This document shows positions 1 to 64,000 of a stretch of 64,000 bases of DNA, in pieces. The stretch is from Octopus sinensis. Lineage: Eukaryota. The notes under the pieces are model-generated. The model was not told the DNA's origin, made no database searches, and saw only the letters and a program-made list of their open reading frames with translations. The position numbers and the translations under genes were made by a program. The stretch spans positions 48,360,001-48,424,000 of the forward strand of contig NC_043015.1 in NCBI RefSeq assembly GCF_006345805.1, in the 5' to 3' direction. The first letter of the stretch is position 1; each line of letters opens with the position of its first letter.

Positions 1-54
1 TAGTAGAAGACATACGTACGTTTAAATGCTAAAGGGTTCAATTTAGGGAGTTTG

Positions 55-270
55 GTGACCATGAGTTTGGTGTTATATGATCATAAAGATTGTCTGACAT
101 CCATTTTTGGGTTATGTGGGCTTTGTGACAAGGTACTGGTCATACTGAAAGATGTTATGGCTTAACAACCATTTCCAGCACCTCAATGTATCCAGTAGCA
201 TTAATTCTGTCCCTGTGGAAAGATGTAGGGTGGTATAACATGATCTCCATTCCTCACCAATCTCAAAACT
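55..270 (-). mobile_element. Degenerate Tc1/mariner-superfamily transposase fragment (DDE/D catalytic region)
   Basis: Minus-strand translation across frameshifts gives VIPPYIFPQG..INATGYIEVLEMVVKP..FQYD..PCHKAHITQKWMSDNLYDHI. This resembles the region around the second catalytic Asp (FQQD.AP.H) of Tc1/mariner transposases. Confidence 0.75.
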
Positions 271-633
271 GTAACAGGATCTGGAATCAGTATCACTGAA
301 GGGGGTGTCCGATCCGATCCCGTCACATTCAATTTAGTTAAATATAACAGACGAAGTCAGGTTATCTGGGAAAGACAGCAAATGTTGTTTATTACTCGTG
401 ATGGTGTACGTATTTTCTGAGGGGAAACGACAGCCGAATCTTTGTACTGCTTCTTGTTGGTTGATTGAAGTGATTCGATGTGGTCCGTTGCTAAGCCGGT
501 GTAGAGTTCTCAGAGACTACCAAATGCACGTCTGTTCACGAGGGCTGAAAATGCCAGAGAGAATGAGTGAGTGGACTGTGCCTTAGGGGTCAGTTTCCCG
601 CACATGCACTTGGGGAAGACTTCTGGTGGCCAA

Positions 634-662
634 CCGGAAGTAGTCCCATTCTGCGCATGCGC
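634..662. promoter_or_regulatory. Compact promoter-like motif cluster: ETS site, ZNF143/Staf-like site and NRF1 palindrome
   Basis: CCGGAAGT (634-641) overlaps AGTAGTCCCATTCTGC and is followed by TGCGCATGCGC (652-662), in a locally CpG-retaining island. No transcript evidence; it could be TE-derived. Confidence 0.35.
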
Positions 663-878
663 GCTGAACCTTACACAGTAGCATCACTACAAAACCATCA
701 CAGTAGCAGGAAATTTAGTGCGCATCAGAAGTAAAGGATGCAACCATTAATAGGAGATCAATATGTCTAGCAGTGGTATCAATCAATAGATTTAGAACCA
801 ATATCATCTGTTAGAACAAAAAGATTCAAAATTTACATTTCTTGATGTTGACATTGTTTTTTTTTTCAATAATTTCAG

Positions 879-1079
879 GAACATCACGAGGGTGTTGGCG
901 GTGCCATCAAACATGCAGTACATGACATGATTTATGGTCATGACCATCACCATGGAGGCCACCATGGACATCATGTTCACTATGACCATCACGATCATCA
1001 TGGTCATCATGGTCATCATGGTCATCATTATGACCCTCATCATCATCATCACGATTACCATCACCATGACCACTGCTAA
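879..1079 (+). CDS. Terminal coding exon of an unidentified histidine-rich protein: EHHEGVGGAIKHAVHDMIYGHDHHHGGHHGHHVHYDHHDHHGHHGHHGHHYDPHHHHHDYHHHDHC*
   Basis: A T10 tract and TTTCAG acceptor (AG 877-878) precede 66 open codons ending in TAA 1077-1079. 32 of 66 codons are His, using both CAT and CAC; Gly uses GGT/GGA/GGC. AATAAA lies 83 nt after the stop. Upstream exons were not found in the window. Confidence 0.7.
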   Translation, partial: EHHEGVGGAIKHAVHDMIYGHDHHHGGHHGHHVHYDHHDHHGHHGHHGHHYDPHHHHHDYHHHDHC

Positions 1080-1161
1080 AACACTTCTTCAGTGTAACAT
1101 TGAGGATGACAAAATTAAACCAATAATTGTTTCCCATATAACATTGTTATAATGACTTTAT

Positions 1162-1167
1162 AATAAA
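1162..1167 (+). terminator. Candidate polyadenylation signal for the His-rich gene
   Basis: Canonical AATAAA 83 nt downstream of TAA 1079. Confidence 0.5.
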
Positions 1168-1607
1168 CCTTATAACAACATTATAATGTTATAAATATAT
1201 TATGTTATTATGATAGCATTATAATAACATTATAAGAAAATTTTTTACAAGAAATGAAGGATAACGTTTCTAAAAGTTATGCTGTATTCTTCATGGCCGC
1301 TGAAAACCTCTGTCAGACATTTGTAAACCATTCTAAAATGCTCATAGCAAGTTACCAGAGATGGCCACATAAAGATTGTCATATGTTTATAATAAACCAG
1401 GAAGACACCGTTTTCTCGGGTTCCTGAAAATTCAAAGTATAAAACATGCAAAGTAACAACCAATTGTTCAATAATACTTTTTAAAATATTTCCAATCAAT
1501 AAAAATAAACTTTCATGACATTGAAAATTCGTTTTTGGATCATTAACTGGAATATTCAATCATCATCATCATTGTTTAACGTCTGGTAACAAATTACTTT
1601 ACATATA

Positions 1608-2009
1608 TCTATATATATAAAACTGAAGTTGTGTGGTGTCTGTCTCCTACGATTTAGATTCCTAACTACTCCCACATTTTGCGGTGCAGTTTAACCAAAA
1701 GCGGGTATCTTATAGTCATGATTCATATCGAGCCCTTCTGGGTATAAGTGCGCATCTACGATGAGTCTACGATTTAAAAAAAAATTTACCATAATTTTTT
1801 TCCATTTTTAATGCATTTTTTTGCTACTTTATAAGGGAAGTAACTCTCTAAAAATGTCTACGATGAGTCTACGATTTAAAAAAAAATTTACCATAATTTT
1901 TTTCCATTTTTAATGCATTTTTTCTATTATATAAGGGAAGTAACTCTCTAAAAATGCTTATATGGTTATTTCCCTTACAAACCCGAGCAATGCCGGGCAA
2001 TACTGCTAG
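1608..2009 (+). mobile_element. Non-autonomous Helitron, copy 1 of a head-to-tail dimer
   Basis: Begins A|TCTATATATATAAAACTGAAG and ends with the hairpin ACCCGAGCAATGCCGGGC then ATACTGCTAG. Contains an internal ~100-bp tandem duplication. Confidence 0.8.
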
Positions 2010-2380
2010 TCTATATATATAAAACTGAAGTTGTGTGGTGTCTGTCTCCTACGATTTAGATTCCTAACTACTCCCACATTTTGCGGTGCAGTTTAACCAA
2101 AAGCGGGTATCTTATAGCCATGATTCATATCGAGCCCTTCTGGGTATTAGCACGCGTCTATGATGAGTCTACGATTAAAAAAAAAAATTACCATAATTTT
2201 TTTCCATTTTTAATGCATTTTTTTTGCTATTGTATAAGGGAAGTAACTCTCTAAAAATGTCTACAATTTAAAAAAAAATTTACCATAATTTTTTTCCATT
2301 TTTAATGCATTTTTGCTATTATATAAGGGAAGTAACTCTCTAAAAATGCTTATATAGTTATTTCCGGGCGATACTGCTAG
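2010..2380 (+). mobile_element. Non-autonomous Helitron, copy 2 of the dimer
   Basis: Starts with TC directly after the CTAG of copy 1 and has near-identical 5' sequence. Ends CCGGGCGATACTGCTAG|T; the left arm of the 3' hairpin is deleted. Confidence 0.8.
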
Positions 2381-2502
2381 TTTCTCATAAACCGATAAAG
2401 AAATCTCTAAAAGATCACTTGACTTGCAAGAAAATACAGCCAAATCTTTTTTAAAAAATCTCCCTCCACTATCAATTTCACTTTTTTGCATTCAGATACA
2501 TT

Positions 2503-2728
2503 CTTATTTCTTTATTGCCCACAAGGGGCTAAACATAGAGGGGACAAACAAGGACAGACAAACGGATTATGTCGATTACATCGACCCCAGTGCGTAACTG
2601 GTACTTAATTTATCAATCCAAAAGGATGAAAGGCAAAGTTGACCTCAGCAGAATTTGAATGTAAAAACAGATGAAATACCGCTTAGCATTTTGCCAGGCA
2701 TGCTGACATTTCTGCCAGCTTGCCGCCT
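2503..2728 (-). mobile_element. tRNA-derived SINE, working name family B
   Basis: Minus strand reads GGCGGCAAGCTGGCAGAAA (A-box-like)...TTCAAATTCTGC (degenerate B-box)...CCTTTCATCCTTT...GTACCAGTTACGCACTGGGGTCGAT...GGGCAATAAAGAAATAAG. The family recurs many times in the window; a partial copy lies at ~2750-2925. Confidence 0.8.
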
Positions 2729-2962
2729 TTGGGAAATATATTTTTTTCCTACTCTAGATACAAGGCCTGAAGTTTGGGGGAAGGGGGCCAGTCGATTAGA
2801 TTGACCCCAGTGCGCAACTGGTACTTAATTTATTGACCCCTCCCCAAAAGAATGGAAAGTAAAGTCAAATTCAGCAGAATTTGAACTCAGAACGTATGCT
2901 AATGTTTCTGCCAACTTACCACCTAGAAAATATATTATTATACACTAATATACATTATTTGT

Positions 2963-3225
2963 GGAGGCACATGACCTAGTGGTTAGAGCAGTGGGATCGC
3001 AGGTTTGAATCTCAGACTGGGCGATGTGTGTGTTTATGAGTAAAACATCTAAGCTCCACCTGGGTCTGGCAGAAGGTAATGGCGAACCTCCGCTGACTCT
3101 TTCGCCACAACTTTCTCTCACTCTTTCCTCCTGCATCTTGCAGCTCACCTGCGATGGCCTGGCGTCCCATCCAGGTGGGGAACCTATACGCCAAGGAAAC
3201 CAACCCATTATGAGCCAGGTATGGC
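2963..3225 (+). mobile_element. tRNA-derived SINE, working name family C
   Basis: Head GGAGGCACATGACCTAGTGGTTAGAGCAG...GGTTTGAATCTC has A/B boxes. The body GGGCGATGTGTGTGTTTATGAGTAAAACATCTAAGCTCCAC is shared with the copy at 39937-40168. Confidence 0.7.
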
Positions 3226-3374
3226 TCCAGAAGGAACAAACAATATATATTATTTACAATGGACGGACAGGTATACCCTGATATATTTCAGACTCATGCC
3301 TTCTATCTTGGTTGTTTTAGTCATTCTATCCTCCACCATTTTTCAAGAATTATCAGGATTATATAGTAATATTA

Positions 3375-3960
3375 AGACATGGTAGAACCATTAACATGCC
3401 AGGCAAAATGCTTATCAGCATTTCATCCATCTTCACATTTCAAGTTCAAATTTTGCCAAGGTCAACTTTGCCGTCCATCCTTTCAGCATCCATAAAATAG
3501 TACTAGTAAAATACTGGGGTTAATGTAATAGACTTACTACATCCCATGAAACTGCTGGCCTTGTGCCAGAACTTGAAATCAATATTATATAGCAATATAT
3601 TCATTGTACCCCAAGGCAGAATCATCAGCTCGTTGGAGGAAATGCTTAGTGGTATTTCATCTGCCACTACGTTCTGAGTTCAAATTCCACCGAGGTCAAC
3701 TTTGCCTTTCATCCTTTTGGGGTCAATTAAATAAGTACCAGTTACGCACTGGGGTCGATATAATCGACTTAATCTGTTTGTCCCCTCTGTGTGTCGTAAA
3801 GAAGTAGGTGTTTTGTCTGCCTCAATGTTCTGAGTTCAATTTTGCCTTTCATCCTTTTGGAATCAATAAATTAAATACCAGTAAAACACTTGTGGGGGGT
3901 CAATGTAATCGATTAGTCCCTTCCTACAAAATTTCAGGCCTCATGCCTTAAGTAAAAAGC
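3375..3960 (+). mobile_element. Cluster of three partial or degenerate family B SINEs
   Basis: Repeated TTCTGAGTTCAAATT...TTTGCCTTTCATCCTTTT...ACTGGGGTC blocks at ~3440, ~3670 and ~3830. Confidence 0.7.
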
Positions 3961-4271
3961 ATTATTACATATTGATATATTCAGACTAATCTTGGCTTGT
4001 TATAGCCATTCTACCTTTAGGTCTTCGTCTGGTCACTGACATATTTAGTAACATTCTTGGAATTTTGAACTGATTTCTTTATTCAAGACACAAACGAAGA
4101 TGATTCTTATTCCATGCCGAGAATATTCTTGTACACATGATGCTGTTTGCTTCTAGATATACAGAGTATGCCTATATACCAATATACACTCTGGTATATT
4201 TGCACATACTAAGTGCATGTATATAAAAAGGGTTAACATAATTAAATGAAGGGAATGGCTTCAAACGTAAC

Positions 4272-4410
4272 ATCATCATCGTTTAACGTCCGCTTTCCAT
4301 GCTAGCATGGGTTGGACGGTTCAACTGGGGTCTGGGAAGCCCGAAGGCTGCACCAGGCCAGTCAGATCTGGCGGTGTTTCTACAGCTGGATGCCCTTCCT
4401 AACGCCAACA
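4272..4410 (-). mobile_element. RTE-LINE 3'-tail-derived repeat
   Basis: CATCATCATCGTTTAACGTCCGCTTTCCATGCTAGCATGGGTTGGACGG..., the reverse complement of the (GAT)n-tailed end seen throughout the window. Confidence 0.75.
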
Positions 4411-4690
4411 TTTTTTAATATTCTTTCTATCTTCACAATGACATGCCATGACTGTCTCCCACCTTCCATTAACACTGTCAGGTCCTCAGTTTTTGGTTGT
4501 GTATCTCAACCAATAACACTAATGTAATTCAGTAGTTTTTGTCCTTTATTAGTTTGTGGAAGTTTCCCAAATCCAGTATCTGATACATCCTGTAATGGTG
4601 TTAGCTGTTTAGGGTGGTTTATGTCTATGCTGGGCCTACAAAAGATATTTTCAGTGCCCAGTAAATGCACTGTGTCAGTTGAGGAAAGTT

Positions 4691-4815
4691 TGGAGCATTG
4701 TTGAAAGAAAGACCAATCTACTACCTCACAATACTATAGCTTCTCTGAAGACCACTATTGTCCAAGTGATGTCATAAATGAACAAGGGCCATTTAATGCA
4801 AGCATGTCTACTGTG
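4691..4815 (+). mobile_element. Tc1/mariner transposase C-terminal fragment
   Basis: Translates WSIVERKTNLLPHNTIASLKTTIVQVMS*MNKGHLMQAC, resembling the segment after the PDLNPLD motif. Apparently the same superfamily as 55-270. Confidence 0.6.
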
Positions 4816-5066
4816 TTGCAGAAAGCCAAGATAAGCAGTAATTTAAGCTTCATGGATCAAGGTGCACAAATCTCGAACATCACTGAGAAATCAGTGAAGA
4901 GATTAGAAAAGGTGTTTCCTTGCAGTTTGAAAGACAAAGTACCCATCCGTGTGACCAACCAAGAACTGGAAGAAGCTGCAGAAGACAAATCCTGGCAAGT
5001 TTAAGCCTTTGATTTACTAGCAAGAAACCCTCCCATACATTCTCTGAATAATCTTAGTATATGAGT

Positions 5067-5139
5067 GGTTTCGTGGTGTAGTGATTATCACGTCTGCTTT
5101 ACACGCAGAAGACCGCGAGTTCGAACCTCGCCGGAACCT
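5067..5139 (+). tRNA. tRNA-Val-TAC: tRNA-Val(TAC), variant or possible pseudogene
   Basis: Full cloverleaf: acceptor GGTTTCG/CGGAACC, D stem GTGT/TCAC, anticodon stem TCTGC/GCAGA with loop TTTACAC, T stem GCGAG/CTCGC with loop TTCGAAC. Pol III terminator TTTTT at 5146-5150. Deviations: A at position 19 and T at discriminator 73. Confidence 0.9.
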
Positions 5140-5152
5140 ATTTAGTTTTTAA

Positions 5153-5497
5153 GGCACAGGAGTGGCTGTGTGGTAACTAGCTTCCTTACGAACCACATGG
5201 TTCCGGGTTCAGTCCCACTGCGTGGCACCTTGGGCTGACCAAAGCCTTGTGAGTGGATTTGGTAGACGGAAACTGAAAGAAGCCTGTCGTATATATATGT
5301 GTGTGTTTGTCCCCCGCCAACATCGCTTGACAACCGATGCTGGTGTGTTTATGTCCCCATAATATAGCAGTTCGGCAAAAGAAACCGATAGAATAAGTAC
5401 TAGGCTTACAAAGAAAAAGTCCTGGAGTTGATTTGCTTGACTAAAGGCGGTACTCCAACATGGCCACAGCCAAATGACTGAAACAAGTAAAAGAGTA
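5153..5497 (+). mobile_element. tRNA-derived CORE-like SINE, working name family A
   Basis: GGCACAGGAGTGGCTGTGTGGT (A box), GGTTCAGTCCCA (B box), CCTTGGG core-like motif, internal (TA)n(TG)n, and 3' tail TAAAGGCGGTACTCCAACATGGCC...TGACTGAAACAAGTAAAAGAGTA. Confidence 0.9.
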
Positions 5498-6064
5498 TAT
5501 GAAGTCCTGATATCCATATTTAGCCTTAGAGACTGAGCAGCATTGACCCACGTGGACAAAACAGATAAGGTCTCCCCATCAGCAGCATGAAGGAATTTGT
5601 GGTAACCAGTACTGAGAAGGTGCTAGTAATACTGAGTCCCATGACCCCTAAATCTCTCAGGCTGGTATTGAGGTCAGGAGAAATTGTTCAGGCTGCCGCG
5701 ACAGCTGAAGCATAGAGTACTGTACCTTGTGGTTATGGAAAGGATGACCTGGGTAGCAGAACATCTTACAATGATAAGGACAGGAGGTTGCTGATCCAGA
5801 ATCAAGTATGAGGAGGAATGAACCAGCAAGTGTTGGTATGCAGCACCAGGAAGACTGGATAAAATGAGAGAAATGGTGGCTCACTAAATCTCATGGTCTG
5901 AGTTTCAGATTCAGGGAGTCTGTGATTCTATTGAGCCCCTCCAACTTGTTCTACTGGGGCAAGATCACTGACATGTCTTCTGCACCCTCGAATGCATTCT
6001 CAGCAATTGTCCTAAATGTCATTGCCATTCTGAAGGCTGTAACAGACACTGTCTACAGTGACAT

Positions 6065-6632
6065 ATGGTTTCTGATTACAAATATCTTGGGTCATACATA
6101 TCATCATCTGGAAAAGATTTTCTAACTAGAAAGGCTATGGCCTGGTCAGCCTGTAATGACATGCATAAGATCTGGTCATCAAATCTAAGTAGAGACTTCA
6201 AACTTGAAATCTTCAAAGCCACAGTCAAACCAATTCTACTATATGGCTCAGAAACCTGGATGTTATCAAAGAAGCTTGAGAGGCGGTTGGATGGAACCTA
6301 CACTCACCTCCTTATGAGAGCTCAAAATCTCTCATGGAAGCATCATCCAACCAAAATGCAAATATATGCGAAACTACCACCTGTGTCATCTCTTGTGAAA
6401 GGTAGGAGAGTCCAGTTTGCTGGACATTGTTGTAGAGCTGAAAACGAGGCAATGTCTACTCTTCTCCTCTGGAAGCCATCTACTCGCAATACCAGAGGGC
6501 ACACACTCTCCTACCCTGATGTAATCTCCAGGGATACAGGCATCCAGCAACAGGACCTCCGTAATGCTATGATGGACCGCGAAGTCTGGTAAATTCCATT
6601 GTCTCAACCACGGTCGAACAATGATGATGTTG
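6065..6632 (+). mobile_element. 5'-truncated non-LTR retrotransposon (RTE-like RT C-terminus) with a 10-bp TSD
   Basis: ORF contains YKYLGSYI, FKATVKPILLYGSETW and RRVQFAGHC, with an (ATG)n tail at 6621-6629. The direct repeat ACAGTGACAT lies at 6055-6064 and 6633-6642. Confidence 0.9.
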
Positions 6633-7739
6633 ACAGTGACATTAGTCATAGGAAGTACAACTACTCAATGAGGAAGGCCATTACTTTTGTCATGGGTAGC
6701 ACGAAGCTGATATTAAGCACCAGAACAACCTTCTTTAGCCTACTATCAATGGCACAAAATTAGAGCTTGAAGTAGATGAAGTTCCCCCAAAACTGTCACC
6801 TCAACATTGTTAAGGTGCTGATCCTAAAAGCATCCAAACAAATGGTTTAGAACCTTTTTTTTCTTAGGACTGGACTGAGTGGGGCCATCAAGAGGATGAA
6901 AATGAAGCTGAGCTGGTGGTATCATATTGAAAAAATTAAAATAAAGAAAAACCGGATGCCCTGCAAGGTGGGATGCAGGTTTGCAGTCCTTCTGCAAAGC
7001 CTACAAGATGCAGGGCATCACAAGAGCTGGTAGACGAAAGGCTGTCAGCTTGCCAACAGAGACAGCTGTGAATTAAGAAGTATGAGCCATGGAAAGGGTC
7101 GTGCTAACTGAATTTAGGCTAGGGATTGACTGACACAGAGGAGCTGTGTATGATTACTGAAAGGCCAAAAGCACCCGATGACCTAAGGTAACAACACTTA
7201 TGGCATGCCCAGGTGCAGCACAAGCTGATGTATGAGAAGACTGATATTTTAGGTTTATATAGTTGTGCCAAGTAACATTAGATAGAAACCATAATTTCCT
7301 CCAAACTTAATTGAAGCCATCCAAATTATTCTCAGCATTTTTCTTATATATATATATATGCTTCCCAGATACTCTGACAACTGACAAAATATCCACCACT
7401 ATTTTGCAAACCAAGTAAACATCTGCTGATTTATAAAAATAACTACTAACAAGCTAATTGCTTTATTAATTAGTGGATAGTGTAGGACGCATTAGAAATC
7501 ATCATTTTAACATCTACTTCTCTATGCTTGTAGGGGTGGGATGGAATTTGTTGAGGCAGTCTACAGATGGATGTCCTTTCTGTTGTCAACTCTCAAGGAA
7601 ATATTTTCCCATGACTACACATTTTCACAGAAGATTGGAAGTGAAAGACATACCTTGTGTAACAGTAACACTTGCTTACAACTACCATTTGGTCATGGCA
7701 AAGTGACAGTGACATGCATATATATATATATTAACATTC

Positions 7740-8310
7740 ATGTTAGTTTCTATCAAGCAAATTCACTCTCAAGGTTTTGGCCAGCCTGAGGCTATAGTAG
7801 AAGATACTTGCCTAAGGTGTTAAGCAGCAGGACTGAACCAGGACCGAACAATGTGGTGAGCTGGCAGAAACGTTCGCACGCTGGGCGAAATGCTTAACGG
7901 TATTTCGTCTGCCATTACGTTCTGAGTTCAAATTACGCCAAGGTCGACTATACCTTTCATCCTTTCAGAGTCGATTAAATAAGAACCAGTTACACACTGG
8001 GGTCGATATAATCAACTTAATCAGTTTGTCCCCTCTATGTTTAGCCCCATGTGAGTAGTAAAGAATTAAGAAACTTTAGCATGCCGGGCAAAATGCCTAG
8101 TGGTACTTTGTCTGCCGCTACGTTTTGAGTTCAAATTCCGCCAAGATCGACTTTGCCTTTCATCCTTTCACACTGGGGTCGATGTAATCGACTTAATCCC
8201 TTTGTCTGTCCCCTCTATGTTTAGCCCCTCGTGGGCAATAAAGAAACAAGGACTGAACCTGAGACCATGTGGTTTGGAAGCAAACTTCTTACCACACAGC
8301 AACACCTGTA
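7740..8310. mobile_element. Minus-strand family A SINE interrupted by a tandem pair of plus-strand family B SINEs (7853-8248)
   Basis: Family A halves lie at 7740-7839 and 8249-8310. The repeat AGGACTGAACC at 7829-7839 and 8249-8259 flanks the insert. Confidence 0.75.
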
Positions 8311-8433
8311 TCTAAAAGTAATAACACAATAAATTAGGTGTAAAAGACTGAAGAGAACAATCCAAGATTTTTTATATGATGAACAAATTATTCATTTCAT
8401 GGACTCAATAAATTAATTAGCTTTCAGAAATTA

Positions 8434-8817
8434 TCTTATATATAAAGCTGAAGTTGTCTGTGTATGGCAGGTTTGGTAGTCTTCAACTATCACTATCTCC
8501 TCCAAGACCCTGCGGCGCAAGTTGACCAAAATTGAGAGTATGATAGAAGAAGGCTTGCTCTTCATTCCGTAGCAGATAAAATTCAAATCAGACCATGTTA
8601 ACATAAAAAATTATTTACATCAAAAAGGTGCTTTTTTTTCTATGAAAAGCTCTATTTTTTTTTTACGATTTTTTGACTGCTGTGTCACCATTTTTCGGTG
8701 TATTTCAACCAGAAAAATGTTCACTTAAAGAGAATAACAAGCTACATAATGCACAATTTTTACTTTTCAAAAATTCCAATTCTAAAGGGTTGAAACAAAC
8801 CCGAGCGATACTGCTAG
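8434..8817 (+). mobile_element. Non-autonomous Helitron sharing termini with the 1608-2380 family
   Basis: A|TCTTATATATAAAGCTGAAGTTGT...AAACCCGAGCGATACTGCTAG|T, with a different interior. Confidence 0.75.
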
Positions 8818-8931
8818 TATTCAATATAATGAACCAAATCTAAAATAGTTTCTTAAAATCCAGTGCTATCAGCTGGGTCACAAGAATCTTACTTGATTAG
8901 AATCAATCCAAAAAATAAGGAACTCACTTGA

Positions 8932-9010
8932 ACCCTTTAGCATTTAGATTATTCTGTCAAATGTAATGTTTATTTATTTACATTGCTTGGAATTAAATAT
9001 TTTGGCTAAT
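8932..9010 (+). mobile_element. Partial piggyBac-like MITE (AACCCTTTAGCATT family)
   Basis: Terminus AACCCTTTAGCATTTAGATTATTCTGTCAAATGTAATG is shared with the copies at 17589, 23300, 26586, 32774 and 49453. Confidence 0.6.
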
Positions 9011-9399
9011 TTTAAATACCAAAAAGGTTAAATTTCACTTGCGAGAAATTTAAGTTGTTGAAACTGGTGGCAGATAACTGGGAGAAAAAATCTCATATTT
9101 CATAAACCAATAATGTAGTTTGGACTTGCAACACACTAAATACTTGGCAAATTGCTGATAAACTAAAATACCAGTTGAATAATATGCTACAGATAAGCCC
9201 CATCCTTTTTAGATAATTAGAAATTTTTGGGTGAAAATTAACATTTCATTATCACCAATAGAGAGTATTTCACATGTTGAGTCTCTCCAAACACTGCCCA
9301 TCAGCTCAGTACAGAACAAACTCCATTATCAGATGTCTTGGCTTAAACCATGCAGTTTGACCCAAGACATGCTAAAACTGGCACAAGACCAGCAATATT

Positions 9400-9580
9400 G
9401 AGGGACAGGGGGGAAACAATTACATTAATCCCAGTGTTCAATTGGTACTTATTTTATTGACCCTGAAAGGCAAAGCTGTCCTCAATGGAATTTGAACTCA
9501 GAATGTAGAGAACCAGAAGAAATGCTGCTAAGCATTTTGCTGACAGGGTAATGATTTCGCCAGCTTGCTACCTTATGTCA
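9400..9580 (-). mobile_element. Degenerate family B SINE
   Basis: CCAGTGTTCAATTGGTACTTATTTTATTGACCCTGAAAGGCAAAG...GAATTTGAACTCAGAA...GCTAAGCATTTTGC. Confidence 0.7.
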
Positions 9581-10350
9581 GAGTATAATAATTCTTTGTT
9601 ATATAAGCACAAAGAATTATTTATACTCTGTTATATATTTTGCTTATATACCTTGTTATATAAGCACAAGGCTTGAAATTTGATGGGAAGGGACTAGTTG
9701 ATCACATCAGCCCCAGTGCTTGACTGGTACTTAATCTATCAACCTCGAGGCAGATGAAATACCACAAGAATGGTACAAGTAGAAATAACAAAACAGCAGA
9801 CTGTAGAAGATGAGACAGCAATATATTACTGTCTAAACTAGAAAATAATTTATTACACAAGTTCAAATACTACTGTAGGATGCCTCAGACCATTCTATAA
9901 CTGAGGTCAAGTAATTTGAAATTGTGGACCATGACTGAATATTTGACTTATGCCTAATTAAATCCACAACAATTTGGTCAGCTTTTTTTAGTTGCATATG
10001 ATGACTGGTATGTGTGGAATACAACGGTTCACAAATACAGGTTTTTAAGCGCCCTGGTTTCAGGTTAAATCCAACTGTGTGGCACCTTGGGCGTGTGCTT
10101 TGTGCCCTAGTCCTGGGACATCCAAAACTTGCGAGTGAATTTAAAAAGGGTTAAACTGGGTTTTTTTTAAAATCTTTCCCTGAGATGTTAATGCAAGATA
10201 ACCAAAAATTTTGCTAAAATATCCAAAGACTTTGTACCAAACTTATAATGGTGAAGGCTTGGCTGTGTGATAAGAAGCTTGTTTCCCAACCACATGGTTT
10301 CAGGTTCAGCCCCACTGCACAGTGCCTTACGTAAATGTCTTCATTGTGTA

Positions 10351-10760
10351 GGTGCAGGAGTGGCTGTGTGGTAAGTAGCTTGCTAACGAACCACATGGTT
10401 CCAGGTTCAGTCCCACTGAGTGGCACCTTGGGCAAGTGTCTTCTACTATAGCCTCGGGCCGACCAAAGCCTTGTGAGTGGATTTGGTAGACAGGAACTGA
10501 AGGAAGCCCATCGTATATATGTATACATATATATGTGTGTGATTGTGTGTCTGTGTTTGTCCTCCCAACATCGCTTGACAACCGATGCTGGGGTGTTTAC
10601 GTCTCCGTAACCTAGCGGTTAGGCAAAAAGAGACTGAGAGAATAAGTATCACAATCGAGAAAAAAAAAATACTAGGATTGATTCGTTTGACTAAACCCCT
10701 CAAGGTAGATCTTGAAGATGGCCACAGTCCAATAAATGAAACAAAAGATAAAAGATATAC
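10351..10760 (+). mobile_element. Family A SINE, near full length, preceded by degenerate heads at ~10010-10150 and 10255-10330
   Basis: Same head, core and microsatellite structure as 5153-5497. Confidence 0.85.
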
Positions 10761-11663
10761 CTTTATCCAAATACAGGATAATCATTACGATTATATGTCA
10801 ATCAGGCACATAATATCTCTAGACTGGATATAATGGTTTCTTTATTGAATATTCAAGATACAGCAATCTGACTGGACTTTAAAATAAACCGGAAGTTATG
10901 AAGCCAGGATGTCACAAGGGGCCATTTTAACAATCTTCTTTAAACAATGTCTTCCATCTAAATATTTAAACTGTGTGCTCAAGACCTCACTTAAAAATAT
11001 CACGCATATATGTATACACACATATTTATGCATGTGTGTATATATATATATATACACACACACACACGTATATGTGTTTGTGTGTGTACATACATACGCA
11101 AGATAAGTGAATTAACTGTATAAAATCATAATTGTGAGAAAGTACTTCATTTCTTTTCAAAGTTTTTCTTATTCTTTAACTAATTAGTAGCAGTGTTGCA
11201 TTAATGAATTTAGAAATTGTTTCATTCTAACTGAATTCTTCAAATCAAATCCTTTGAATAATCATCTCGAATGGCTTTTACATTCTATGCATCTGGAACT
11301 GGAAAATCAACTCTTATACAAAGTAAAAGAGTTAAAATGACCCCAGGTTATAAAAACAATCAAACAGTGATTTGATTTGGAAAATTATTGTTAAAGAAAA
11401 CCGAAAATCAATATATACAAAAAAAATCCAGTTATTCTGAAAATACAGAGAAATAGAAAACAGTGAAATAAAATCTATGTATGTATGTATACACACAGTA
11501 ACATTTGGTTGGCTAGTGTAGAGCGGTTTAGAGAGAAAAGTTGGCAGCAGGAAACTGAAGTTTAAAAATTCATTATAATAAAAGTCCTAAAAACCAATAT
11601 GTCTATCTTTAAATGTAAAATTCCCATTTACATGAAGCCCTATTTAGAAAGAAAATAGGGAGT

Positions 11664-11803
11664 GATGCTACTTTAACATGCGGTCTACCACAGTATCCTT
11701 TATTTATACTGTGAAAGTACCTGATCAGGGTTAGGGTGAAGGATCAGGTTGGGGTTGAGGTTAGAGTTAGGGTTTGGGTTAGACTGCATGCTAAACTGGC
11801 ACC
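11664..11803. mobile_element. Small foldback or MITE-like element with an internal degenerate (TTAGGG)-like tract
   Basis: Imperfect TIRs GATGCTACTTTAACATG and CATGCTAAACTGGCACC (13/17 match). Interior contains GGGTTAGGG...GGTTAGAGTTAGGGTTTGGGTTAG. Confidence 0.45.
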
Positions 11804-14683
11804 AAAAAATATATAAAAGTGATATTCCAAAAGGTTTTTGGTAAATTTATTCAGTATAGCTAGATAAAAGATTGATATGTTTAAAAGTAGTTAATAACTA
11901 AATTCAAGAGAATTTGTTCCCTTTTACAAGCAACTTAAATGTTTTTTGGTTATTTTAATTATTAATATCACAGCCAAAATTTTGTCGTTATTGTTAAATT
12001 TCTATAAAGCTAAAAGTTTGAAGAAGATATGAATCAAGTTAGGACAAACGGTTTCACAATGTTATGGACGGAAGGTGATGTTTACGGTATTTATTTTCAA
12101 AGAAACAAGCTTTATAGTGACTGACTAAATTCTTCACTAAAACAGGAAATCAAACTAATAAAAAAAAAACAAGTCTTAAATTCATTTTAGTGAAAAGTCA
12201 TTACCACTAAGTTGGAGAGACTGAAGTCTTCATTTGAAATGTTTTTACAACCACCTGCGGCCATCATACAAGATTAAAGCTACGAGATATTTCTTCTCTA
12301 TTTTGCTGTTGCTCTGACATAGCTAGAGAAATGTTCAAAAATCTATTTCAGTTTCAACCACTCTTTTTGTTTGGTTTTTTTTCTTTCCTTCTTTCCCAAT
12401 ACAAAATACAAAAGTTGTCAAACTTGGCTGTATGGAAATAAGAATGAACCGTTATAAGTGTTGCAAGTAAAAAGTAACAATACAAAATATGTCTAAGAAT
12501 TTAGAAACTTTGAGAACGTGAAATAATTTTAGGAATGGTGAATCTCAAAGTAAATAAAGCAATAAATATTGGGTCAAAAACGCTGTGGATAGAGAAATTT
12601 TGAAGGATTGCTTTGGTTCAATGCTAGAACATATGCCGTGTTTACAGAATATGCAGGTGCGTGTCCCATGACCAGCATTTTCGACTTACTGTCTGATTTT
12701 TAATCCAATGTTTACAGTTCATTTTTTTATAGCTTTATCTGCTTCAAGCTTCACTATTCTTTAAAAGAATTTTAAAATTGTCTGTTTTAAAAATTTTGAA
12801 AAATCCAATAAATACAGAAGTTGTTGAATCTAAGAATGAAAAATATAGATCAGGTTAAAATATTTAGGAAAGGTAATAATGTCGAAAATAATAAAGTTAA
12901 GTATTTTAAAAATTAAGGAATTTTTCAAGTTATATGAGAGACATTCACTAGTCATGTTGAGAATTTAGTTCTGTAATTATCAAAATTCATCAAATATTGG
13001 ACTATCAATTTCACAGCTGCCAACCTAAAATGTTTTGAATAACTGGAAAGAAACTGTTGTAGGGACTATAATAAAGAACATTAAATCTCATTATAAAACT
13101 TGACATGCCACAGTGAACGAAGAAGACATGTCATCAACAAGAAAAATAAAATTTTTTTAAAAAATGCACGCAATAAAAAAAAAATGGAATTGCAAGTGAA
13201 CTTGAGAAGAAATATAGCCACTTTTTATTGACTAGGTGACAATAGAGGATTCTGTACAGGTAGGAAACTAAAAAAAAAAAAAAATAATAAAAATATAAAA
13301 TAGAACAGATAAAACAGAATTAGAGAAGTTAAGAATGAAGTTTTCTAGCAAATAATATCCATGTATTTTGTTCAGTTAGAATTCACAATTTAATAAACAT
13401 ATGGCTGGACGTTGTTTTTTTTTTTGATAAAGCTTAAAAGGCCACAGAGTTGATAAGACATGGAAAACGTTAGCTTATAATTTTAGTTTGAAATCAATCA
13501 ATTAGTTCCATAACTAGTGGTAACCTACCTTGAAGGTAATGAAAATAATTTTTGTGGGATTTTGGTTTTTTTTTTTTTTAAAAAAAAAGAGGAGTTCTAT
13601 TCAACTCTAAAAGAAGGTGGCATGCAAGTTATTTCTTAAAACTAGCTGTATGTGTATGTGGATTTGTTTCAATAAAACAAAAACAATAATTTTAAGAAAC
13701 TATCAACATTAAAATACAGGCAAAGCGATAATAACTGCTATTTTCCAAACCTGCGCCCAGTGAGAAGTAATGCTGTGTATAAATAGATACAAAGGTAGGG
13801 CCGGCTAGTAATTAAGAAAAAAAAAAACAAAAAAAAAACTTACAGGTAAAACTCCATGTGCAACAAGTTTACCACTGTTATGAGGACAACCAAATAACCC
13901 AATGAATGGGTTAAACAGAAGCATTGTAATTTGTCCAATTAAACATTCTAAATGAACAAGTCCTTAGCAGTCATTCCACCAAAAGTGCTTTGAAAAGTTT
14001 GTTGCACAGAGGAAAACTTGTGGTAAGTTTGTGTACAAACGTTAGAAAAAAAAAAATTCTTTTTTTTTTTGAATTCCACATATACACATTCGTTACAGTT
14101 TTGTTATTTTCACAGTGTATTAGAAAATTACAATCATTATTGCAAAGCCTGTATAGCATGGACAGAAAAATCATATTGTTGGTAGAGTAAGTTACACTAG
14201 TAAATTTTAGCTTTCACCCAGCTCTTCGTTCAATATCACACAGTTGATAAGAGACACACTCACAAGAGTGGTATAGAGACCATAGCAGTCAGTCTTTTCA
14301 TTCAAGAATATCCTGAAATATTTCACAGCATTTCAATCAGTCAATGTTAAGAGAAATAGCACCTTCACACTTGATAAACACTCATTCACACATTCAGTCA
14401 TACAAATTTATAGTTTTTAAATTTACAATCACCACCTCCATTCTTCAGGTTCACATTTCAGAGAATATAGACACACATTCCCGAATTTCATTTTTTGACA
14501 TCTTTAAAGATTTATATTTCAAATCACCAATTTCTCAAACTTCCAAATCAGCCATTTTCTGAAAAGGATAAAGACAGAGTCAAGTTTGTTTTGTTTTTTA
14601 TTAAAATTATGGTATAAATTAGTTGGCCACAGTTTAAAGTTTGAAGCCAGAAATGCCTATTCTTTTCTAAATCAAACTGGGTT

Positions 14684-14717
<34 letters not shown>
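14684..14717. repeat. (AG)n microsatellite
   Basis: Direct reading. Confidence 0.95.
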
Positions 14718-16473
14718 TGACCAGTAAAATTAATAACTAATTAGCCAATTCACCGAAGAATTGCTAATGTAATCAAGTGGATCATATAGAGAAAGGAAGT
14801 CTAAACAGTCAGCTTGGTCGATACACAAGTAATGTGTCGTCGATAAACGGCCTTACTGGAGCATCATAACAACAAGATCAATAGTAGTCGTAAATACTTT
14901 GCTAGGTCAGAGACCTGCAAGGAAACCCATGCTACTACCATCAGGTGAGAAGTGAAAACATGATACCACTACCACTTAGTTTAACTTAGTTACTTTAGAA
15001 AGAAAGAACAGCTGGAATGTTTTTTATAAACTATATATATATAAAAGAGGAAGGTTTTTTAAAGTAATTTTCAAGAAGCCCTTACATCATTCAATTTTTA
15101 GCAACAATGCACCACCAGCACCAACATTCACAACTTAGTTCCAATACATTCTGCAGAGAAATCACAGCATCATAAAAATTTACTAGATGCATTTATAATA
15201 ATAATAATAATAATAATCATAGTAATAACAATAATAGTAATTATAATAAAGCTAACACATACACCAATATCAATGGTAACTAATAAATTCAGCGATAACT
15301 GGGGAAATGGTATTATGGCTATTTCCCCATAGTAAAGAATAATCCAACAGGAACCCCTATCTTTGTGTCCAACCAGTGCTGCAATGAGATAGCTACTGCA
15401 AAGCCCACTGATTAAAAATAGAAACTTTAGTCCTCACACTTGTTCCTCTACTCAACTTCATTAACAAAAGAAAACAATTCTTGGCTAATATTTTAATTCC
15501 TTTTAAAGTTTCTCTTTTGTCAAAGATATTGACATTTGCACAGTTTTCAATCAACAACAATAATAGTAATAAAAATATTCTTCTTCTTAGGTTTCAATGC
15601 AAATGAGGAAAATTAAAAGCAAAAAAAAAAAAAAAGAACCAAGAATAACCTATGGAAGACAGATGATCCGACTAAAATAATTACCTATTTCTAATTAAGA
15701 GAAAAATGATTCTGCCTTCCTATATATCATGTGTGTGCGTGTATATATATATATATATACATACATATACACACACAGACACTCACCATATATATGTATG
15801 CACACACACCATACACACACATATATATATACATACACGCACACAACATATATATTAAATTTTGCCATCTCTTGAAATAGATGTTCCAAGCAGCAAAGAA
15901 CTCTATTTCTAGGGAATAAAGAAAAGTCGAAGGAATAATAATAATGAAATGAAACCAAGTACCTTAAAAGAGTCAGAATTTTTTTTACATATTTAACGAC
16001 ATTTTTGAAACTTAGCAGAAGAATAAAAAACAATCGCAACCTAAGATTTAGCATAGTTCTCCTGTATTTTGATCAAAATTAATAAAATATTGAATTATGA
16101 TAATAAAAGAATCCTTTAATCTACTAAATAGTAGGATTATTGTTAAATGATAAACATGGATCTACAATCAGCAGGTATTTCTTTAAGAAGAAGTAGGGAA
16201 TAATCTGACAATAATAATAATAACAGCATTGGATACAATGCAATTTAAGCTGGAAGAGAAAAATACCAGCAACATACATCAAAAGAAAAGGAGAGAAAAA
16301 TAAAAGAAAACCAAACAGGGTTTGAATGCTAAACTGAAACATTTTTTTAAAAGGGTGAGCTAAGACACAAAAAAAAATATAAGTTTTTCCATTGCCTAAA
16401 TAGTATAAATTATTCACATATATATATATATACACACACACACAGAGGTGTATGTGTGTGTAGGTATGTGTAT

Positions 16474-16507
<34 letters not shown>

Positions 16508-16871
16508 CACACATACATATGTATATATATATATAAATATATAATAGATTGCTTCTTTGAAAACACTGTAATTAAAAATTTAGTTTGGCAGTAAAATACA
16601 GTCAAGAGCTAAAATAATAATAATAATGATAATAATAATAAAACAAACAAAAAATAAAATAAAACTGGGGACTAGAATTGTTGCTTGACAGTAGTATTAA
16701 GAGTTGAAGTTGACAGAATAAAGAAGTCTAGAAAACAGAAGAAGGGCAACAGAAGCCAAGCCAACAAAACTCATAATTTGCTGTAAAGTGTAGCTGTTGC
16801 TGCTGATGAGTGTATTCTTTGTTCTTTTTTTGTCTTTTTTTTCTTTTTAAACTGCAGTAAACGATGTAGAA

Positions 16872-16929
16872 AAGTAGTAGTAATAGTAGTAGAGTAGTTG
16901 TAGTTGTAGTAGTAGTAGTAGTAGTAGTA
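16872..16929. repeat. Imperfect (TAG)n microsatellite in the proximal KPNA 3' UTR
   Basis: Direct reading; about 100 nt downstream of the stop codon. Confidence 0.9.
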
Positions 16930-17026
16930 TGTTCATCCCCAAAACTGATTGCAGTAATCTTCAAGTTGCTTCTGCTTCCAACAGTGCGTAGATCAATGAA
17001 TGCACAGCAGACGATTTGTGGATTTT

Positions 17027-17122
17027 TCAAAACTTGAAACCTTCAGAGGGGATTTGAGCATTGGGATCAAATTGATAACTCTGTTCTGCAGCTTGAGGCA
17101 CCAACTGAGTATCTTCTTCAAT
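17027..17122 (-). CDS. KPNA3: Importin alpha-3/4 exon 14 (last): IEEDTQLVPQAAEQSYQFDPNAQIPSEGFKF*
   Basis: Acceptor TTTCACAG, phase 0, TGA at 17029-17027. Matches the recalled KPNA3/4 C-terminus (..YNFDP...F.F). Confidence 0.95.
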   Translation of the reverse strand: MEEDTQLVPQAAEQSYQFDPNAQIPSEGFKF

Positions 17123-17149
17123 CTGTGAAATAAAAGAAAGAGAAAAATG

Positions 17150-17180
<31 letters not shown>

Positions 17181-17184
17181 AAAA

Positions 17185-17355
17185 GGCACAGGAGTGGCTG
17201 TGTGGTAAGTAGCTTGCTAACCAACCACATGGTTCTGGGTTCAATCCCACTGCGTGGCATCTTGGGCAAGTGTCTTCTGCTATAGCCTTGGGCCGACCAA
17301 AGCCGTGTGAGTGGATTTGGTAGACGGAAACTGAAAGAAGCCTGTCGTATATATG

Positions 17356-17386
<31 letters not shown>

Positions 17387-17585
17387 TTGTCCCCCTAGCA
17401 TTGCTTGACAACCGATGCTGGTGTGTGTTTACGTCCCCGTCACTTAGCGGTTTAGCAAAAGAGACCGATAGAATAAGTACTGGGCTTACAAAGAATAAGT
17501 CCCGGGGTCGATTTGCTCGACTAAAGGCGGTGCTCCAGCATGGCCGCAGTCAAATGACTGAAACAAGTTAAAGAGTAAAAGAGTA
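17185..17585 (+). mobile_element. Family A SINE, full length, antisense in the last KPNA intron
   Basis: Complete head, core, (TA)n(TG)n and tail; starts about 60 bp from the exon 14 acceptor. Confidence 0.9.
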
Positions 17586-17588
17586 ACC

Positions 17589-17820
17589 CTTTAGTGTTTG
17601 CATTATTCTGCCAAAATTAATCCTTTTTCATCCACTTTGTTTTGAACTTAATCATGCATTATCTTGTAGCGATGAGATTTTGATGAGGTAATTCTTAATT
17701 TTTAAAACGATATTGTAGGGTTGGTGTGAGAGACCAGATCTGGCCAGTTTGCACATAAAACAGGCAGAATACTTTTGGCCGGATATGGCCGGTTTAAATG
17801 CTAAAGGGTTATTAGCCAGC
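17589..17820. mobile_element. piggyBac-like MITE (AACCCTTTAG family)
   Basis: Termini TAACCCTTTAGTG...ATGCTAAAGGGTTA. Confidence 0.65.
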
Positions 17821-18370
17821 ATGTTCAGAGGAGGGACTAAGTCGATTACATCAACCCCAAACCGCAACTGGTACTTATTTTATTGACCCCACCCCAAAGA
17901 TGAAAGGCCACTAAGCCTTTTTCCTGGCATGCTAAAGATTCTGTTATCTCGTTGTCTTATGATATAAGAATATTAGTTTTAATTTTTGGGGTGGATAAGT
18001 GGGTGGCGGTGATTACATCAACGACAATGCTCAACTGGTACTTATTTTATCGACCCCGAAAAGATGAAAGGCAATGCCAACCGTGGTGGAATTTAAAACC
18101 AGAATCTCAAAACAGACGAAATACCTATTTCTTTACTACCTGCGGAGAGGACAGACAAACGGATTAAGTCAATTATATCGACTCCAGTGTGTAACTGAAA
18201 GGATGAAAGGCGAACTCGACCGTGGCGGAATTTGAACTCAGAACGTAACGGCAGACGAAATACAGCTGTGCATTTCACCCGGCGTGCTAACGTTTCTGCC
18301 AGCTCACCGCCTTTTATATACCGCTAAGCATTTTGCTTGGTGTGCTAAAGCCACTATCAGCTCACCACCT
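17820..18370 (-). mobile_element. Stack of partial family B SINEs
   Basis: Repeated AAAGATGAAAGG, GGAATTTGAACTCAGAACGTAACGGCAGACGAAATA and CTGCCAGCTCACCGCC blocks. Confidence 0.75.
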
Positions 18371-18948
18371 TATGATAGGAATTCCAACCATGCTCCTTTA
18401 TAGGATCCAGTGGCTAAAGACATCAACAACCGACCAATGGAGGAGAAGGGCGCATAGTTTAGGGCCACACCCTCTCTAAACCTGCCTTCCAACAGTGTCC
18501 TGTTAGTTTCAGTTTCAGCAGCCAGAATCAACCCGTCGTTTGGTGGTACAAGCCTTCGAACAAGATCGCTACTTTGACCTGTCTGTCAATCAGCAATGTT
18601 GCTCGAGTGTCAGCCAGCGTCGCCTAGCCACGCTATTTCTGAGTCGGCATGTTACAGCTTTCAAGCCATTTTAGATCTTCTAGTTTCAGCCATATATAGA
18701 AGCTGGCTTTGTCAACTGCCTCCTGTATCCTCCTCATTACTTTTCTCAGCTAATGAGCTCGAAAATGCAAACCTACTTTTAAATTAACAACCAAATTCAA
18801 GAAATAATATTCAATTAAAATCCTCCTTCTCAACCAGCTTTTTTCAATGATAAACTTGTCGAGGTAGTCTTAACAACTCCTATTTCACAGGAGACTGATA
18901 TTTTGCTTATAAAGAACAAAAATACAAGCTCAAAAAGCTATTACTTAC

Positions 18949-19040
18949 TTCCCCAGAGAAATATTTATCAATGATGTCATAAGCTAATTTATATATATCT
19001 TCATTTTCATGGTTTTGGAGGTTTTCTATCTTATCCAAGC
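18949..19040 (-). CDS. KPNA3: Importin alpha-3/4 exon 13: (G)[30 protein letters not shown]
   Basis: TTTCAG acceptor, GTAAGT donor, 92 nt, phase 1 to 0. Conserved CAS-binding region [18 protein letters not shown]. Confidence 0.97.
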
Positions 19041-19594
19041 CTGAAATAAACAGAAAATAATGAAAGAAAAATTGCAAGCATTTCCAGACTTACAGAAATA
19101 TATTTTGAAAATTTAAAGGTTTCATTTATAGTAGTTCTATAAACATACAAATACATGTCTTTCGTTTTTTTTTGTTTTTTTTTAGCAATGGATCTGAAAG
19201 CACACTTAACACCATAAACAAACATGTAAATATTGAGTTGAAAGAAAAAGAAAAACTATTTTGGCTAGAAAGGTCGAAGGCTGCCTGTGGAATCCGAACC
19301 CACATCTTTTTTCTCTACAGTTGTAGATTTGACTGCTATGGACAGCTTTTGACCCACTTTATCCAAAAAAAGGTTCATCAACCAAATATTTACATATTAT
19401 TTATAGATTTCTGGTTTTATGTGTGTTCAGATATTCACTGTTAAAAAAAAAATCACATTCTTTTGAAAGTTAAATTCTTAGGAAGTCAACAATGTAGAAA
19501 TATATTTTACATCATAAATGATGTATAATTATATATTGGTATTTCGTTTTTGGATTTGGTTTGTAAGATTCTTTATATGAGTGTGTGTTGAAGC

Positions 19595-19845
19595 ATATTC
19601 TATTGTGTCTGGGGAGAGTCATTTTCTTTTTGTGCCTTATAATGTAACACACTCACCAATAAAATTTCCACATTTTTCTTATTTTTATTGTCCTAAAATT
19701 TTCGTTGCGTTTTGCAACCTTTTCAATAGTTTTTTAGAACAATAAAAATAAGAAAAACGTGGAAATTTTACCGGTGAGTAAAATATATATTATATTTACA
19801 TAAGACACAAAAAGAAAATGACTCTACCCAGACACAATAGTATAT
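19595..19845. repeat. ~250-bp foldback, probably a Penelope-like element end
   Basis: Arms 19595-19698 and 19732-19845 are highly similar reverse complements, separated by a 33-bp spacer containing a GTTGC/GCAAC mini-hairpin. Confidence 0.9.
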
Positions 19846-20925
19846 ACTGGTAAAATTAGAGCTAACATATTTAATGCAGAGAACATTTAAAAGTTAAAGA
19901 TTATTTCTTATTTCCTTATCAGGCTTTTCTGTTTAGTTTAGAACAAAAGTATTAAGTTCATTAATGTTTCAAGACTTTGCTGCATCATCTGAATATATTT
20001 TTAATGAAAAATACAGAGCAAGTCACAGAAATGCTTTGTTTTCACTACCAAAAAATGGTATGGGTAATGCATTAAAAGATGCCAGTCCACCTAGTGGGTT
20101 CCATTCCAAGGAATAGCCATCTCAATCCTGATCAAATTGAATAGGGAGGTGGTTCAGGGGGCCCATGACACTGGAATATATCTACTGCAACAGCTCTGAA
20201 AAGAAAGCCACCAAAGTTCAACAGTCGGTATTTTGCCAGCTTCTGAGCTACAAATTTTGAACAGTTGGACCCACTTTCTGTCACCAAACCCCACCCATTT
20301 CCAAGCTGGACACTTTTTCCAGCTTCCAAATATCTTCCCTTACACGTTCACACTCTTCATAGACAATTATACACAAACACATACTCTTCACACTCACTTA
20401 TAAATGCATACCCCCCCCTCTATTCATCCACCAGCGTACAGGTACATCTATCCACACATACACAATTTTTTTTTGACATTCCTTGTTTCAATCAGCAACT
20501 GGAACTCTTTCGCATTCAAATTACTGTCAAACGTAAAGCTTATTTATTTATACTCTTTTGAATCAGTCACGTATTGCCTCATAAGCTTTGAGATTTTCAT
20601 GATCTTATTGTCTATTTTTAGAATGCATTGCAGGGTAGGTGTGAGAGGTTAGATCAGACCAGTTTGATCATAAAACAGGAGGCATATTTTGGCTGAATAT
20701 GGCCACTTTAAATTACCAGTCTGCCCTCCCACCAACTGCACAAATGCGCCGATGCTAACATTCTTCAACCGCTTCTCTCCCTTTCTGCCAATCACTCCTC
20801 TCCCTCTCGAAAAAAAAGACCACATCTGTTCTTTACTTCGTCACTTCCATCAATCTTTATGTTTACATGAAAAATAATCAAAGATAAATTATCAACAGTT
20901 GACTAAGTAGAGCAAATATACGAAC

Positions 20926-21088
20926 CACCACATTCTTCTATTTGCTGGCATAAAGATTCAACATCATCACCAGCCATCTTCAATATGTTGTTAATGCCAT
21001 CTAAAACAACATTAACAACTTGTGGATCTTTAACTCCCAGTAAATTACAGAAGGGGCCAATCACTCCTTCATGAACAACATAGCCAAC
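20926..21088 (-). CDS. KPNA3: Importin alpha-3/4 exon 12: [54 protein letters not shown]
   Basis: TTTTTGTAG acceptor, GTTCGT donor, 163 nt, phase 0 to 1. ARM repeat region. Confidence 0.95.
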
Positions 21089-21289
21089 CTACAAAAAGAA
21101 AGAAATTAAGTTGTCAAAAAATAAAAGGAAGAATAATTTAATTTACTGCTTATACATTTGAAATGTGGTTATACAAAGATGAAAGCCTTGCTGCAAATGT
21201 CAGCTGACCCCTCCATACTAATATCATTCCTTGGTTTTGCAATGGCTTATATGGGGGGGTTTCTTTTTTTTCTGTTTTGTTCATCCTTT

Positions 21290-22180
21290 ATTTGCTAGAC
21301 TGGGAAAAAGGAGCAGGCCTCATGACCTCCACAACCCCTTGGAGATCAGTGGAGGACTTGACATTCGACATAAATTGCTGCAATCTGATGACTGCAATAA
21401 AAAAGGCATGTGCAGAGAGCAAATTCCAGAAGGCCACTGTATGGGGGGAAAAACGGGCTGGACCTACTTTGTTAGTGGAGAAGTTGAACACAAAGGTAAC
21501 AAGAGAGGCAGTATTCACTGTAGCTGTAGTAAAAAATGCATTGAGAGGAGACAGCAATTCTGCAGTGCTGAGGCTGTACTAATATGTTGAGCTTTCTCTG
21601 AATGTGGTGTAGAATGTGTGCGCACATGTATGTGTAACACCTGCAGCTCCATCATAGACATAGGAGCAGTTTTACAATGTAGGTCTCACCTGAATTTTGT
21701 AGAGGGTCAGAAAATGTGGGAAGCTGAACTGTTTTCTGACAAGGACCAATATTAATGGGGATGCAGTCGTAGCTATGTTAAGGATGTGTGCTCACCATTT
21801 GAGATCTTCAATGAAAACATTTGGAATGACCACAAGAGCCCTAGCTGCATGCAGCTCGTATTGATGTGGGATGATGTTTTTGGAATATGAGCAATGTGTG
21901 GTTTTTTGGTGTTGAAAGAGACAAACTTTGCACAACCCAGTTGGAGGATGCTTTCGGAGCATCTGTTCATGGAGTTAGTGCAGCTTTGCCTTGAAGTACC
22001 TCAGATGCATCAAGATAACACGAATGGAAATGGTTAGGGAAGAATGAAGAATGGTATGGACTATTTAGAGATGGTGCCACTGGATGTGAGAGCAAATAAG
22101 TTATTGATTTACAGAAAGAAACGTTGAGGACATTTATAAACTCTTGGGCACACACGATTTGAAAGTATGAAGAATGTGTC
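21290..22180 (-). mobile_element. Degenerate CR1/L2-group LINE, RT core to C-terminus
   Basis: Translation across frameshifts: GVPKS..INNL..NRCSESILQLGCAKFVSFNTKK..LKW*AHILNIA..LTLYKIQVRPTL*NCSYV..FSPHTVAFWNLL..LQQFMSNV. Confidence 0.85.
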
Positions 22181-22209
22181 TTCAGTAGCCATTCTTAGGT
22201 ATGATATTC

Positions 22210-22350
22210 TTTATTCTTTTTATTTGTTTCAGTCATTTGACTCTGGCCATACTGGAGCAGTGCCATAAAGGGTTTTTTTAATCGAAGAAATTGACACCAG
22301 GACTTATTCTTTGTAAGCCTAGTACTTATTCTATTGGTCTCTTTTGCCAA
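22210..22350 (-). mobile_element. Family A SINE 3' part
   Basis: TTTCAGTCATTTGACTCTGGCCATACTGGAGCA...CCAGGACTTATTCTTTGTAAGCCTAGTACTTATTCTATTGGTCTC. Confidence 0.8.
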
Positions 22351-22598
22351 GCTGCTGTATTAGCCAGTGTTTTCAAAGCGATGAATAGCTTTTTGTGGAA
22401 ACCATGGTTCGTTTTGTTTTCCAACTTCATCTTATAATCATGACTTTTATTACTACCTCAATCCATCTAAATGTATATATTTGTTGTTACCTGTCATAAA
22501 AAGCCCTTTTTATTTACAATGCGCATTTTCGTTGATTTTTCATATTTTACCCTTACATTTCCACGTGTATTTTATATTTTCTTTTTGTAACATATTTC

Positions 22599-22632
<34 letters not shown>

Positions 22633-23179
22633 CTTCAACAGCAGAGATTAACAGTAAAGGTTGAGAAATTTGCCTTAGAGTTTGGATGTTAGTAAGGAAT
22701 GACGGTTGGAAGTAAGTCCATTAATGTTAAAGACAAGAGACAGAATTGACTAACTGGTTTTATTTTGGTTTCTTGAGGAAATGTGAAGAATGACAGTACT
22801 AGAATGGCAAAACAATACTACTTTAGAAATTGTCCAATTCTTCAAACCATGGTAATTATATATGTAATTAATAAGTTAATGAATATACAGCCATAAGTTC
22901 TACCAAAATTTCTCGTCAATCTCAAACTTCCAAAGACAGAATGACAGCTCCTATGTCAAGTTAAAATAGAGAGAAAATACGATGGAAGAGGGAAAACAAT
23001 AACTTTCACAATCTTATGTCTGTCTTCCATGTTGGTATGGCTTGGACTACTGTTATAGTCATTATAGACAACACCAAAGTATAGTTCGAAAAAAGAATGG
23101 TTAAACCACGTAAGAATATTAGCTAACGTTTTATGAAACAAAATAGAAAATTAGAAAACTTCATTTTTTTTTTCCTTAC

Positions 23180-23251
23180 CTGTTCCTTTCTGCCACTAAT
23201 AGTAAGATTACTAATTGCCCAAGCTGCTTCTTTCTGTGTCTGAAAATCACC
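23180..23251 (-). CDS. KPNA3: Importin alpha-3/4 exon 11: [24 protein letters not shown]
   Basis: TTTCAG acceptor, GTAAGG donor, 72 nt, phase 0/0. Contains the WxxxN motif. Confidence 0.97.
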
Positions 23252-24249
23252 CTGAAAGGAAATAAATTGAAACATTGAAATCATATCAAGTTAAGCATTA
23301 ATCCATTAGCATTCAGATTACTCTATTAAATGTGATGCTCGGGTATTCACATTGTTTTGAATTGGTCATATCAAAATTACGAGAGACTACATGACTATTC
23401 TAGAATAACATTGTAGGGTAAGGTGAGAGAGGCCAGATCTGGCTGGTTCAAAAATAAAACAGCTAGAATACTGAATACTTTGGCCAGATATAGTCGATTT
23501 AAATACTACAGGGTTAATTCTCTAAAAGACTTTTAATATTTAAGGTCATGCAACTTAACATTGGATGATTAGCATAAATCAGCATAGATTTTGTTGATTA
23601 GTATATTTCTGAGTCTCATTATTTTATAGCTTGGAGACTGGAAGTGTTTCAGATTTTGGAATGATCCTGTCTGCAGCAATGAAATGGAACACATTATTCC
23701 TATACATTTCATAAACATTGCTCATAAAATATACCATGAAGGTAGTTTTACAGATGTTTATTAGTAACGTGACTCATAGATATACCATAACAATAGTTTT
23801 GGTGCAAGTTCAAGTTTCACTTTTACCAAAATAAATTTGCTTATTTTTTTTGCCCCACCCAGGGTAGCTATCATTACTCCCAATATCCAAAGATTTGATG
23901 GGTGGCAGGCAACATAAGTACATTTCCCGGGATCTTCCAAATAATTTCTGGAAATTTTCATTTCCACACTTGGAAAATTTTTTTTTTACATTGTGGGCTT
24001 TTTTTCAAATAAAGGGTTATCATAAGGGCAGCAAACTGACAGAACCATCAGATTGAAGTAAAGATGCCTCACAGCTTTGTTCTGGTTGTTCTTGTTCAAA
24101 TCCTGTTGAGACGTATTTTGCTTTTTATCTGTCAAGGAGTGATAATGTAACACACACCAGTGAAATATTAGGGTCAATGGCATCATCTAAGCCTTTTCTC
24201 TTCAAAATTGCCAACCTTGTGTCAAAATGAGAAACCATTATAATTACTA

Positions 24250-24574
24250 CTAGTACTATGACCCAACGTTGCCAGGTCATAGTGCTAGTGCATGCATATA
24301 CAGCTGCGTGCGTGCACACATACGCGAGTACTGTCCAAATCTCCGACCAATCACATACAGCTAGCTGGCATTCAATTGGCGTATCAAGTTTCGGGCATTT
24401 TGATTGGGTTTTGGATAGAAAATTCACAAAAAAGTCACTTCTATAGATTTTTTAATGGCTTTGTGGGGTGACTGGGGAAATGTGAAGATGTGCACGACCA
24501 CCTAACTGAAAAATTGTGGATTTGTATAAAGGACACACACGCAGACATTTTGCCATTTATATATATATATAGGA
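24250..24574 (-). mobile_element. Non-autonomous Helitron, second family
   Basis: Minus strand A|TCCTATATATA...long terminal inverted repeat...CTAG|T. Highly similar to 45723-46085. Confidence 0.75.
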
Positions 24575-24941
24575 TCAGAATTGAAATCGATCAATGGAAA
24601 TTGCAGATGTGTTACCAGTGCCGGTGGCATGTAAGAGAACCTTCCGTTTCGCGACCATTGACAGCACCGCCCCGTTTCGTGTCCGTTGCCAGCCTCGCCT
24701 GTCCCTCGTGCCAGTGGCACATAAAAAGCACCATCTGTTCGTGGCCGTTTGCCAGCTCTGTCTGGCACGTAAAAAGCACCCACTACACTCTCGGAGTGGT
24801 TGGCATTAGGAAAGGCATCCAGCCGTAGAAACACTGCCAGATCAGACTGGAGCCTGGTGCAGCCTCCTGGCTTCACAGACCCCAGTAGAACCGTCCAACC
24901 CATGCTAGCATGGAAAACGGACGCTAAACGATGATGATGAT
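24575..24941 (+). mobile_element. RTE 3'-UTR-derived element with ~55-62-bp subrepeats and a (GAT)n tail
   Basis: GTGCCGGTGGCACGTAAAAAGCACC-type units, then CCATGCTAGCATGG palindrome and GACGCTAAACGATGATGATGAT. Shares motifs with the UTR downstream of the RTE ORF at 52500-52790. A partial copy lies at 25450-25600. Confidence 0.85.
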
Positions 24942-25311
24942 ATATATATAGAGATTATTACACCAATAAGATGACAAATCAGTGTGTTAATGAAGACTAC
25001 TTTAGTTTGGTGATTGAAATTCAAAAAAGTATCATCAGATTTCTAGTTCGGTTTGACTGAGTATATGCTGTGAACATCAGAAAGTTGATTAGTTGATTAA
25101 CTGTCCGTATGTACACACACTACAGAGACCCCCTAAAAGATACTGAATATCTATTTTTATACTTTCAAAACTAAAATGAAACTTAGAAAACAAAACACTT
25201 TTTCTCTCAATAATAATACAACAGAAATTCACTGGATGTTTAAATTGTACAGTTTTATAAGGTAAAGGAAGAAGATTGTTAAAAGTATTGAAACAACAAG
25301 GAAATATTTAC

Positions 25312-25416
25312 TTGTGATAAGTGGTGAATAATCAAGTTAATTAAGCCTGCATCAATAACTGCCTGCACTTGTTGTTGATTTCCTGCTGTGACATTTGATA
25401 AAAACCACACAGCTTC
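25312..25416 (-). CDS. KPNA3: Importin alpha-3/4 exon 10: [35 protein letters not shown]
   Basis: TTCTTCAG acceptor, GTAAAT donor, 105 nt, phase 0/0. Not present in the ORF track. Confidence 0.97.
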
Positions 25417-25982
25417 CTGAAGAATAAAAATAAAGAATAATTAAGGAATTTCAAAATCAAAATCGATCAACATCAATGGAAATTGTAGCTGTGATATCAG
25501 TGCCACGTAAGAGAACCATCCGAACGTGGCCGTTGCCAGCGCTACCCCGACTGGCCTCCGTGCCGGTGGCACGTAAAAATCACCATCCAATTGTGGCCGT
25601 TTGTGGTAAGAAATTTGATTGCCAACCACAAGATACTGGGTTCAGTCCTGCTATGTGACACCATGGGCAAGTGCCTACTATAGCTCTGAGTCAACCCAAA
25701 GTCTTGTGGATGGATGTGGGAAATGGAAATTGAAACCCATCATATGTATGTATGTATGTATGTGTGTGTGTCTGTAGATTTCTATGTCCCCCACCACTAC
25801 TTGACAACTGGTGTTGGTTTGTTTGCAGCCTTGCAATTAGCATTTCAGCAAGAAACTGAGAGGAATAAATTTCCAGCTTAAAAAAAATAAATACTGGCGT
25901 TGATTTTATGGCAGTGGCCCAGTACTGCCACAATCCAATGTCTGAAACAAATAAAAAGAGAAAAAAAAAAAAAAAAAATTAC

Positions 25983-26111
25983 CTTGTTGATTTTCTCTTT
26001 GGGATGCATCAATAGAGGAGGGAAGTGCTGCAGTGCATCACAATTGAGGACAATTTGTGTCTGTTCATCGGTGCCAGTAACAATGTTACCAACAGCACGA
26101 AGAGCTGCAGT
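25983..26111 (-). CDS. KPNA3: Importin alpha-3/4 exon 9: [43 protein letters not shown]
   Basis: CCTTCCAG acceptor, GTAATT donor, 129 nt, phase 0/0. Confidence 0.97.
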
Positions 26112-26160
26112 CTGGAAGGAAAAGGAAAAAGAAAATAAATAAATAAACGTTAAGTGATTT

Positions 26161-26525
26161 AGCTTGCTAACCATCCACATGGTTCTGGGTTCAGTCCCAC
26201 TGCGTGGCATCTTGGGCAAGCGTCTTCTGCTATAGCCTCAGGACAACCAAAGCCTTGTGAGTGGATTTGGTTGACGGAAACTGAAAGAAGCCTGTCGTAT
26301 ATATGTGTGTATATATATGTATGTGTGTGTATATGTTTGTCCTTCTAGCATTGCTTGACAACTGATGCTGGTGTGTTTATGTCCCCATCACTTAGCAGTT
26401 CGGCAAAAGAGACCGATCGAATAAGTACTGGGCTTACAAAGAATAAGTCCCGGGGCCGATTTGCTCGGCTAAAGGCGGTGCTCCAGCATGGCCGCAGTCA
26501 AATGACTGAAACAAGTAATAGAGTA
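26161..26525 (+). mobile_element. Family A SINE, slightly 5'-truncated, 50 bp from the exon 9 acceptor
   Basis: Core, microsatellite and tail as in the other copies. Confidence 0.9.
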
Positions 26526-26649
26526 ATAATTTATTTCCGAAGTAAAAAGTAATTTTGTACGAAAGAAGTAGACTGAAATAAACTTTACCCTTTAGCATTC
26601 AGATTATCCTATCAAATGTAATGCTTATTTATCCACATTGCTCTCAATT

Positions 26650-26760
26650 CATCATCATCATTGTTTATCGTCCGTTTTCCATGCTGGCATGGGTTGGACG
26701 GTTTGACAGGTCTGAAAAGCCAGCAGCTGCACCAGGCTCCAATCTTATCTGGCAGCATTG
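26650..26760 (-). mobile_element. RTE 3'-tail repeat
   Basis: Reverse complement of the 3' end of 24575-24941. Confidence 0.8.
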
Positions 26761-28059
26761 AGATTTTGACAGGTTTTTTTTTTATCTTTAGAATGACATT
26801 GCAAGTAGGTGTGAAAAGCTGGATCTGGCCAGTTTAATCCTTTAGGATTTAAACCGGCCAAATCTGGCACAAATGTTCTGTGTTTTACATTCAAACTGGC
26901 CAGATCTAACCTCTCATACCTAGCCTACACTAACATTCTAAAAATAAACAATCACATCATCGAAACCTCAAAGCTGTAATTAATTCAAAGCAATTTCAAT
27001 AAAAAAAGCATTACATTTGACAATAATCCGAACACTAAAGGGTTAAAATACGAGTCAAAATATTATACCTTATTTGCATAGAGTTACAGATTTTACAACT
27101 TTAATGAAAAAAGACTAAAAGGCATGGCTGTGAGGGTTCAGGTTCAGTCCCAATGCATGGCACTCTGGGCAAATGTTTTCTATTTTCCTGGGCCAACCAA
27201 TGCTTTGTGAGTGAGTAGACAGAACCTGTATTGAAACCCGCGATGTGCGTTTTTCTGTCTTCCCCCACCCTCTTCCCTATCACTTGATGACCCGTGTTAG
27301 TTTGTTTATTTCCTCCTGATTTTGCTGTTCAGCAAAAGAGACCAATAGAATAAGAATCAGAGTTTAAATGGTGGTAGAGGGATGGGGAACTGCATGGTAA
27401 GAAGCTTGTTTCCCAACCACAGAGTTCAGGGATCAGTCCCATTGTGTGTCATGAGGCAAGTGTCTTCTACTACAGCCTCAGGCCAACCAAAACCTTGCAC
27501 ATATATGCATCCCACCATTGCTTGGCAACTGGTGTTAATATGTTCACATCCCCATAACATAGCAGGTCAGTAAAAGAGACCAATATAATAAGTACCGGAT
27601 TTAAAAAGAAAAGTACTGGGGGTGTGATCAGTCTAACCAAAATTCAAGCCAATGCCCTAACATGTTCTCAGTTTAATAACTGAAACATGTTAAAAGTAAA
27701 ACCCTTCAGTTCTTCAACATCAACTAAGTCCAGAAAGTAAAAGAAGATATAGATATAGAAATTGTCAGAAAAATGAAAAATAAATCAAAACCCAGCCACC
27801 ACAACAGAATTGATATCATGAAACCAAGGTGCCATGTAAAAAGCATCCAGTACACTCTGTAAAGTGGTTGGCATTAGGAGGGGCATCCAGCTGTAGAGAC
27901 CATACAAAATCAGACTATGGAACTTGAAACAGCTCCTTGGTCTTACCAGATCCTGTCAAACGGTCCAGCTCATGCCAGTGTGGAAAATACACATTACATG
28001 ATGATGAAATTTGTCAATTCAAAACTTGAATAATGATTCCAAGTTCTATTACAATTCTA

Positions 28060-28221
<162 letters not shown>

Positions 28222-29167
28222 CTAAAATGAAAAAAAAAAAAAAAACATATATAATTGAAATTACATAAGAATCAAGAAACTTCAAGAGAATGAGTTGAAC
28301 TTGAAATAGAAAAAGATACAAAAATAGCATGTAAATAGTGGCTTATGAAAAACACCAACCTTTGACTTTTTCTATCCAAATGTGTTGTTCACCTAATATT
28401 TACGTGCTATTTTTTATAGCTATTTCTACTTTGAGTGGAACCATTATTAATCAAAATAAGACATGTTAACCAATTTTAAATTCACAAAGTACTGAACAAC
28501 CATTGAAGAGTTAGAAGATTGTTTTCTGTTATTTATGATCCTCTTATACCTAACTCAAAATACGGACTACTGGGGTGGTCCCCATATACATACCTGTAAA
28601 TATTCACTACTGGGATGTAATAAACAGCTCAGTGCAAAATTACATTCCTGTGGCTGTCAGTATTGAGTCAAACTCTTTCTCGATGTATTGCTTTTTTCCC
28701 CAAAAAAATGTTGGGCAATACAAGTTTTAGATAAAACTGTGTTGGGTCAACTATAACTAAGCCATTTAGTGGGCAAATCATTTCAGCATTTTTTTTTTCT
28801 TGAAGCCTAAGACTAACAAGGCCATTAACCCAGTTTTCCATGGCATATCAGTGACTGAAGTCACACTACCCTTGAATGAGATGCTGGTCCATTGCAGGAT
28901 TCAAGACCAGCGAATTTTGAGGGGAAAGGGACATATCAATTACATCGACTCCAAAACTTGAACTCCAAAAGGATGAAAAGGTAAAACTGACCATGGCAAG
29001 ATATAAACTCAATGTAAAGAGCCAAGCAGAAATGCCAGTGAGCATTTTGTCTGACATGCTAATGATTCTGCCGGCTTGCTAATTCCAGAATTAAATAAAT
29101 CTGAGTAAGCAGGGATCATGTTGAGACATTACTGCATCTTTCTTATTCAAAACTGATTATAATAGTC

Positions 29168-29357
29168 CTTTCCGTATTCAGTTGCTGAAGCATGGAATAA
29201 ACTGCCTGCGTCAGTTGTTGACTGCCATGACACTGCATCCTTTAAGGCCCTCATGCTTTCCGAAATCCGTCGAAACTACACCTGATTATATATACACTTT
29301 CGATGAGTTGTAGTGCACCTGAGCACTGTACACAATGTTTATTATTATTATTATTAT
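29168..29357 (+). mobile_element. CR1-like LINE 3' end with a (TTA)n tail
   Basis: Translates VAEAWNKLPASVVDCHDTASFKALMLSEIRRNYT*. Same family as 51452-51880. Confidence 0.85.
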
Positions 29358-29750
29358 AATGTTTCATAGTTTACTTTTGTCTTTTGTGAAACATCTACAG
29401 CTTGTGCACTGATAAATGGTTTAAGTGTTCTAAATTCTAGTGAGGATATAAACACAGAAATAAGTCTTTTATTTAGAAAACATTGCATATAGGTTTCGTT
29501 TGTGCATCGGAAATAACAAGTATAATACCGTAAAACTATATCTCAATTACTTATGACAATGTATTTGGATGGCAATTTTGTAACCATAATTCACCGACCA
29601 GGTCGACATTTGCATTATTTAGGGACTGACCGTATACAGAAACTGGTCTTAAATGCACATTTCATAGTTACTGTTCTCATCTTTTCATTAGATGATGCTT
29701 TGTTCTCTCGGTGGCCATTTTTACCAATCAGTGGATTCAATATGTATATA

Positions 29751-29981
29751 CTTATTTCTTCACTACCCACAAGGGACTAAACACAGAGAGGACAAACGGA
29801 CAGATAAACGGATTAAGTCGATAATATCGACCCCAGTGCGTAACTGGTACTTATTTAATCGACCCCGAAAGGATGAAAGGCAAAGTTGACCTCGGCGGAA
29901 TTTGAACTCAGAACGTAACGGCAGACGAAATACTGCTAAGCATTTCGCCCGGCGTGCTAACGTTTCTGCCAGCTCACCGCC
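29751..29981 (-). mobile_element. Family B SINE, near full length, low divergence
   Basis: GGCGGTGAGCTGGCAGAAACGTTAGCACGCCGGGCGAAATG...CTGAGTTCAAATTCCGCCGAGG... Confidence 0.9.
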
Positions 29982-30266
29982 TTTTCAATATGTATATACT
30001 GTCTACAATCTGGTTGCTCTTCCTATACTGTCACAAATTTATGTTCCCAAGTGTCTCTGTAATGGCTCCTGTATAATTAGTCCCACTGCTGCTGTGGCTA
30101 CTAGCACACAACAGGCATCCAATGGTTAAAATGCTTTCTAATTAGTTTTCAAGTTAAGGTCAATAGAAAGAACACCCCATCAACAAGCTCCAGTTCAGGG
30201 ATAACAGCATCGATCCTTCGTGCTGAAGCAGCTTATGTCCAACATCAACATATCCCATATTATCCT

Positions 30267-30500
30267 CCAAGCATCATATGTGACATTACCATGCATGGGC
30301 GCTCACAAGACAATTCTTGCAGTAATGTGGTCAGGATGGCACATGCTGTGAATGGCAGGCCTCAGTCTCTTCTGTTACCAAAGCCAAGCATCATATGTGA
30401 CATTACCATGCATGGGCGCTCACAAGACAATTCTTGCAGTTATGCGGTCAGGATGGCACATGCTGTGAATAGCAGGCGTCAGTCTCTTCTGTTACCAAAG
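30267..30500. repeat. Tandem duplication, 2 x 117 bp
   Basis: Units start CCAAGCATCATATGTG at 30267 and 30384 and differ by only a few substitutions. Confidence 0.9.
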
Positions 30501-30790
30501 ACAGACCAAAACAGAAGTCAACACTGTCCATATTTCCCATGCAAAGTATGATGATGACGAGGACGAGAGACTGGGAAATTGGAAAGATGTTGTGTGTGTA
30601 TTTTCTTCAGGCAACAACCTAAGTGAAATATTTTCATGTGCAAATTGAAATTAGATAACACACGTCTTTTGTAAGACCGATATTCATGAAGTAAAGTATT
30701 CATCTTTTTAAAAAAAACATTCATCAGAACAGATATTGGACTGAACAAACGAGGAAAGACAACAAAGATTAGAATCAGGTAAATACTTAC

Positions 30791-31005
30791 GTTAATATCT
30801 ACATGGTGAATCAGATTACACAAGGCAGGTAGAATTTCATTAATTGTTTCCGGTGGAGGTGGTGGCTCTTTGTTACGACATAAATTCACTATTACCCATG
30901 CAACATTTCGTAAAAATGGCAAAGGAATTGAGGGGCTGATGAAAGACAAGAGAGGGCTGACAGCACCTAAGCTAATCACATAGTCTCGACACTGAGGGCC
31001 ATCAC
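30791..31005 (-). CDS. KPNA3: Importin alpha-3/4 exon 7: (G)[71 protein letters not shown]
   Basis: TTTTTAG acceptor, GTAAGT donor, 215 nt, phase 1 to 0. Confidence 0.97.
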
Positions 31006-31280
31006 CTAAAAACAAAAATATATAACAATTATCATTAGCAATAGATAAACACAAATGAAAAACATCTTCAGGGAAGAAAAATATTTTTTACAATAAAGCC
31101 CTGCTTGGCTTCTGTACAAGGATATTTCAGATCTTACAAACTAATGTAAAGACTGTACACTACCATCCTTTCATTGATGGACAACAACCGGAAATGTTCC
31201 CAAGAAACACTCGCAAAATGAGATGCAAAATTGTGGTTGATGGTTTGCAAGGCAGAAAGTAGGTACTGATATGCATTTCA

Positions 31281-31996
<716 letters not shown>

Positions 31997-32172
31997 CTAG
32001 AATTTGATGAAACTAACAATGATGTTTGACAATAACGGCTCATTTACTGGTGTCATATAAAAAGAAATATTTAATACTTCCGACAGAATTACATCAAAGA
32101 GTCCTATCCAAAGTGTTAAATATCTCTTATCTTTACATTTCATTAATTACATTTTGAAGAACAAAGTCTTAC

Positions 32173-32258
32173 CTGCATTGACTACAGCCTGTGTTTGTGC
32201 TGATGTACCAGAAGCTATATTAGTCAGCGCCCATGCAGCTTCAAATTGCAGTGATGGG
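32173..32258 (-). CDS. KPNA3: Importin alpha-3/4 exon 5: (N)[28 protein letters not shown]
   Basis: Poly-T then CTCAAG acceptor, GTAAGA donor, 86 nt, phase 2 to 1. Contains the major NLS-site WxxxN motif. Confidence 0.97.
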
Positions 32259-32322
32259 CTTGAGAAAAAAAAAAAAAAATTAAAATTAATTTTGACAAAA
32301 GACTAAAGAATTAAGATTCTGT

Positions 32323-32550
32323 TTAACCCTTTCGTTACCAACCCGGCTGAAACCGGCTCTGGCTCTAAGTACAAATGTCTTGTTTTCATAAGTTTTGAAT
32401 TAAAATCTTCCACTAAACCTTAGTCACAATTTATGTTCCTAACACTGGCTGAATGATAACTAAGTTATTTCACTAAATTCTTGGTTATATTTAAAGTAAT
32501 TGAAAGAAAAACAGAGCATCTCAAAATAAATACAGTAATGAAAGGGTTAA
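32323..32550 (+). mobile_element. piggyBac-type MITE, 220 bp between TTAA TSDs
   Basis: TTAA|CCCTTTCGTTAC...GTAATGAAAGGG|TTAA. Confidence 0.9.
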
Positions 32551-32773
32551 GAAAAGTTTATAAACAACTCAGTAAAAAGAAAGCACCAGTTTTAATCCTT
32601 TCAACATCAATCTGCCCCAGACTGCCCCTGGTTCTATGATATAAACTTCTTGTTTTAAATTAAAACCCTCCATCAAAATTACATGTTAATTCATATTGCA
32701 AACATCAGCTATATTTTTACTAAATTCTTCATTAATTTCAATAGAAATATAGTAACAAAAGGATTCAAGTAAT

Positions 32774-33003
32774 TTAACCCTTTAGCATTCAAACTGGCTA
32801 TATCTGGCCAAAATATTTAACCTGTTTTATATTGAAACAGACCAGATCTCACCTCTCACCTCAGCCCTACCATGTCATTCTAAAACTTTAAAAAATCACA
32901 TCACTGGGATCTCTAAACTACAAGATAATGCAGGATTAATTCAAACCATTTTAAATAAACAAACATCACATTTGACAGAATAATCTGAACACTAAAGGGT
33001 TGA
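32774..33003. mobile_element. piggyBac-type MITE (CCCTTTAGCATT family)
   Basis: TTAA|CCCTTTAGCATTC...GAACACTAAAGGG|TTGA. Confidence 0.8.
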
Positions 33004-33141
33004 ATTAAAACCTGATGACAAAATTTCATAATTTTTATTCCGAACACCAGCCTAATAACGACAAAGTTATTTTACTAACTTCTTCGTTAATTTCAAAATT
33101 AATTGAAACAAAGGCAGTACGTTCCGAAATACAGAAATTTA

Positions 33142-33311
33142 GGCGCAGGAGTGGCTGTGTGGTAAGTAGCTTGTTTACCAACCACATGGTTCCGGGTTCA
33201 GTCCCACTGCGTGGCATCTTGGGCAAGTGTCTTCTGCTATAGCCCCGGGCCGACCAATGCCTTGTGAGTGGATTTGGTAGACAGAAACTGAAAGAAGCCT
33301 GTCGTATATAT

Positions 33312-33372
<61 letters not shown>

Positions 33373-33560
33373 TTGTCCCCCTAGCATTGCTTGACAACCG
33401 ATGCTGGTGTGTTTACATCCCCGTCACTTAGCGGTTCGGCAAAAGAGACCGATAGAATAAGTACTGGGCTTACAAAGAATAAGTCCCGGGGTCGATTTGC
33501 TTGACTAAAGGCGGTGCTCCAGCATGGCCGCAGTCAAATGACTGAAAAGAGTAAAGAGTA
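33142..33560 (+). mobile_element. Family A SINE, full length, with an expanded (TA)n
   Basis: Intact head and tail; (TA)n tract at ~33305-33360. Confidence 0.92.
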
Positions 33561-34629
33561 TTCCAACCGAAATAGGGTAACAGAAGAGTTTGAATTATTG
33601 GAACATATCTGATCAACTTGATGTGGAGAAATTGACAATGACAAAGAAGTAAAACCCTCATACATCCAGATGGTCTTTTTCTCACTGATCACAGTAGTTG
33701 CAAGTGTGGCTGAGAGCTAAGTTTGCTTACCAACCACATATTTGCTACTATAGCCCTGGGCTGATCAAAACCTTGTAATATATGTACACACACATGCATG
33801 CATGTGTGAATCTCATTCCCTTCTCATTGCATGAGAGCTGTAAATGATCTCTTCAGTCAAAGACGAAGTGCCCTTCATTTCCAATATGCTGTGAGAACAT
33901 GTCTGCCCATGGAGTAATATTACCTTGCTTTGAAACAGGCAAAGGTTAGCAACAAAAAGGACATTAGACAGTAGAAAAATTTGCCTCAATATGCTCCATT
34001 TGATATATGCGCGCATGGAAAAATGGACATTCAAATGATGATGAGGAGAATGAAAAATGATAATGTAAATATGGAGGTTTTAGACAATTAGGTTTTTATA
34101 GCATACAAAACTGTATGGGAGTCATGTTAGATTAGGACCTGATGTATTCTTTGAAAACTGAAGGTTTCTGATTTTGGTTCAACATAGAGAAATGCTTTTT
34201 GTAAATAGATTTGTTCAAGCACATGTTAGTGCAAGATCTAACTAAAATTGGTGCAAAGTCATGTTGTATACTATGAAAGTAAAAGTAGGTACCTAACAGG
34301 AATGTTGCGGTCATGATTCAAAGCTGCTAACATGGCTATTAAAGTGAATGATGCACAAAATACTTGTTCGAAATGGAAAGCACCAAAAATAAATAACGAC
34401 ACTTCATGGAAATGCAACTTGGCAAAAGTATTCAAAGTACCGTAATCTATGTAAATGGAACTTGCGACATGTTATCTTCCCTATTTCCTGCAGAGAACAA
34501 ATGGATTAGCAGAGAAGCAAGTTAAACATTTCCAGACAGATAAACTTGAGCCACACAAAAGGACAACAGCAACCAAGACTAAAAAAGATATTCTCCCTAT
34601 ATACACTAATACTTTTTGTCTTATTTAAT

Positions 34630-34970
34630 TGGTTCAGTTATTAGACTGGCATTGCCTTCAAGAATTTTTAGTCAAACGAATTGACACCGGAACTTATTTT
34701 TCTGTTAAGCCTGATATTTATCCTATCAGTCTTTCTGCTGAGCTACCAAGTTACAGGGATGTAAACACACCAACACCAGTTGCCAAGTGGAGGCCGGGGC
34801 ACAAACAAAGACACACACATACACAAAAGGCTTCTTTCAGTTTCTGCCTAACAAATCCACTCACAAGGCATTGGTCAGCCCGAAACTATAATAAGGTGCT
34901 GTGGAGTGGGATTGAACACAGAAACATGTGACTGGGAAGCAAGCATCTTACCACATAGCCACAGCCACAT
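34630..34970 (-). mobile_element. Older family A SINE
   Basis: Reverse complement of head, core and tail, with deletions. Confidence 0.75.
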
Positions 34971-35477
34971 TTGCACCCAATAACATATTCATAGAGCATT
35001 AATCAAAGGCAACTACAACTGATGACACACTAATATATCTATTTATAGAGCATTAGTTGAAAGACAACCAACAAATGATCAAACACTTATATTTATAGAA
35101 CATGAAAACAGCTGTTATGCTAATGAACATACTAATGATCATAAGCCCGATAAACGAGTAAAGCTGTGTAATGTTAAATGGTTGAGTATAATAATCCCTA
35201 TGGAGAATTACCATATTTTTGTTGATATATGCAGTCCTTTGTTCCAATTAATTTTTAAAATAACGAAGAATTCAGTAGAATAACTGTGATTATTAAGCCA
35301 GTGTTCAGAACATAAATATTTGACAGATGGTTTTAATTTACATTACAGGATGGTAGGTTTTAATTTACATAGAACACTGCTTGGGTGGATTGGTATCAAA
35401 AGGGGTTTTAAAAATTCTCTCGTTTTTGTTGCAATGGTTTACTCAGAAACCAGGAAGGTTTTTATGTTTATTGATAC

Positions 35478-35825
35478 GATGGCACGTAAAAGAACCATCC
35501 GAACGTGGCCGTTGCCAGCGCTACCCCGACTGGCCTCCGTGCTGGTGGTACGTAAAAAGCACCATCCGATCGTGGCCGTTGCCAGCCTCATCTGGCCTCT
35601 GTGCCAGTGGCAAGTAAAAAGCACCGTCCTATCATGGCCGTTTGCCAGCCTCGTCTGGCACGTAAAAAGGACCCACTACACTCATGGAGTGGTTGGCGTC
35701 AGGAAGGGCATCCAGCTGTAGAAACACTGCCAGATCAGACTGGGCTTGGTGCAGCCTTCTGGCTTCCCAGACCCCAGTTGAACCGTCCAACCCATGCTAG
35801 CATGGAAAGCAGATGTTAAACGATT
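35478..35825 (+). mobile_element. RTE 3'-UTR-derived element
   Basis: Same subrepeats and CCATGCTAGCATGG end as 24575-24941. Confidence 0.85.
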
Positions 35826-36989
35826 GGCAAAGATTTAGTTAATGTTATACTAATTGCATGTACCACCACTAAAACACATCATTTCTACAGGTGTTTTCCC
35901 AAGTTGGAATTGGTGGAATGAAATTTGCTTAAGCAGGCCAAATGTCATTCTTCTCACCAACCTTTGTTTCCATGGTGGCACACAGAACAAACCCAAAACC
36001 ACATGACTGCAATGTGAACAGTTTAACCTTGTAACCATACTCGCTTCTATGGTATATAACTTTTGAGGAATAGCCATGAAATACAGTTCTACTGGAGATG
36101 ATCTTGCATCTAAAGCAGTGTTCTTTATGTTTTTAACTTATGTCTTCAAGTTCTTAGTTTATATTACTGCTCACTCCATCAGTTACCTAACTACTGTATT
36201 TTGCTGTTGTAATTAGGAGGACAGAAGTACATATTTTATATTTTCTAAAAGACTAAGATACCCTACTCCCAACCACTTTGCTTGACATCCATCCTATAAA
36301 AACTCAGACAGCTAAAGCTTGGTAAGCCCTTAACTGGATGTTCACCCTTCTGCACAATCAATACAAACTCAGATGTATCGTTGATAATACATTCTTTCCA
36401 ATACCTTTCCCAAACTCTAGTCACCATCTCTCCCTTACCTTCAACCTAATTCATGTTTATCATTGATCCCAGCACCACCTCAACCATTGTTCATCATTCA
36501 ATATATCCCCAATCTTACTCCATCTCTGACCAGCCCTCATTCCTTCCAGACACTCTTTCAACCACTAACTGCCCACCCTTCTTATTCTTCTGCCCCAGGC
36601 ACAACCCCTTGACACTACTCTCTAGTACCACTTCGCTTACTCCCGCCCACTTTTGTATAATGTAAGCAGCCATGCGTCTACAGCAAGAAACCTGTTCTGA
36701 GCCTTCCTTACATTTCATACCCTAACCTTTCACTCCCAAACATAAAGCTGACCCCCTTCTCCTCTATAGCATCATTCAGTCAAAGGGTAGCTAAGTCTTT
36801 TAGCTACATTCACTTTCAGGTTTAACTTAAGCTTTATGATACCAGTCTACCTGAGATTGCAACTGGTTCACTGATACAAACATCTCGTTTCAAAATGACC
36901 TTAGATTAAAACCATCAAAATTTCATGTGTTAATTTATGTTCTAAATATCAACTTTAATAACAGCAAAGTTACTAAATTCTTCATTACC

Positions 36990-37215
36990 ATTGTTTAGCG
37001 TCCACTTTCCATGCTGGCATGTGTTGGACGGTGCAACTGGGGTCTGGGAAGCCAGAAGGCTGCACCAGGCCCAGTCTGATCTGGCAATGTTTCTACGGCT
37101 GGATGCCCTTCCTAATGCCAACCACTCCATCAGTGTAGTGCATGCTTTTTACGTGCCAGACGAGGTTGGCAAACGGCCACAATCGGATAGTGCTTTTTAC
37201 TTGCCACTGGCACGG
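36990..37215 (-). mobile_element. RTE 3'-UTR-derived element
   Basis: Reverse-complement copy, inverted relative to 35478-35825. Confidence 0.8.
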
Positions 37216-37599
37216 AGGCCAGGATTTCAAAATAATTAAAACAAGGGCAGCGTATTTCAACAGAAATATGCTAACAAAAGGGTTAGGGTAATGTATTTCA
37301 TCCGATATGAGTAAACAGTACGAGAGAGCAACAAGGTCAGTATAATCATATCTAGTCCAGTTGAGATGGAAATGACATTTAAGAGAGTGGACAGCCAATT
37401 ACCAAGTTGAAAAGAGTTAGTTAAAATATTTCAAACATACACACACACATGGCTGACTCATCTTTTTGCTAACTGAAAAGCAACTGCTTCAGCTAAAGAG
37501 GAACAGAGAGTAGTACTACAGAGAGTAGTACAACCCAAGAGGTCTTGCTATCAAGGCCTATTTGTTTATTAATCTTGTGATTTCTTCTATAATTGGTAG

Positions 37600-39240
37600 A
37601 CAGCTGATTACATGACAATTGGGATCAAACATTTTCTGAAAATAATCTTGCCATTGTTGTTGTTAGCATCTCCCCAGAAGCTAAGGTGTCTATGTAGAGT
37701 CAACTCATAAACAATGCACATCTAGTTGTGTCGGTATGGGCAATAAAAGTGTGAAGGTTTTACCGAGGAGGCATAGAGCCAAATGCAATTGGATTTATGA
37801 GGTATAGCTAGAAATAAGGGGAGGTTCCAGGTTGGGTAACTGTAGTCTTGTAGTCCAAGTGTATCAAAGTAGTCTTTGTTCATTTGCATTGATGCTCATG
37901 GGTAGGAAAGAGAATGTTTAGTGTTTTGTTGAGAAATATGCTTGTCAGGTTTTTATCTGATTGTAACCTACATGTAGTAAAAATAATTGTCTACTTTTGA
38001 GGTTAAGATTACTGTTGGTCTTGGCAGATATAGTTTGAAGCATGATACAACCTAGAGTTCTTTGTAACCCGCTTCAAAATACCTGGCAATCAATAATTTC
38101 CAAGTCGATAAGGCTGGCATTCTTCAGATTGTATACAGAGCCTTCTTCTCTATACAGCTCAACTATGAAATAGGAACTTAAAGATTAACATGATGGTACT
38201 AGATTTTTGTCTTGCAAGTTACTCAGTGACCCTGTCAGTACAGGTGTCACTTAACAGTCACAGAAGTCTGGTGCAGGCTTCTGTCAAACCGTCCTTCCCA
38301 TGCCAGCATGGAAGGCAAACATAAAAAGATGATGATGTACTGGCATCAGGCTTCTTATAAGGGCACAAAATATCCCATGGCATGAACACAAGGCCAAAGA
38401 GGACACCTTGTGTCCATCAATTATTATTGCTCAATGCAGGGCAGGCTTTTTTTTTTTTTTTTTTTTTACTAACCGCTCTTGAGCTGAATACCAAACCATA
38501 GTGGGCATTATATTTTGGGGGCTTCCACACCTTAATAGAAGATGAAAACCATTCAACTACATGGATATTATTAGGAAAGACAAACAACATGAAATTGAGC
38601 ATCTGCCAAAGGAGATAAGGCAGATACTGAAGAAGATATAGATGATTGCTGCAAGTATTGCTTTCTGACAGATTTTCAATTCCGAGAAGGGGCTGGGGTC
38701 ATTTTGAGCTTTGTCTTGTATGAATACATGGATTTCATCATGTGCATGATGTTAGGTATATTTTGCAGTCAGTGGCTATTCAGAGAATGGTGTCTTGGTT
38801 AGTTTCTAATTTATCAAAATTGTTGTAAATGGAGACCAGAGAGTAGACATATAATGTAGGGTCATTTTCTTGTTAACACATCTGTTCTTATTTGCTTTCA
38901 CCCAAGTGTTTAGAATGGATCCAACGTTTTCTACTTTGTTTTGGACAGAGTGTCATTGTAGTGTGTCAGATGTAAGGTCATCTTGTTTCAAAAACATGGT
39001 TGACTAGTCTGAGTTGAGAGCGAGGTTGTTTTGTACTGTCCAATTGTAAAACATGTAGGTAGAGGTGAGGTTTTTTATAGGAGACAGAAATAGTGATGTA
39101 TGAATATGTGAGGTATTGCATAGTAGGTGGCAGTGATGATGGTGGTGCAGACATGTCTGATATAAGAGAGTGGCTGACAGGACCCTACACTGCAGGACTT
39201 TTGTTTTTGTTATTGTGGTTTCATCCAAACCACTCTATTG
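37600..39240 (-). mobile_element. Highly degenerate LINE-like remnants, interrupted near 38200-38600
   Basis: Strand-biased composition and broken reading frames weakly reminiscent of EN/RT; the family cannot be assigned. Confidence 0.3.
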
Positions 39241-39554
39241 ACATTAAGTCGTCATAACTTAACACCAAACCACTCTCAAAGATGTTATCAAAACAAAGAT
39301 GCCCCTCCAGTTTTCTCTCCAAATGCTTTCATGTCCAGAAAGTCTAATGTTATCAACTTCTTCCTTTGTTTCTCTTCTGCACTGATTGGAGAGTGCATAA
39401 TCATAGTTTAGCCCTATGTTAGATCCGTTCAGTTGTGTTCTAATATATCAGTAAAACAGTTACTGTCATTTTACAAAACCAGTCTAAATTCACAATTATT
39501 CCAGTCACCAGTTTAATAAGAAAACTGGATTTGAAAGAAAAAGAAAATAACTTA

Positions 39555-39671
<117 letters not shown>

Positions 39672-39936
39672 TTAAGCAGTCTGACAATACTAAAAACAAA
39701 TTAAATTTTGACTAAGTTTTATTTATAGAAAATATAGATCAATTTATTTTTAATCAAAAATATGAATAGAAGACACATTTAAAATAATAAAAATAACGAC
39801 ATTTGCATTACTCTGGCTAATAGAATATAGAATTTTTATAAACTACAATAAATACATTCACATGTCAAAGCTATTCATAAACAACTCAAAAATACAACTA
39901 AGAAATTTTAGTTAAAATAGTTTCTTTTTTAAAATG

Positions 39937-40168
39937 TTTTTTTTTTTTTTTTGTACTTGTTTCAGTCATTTGACTGCGGCCATGCTGGAGCACCGCCTTT
40001 AGAGTGGTGAAAGAGTACAGCAGGGATCACCACCATCCCCTGCCGGAGCCTCGTGGAGCTTTTAGGTGTTTTCGCTCAATAAACACACACAACGCCCGGT
40101 CTGGGAATCGAAACCGCGATCCTCCGACCGCAAGTCCGCTGCCCTAACCACTGGGCCATTGCGCCTCC
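39937..40168 (-). mobile_element. Chimeric SINE: family C tRNA head and body, family A 3' tail, poly(A)
   Basis: Minus strand GGAGGCGCAATGGCCCAGTGGTTAGGGC...GGTTTCGATTCCC...TACTCTTTCACCACT|CTAAAGGCGGTGCTCCAGCATGGCCGCAGTCAAATGACTGAAACAAGTAC(A)16. Confidence 0.8.
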
Positions 40169-40945
40169 TAATGTATGACTACATAAAAAAAAAAAAAAAA
40201 GAAAGAGAGAGAGAGAGAGAGACTGTAACAATTTCTAAGGGTAATGTTATTTGTATTACAATGGCACATGATCAAATACTGCAAGAGCTCAGGTGTAACT
40301 CCACTAATTAAAGTGGATTAATTACTTTGAAACAGCACGTCAGAGCTTGTGGCCAAGTGGTTAGGGGTATTGCACCCATGACTGTGAGATCGGGTTTTGA
40401 TTTCCAGGCCACATGCTGTGCTAGGTTCGTGAGCAAAACATTTCATTTCAATTTGTTCTGCGATTACTTCAACAGCTGACATGTGGCATAGCATGCACCT
40501 GTACCGGCAATATTGACTTGGTGGAAGGAATGAGCTTGAATATACAACAAAGAAATCATCTGTGGAGGTTGTTCAGCAAGAAATTGTGGATTTGTCTTCC
40601 TCAGACCCACGAGACTACTACCAACAACAAAGAGCTCAGCATTCCATTAGAAACTAACAAAGTAAAAAAAGCTTATTCGAGACCTGCATTAACTGTACGA
40701 AATGCTATTATCAAATGCTATCTTATTATAAATATAAATACCCAAGCACTGGTCTTCCTCTCAAATCTGAGGAAGACTTGAGAGACTATCAATAACAAAT
40801 AGCTCAACATTCCATAGCAAAACTTGATAAAGAAAAAATGTTGAAACCCGCATTGACCGTAGGAAATACTATTATTAAAAATGGTGAAAAAAAATATGAA
40901 TCTTCAAGCACTGGTCTAGCATAATTGAGAATCAAAAAGACTTAC

Positions 40946-41109
40946 CTTGCAGCTTGAACAGCACTAAGCTGAACTGATGGTTCATTGCTGGCAGCATTTT
41001 GAACAATTGTTTGTAAATTCTGTGTTGTTGGTTTTTCATTGTCTTCAGAATCAGTACTATCTTGGGCAGGAACATTCCGTCGTTTCAGTATATGTAAATC
41101 CCTTTTATT
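40946..41109 (-). CDS. KPNA3: Importin alpha-3/4 exon 3: NKRDLHILKRRNVPAQDSTDSEDNEKPTTQNLQTIVQNAASNEPSVQLSAVQAA(R)
   Basis: TTCAATAG acceptor, GTAAGT donor, 164 nt, phase 0 to 2. Contains the IBB autoinhibitory KRRNV motif. Confidence 0.96.
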
Positions 41110-41277
41110 CTATTGAACAGAACCAAAACGCTTACTTAGATATAGGCATCAAACTTTTTAAAAACACCATCACAAAATCAAATCAATACAGAACAGAATT
41201 TAAGAGCTTTTGACATATTCTGCACTTTGGAATTAAAACTATGATATAACGACAAACCTATAATGGTAACTCCCATA

Positions 41278-41668
41278 GGCGTAGGAGTGGTTGTGTGGTA
41301 AGTAGCTTGCTTACGAACCACATGGTTCCGAGTTCAGTCCCATTGTGTGGCACCTTGGGCAAGTGTCTTCTACTATAGCCTCAGGCCGACCAAAGCCTTG
41401 CGAGTGGATTTGGTAGACGGAAACTGAAAGAAGCCCGTCGTATATATGTATATATATATGTGTGTGTTGTGTTTATCCCCCCCAACATCGCTTGACAACC
41501 GATGCTGGTGTGTTTACGTCCCCGTAACTTAGCGGTTCGGCAAAAGAGACCGATAGAATAAGTACTAGGCTTACAAAGAATAAGTCCTGGGGTCGATTTG
41601 CTCGACTAAAGGCGGTGCTCCAGCATGGCCATGGTCAAATGACTGAAACAAGTAAATGAGTAATGAGT
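41278..41668 (+). mobile_element. Family A SINE, full length
   Basis: Intact head, core and tail; 169 bp from the exon 3 acceptor. Confidence 0.92.
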
Positions 41669-42319
41669 ATAGAATACTCAACGAGATCCTATCACTATAC
41701 CGCATCCAACAATTTCTGCTGGAAGCACTACTGTCTTAACATTAATAAGTATTAAGAGGACTACTTTATGGATGTAGTTACAGCATGGAAGACACAATAT
41801 TAGCTATTCAAAACCATACAAAGACCTAACCATTTATTATTTGGTGCCAACATTTTCTTAGCACCAATTGCAACAAAGTCACTAACACAGTTCCACTTCA
41901 GTGATTAACAGCTGCTAATTCCCTACAACATCTAAACGGAGCTCATCATTGAAAACAACAAGCTTTCACTGATTTGCATTCAGAAACTATCTCATCATCT
42001 CATCTGCACCAATGCAGCAGTATCTCTCCTGTGCTGTTTTCTATTAAGTACACAGCTCCTCTGAACTTCCACCCACATCTAATCACTATAAACATCAATT
42101 TTTCATACAAAATATTCTAATTCTTCAACACTAAGGTAGACGTTCTATGATGTCCCACATGTAAATTAACATCATGTACATCTATCTGCTTCTATGTCCC
42201 AACCTAAAACATTCCTTTTTAAGTGATCATCTTACTCATGCACTCATCTTCGATGTGAGAGGGATGCAATAGCAATGGGCATTAATCTTACTGATGAAGT
42301 ATATTTTAATGCTTAAATA

Positions 42320-42549
42320 TTAACCCTTTCGTTACCAACCCGGCTGAAACCGGCTCTGGCTCTGTAGTACAAATATCTTGTTTTCAAAAGTTCTGAATTA
42401 AAATCTTCCATCAAACCTTAGTCACAATTTATGTTCCTAACACTAGCTTAATGATAACGAAGTTATTTCACTAAATTCTTTGTTATATTTAAAATTAATT
42501 GAAAGAAACACAGAGCATCTCAAAATAAATACAGTAACAAAAGGGTTAA
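42320..42549 (+). mobile_element. piggyBac-type MITE, sister of 32323-32550
   Basis: TTAA|CCCTTTCGTTAC...GTAACAAAAGGG|TTAA; near-identical interior. Confidence 0.9.
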
Positions 42550-44802
42550 GCTAATGAAAATTTTTTTCTTAAAACTGTTAATACTATTTAATATAATACT
42601 ATTTAATGAAAATTGAAGATCTTTTGTTTAAGCCCAGGAGAATATTACTGTAGTGTTATTAATCCAAAAGAATTTGATCACAGAACTAAAACTGAAGTAG
42701 TTATAATTAAAGTTAGGTATATAATTATATATAGTCAACTCTTTCATGGCCAACCCAACTGTAACTGCCTGAAGAAAATTTTAGCAAAGAGTAATAATTA
42801 CCAAAAAGCCTGAAACCAGCCTCAATGACATTCATATTTTAATGAGAATTTCAGCACAAATTTCATTAGTATGTTCATGAAAATGTGATTTCACTATGTA
42901 AACAACTAAGTTACATTATTGTACATGATATCTGAGTGCTGAAAATTTTTGGAGATTTCCCCACCCATTTTTTGCTACTTCAATTGACGAAAAACGGATG
43001 GCAGTTTTGTGTTGTCAAGCAGTGAGTTTGAATTCGAAGTATTTTCTAAAGAGATATAAACAGCAAACATGAAAACCATGTGTAATTATAAATCGGATAT
43101 TTCTTTTTGTGAAAGAAAAACAGTTCCGATAGTGATTAAAAGAAAAAAAAATTAAAATTTGTACATGAATACAGGAAGAATTTCAAAATTGTTTCTCTTG
43201 CTTATTTTTAGTAAGATATTAGGAGGACCTAACCAGTCTTTCCAAGGAAATGAAGCCCTTTTTTTTTTTTTTTTTTTTTTTTTACTTTGAAGTGAGAAAC
43301 CAATCATTATGCAGAATAAAAAAAAATATTTTGAGGTTTCCCATAAACTTGGAAAATTAGAAATCCAAGCGTTTTTAGGAATATAGTGTGTGGGTGTGCA
43401 TATAAATTTGATTTATAAATATTTTTTTCAAATATACTCCATTTTTTATTTTATAGTTACCTGTAATTTTAATTTACCCTTAAGACTGCATGACAACGTT
43501 TAATTAGTTTGAATTCATCATCACCTATCACCTTTAACATCTATCTTCCATGCATGAATGGGTAGGACAGTTGACAGGAGCCGGCCAAGTAGAAAAACTA
43601 CTCTAGGCTATTGTGTCTGTTTTGGCAAGGATTTTATGACAGGGTCCCCCACTCTCTTATTAGAATAAAGGAGTGGCTTGTTAGAGCTGTTCAAGCCATG
43701 TAGAGCAAGGCTGTCAGTAAAGTGAGAGTTGGCCTTGAACAGTGATGAATTTAAAGTACAAGTTATGAATCATTCTGTGTTTCTGTGTATCTATGTACAC
43801 ATGTGAGTTTATCAAAATTGTGTTGCATACTCATTGAATATTAGCTAATAACTCATTTTCTACATTGATGCTTAAACAAAATTTAAATACCTTTACATTT
43901 TGTTGAATTTACCTGATTTACCAGTAATCAGATTTGCTTTGAGATAAAAATTACGAAATAGATTTGATTAAGAACTTTTTATTGTGTTCCAAAAATCATA
44001 TTAATAAATAAAACAGAGTTGTTTTATGAAATTAGTTTAAATTCACAATTATTTTAGAATTTAATTGAAACACAAAGGTTTCTTTACATGCAGGTTTCTT
44101 ATCATCATAAGTGTTTTAATGTCTACTTTTCTGCACTTGCATGAGTCAGACCAGACTATATTAGGGTAGGATTCTCTGTGACTGAATGTTCCTCTTTTCG
44201 TTAGAAATATAGTAATGAAAGGATTAAGTATATAATTATATAAAGTTAGGTACCTAACTTAGTAACTGTGTTCTGCATAATGATTATTTTTGGTAAGATA
44301 CCTAAAGTTTTAAATTTGAATAAAAAAGTTTATTCAAAATGTAATATCTAAATAAAATTCAAATAAAGGACAATGAAATCTCAAGTTGTTTTTAAAAATT
44401 ACAACTTTATATATGCTATGCCTTTAATTTAAAGCCATTGCAATCATCTATAATACTGGTTTCAAATTTTGGCACAAGGCCAGTTATTTTGGACGATGGG
44501 TAAGTTGATTACATCAATCCCAATCATCAACTGGTACTTATTTTATCAACCCTGAAAAGATGAAAGGCAAAGTCAGTCTCAACAAAATGCTTTGCAGCAT
44601 TTTGTTCAGCAGTGGTAACGATTCTGCTAGCTTGCTGCTTTATAATATTGGATGTAAGAAAGCAGTCGGATCATTTTAAATATTGCTCAATGCAATCAGA
44701 GTCAGAAACATTCAAAAGGTTTTCTCATTTTCTATTTTACATTATGTACAAATTCCCAAACTATTTTGTGTTTCAATTTCTAAATGGCAAAAACAAACAA
44801 AC

Positions 44803-44847
44803 CTTTCTCAATTCAACTGTTACTTCAGTTCTTCTTCTTCGCATTTC
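44803..44847 (-). CDS. KPNA3: Importin alpha-3/4 exon 2: EMRRRRTEVTVELRK
   Basis: ATCTTACAG acceptor, GTTTGT donor, 45 nt, phase 0/0. IBB domain RRRR..V.VELRK. Confidence 0.95.
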
Positions 44848-44981
44848 CTGTAAGATAAGATATATCAACATCAGAACATTTCTCAAGCATTAAAATCATA
44901 TTCAAAGAAAATTCCGCTAAAACAGAAACAGTGCCAAAATATAAACGGAGCAAGATTATCCCTTTATAAGATAAGTCTTTA

Positions 44982-45350
44982 GGTGTAGGAGTGGCTGTGT
45001 GGTATGTAGCTTGCTTACGAACCACATGGTTCCGGGTTCAGTCCCACTGCGTGGCACCTTGGGCCGACCAAAGCCTTGTGAGTGGATTTGGTAGACGGAA
45101 ACTGAAAGCCTGTCGTATATATGTATGCATATATGTGTGTGTGTATGTTTGTACGTCTTGGTTTGTTCAGCCCCCAACATCACTTGACAACCGATGCTGG
45201 TGTGTTTACATCCCTGTAACTTAGTGGTTCAGCAAAAGGGACCGATAGAATAAGCACTAGGCTTGCAAAGAATAAGTCCTGGGGTCAATTTGCTCGACTA
45301 AAGGCAATGCTCGAGCATGGCCACAGTCATATGACTGAAACAAGTAAAAT
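44982..45350 (+). mobile_element. Family A SINE, near full length
   Basis: 135 bp from the exon 2 acceptor; has a core deletion. Confidence 0.9.
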
Positions 45351-45424
45351 AATTATTAATTTGGAGTTTTGGTGATTTTTAAGTGGTACATATTTTCACA
45401 AGCTAAAAACAATAATTCTAGTAT

Positions 45425-45535
45425 GCCAGATCAGACTGGGCCTGATGCAGCCTTCTGGCTTCACAGACCCCAGTTGAACCGTCCAACCCATGCTAGCATG
45501 GAAAGCGGACGCTAAATGGCGATGATGATGATGAA
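45425..45535 (+). mobile_element. RTE 3'-tail repeat
   Basis: CCAGATCAGACTGG...CCATGCTAGCATGGAAAGCGGACGCTAAATGGCGATGATGATGATG. An inverted partner lies at 47222-47385. Confidence 0.8.
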
Positions 45536-45722
45536 ATTGCAGAAATCTTTCAAAACCAAATAAATAAGTCTGTGTTTTCTGCAAGTGCATAATCTATTGG
45601 TAATGAGAGAGTTGCAGTACACTGCACCCTAACTGTAATAGAATCTGTTTCTATGAATTAGATTTTGCTGTCAACAACTTTTTCACAGTTGGTAGTTAAA
45701 ATCTTATCTATTTTACTATTAA

Positions 45723-46085
45723 CTAGCACTATGACCCGGCGTTGACCCGGTCATAGTGCTAGTGCATGCATATACAGCTGCGTTCATGTGCACATACACG
45801 CGAGTACTGTCCAAATCTCCGACCAATCACATACAGCTAGCTGGCATTCAATTGGTGTATCAAGTTTTGGGCATTTTGATTGGGTTTTGGATAGAAAATT
45901 CACAAAAAAGTCCCTTCTATTGATTTTTTAATGGCTTTGCATGGTGACTGGGGAAATGTAAAGATGTGCACGACCACCCTTGGACGGTTTTAAATGACCA
46001 TAGAAAGTGCGAGCCCTCTAACTGAACAATTATGGATTTGTATAAAGGATACAGACAGACATTTTGCCGTCTATATATAGAGAGA
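45723..46085 (-). mobile_element. Non-autonomous Helitron, second family
   Basis: A|TCTCTCTATATATAGACGGCAAAATG...CTAG|T, with a 15-bp perfect inverted repeat ACTAGCACTATGACC/GGTCATAGTGCTAGT at the 3' end. Confidence 0.8.
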
Positions 46086-47612
46086 TACCAGTTCCCGCTT
46101 TCCCATTTTTCAATGTTTTGTAGATTTTTATTTGTAGCTGCTCAATGGTTCTGACTCTCAAGGGAATGGTCTCCAAATTGTCTCTTTAACACTCAATATA
46201 AAAATATTTTAACCTCATATACAGCAGAAAAACAAGTACTCTAACTAGTCTCAACTACTAATTTTAACTAGTTTTCAGAGAGCCCTTGTATGGTAGCTCA
46301 ACTTGTTAGAAATAGCAACCAAACCCTCCTCAAATCACGTCTTACCACCTTACAAAAGGAAGGATTCACTAGGTAATGTAATTCTAGATACATTATAGCC
46401 GAAAATAAAGAAAGGATGGTAATAGCTGAATTACCATTGATTAGATTTGACCTAGGCAAAATAGCTACCATCTTATTAAGCAATAAGAGATAAATCCAAA
46501 ATTACAAATCTCATCTAAGTAATTATTTTTATATAATTAATTTACCATTCACGAAGTAAAGGCAAATGTCGAAATCCTAAACCTTAGAGTTGATCCACAA
46601 TAAAAACAAGACATTAACTTTTGTTAACAATATTGACTGGGGCTGCTCAAAAACTACCCTAACCATATTTTCTGGGATTTTCTAGACTTTTCCAAAATAT
46701 CTACATCTTCCATCCCATTCTCTCTATTACAACTCTGGTTACCTAAAATCATCTCTTTCCACCATCCCCAGCATAAAAACTCTGATAACAAATGCTTTGG
46801 AGCCAAAACCAAAAGAACAATCTGTTCTTTGCATCCCTGAGACATCTAAATACTTTTTCCTATTTCTGGCCTCACCACCTCAAACTACTGACTTAAATCA
46901 CACCACAATCCCTCTCACAACTAAGTAGGCCAAAGCTTTATCAATACATCAAAGTCTCTGACCATTGAATTCAGCCAAGAGATCAATTCTCTGCTAGTTC
47001 TAAGCAGATTATCTTAGGTGACATGTGGTATAAATAATATTACTTCATGAGATATTAGCCACGAAATACACACCATCTTGAGATATTTGCATATCACCAA
47101 AAGCCATAAATTAATCAAAGCAAATCCTTTATCAAGAAATGTGAAGTCACCGAGAAAGTAAAAAGCAGTTTTCAAACCCGGAAACCACAAATCTTTTAAT
47201 CACTATTCACAATCACTGTAAGATCATCATCATCGTTTTGCATCCACTTTCCATGCTAGCATGGGTTGGATGGTTCAACTGGGGTCTGGGAAGCCAGAAG
47301 GCTGCACCAGGCCGTCTGATCTGGCAATGTTTCTACGGCTGGATGCCTTTCCTAATGCCAACCACTCCGTGAGTGTAGTGGGTAATCAAGCAGAACTTTC
47401 AACCTCATTGCTAATTGTCTTAATTTCAATAAATAATCCTTCATTACTCATTTTGATAAACGTATGTCACTGCCCACTCACCCTGTCCAACCCATTTCAC
47501 TTATATTCCCCTGCCTCTGGGGGTATGCCCAGACACCTCTCCACTGCCATCTTATTTTTTTTTTTTCAACTGGAGTAGCCATGTGTTGCTGTTCCTCTAT
47601 CATACTCTAACC

Positions 47613-47769
47613 CAGGGTCTCCAAAGTGGTCGATGGCGACCCACCACCCAATATGGAATCGATAAATGCACATCTACCTAATTATTGTTTCCTGTACATG
47701 CCTGGGGGGCAATGGGGAGTGAAGGATTCCATGAAGGGGTTGATGGTGTAAAAAGTTTGGGGATCCCTA
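47613..47769. mobile_element. hAT (Charlie-like) MITE 1
   Basis: TIRs CAGGGTCTCCAAAGT and AGTTTGGGGATCCCTA; flanking 8-mers CTCTAACC and CTCTAAGT. Confidence 0.7.
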
Positions 47770-47777
47770 CTCTAAGT

Positions 47778-48028
47778 TAATGGTTCTCAACCATTTTTTG
47801 CCTATGAACCCCTTTGATTCCTATTTTATTCAGAGTGGGGGAACCCTCATAGCTATTCAATGTTTAAAATATCCTATTATATTTTTATAATTGAATATTA
47901 TTAGGAATTGCATAAAAACTTTTTTTTTTAAACTGTTAAGATTTTTGTATATTGTAGAAATATAACCAATTTATTGCACTTAAAGCTTAATAACAAAATC
48001 TTATATGGACCCTGGTTGAGAACCATTT
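47778..48028. mobile_element. hAT (Charlie-like) MITE 2
   Basis: Perfect 15-bp TIR AATGGTTCTCAACCA/TGGTTGAGAACCATT; flanking 8-mers CTCTAAGT and CTCTAACC. Confidence 0.75.
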
Positions 48029-49452
48029 CTCTAACCTCTCATCACCTGATAGAAACCCACCTCGTTCTATACTACTTCTCTTCTCAGTTGAGGGATCTTT
48101 GTCTTCCAAGTTGCATGGTGACCTTACTTTTGCCACGAGAAAAGCACTCAGTATACTCTATAAAGTGGTTGGTATTAGGTAGGGCATCCAACCATAGAAA
48201 CCATGCCAGAGCAGACAGTAGAAGTTGGCGCAATCTTCTAGCTTGCAGCTTCTGTCCACACGGAAAGCAGATGCTAAATGGTAATGATGATGTGTGTTAA
48301 TGCAAGGTGGAATTCTGAATATTATCAGAGGAATACATAAGGACCAAAAGCATAGGAAAAGAACTCGGAGCAAGATAGTAAAGACACAGGGTCAATATTT
48401 AGTTTGATAACTGTGCTTTGTTAAAATTATCTCAAAATATCGAGAAAGCTAGTCTTTGTATTGGTATTCACCTCAAAGAATTAACTATCATTTGAGATCA
48501 GACTTGAAGCCAGTTCACTTTTGATTAGAGAAGATGGGAACTATTTTAAACTTGTGTCCAGTGTCAGCTCAGCTTTTAATAATCGCTGACTGATTTGATT
48601 TCCAAGATAATCCACATCAAAGCATCTGCAAGTGTAACCATAAACTACTGAAAGATCAGCTCCAGAGAGAAGCAACATTATTATATTCTAGAATTATCAT
48701 CATTGTCTTGAGCATAATAGATCACATGGCTCAAATTAAGAACAGTGAACAATGACCAATTTATACAACTGAACAGAATATATGAAAGTAGCAAACTTTT
48801 AATTGAGGGGATTTTTTTTTCAACATTGACAGCAAAAACTACTATAATAAAGCCTGGCATCAGAACTTATGATTTTTATGATGAGGAATCATGCTGCAAA
48901 CGGGGCTCATTGGGACACAGTTATGTAGGGTAAATACAAAAACAATGCAGGAATAGTAGTATGTTGTTCAGCAAAGAATATAGTTGAAACTGAAGCTTGT
49001 GTTTTAACTAGGCATTAGAAATACTTTAGTAAACATGACTCCAACAACAGTGTTGGGCCCTATCTTAGCATACTGCTTTTTATGAAGAGGTTAATTGCTT
49101 CCACATAAGATTCAAATTAGAAGCAGTGCAGGCCTCCTCAAATCAGTTATTTTCTCAGCAACATTGCTCCAGAATCTATGTAACTATGTCACCATATTTC
49201 TGTCAAGACAATTTACCTTTGTCTTAATTGAGTCTGAAAATAATGAAGAAGTCAGTAAAATAACCTTGTCTACACTGAGCTGGCGTTTGGAACATAAATT
49301 AACATGAAATTTTGTGGGAAGGTTTTAATTTAAATCGCTTTAAAATGAGGACTTGGTATGATAGAACCAAGGGTGGGCTCAGGCAGGGTAGTATCAAAAG
49401 GGTTAAAAGTCAGTAAATGATTATATGGTACTGAATCACATCTGCAATAATT

Positions 49453-49672
49453 TTAATCCTTTAGCATTTAAACTGGCCATATCCAGCTCAAATATTCAAC
49501 CCATTGTAAGTTCAAACAGTCCAGATCTTGCCTTTTACACCTGTCCAACAATGTCATTCAAAAATAACCCCATCATCAAAATATCAAAGCTACAAGATAA
49601 TACATAATTCAAAACAATGTGAAAAAAAAAAGCATTACATTTGACAGAATAATCTGAATGCTAAAGGGTTAA
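49453..49672. mobile_element. piggyBac-type MITE (CCCTTTAGCATT family)
   Basis: TTAA|TCCTTTAGCATT...AATGCTAAAGGG|TTAA. Confidence 0.8.
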
Positions 49673-50119
49673 ATACATGAGTTCTTATAAGATACAAGAG
49701 GAAAAATTTTATTAAAAAGTTCTGAAGGATATATAATTTTTAGCATCCACAGTAAAATGAATCAAAAATAGCCCTGCAGATTAAAGACTGAGAAAGTATT
49801 ACAACCTCAACACTGAATATGCAGGCCATACTATTTGGGGACAGTAGAAAACAATTTGGTTCTTATAAATTTAATCCTTTCAGCAGCAAAGTCAATAAAT
49901 ATCCAATTTTCACAGGAGGGATTCATATTGTTAATATTAACCTTTTAGCATTGAAACCAGCCATATTCAGGCCCAGCAGTCTACGTGTTTTATTATGAAA
50001 TTGGCCAAATCTGGTGTCACACCTACCCTACATCACTCCAAGAACAATCACACCATCAAAATCTCAAAGCTACAAGATAATAATGCATGATTAATTCAAA
50101 ATAATAAGAATCACATTTG

Positions 50120-50430
50120 ACAAAGTAAAAGGGTAAAGACCCCTTTGGTCAAGAATGACCACGAGACTCCACCTAGAAAGTTCCCCTCCGAGGAACAAGT
50201 CCGGACAAGGATATTTATGGAAGACCAGCAGTTGCCCATGCATACCAGCCTCCCCTCTCCACGTCAATGTTATCCAAGGGAAAAGCAAAAGCCAATACAG
50301 CTTGGCACCAGTGACATTGCAACTCATTTTTACAGCCGAGTTAACTAGAGCAACTAAAAATGTCTTGCTCAAGAACACCACACAGCCTGATCCAGGAATT
50401 GAACTCACTACCTAATGATTGTGAGCCAGA
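50120..50430 (-). mobile_element. Older tRNA-derived CORE-like SINE nested in a MITE
   Basis: Minus strand GAGTTCAATTCCTGG (B box) then GTGTTCTTGAGCAAGACA..., flanked by the halves of a CCCTTTAGCATT-family MITE (~49938-50470). Confidence 0.55.
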
Positions 50431-51451
50431 TGATCACTTTGACAGAGTAATATGAGTACTAAAGGGTTAAGATATTAGGTTAGTGGTCTACATTATCTAA
50501 AACAGTCTACTATTCCATGCTTGTATGAATCAGACAAATTTTCTACAACCAGGTACCCTTCCTGTTGCCAACCTTCACCTGTTCCCAAGCAAAGATATTT
50601 CCCTTTGGGCAGACATGCTTTTCATTGAAGAGTGGAAATGAACAACTTCGCTTGTTTGATGATAATGATGCTCATTACAGCCATCATGTGATGTCTAGAC
50701 TTCTAACAGTTTCCATCGACCAATTCCACTCATTAGACTTTAGGTAACTAGGAGCTGTAGTAGAAGATACTTGCATAGTGGAGACTGAACCCAAGGCCAC
50801 ATGGTTGGAAGGAAACCTTCTTAACCACACAGCCACACTTGTATCTATCTGCCAGAAAAAAGTGAATGTGTGGAGTGTGTATACATGCAGGTTTTTTATC
50901 ATCATAAGTGTTTTAATGTCTACTTGTCTACACTTGCAGGAGTCAGACCAGACTGTATATTAAGGCAGGATTCTCTATGATTGAATGGCCCTCCTGATGC
51001 CAATTTTCCCTATTTCTAAGCAAAGTAATAATCCTTCAGTGTATCAAACAAACAAACCTGAAAGTTACACAGGGAACTGTGAAAGAAAAAAGAAAAAAAA
51101 TCACATGTATTGAATAGCGCAAGCTATTTTGTTCACAACAGGTGCCCATGTCAAGAAGCGCGGACATGATTTCACAGTGGACTTGCAAGCAATGGGCATT
51201 GAACTCACATATCTTCCTTTCTCATTCCTCCCTTGCCTACTGCATTATTGTGCACGGCCAAGTAGTTATGTGGGTCACACTAAATCTCCCTGAGAACTGT
51301 GTTAAGAGAATATATGGCTGTGGAGTGCTCAGTCACTTGCACATTAATTTCATGAGCAGGTTGTTGTTGATCGGATCAACTGGAAGCCTTGTTGTAACCA
51401 CCAGAGGGCCAATCAGTACTCAATCTCTCCTACCTACCCACCCCATCTCAT

Positions 51452-51880
51452 ATAATAATAATAATGAAATTGTGTATAGTGCTCATGTACAATACATAGA
51501 ATTATGTACAAAAGCCAGGAAAGTTAACGGTGTAGGAGTCATGATATACATGTGTATGGAGGGGGGGTATATCAGGTGTAGTGTTGGCAAATCTCAGGAA
51601 GCATGGAAGTTTTAAAGGATGCAATGTCTTGGCAACAAACAACTGATGCAGGTAGTTTGTTCCATACTTCAGCAACTCTGAGTGTGAAAAAAATGTTTCC
51701 AAAAGTCATGGGAGCTGTGCTGTTTTCTGACTTTGTAGGCATACCCATGTGTGTTAGACACATGGAGCTCAAAAAGGTGCTCAAGGTGGTTGTTGGTGCA
51801 GTGGTTAATAATTTTGTGGGTGTTTACTAAGTCAGTTGCCAGATGTTGGAGCTTCAATGTAGCTATGCCCAGGGAATCTA
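51452..51880 (-). mobile_element. CR1-like LINE 3' end
   Basis: LGIATLKLQHLATDLVNTHKIIN...THGYAYKVRKQHSSHDFWKHFF(fs)TLRVAEVWNKLPASVV..FKTSM; (TTA)n tail. Confidence 0.85.
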
Positions 51881-51894
51881 TGCAATAAACACTG

Positions 51895-52790
51895 AAAATG
51901 TGCAGAAAACAGGTTCCATCAAATGCCAGGGGGAAGAACTAGAAGTAGTTGATAGCTTCCATTACCTAGGAGACCAAGACAGTAGCAGGGGTGGTTGCTC
52001 TGAGAGTGTAGCTGCTAGAATAAGAATAGCTAGGGCAAAGTTCAGAGAGCTCCTACCTCTGCAGGTAACAAAGGGTCTCTTGCTCAGAGTGAAAAGTAGA
52101 TTGTATGACGCATGTGTGCAAACAGCCATGCTAGACGGCAGTGAAACATGGACAGTAACTGCTGAGGACATGCGCAAGCTTGCAAGAAATAAAGCTAGTA
52201 TGCTCCACTGGATGTGTAATGTCAGTGTGCATACACGACAGTGTAAGCGCACTGAGAAAAAAGTTGGACGTAAGAAGCATCAGATGTGGTGTGCAAGAGA
52301 GACGACTGCACTGGTATGGTTATGTGTTGCATATGGATGAGGACAGTAGTGTGAAAAAGTGTCACACCCTAGCAGTGGAGGAAACCTGTGGAAGAGGCAG
52401 ACCTAGGAAGACCTGGGATGAGGTGGTGAAGCACAACCTTCAAACATTGGGCCTCACGGAGGCAATGATGAGCAACGAGACTTTTGGAGATATGCTGTGC
52501 TTGAGAAGACCCAGCAATGCCAGTGTAGCATAACCAGTCGATTTAAGAGCACCCTTCAATCATTGGGCAATAAACTGTGCTTGAGAAGACCTGTTGAGTC
52601 AAGTGAAATCATTGTCGTGGCCGATGCCAGTGCCGCCTAACTGAATCCCATGCCGTTTGCACATAAAATGCACCATTCGAGCATGGTCGTTGCCAGTGTC
52701 TCCTGACTGGTTCCCATGCCAATGGCACGTAAAAAGCACCATTCGAACATGGTCACTGCCAGTGCTACCTGACTGGCTCCCATGATCTGC
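51895..52790 (+). mobile_element. RTE-clade LINE 3' portion (RT C-terminus and 3' UTR), frameshifted
   Basis: EVVDSFHYLGD..RIRIARAKFREL..RLYDACVQTAMLDGSETW..(fs)RRLHWYGYVLHM..GRGRPRKTWDEVV, followed by GTGGCACGTAAAAAGCACC subrepeats. Confidence 0.92.
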
Positions 52791-52799
52791 TATGTTATA

Positions 52800-53035
52800 A
52801 GGAAATGAACATATCAACAACTGGTTGTCAAGTGATGGTGGTGGGACACACACACACACACACACACACACCAGGTTGCTTTCAATTTCCGTGTATCAAA
52901 TCCACTCATAAGGCCTTGATTGGTTTGAGACTATAGCAGAAGACTCCTGCCGAAGGTGCTAAGTAGAAGGACTAAACCTGGAATCAATGTGGCTGGGAAG
53001 CAAACTTCTTACCACACAGCTACACCTGTGCCTAG
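52800..53035 (-). mobile_element. Older family A SINE
   Basis: Reverse-complement head, core and (TG)n. Confidence 0.7.
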
Positions 53036-56000
53036 ATAAAAATTTCATCCAAAAGGCTAACATTTCTCTTTCAAGACATAAAAATACTTCAGCACTGATC
53101 AACCGCTGCCCCACAATAAAACTCAAGTAATACCCACAGTGGTCCAGTTCCTGTGAACAAGGCAAAGCTGCTGCTAGGCACACAAAACATCTTAGATTGC
53201 ATCCAAAAGGCCAACCAACTAATTGGTGAAGTGTATTGATGTACTGTTGACTTGTCTGGGCCTATACTATCATTACTACAAACACTTCTATTATCTGAAG
53301 AGTTACCACCACCAAAATTACCCGACACACCTACCTTTGCACCTCTCACCACTCCTACTGTTACAAGCACCAATGACTGCTCTTCCAAGAAGGAAACGAG
53401 TTTTGATTAATGACACTAAAATACAACTGAGATAACGAAGAATGTCTTGCACAAACAGGAACAACACAGAAATGTGTAAAATGACTTAGTGGGTAAACCA
53501 TTTGTTGAGAAACAAAGACTCCTGGTTCAAATGAAGCCTACATGCATGTTCATCTAGGAATAAATGACACCTGAGGACCATCTAAGAGTGAACTCTGAGC
53601 ACTCACTCCACAGCCACAGATTCCATTAACGAAAATACTCTGCAGATTATAAAATTTATCTTAACCATTTCCTGTTATTAACCAATCAAATTTTTCTAAC
53701 CACCATTGAAAACACCAAGTATGAAGTAAATATATAAATAATATTAATTATAATAATCAAGTTTAATTTATATAAAATATAGGATCATTAATTTGATACT
53801 ATTAATGAATCAGAACAGAAAAGTAGGGCTTTTCTTTCTTATTTTATAGAAAGGCAACAAGGTTAGTAACGGAAATCAAGAGAATTATAACTCCTGTAAT
53901 GCCAAACCACCTGAAAATACTCCTAGTTCGATGATATTAACTCTGTTTTAAGTGATCTACATTAAAAAAAATAATCTAAAATTCATGTTGATTTATATTC
54001 CAAATAGCAGCTTAATACTTACAGTTATTTTATTAAATTTATCATTTTCAAAATTAATCAAGACAAAAGCAGTATATTTCAACAGAAATATGGGAACGAA
54101 AAAGCATAATAATAGAGAAAAATCTTATTAATGATAATGAATAATAAACCACTAAAATAATTGATAAATTTTCAAACAGGTAAACAAAAGCTATCTTAAT
54201 CACAGGACAGAAGAGATAGTAGTAGTTACTTATATGAATCGATTACTACAATTTACAGTGTATGTTTATTAGAGACATGCAAACAGGTCATTAAAAGTTC
54301 TAGACAGTTAGACGGTGTGGTCTTCATAATCTACATTATGTATTCGGTTAACCAAGTATTTTATTTTTTTAAATAAATGAAACAAAACATTAACAATGAA
54401 TAAAACTATAATACTGGACAGTGAAAAATTGAAATAAAATGGACTATCTGCATAGTGACAATAATTTCAGTTGCTAAGGAGCCCTTCTCTCTCTCTATAT
54501 ATATATATATATCTCAGAAATGGGGCGATTACTTCGTGGAGAAAAATCGAGGAGCAAAATATAAATGGTTGTTATGTGAAAGAAGTATAGAAGTTTCATT
54601 GTAGAACAAATGTGTTAAGTCTTTGACTAGATGCCAACATCGAAAAAGTAGACAAAAACAATAGTGATATATATATATATATATCTAAATAGAACAGCTG
54701 ATGGGATACTTGTTGTGGATTATATTGCATCATAAGTACTGAGAAGACAACAAGATATGAACTTTTTCGCTATCAAATACATATACTGATCGATTCTTCA
54801 ATGATATACTTGTCAGGAAAATTTTAAAACATCCTACGACAGACATTGAGATTACTTCAAATTTAATTTCTAAACACGTCCGGAGAAGTTGTTGAAATAA
54901 GAATATTAAATGTTAGTTACTCCAATTAAACAAACCCATATTGGGGTAGATGGTTGGTAACGACAACTTTCTATAGGAACTGAACTCCCATATTTTCGTA
55001 CAGAGTTGTAATAGTATTGTTGCTATACAGACAGCATCAGTTCAATTTATGGCAGTCCACAACTAGATAAAAGCAACTGGAGTTTAATTAATAAATATTT
55101 AAAAACAATTCCCCACCCCTGTCACTCGCATTTATCGTGTTGCCTAATCTATGTTTGTTTTCAAGCCAATATACTTAAATACAGGTTTTACTGAACTATT
55201 TACTTTAAATACTAAAGAAAAAAAAACTAAAATAAATTCTGGATTGCGATTATTCTTGTACTGAATGTGGCCATTGTGTAGACAAGGCACATAACTCTAT
55301 TGGCCAGCTTGGTATCTTAGCTCTAGAATTAGTTAGTAGTAATTAGTAATCCAAGATAGAGAACAACAACAATCAGTTTTATTATAACATTTGTGGAACC
55401 CACCATCAACAACGCAAAACATCTAAAACTAGCAGAAAAAAAAATTGCAAAAAAATATATTGGACGGGATCCTTTGTTTGAATATACTTTTATCCTTAAA
55501 ATACAGCTGCTAAGTAAACAATAACTTTCAACCTATTATTATTATTATAACTATTATTAAGTGGTTATATTTTGGGGAAAATATTGGCAAACGATAAGTT
55601 ATTTAAAACCTCGTCTCTCGTTGACAAACTACACTCAAGGAAGCACAGTTAAATGCAAATAGAAATATGGAGACAAAATGTGCGTATTATGTTTCGTTGT
55701 GTTATTTTAGTTCCACCAAAGCCATTTTATTTCTGTAAAACAAATGGCATAATCCTTAATAATACCAAAAGTTGTGTCAACAACAAGTTATCAGTATTGA
55801 ATAGCCATGTGACAGGTTTATGCACTATTGGAGAGGTTTTATGGTGATTAATGGGCACTGTATTAAGGTTGTTCCTGTTTAAATCATTTAACGATAACAC
55901 ACTATATATATACCTATATACATACATACACACACACACATATATAAATATATATATATATCCCATGCAATGTCGCAACATCTAAGCTTTGGAACACCTT

Positions 56001-57611
56001 CCTGCACAACTAAAAAATCGGCCGTGAAACACGAACATTATTATTATTATTAAAACAATTCTAAAGAAACTTAACGAAAATTTTGTTTTTACCCAACTGA
56101 AAAAACTTAAATTACATATATTTTTTAATGGGGAGGGGGGGACCGAGGTGTGAGATGCCAGGTCTCAGTGGTTTATAATAAAGGTACCAAAATAATGAAG
56201 ATGATAACCTGAGGATCGTTAAAAGTAGGGAGTATTGGCCATCGTTTCTATAACAAGTGACTGGAGACAATGCAGTAAATTTTTTCACATCCCATGTTCA
56301 GAAAGAAATCGTTTATATTCTTGAATAATAGAGGCGCATTACATAAAAATAGCGACATTTTTGATGTGATTTTTATACTGAACAACCATTTTTGAAGTCA
56401 GTGCGACATAAATGATTGTTTAAAATTTTTTCTTTTATTGATAGTAAAGAGAAGAGGGTGATTATTTTAACCAAGAGAGAAAATGTCAAAAGTTAATAAT
56501 TAAAATAATAAATCGCAGAATGACAAGAGGAATATTAAAGTAAAAAACTGACAAATTAAAACAAACCTAAGAAACAAGAGAATCAGATATTTTTTGGGGG
56601 GAATTTTTTTTTAGAAAATATCTCGACACCAGGAACAAGGGGGAAAATACATAAAGTTCGAAATCAAAGTGCCATCCCCTAATAAAGACTTCATTAACAG
56701 ATGACAATAAAAGGACTGGAGGGATGTTTTTTAAATAAAAAATAACCCGTTGACGAAGTGAACAGTTTTGTTAAGATGTTAAGAGTATATAATAAAATGT
56801 TTGAGTGAAGCTTCGTCACACCTAATTATTTAAAAGAAGCAAGTTGCCCGTCTTTATCTGGTCTTGAAAGAAAAAAAAAACTATTCCGTCTTTTGTAATT
56901 ATGTGTTAAATGTTAAATGTTATAAAACGAATCAAGACATTTACAAGTAATTTTATAAGTTTATTTAATTTTTAGGAAAATAGGAGGATCTGAAGAATTA
57001 TATAAAAACGTAGGAATCGGGTTTTTTTTTTTTTTCTGAAGATATTAATCGTTGAAGAAACTATCGAGTGTTTGAGACGTAATCATATAAAAAAAAAAGA
57101 GAGAATTGTTCTTCCTTAGACATACCACATGTAACAGACAGAAGCTCATAGAAAGCATGGATGTCTTTCCATTTTTTTAAACATGGACAAAACATTCCCA
57201 CCCTAAGCCTTTTACAGCTATTCGTTGATATATTTAAATTGAAACGTGTTAAAACGTGTATTTTACATTCATTATGAAGCAAAATACCTCTGATATGTTC
57301 GTTTTTCTGAAATCACTAACGAACGAAATAGACCACATGCTTTGCTAAATCGATTCTTCTATTTGCGATTTTAGACAGACTTTGCAGAAAAAGTGATAGA
57401 TTATACGCAATTCAGAACAAGACTATTGGATTATTTTGAACATAATGTTCCTAAAAAAGAATATATGTTAACAGGAAGATTCATTTATTGAGATTTATGA
57501 AGTATAAAAGGAAGAAAAAGCGAGCGAAGTGGCGGAGAGTTGATATAGAAGCCTAAGAACAGAAAGGAAAATGATAAAGAATACAAACATATAGGTTATC
57601 ACGGCACTTAC

Positions 57612-57677
57612 CTCAGCATCTTTTCCTTTGTTTTTAAAAAGATGAGCCCTGCCTTTGAGATTAGGATCAGATGCCAT
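57612..57677 (-). CDS. KPNA3: Importin alpha-3/4 exon 1: MASDPNLKGRAHLFKNKGKDAE
   Basis: ATG in AAAGATGG context, GAG|GTAAGT donor, 66 nt. FKNKG.D IBB start. All 14 exons sum to 1548 nt (515 aa plus stop). Co-ortholog of vertebrate KPNA3/KPNA4. Confidence 0.95.
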
Positions 57678-57790
57678 CTTTATCAATAAATTTAAATAAA
57701 AGTATGACCTTCTAAAAAGTTTCGAAGGGATTTCAAAATGCCGGCCTTCTCATCACGCAGAGTGAACCAAGGCGAGATGTAAAGCTTTAT

Positions 57791-57800
57791 CTGATTGGCT
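57791..57800 (-). promoter_or_regulatory. CCAAT box (NF-Y site) of the KPNA promoter
   Basis: AGCCAATCAG on the minus strand, about 115-120 bp upstream of the ATG, in a CpG-retaining patch. Confidence 0.6.
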
Positions 57801-59169
57801 CACGGGAACGAGGTTGGCCACTCTGCCATGTGCTACCATACATTGCTGTGCCCATGGCCACCTTGGCTTCCAACACTTTTCTTTCAATACCTCACTCACC
57901 AACTGCCATAATACTATATCACTTATAAAAGTGTTGATTTATTTAATATTAAATACGCCTTCATTAACAATTTTCCTTATTTTATATCCCATATATATAT
58001 CGCTCTAATTTAAATATATATATATATATACATATATGTGTTTTCCCTATTTACGTTTATAATTCAAATTCCTAACCAGTCAAGCCTTACATTTATCATT
58101 TAAAAAGTGAAGCAGTCGAACGAAGAAAGCCAGCCAGTGGCATTATTAGACGGCTTTTATATTCAACTTTTACGTCAGTTGCTACATTACGTGACTTCAG
58201 ATCTTTTGAAAGTAAATTCAATATGGAAAACTATTTTTTTTCTTTTTCTTTCTTTCTTCGACTGGTCATAAAGCTAATTTTAGCAAGAGAATTGGTTACG
58301 ATAAATTTCAATTCAGTTGGTACTTTATCGAAATAGAAGACGTGAAAACTCAAAAGTTGATGACGACACAGTAAGAACAACGTTAGAGGGAAAAGACAAA
58401 ACTGGAAAGCACATTCTATTATTTTTCTCATTATTAAAAAAAAAATTATAGACTTCAAAATGATTTTGTTTATGTTTAGAAGGTGGTTTTTGTCTCAAAG
58501 TCTTTCAAGCTATCATACTATTCAGAAGTTTTGATAAACGAATAAATTTAATTCCGTTTATTAAACGTCTGAGAAGAGTTGTTAATACGATTATAAATTT
58601 CTGGGCGATTAAACCTTATGTTTCGATTGTGTATTTATATCTACACTTCATCTCTACCGCCGATCGTCTCGTCAGCTGTTTTATTCTTGGACGTATGCAA
58701 GGATTCAGACTGGATTCGAAACCTTGGAAGTTAGCCTGGGACCAGACATGTATGGGAGTAAAACACTGGGTAACTATCGGCGATTGAAATGGGTTGTAGA
58801 AATAAATAAGGCGTAAAAGGTGGGAAATCACGGTCTGATAAATTCAGTTACTGACTATTTTTGATATGGGCATGCTAGCGGGACGGGGACGGGGTTCGTA
58901 TGGGTACAGAAATGCTTTGGGAAAGGAGACGATCAATGAATTGAGAAGAAATATCTCTTTTTCTTTCTCTCTTTTGTTTTTTTCTTTTACGTAAGTTAAT
59001 CCGGAAAAAGATTGATCAACGCCCATTATCTTCTCGTACTCTCAAACACTTGGTGAAAAGAGTTTAATTCAAATTTTTAACTGGCTTAAAAAGCACACAC
59101 GCACGCACACACATACACACAACCCGCTATATATATATTACCTTTTTTTTATATATATCTAACTTATTG

Positions 59170-59560
59170 AATTATGGCCATACTGGGGCATCACCTTCGA
59201 GAGTTTGGTTGAAGAAATCAACCTCAATACTTATTCCAACCGAACCGTCAAGTTATGGCGATGTAAACAGAGTAACCTCGGTTGTCAAGTGGTGTTGGGG
59301 AAACGAACACAAAAACACACACACCATCATCGTCATCATCTTTTAACGTCTGTTTTTCAAAGTAGCATAGACTGGACGGTTCGACAAGAGTTGACAAGTC
59401 AGAAGACTGCACCAAGCGCTGCCGTCTGCTTTGCATGGTTTCTATGGTCGGATGCTCTTCCAGACGCCAACCATTTTACAGAGTGTTCTGCATGCTTTTT
59501 GCATAGCACCAGCAACAGTGAAGTTACCAAGTAACTTGCAAGACAAGACCCCTTCCATTG
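59170..59560 (-). mobile_element. Degenerate family A SINE tail and RTE 3'-tail repeat
   Basis: TATGGCCATACTGGGGCATCACC.. and CATCATCGTCATCATCTTTTAACGTC.. motifs. Confidence 0.6.
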
Positions 59561-60905
59561 AAGTGAGAGTAGTTCTGAAAGACATAAAAATGTGTCTTGT
59601 TGTAGAGAAGAAACATGGCTACCTCAGGTGGAGCGAGAGAGCTGGGAGAGAGAGAGAATATGGTGGAGATGAGACGATGGAGGGGTAGGTGTATGGGGTG
59701 AAAACAGACGAAGAATTGGTGTGTGTAAAGTTCATGGGGTTAGCGAAAGGAAAATGGGGGGAATGCAGTGAGTGGGCATAATTAGAGGAAAGAGGATATG
59801 TTGTGGGAAATAGATTTGACTGGGACAGTGCAGGTAGGTTCGTGAGGGAGAATGAATATATATATCTGTATCTATAAAAAGCATGATGTGTGTACGTGAA
59901 TGTAATTTATGCACGTCCACAAATTAGCACGCATGTCGCTCCAATTTTAGGAGGATATTCGTCACCAACCTACCTGGGTTTTGTCAACTTATTTTTTTCC
60001 CAAGGCACCCGTGGATAGCGGTAAAAATCTATTTTCAACCATAGCTTTTACCAATTTTGAAGGTTGATAACATGAGTTAAGTCCCTTCTAGCCATAGCCA
60101 AGCGAAAGTGTGTGTGTGTGAGGGAGAGAGAGAAGTTGTGTTAATGTATGTGTGTGTGTGTGAAGGAGAGAGAGTGTTTCAAAGCATCTAACAAAAAAAG
60201 TAAAGAAAAAGTATGTATAAGGGGGAGTGGGAGATAGTTTGACAGCATCTAACAAAAAAAATAAGATAAAGGAAAGTGGGAGAGAGGCAGAGAATTTGGA
60301 CAAAGTGAGAGAGAGAGAGGGGGGAAGAGTAAGTGACAGCATCCATAAAAAATATAATGTAAAATGTTTTGTTTTTTCTTAAACACGAGATATAGTGTTC
60401 AAATTCAGGATGTTTTTGAAAGACACTATATTTTATAATCAGCTTATATATACTTTCTCACACAACAATTGAAATATATTTATTTTAAATCGTTCATCTT
60501 TCTCCCACCCCTCTTTCACACACACATTACTTTGGGTGTGAAAGAGTTTTGTTTTTATTTTACACTGAGTAAAAAAGTGTTTTGTTGAGAATCCATTTAT
60601 TTAAGAACAAAGAAACAAAGAGGTAGGTAAAGTTTGTCAGTGAATTACACAATATAAATAAGTAGAATTTCCGAGGCTTCCACCACACCCACTCCGTTTT
60701 ACGGACCGCAAAAAGAGTTTTGTAGCATATTAGGAGGCCAGAGTAGTTGATTCTATGCAAAAAAAAACGATTTTTTTTCTTAGTGAAAATCGTACAAGTG
60801 TTAATCTAGAAATTTACCAACATTTTTTCCATTCATTTCTGTTTATGAACATGTATGTGTGCAAAAAACATATGCAATAGGTGTACGTACGTACTTGTGT
60901 GTTGC

Positions 60906-60907
<2 letters not shown>

Positions 60908-60940
<33 letters not shown>

Positions 60941-61060
60941 AATTTCAACGGATTTCGCCCAAATTTGCCATCGATATTACTTAGTTTGGTTTGAAATAAA
61001 GAACTTGACTAGCTTAATAATCGTAACTTAATCACGGGCAAAGCTGGGTTATACTGCTAG
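60908..61060 (+). mobile_element. Short Helitron-like element
   Basis: (TA)n start; ends CACGGGCAAAGCTGGGTTATACTGCTAG|T, sharing ATACTGCTAG with the other Helitrons. Confidence 0.5.
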
Positions 61061-61363
61061 TATATATATATGATTGTCAAGGATTTATCATCCCAGTTCT
61101 CCGGTTTATACCAGTTTTCAATGAAAACTAATTATATTAGTTTTACAAATATATATTATAGGTATTTAAAATATTTATGAATGAGAAAAGGAAGAAAATT
61201 GAGAAATTGACACACAGACATCAGTTTATTCATGAATATTCAAATACACACACACACACACATAATTTCATTATATGGATTTGAATATCTTTGGTAAAAA
61301 TTTTTTGCATAATGAGATAAAAAAACCAAGGCTGTGTAGATATTAGAAAATTTATAGATAGAA

Positions 61364-61418
61364 GGTCTTACAGCTGTTTCCGGGATATTTATTAATTATA
61401 TCCCTTCATCGGAGATGG
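61364..61418 (-). ncRNA. Minimal type I hammerhead-ribozyme-like motif, probably in a Penelope-like element end
   Basis: Minus strand: TCT-CCGATGA-A-GGGATAT(AATTAATAA)ATATCCC-G-GAAA-C(AGCT)G-T-A-AGA. Stem I 3 bp, core with U4C, 7-bp stem II, palindromic minimal stem III, GUA cleavage triplet. Confidence 0.6.
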
Positions 61419-61499
61419 TGTGAGGGGATGGTTAAGTAATAGATATATATATATATCTTTTTTTATTTTTGCTTGTTGCAAAAGTCAGCAACTACATAC

Positions 61500-61506
61500 A
61501 TACACT

Positions 61507-61565
<59 letters not shown>
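61500..61565. repeat. Compound (CA)n(TA)n microsatellite
   Basis: Direct reading. Confidence 0.95.
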
Positions 61566-61571
<6 letters not shown>

Positions 61572-62914
61572 TTTTAGAGATAAATTTTCTCTATATTAAG
61601 GACACACCAAAGCGCTCAAGACTTTTGAGCCATAAGAAAAATGATGAGAAACAAACGATGGATTACCAATAAAATATATTCCATTATAAAAATATCATGT
61701 GCACAAAATCGTACAATAAATAAATATATATATACAGATATTACAATCTGTAAGTTGATGATCGAAATGAATTTGTTCCTCCATTTTCTTATTTGTATTA
61801 TGAATTTACGGTAAAATAGTTTACCTTCACCCATCCATAAATGAATTAATTGCATTGCAATTATAAGCATTTATGTATTTAGTATTTGGGTACTTCACCA
61901 GCAGTATATTGGATATCAGATATTCCATAGTGGGTTACCCTCATAACCCCTTTCAATCATCAACTTCCAGATAATACCAATTCATATAATTTATTAACTA
62001 ATTAATTAAATAGGAACATCCAAATCCAACAGAATAAGACAGAATAAAACAATATACATCAATAAATAGGATAATACCATATAAATAATACATATAAAAT
62101 GGATCTTACAGCTGTTTCAGCCTGTAGATAAGGGTATCTCATTATGTTCATATTAGTCATATGTATTGAGGTAATATGCAGTTGGTTACAATCATAACCC
62201 CTATCTCACTTTGCACTATATATATATATCCAAATTGATGGAGTGGAATAGCCAAAGCTTATGATACAATTGTTATGCAATAACCTCTACTCGCTGTAAC
62301 TAATCATCAAGTCGAGATTACCTTTAAGAAGACAACATTGTCGCATAGAATTTCTAAGTTGGCCAAAATACAACAGTGAGTTCAACCGAATAAAAAAGCT
62401 AGAATTAAAAAATATAAACAAAAAAAATTAAAACAATCAAAACAGTAAGTTTGAAGGGCCAATGAGCAATATAACAAATGTGAGGCCCAAAATATACGAG
62501 ATGTAGGTAAGCATGCCTGTGTACTGGCACCTTAATCTCAACTCCTTCACACCTTTACCTATGTAAATTTGGACAACAGCATTTTTGTAGTCCACTAAAA
62601 GGTGTCATCACTTCTCGACAAGATTTTTATGGACACAATATTATTCCTCATAATGGTAACGATCCTTTTCTTTTTCTTTTCTCTTCTTGCTTTCCTTCTC
62701 TTTCTCCTTTTCTTCCCACTTAACTTAGTAATAATCCCGTCGTCTATAGGAAGAGGGCATGAAATTTTGAGGGTGGGGGGGGCTTAGTCAATTACTTTGA
62801 CCCAGCGCTCAACTGGTACCAAAGTCATCTTTAGCAGAATTTGCATTCAGAACATTAAGACAGATGAAATGCTGCTAAGCATTTTGTCTGGCATGCAATA
62901 ATAATAATAATAAT

Positions 62915-64000
62915 CATCATCATCATCATCATCATCATTTAGCGTCCGTTTTCCATGCTAGCATGGGTTGGACGGTTCAACTGGGGTCTGGGGAGCCCGA
63001 AGGCTGCACCAGGCCAGTCAGATCTGGCAGTGTTTCTACAGCTGGATGCCCTTCCTAACGCCAACCACTCCGAGAGTGTAGTGGGTGATTTTATGTGCCA
63101 CCGACACAGGTGCCAGACGAGGCTGGCGAACGGCCACGCTCGGATGGTGTTTTTATGTGCCACCGACACAGGTGCCAGACTAGGCTGGCAGACGGCCACG
63201 CTCGGATGGTGTTTTTATGTGCCACCGACACAGGTGCCAGATGAGGCTGGCGGACGGCCACGATCGGATGGTGTTTGTTACGTCCCCAAAGCACGGAGGC
63301 CAGTCTATGCGGTACTGGCTACGGCCACATTCGGATGATTTTCTTGTGTGCCACCGGCACTGGTACCACAAAGATACAAATTCCATTGATGTTCATCTAT
63401 TTTGATTTGTTTTGATTTGATTTGATTTTCACTTGCCTCAACAGGTCTTCACAAGTGTCACAAGAAGGAAGGTATGCACAGGTAGACTGACTACGTCCCA
63501 GGTAGGGGCCACGGGTTATGGCCTGACTAGTCTTGCCGGGTCTTCGGATGGTGTTTTTATGTGCCACCGACACAGGTGCCAGATGAGGCTGGCGAACGGC
63601 CACGATCGGATGGTGTTTGTTGCGTGCCCACAGCACGGAGGCCAGTCGATGCGGTACTGGCTACGGCCACGTTCGGATGGTTTTCTTGTGTGCCACCGCA
63701 CTGGTACCACAAAGATACAAATTCCATTGATGTTCATCTATTTTGATTTGATTTGATTTGATTTTCACTTGCCTCAACAGGTCTTCACAGGTGTCACAAG
63801 AAGGAAGGAAGGTATGCACAGGTGGACTGACTACGTCTCAAGTAGGGGCCACAGGTTATGGCCTGACTAGTCTTGCCGGGTCTTCGGTTGGTGTTTTTAT
63901 GTGCCACCGACACAGGTGCCAGATGAGGCTGGCGGACGGCCACGATCGGATGGTGTTTGTTATGTGCCCACATCACAAAGGCCAGTCGATGCGGTACTGG
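62915..64000 (-). repeat. RTE 3'-UTR-derived hierarchical tandem array (62-bp subunits within ~341-bp units), running off the window
   Basis: (CAT)n tail and CCATGCTAGCATGG at 62915-62970. 62-bp period at 63091/63153/63215; macro-unit starts at 63203/63545/63885. Confidence 0.9.

Follow-up and report, generated by a model that had tools for sequence, protein, structure and literature searches.

The window analyzed here, a 64,000-nt stretch of the Octopus sinensis genome, carries close to its left end a plus-strand open frame of 66 codons (879–1076) that reads EHHEGVGGAIKHAVHDMIYGHDHHHGGHHGHHVHYDHHDHHGHHGHHGHHYDPHHHHHDYHHHDHC (translation of 870–1080). His accounts for 32 of the 66 residues (48.5%) and for 28 of the 46 in the distal part. 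A first-pass annotation had taken this frame for a hidden terminal exon encoding a putative metal-binding polypeptide, on the strength of these counts and of a splice acceptor, a stop and an AATAAA around it. All of them were reproduced by reading and translating the DNA, and the His-rich open frame is confirmed as a real sequence feature. An in-frame TAA lies at 870–872, the AG of the candidate acceptor at 877–878 and the frame-ending TAA at 1077–1079; the codons in between include 24 CAT, 8 CAC, 6 GGT, 2 GGC and 2 GGA. The features at the locus are as follows.

634–662: ETS core CCGGAAGT (634–641) and NRF1 palindrome GCGCATGCGC (653–662), 12 nt apart, within a patch spanning ~300–700
731–736, plus strand: possible splice donor GAA/GTAAAG, which together with AG 878 would delimit a 148-nt intron whose junction falls outside the His frame
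848–878, plus strand: candidate 3′ splice region, with branch-like TTGAC (848–852), T10 (857–866), TAA (870–872) and CAG ending at 878
879–938, plus strand: leader of 20 codons, EHHEGVGGAIKHAVHDMIYG (translation), with four CAY codons in phase with the array
927–1079, plus strand: the sole ATG-initiated ORF in the His frame, 50 aa, MIYGHDHHH... (ORF scan)
939–1076, plus strand: triplet array of 46 codons, 28 of them His, a mosaic of CAY, GGN, GAY and TAY (TRF and codon list)
804–1152: other open frames over the tract (ORF scan), namely 934–1152 on the plus strand (72 aa, I/T/M-rich) and, on the minus strand, 804–1073 (89 aa, M/V-rich) and 907–1137 (76 aa, D/H/G-rich)
1077–1079, plus strand: TAA stop of the His frame (sequence reading, translation)
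1162–1167, plus strand: AATAAA, 83 nt past the stop, inside an AT-rich TTATAATAACA-type repeat (1147–1235)

Openness is not specific to the His frame, as four of the six frames run through the tract without a stop. Just ahead of the 50-aa ORF, a 5-codon ORF starts at ATG 913 and ends in a TGA (928–930) that overlaps ATG 927 (ATGA).

Neighborhood of the tract

To the right of the tract, an importin-alpha3-type gene (KPNA3/4-like) with at least 12 recognizable exons runs on the minus strand from 41109 down to 17030. Its C-terminal exon (17128–17030) reads ...PSEGFKF, and its stop lies at 17027–17029, ~15.9 kb from the tract; the convergent orientation with KPNA3 that the first-pass annotation had assigned to the His-rich frame is correct. 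The exons were located by alignment to a probe importin-alpha sequence that served this purpose only. An (AGT)19 array (16873–16929) stands just beyond the importin stop.

Pfam, run on plus-strand open stretches from the 1.2–14.7 kb interval that were 50 aa or longer, with a few low-complexity ones omitted, returned only an RT-tail domain, and no recognizable plus-strand gene separates the tract from the importin gene. A 175-aa ORF at 6065–6592 (plus strand) gives a weak match to DUF6451 that stays under the gathering score (E = 1.6e-5). It resembles the tail end of a reverse-transcriptase ORF of retrotransposon type, and comparable fragments occur at 51843–52533. A tRNA-Val (anticodon TAC) lies at 5067–5139 on the plus strand, scoring 63 bits in Rfam and also called by ARAGORN; it may be either a working gene or a copy related to a SINE. 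Closer to the tract, 1608–2365 holds a direct duplication whose 215-nt copies (1608–1822 and 2010–2224) are 96% identical and 402 nt apart; with its internal 102- and 92-nt tandem repeats, it looks like an uncharacterized repeat element.

The 878 nt to the left of the frame have a different character. The patch at ~300–700 has a GC content of 0.44–0.52 and a CpG observed/expected ratio of up to 1.2, and its NRF1 palindrome GCGCATGCGC is the only match in the window even when one mismatch is allowed (0.10 expected). The patch is probably a promoter of the housekeeping type, and it may conceivably be linked to the His tract. On the minus strand, frameshifted ORF pieces at 1–332 and possibly at 690–730 (...GDHVIPPYIFPQGQ / RINATGYIEVLEMVVKP / QKWMSDNLYDHITPNSWSPNS) may represent the C-terminus of a Tc1/mariner-type transposase; Pfam and a protein search gave no match for the transposase reading of 1–332. 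Enumeration of ATG-to-donor exons in phase 0 within 1–878 yielded none that was convincing and nothing resembling a signal peptide.

The minus strand of the tract itself could be the coding one. Its ATG-initiated ORF of 76 codons (907–1137) reads ...GHGDGNRDDDDEGHNDDHDDHDDHDD... and would encode an Asp/His/Gly-rich tail; otherwise the tract might belong to a very long importin 3′ UTR. We hold such minus-strand explanations to be extremely improbable. The faint Pfam hits of the ORF (NOA36, Zip) reflect composition only, with none near threshold, an exact-product look-up found no such gene on record, no AATAAA is visible just downstream of the ORF stop, and an importin transcript reaching the tract would have to extend 15.9 kb past its stop.

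Repeat structure of the tract

TRF reports overlapping arrays over 963–1072 with periods of 3, 6, 9, 12 and 21 and with 0% indels, that is, tandem units with periods in multiples of three, as a triplet-repeat-derived array has them. The 9-bp unit is present in 7.3 copies at a 78% match (TRF). The codon list displays recurring GAC-CAT-CAC and CAC-CAT-GGA units as well as a perfect (CATCATGGT)x3 at 996–1022, which points to recent slippage. Because the tract is a repeat, its His richness is not a product of chance. The first-pass annotation had also argued against a plain (CAT)n microsatellite; this is right insofar as the tract differs from plain (CAT)n, but it is still a minisatellite-like array of 9-, 12- and 21-bp units with a perfect threefold CATCATGGT.

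The codons that interrupt the His runs have a relation at the level of DNA. Read on the opposite strand, the His-Gly-His unit CATGGTCATG gives exactly the His-Asp-His unit CATGACCATG, the adjacent arms 982–1002 and 1005–1025 are 81% complementary, and inverted arms (964–994/995–1025) also occur in the array. The Gly and Asp "codons" are therefore explicable without recourse to a protein. A hairpin was considered as a significant property of the tract and rejected, with a DNA fold z score of −1.19 against dinucleotide shuffles.

The open frame covers the same bases as the array: one TAA lies 9 nt ahead of the first CAT and another one codon past the last CAC. Such coextension is expected from a non-coding triplet array in AT-rich DNA and equally from an exon encoding a His tail. 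Nor can frame-preserving indels, the check proposed in the first-pass annotation, discriminate coding from non-coding sequence, since every slippage event in an array of triplets leaves the phase intact.

No paralogue of the tract was found elsewhere in the 64 kb, and the tract is unique in the window. Other triplet arrays occur in clearly non-coding DNA, with (ATA)18 at 15195 and (AGT)19 at 16873. In addition, heads of the abundant octopus SINE, composed of (CAT)4–9 followed by TGTTTAACGTCCGTTTTCCATGCTGGCATGGGTTGGACG, are located at 1559, 26644, 59326 and 62897; short CAT arrays, as these heads show, are frequent in this genome. Assignment of the tract itself as a SINE (CAT)n head was rejected, as the SINE body TGTTTAACGTCCG is present on neither flank.

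Splicing, polyadenylation and codon-level signals

If the frame is a real terminal exon, the last intron of a plus-strand gene, with earlier exons upstream of the window, would end at AG 877–878. The 66 residues would then form a disordered His/Gly/Asp-rich C-terminal tail, and the transcript would end via ATTAAA at 1114 or AATAAA at 1162. We regard this as a serious possibility, if one that we lean against.

The acceptor is its main asset. AG 877–878 sits 6 nt after the frame opens, in phase 0 and in a CAG/G context, and with no AG intervening between it and the branch-like TTGAC and T10; it is a functional-looking 3′ splice site. A PWM built from 11 importin acceptors of the same window scores it at 5.6 bits, a value reached or exceeded by 145 of the 7380 AGs (2%). 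The real importin acceptors range from −3.1 to 17.7 bits with a median of 13 (leave-one-out), which places the candidate inside their range and below their median. Open stretches of at least 66 codons number 206 in the window, and only three others, which look non-coding, have an acceptor as good in their first 12 nt. The frequency of a well-placed acceptor given a long open stretch is thus ~1.5%, and its presence corresponds roughly to a likelihood ratio of ~10 in favor of an exon.

The 3′ end offers less. A stop followed by polyadenylation signals within 90 nt is what a terminal exon would display, and ATTAAA at 1114 also lies downstream of the stop of the His frame. However, AATAAA 1162 is embedded in the AT-rich repeat. 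That repeat (1147–1235, TTATAATAACA-type) is partly self-complementary and full of TTATAATAA. With four AATAAA and one ATTAAA within 1070–1600 and 112 AATAAA on the plus strand as a whole, this strand-wide abundance and the makeup of the local repeat mean that AATAAA 1162 probably adds almost nothing. The trio as a whole, meaning a stretch of 66 or more open codons together with an acceptor and an AATAAA no more than 100 nt away, recurs once in the window, at 26349–26552 (plus strand); there, 67 open codons come with an acceptor of 10.5 bits and, inside the 100-nt limit, an AATAAA. This second instance is SINE-derived, antisense to an importin intron and obviously non-coding, a chance look-alike that serves as a useful false-positive control. 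From its recurrence, chance produces the full trio about once in 64 kb. Most gene-like signals of the tract are not beyond chance, and the acceptor alone is unusual.

The same acceptor could instead define exon 2 of a small two-exon transcript driven from the NRF1/ETS patch, either a non-coding RNA or a message for the 50-residue MIYGHDHHH... peptide from ATG 927. Such a transcript would start at ~660–700, have a non-coding exon 1 ending at 730 and a 148-nt intron, and continue in exon 2 from 879 to ~1185; ribosomes would arrive at ATG 927 either through leaky scanning or by reinitiating once the 5-codon ORF from ATG 913 had been translated. The patch is CpG-enriched and holds the window's only exact NRF1 palindrome 12 nt from an ETS core, and patch, donor 731 (top 3%), acceptor 878 (top 2%) and AATAAA 1162 are correctly ordered and oriented within 550 nt. 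Nevertheless, we find this arrangement quite unlikely. Donor 731 scores 5.8 bits, which is in the top 3% of GTs and yet below all nine real importin donors (6.4–12.2). The 730/879 junction lies outside the His frame and leaves the leader untranslated, so that its excess of G at first positions would go unexplained, and two ATGs precede ATG 927 within exon 2. Moreover, the putative promoter may face in either direction, and a housekeeping-type promoter would be an odd one for a His-rich peptide.

Codon-level statistics bear on whether the tract has been shaped as codons, as the terminal-exon reading would have it. Counted as changes from CAT, 21 codons are unchanged and 12, 9 and 4 carry single, double and triple changes, respectively, where independent positions would give 15.2, 20.7, 8.9 and 1.1. 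This clustering of changes within codons has P = 0.0012, or 0.006 after the perfect 9-mers are collapsed. Codons for Gln, Asn, Arg and Leu, each one step from CAT, are absent from the His frame. Purines occupy the third position in none of 37 codons of two-fold boxes and in two of eight codons of four-fold boxes (Fisher P = 0.028); the tract is in this sense a codon-wise mosaic of CAY, GGN, GAY and TAY in which third-position variation is wholly synonymous within codon boxes.

In the leader, 11 of 20 first positions are G (P = 0.011 uncorrected). Scored by a codon-usage log-odds trained on 484 importin codons, the leader reaches +1.5, higher than in any of the other five frames. This is far under the 8.6 ± 3.5 (mean) of in-frame importin windows, the window's real exons, and 10.7% of stop-free non-coding 60-mers score as high. 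The leader, which had been described as non-repetitive and on that account as an argument against a plain (CAT)n, is a weaker witness than claimed: four of its codons are CAY in phase with the array, and its +1.5 compares with 8.6 for importin.

The codon-clustering, purine and leader-G results lean toward coding, each of them weak or confounded. The confounding comes from the amplification of whole units and from the fact that the Gly and Asp units are reverse complements of each other; no P value from these codon-level tests would survive strict correction.

Coding tail or triplet array, and comparison with known systems

The 66-residue peptide has no match at E ≤ 10 among 5.8 billion proteins, a collection from which Octopus is seemingly absent, and none in an exhaustive phmmer search against 1.84 billion representatives, where HMMER down-weights biased sequence; it also matched no Pfam family and no PDB chain. 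Exact-product look-ups found no record of the ORFs of 50, 72, 76, 87 and 89 aa over or near the tract, nor of a 104-aa neighbor, the 175-aa RT-tail ORF and a 178-aa ORF from an importin exon. When the importin exon of the window was itself used as a query, it retrieved nothing but exon-sized ORFs from other animals, none above 88% identity. With the best match of this exon at 88% and no ORF of the window on record, the collections seem to lack Octopus, and given this and the down-weighting of biased sequence by HMMER, the absence of homologues carries little weight. Degenerate and exact patterns of the leader were absent from JGI metagenome contigs.

A literature search on octopus His-rich proteins and on the peptide strings gave nothing relevant beyond a report on beak proteins. 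According to that report, the histidine-rich beak proteins of squid occur only in decapodiforms and were not found in O. bimaculoides (PMC9068888). Membership in this family, with which the first-pass annotation had compared the tract, is left unsupported both by the lack of similarity and by the family's reported absence from O. bimaculoides (PMC9068888). No homology of the DgHBP type was detected among the 5.8 billion proteins or the 1.84 billion representatives, a result whose sensitivity is limited by the biased composition.

The reading we prefer, at a probability of about 0.5, is that the tract is an orphan, cryptically simple triplet array that does not code for protein and of which the His ORF is a by-product. 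Such an array would have grown by replication slippage and by local inverted duplication of CATG-rich units, e.g., CATCATGGT and CATGACCAT. As CAY, GGN and GAY triplets hold no stops in that phase, an open His frame would follow as a by-product, AT-rich flanks would close it within a few codons on either side, and the AT/T-rich DNA of these flanks would supply an acceptor-like AG and an AATAAA by chance.

Several lines favor this non-coding array. The TRF periods, the 0% indels, the perfect 9-mers, the four open frames and the coextension of frame and array all suit it, as do the reverse complementarity of the His-Gly-His and His-Asp-His units, the recurrence of the trio at 26349–26552 and the non-coding triplet arrays nearby. 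The scattered (CAT)n SINE heads and a leader whose codon usage falls in the upper tail of non-coding DNA add to these, together with the failure to find a convincing upstream exon in the window, a paralogue or a homologue. The tract has a repeat structure, it is open in several frames, its AATAAA is at chance level and it has no detected homologue; that it is unspliced and untranslated is what we infer. Against the non-coding array stand an acceptor in the top 2%, changes that cluster by codon rather than resembling a decayed (CAT)n, the absence of Gln, Asn, Arg and Leu codons, the lack of an attached SINE body, and an H/G/D/Y composition of the kind seen in metal-binding tails.

In a repeat-rich genome of 2–3 Gb, genuine His-rich coding tracts are probably no more frequent than long and complex CAY arrays outside coding sequence. 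The starting prior for coding is low for this reason, and the acceptor (likelihood ratio ~10) and the soft codon signals raise it. To the credit of an exon can also be counted the uniqueness of the tract in the window and its distinctness from a SINE head. Conversely, every frame-based argument for the exon fits a non-coding triplet array equally well, no homologue was found among the 5.8 billion proteins and 1.84 billion representatives (with Octopus seemingly absent), and the 878 nt upstream, rather than coding sequence, hold a CpG patch of promoter-like character and what may be a transposon relic.

With these points set against each other, we keep as a tentative second choice a lineage-specific octopus exon that is translated and whose ~48% His tail would bind Zn, Ni or Cu or serve in metal cross-linking; it would have been born from slippage of the triplet array and would still be expanding by it. 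Judged by its composition, such a tail, if translated, would be expected to chelate Zn, Ni or Cu via a disordered imidazole cluster, Asp and the terminal Cys. Were the exon real, it would represent an unannotated, taxonomically restricted His-rich protein in a lineage where the known His-rich beak proteins are reported missing, and octopods would have a His-rich protein unrelated to those of decapodiform beaks. It would, in addition, illustrate how a triplet array can give rise to coding sequence, which is useful and involves no new principle. If the exon is not real, as under the non-coding array that we prefer, genome scans should take the tract as a warning: triplet arrays rich in CAY give rise to striking "metal-binding" ORFs, to which an AG and an AATAAA in AT-rich DNA add little.

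Known His-rich proteins provide one set of comparisons. Helicobacter Hpn and similar small His-rich peptides for metal storage, the primate histatins and the Nereis jaw protein Nvjp-1 comprise ~45–50% His interrupted by Gly, Asp, Glu and Tyr, and an H/G/D/Y composition is typical of known metal-binding His-rich tails. The tract resembles Hpn, the histatins and Nvjp-1 in composition, and a Cys near the end is a further point in common with Hpn; these proteins come from unrelated lineages and protein searches revealed no homology to them. The likeness is compositional only, and any CAY-rich array would show the same. The DgHBPs of squid are closer in that they, too, are from a cephalopod, are rich in His and Gly and contain Tyr, but the squid HBPs form a cluster of ten genes, whereas the tract has no tandem paralogues in 64 kb. 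From its sequence, the tract would belong at most to the compositional class of Hpn, histatin, Nvjp-1 and squid HBP, with no family membership supported.

The second set of comparisons is with repeats. Like cryptically simple trinucleotide microsatellite or minisatellite arrays, among which the (CAT)n heads of octopus SINEs are counted, the tract has a triplet periodicity without indels, perfect and recent unit copies, several open frames and AT-rich repeat DNA on its flanks. It differs from the SINE heads, which have 4–9 units, in being much longer and more complex and in lacking the SINE body TGTTTAACGTCCG, and its variant triplets are whole-codon types, not single-base changes at random. 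Either way, the tract is a fresh instance of a known thing, a triplet array or a His-rich low-complexity tail.
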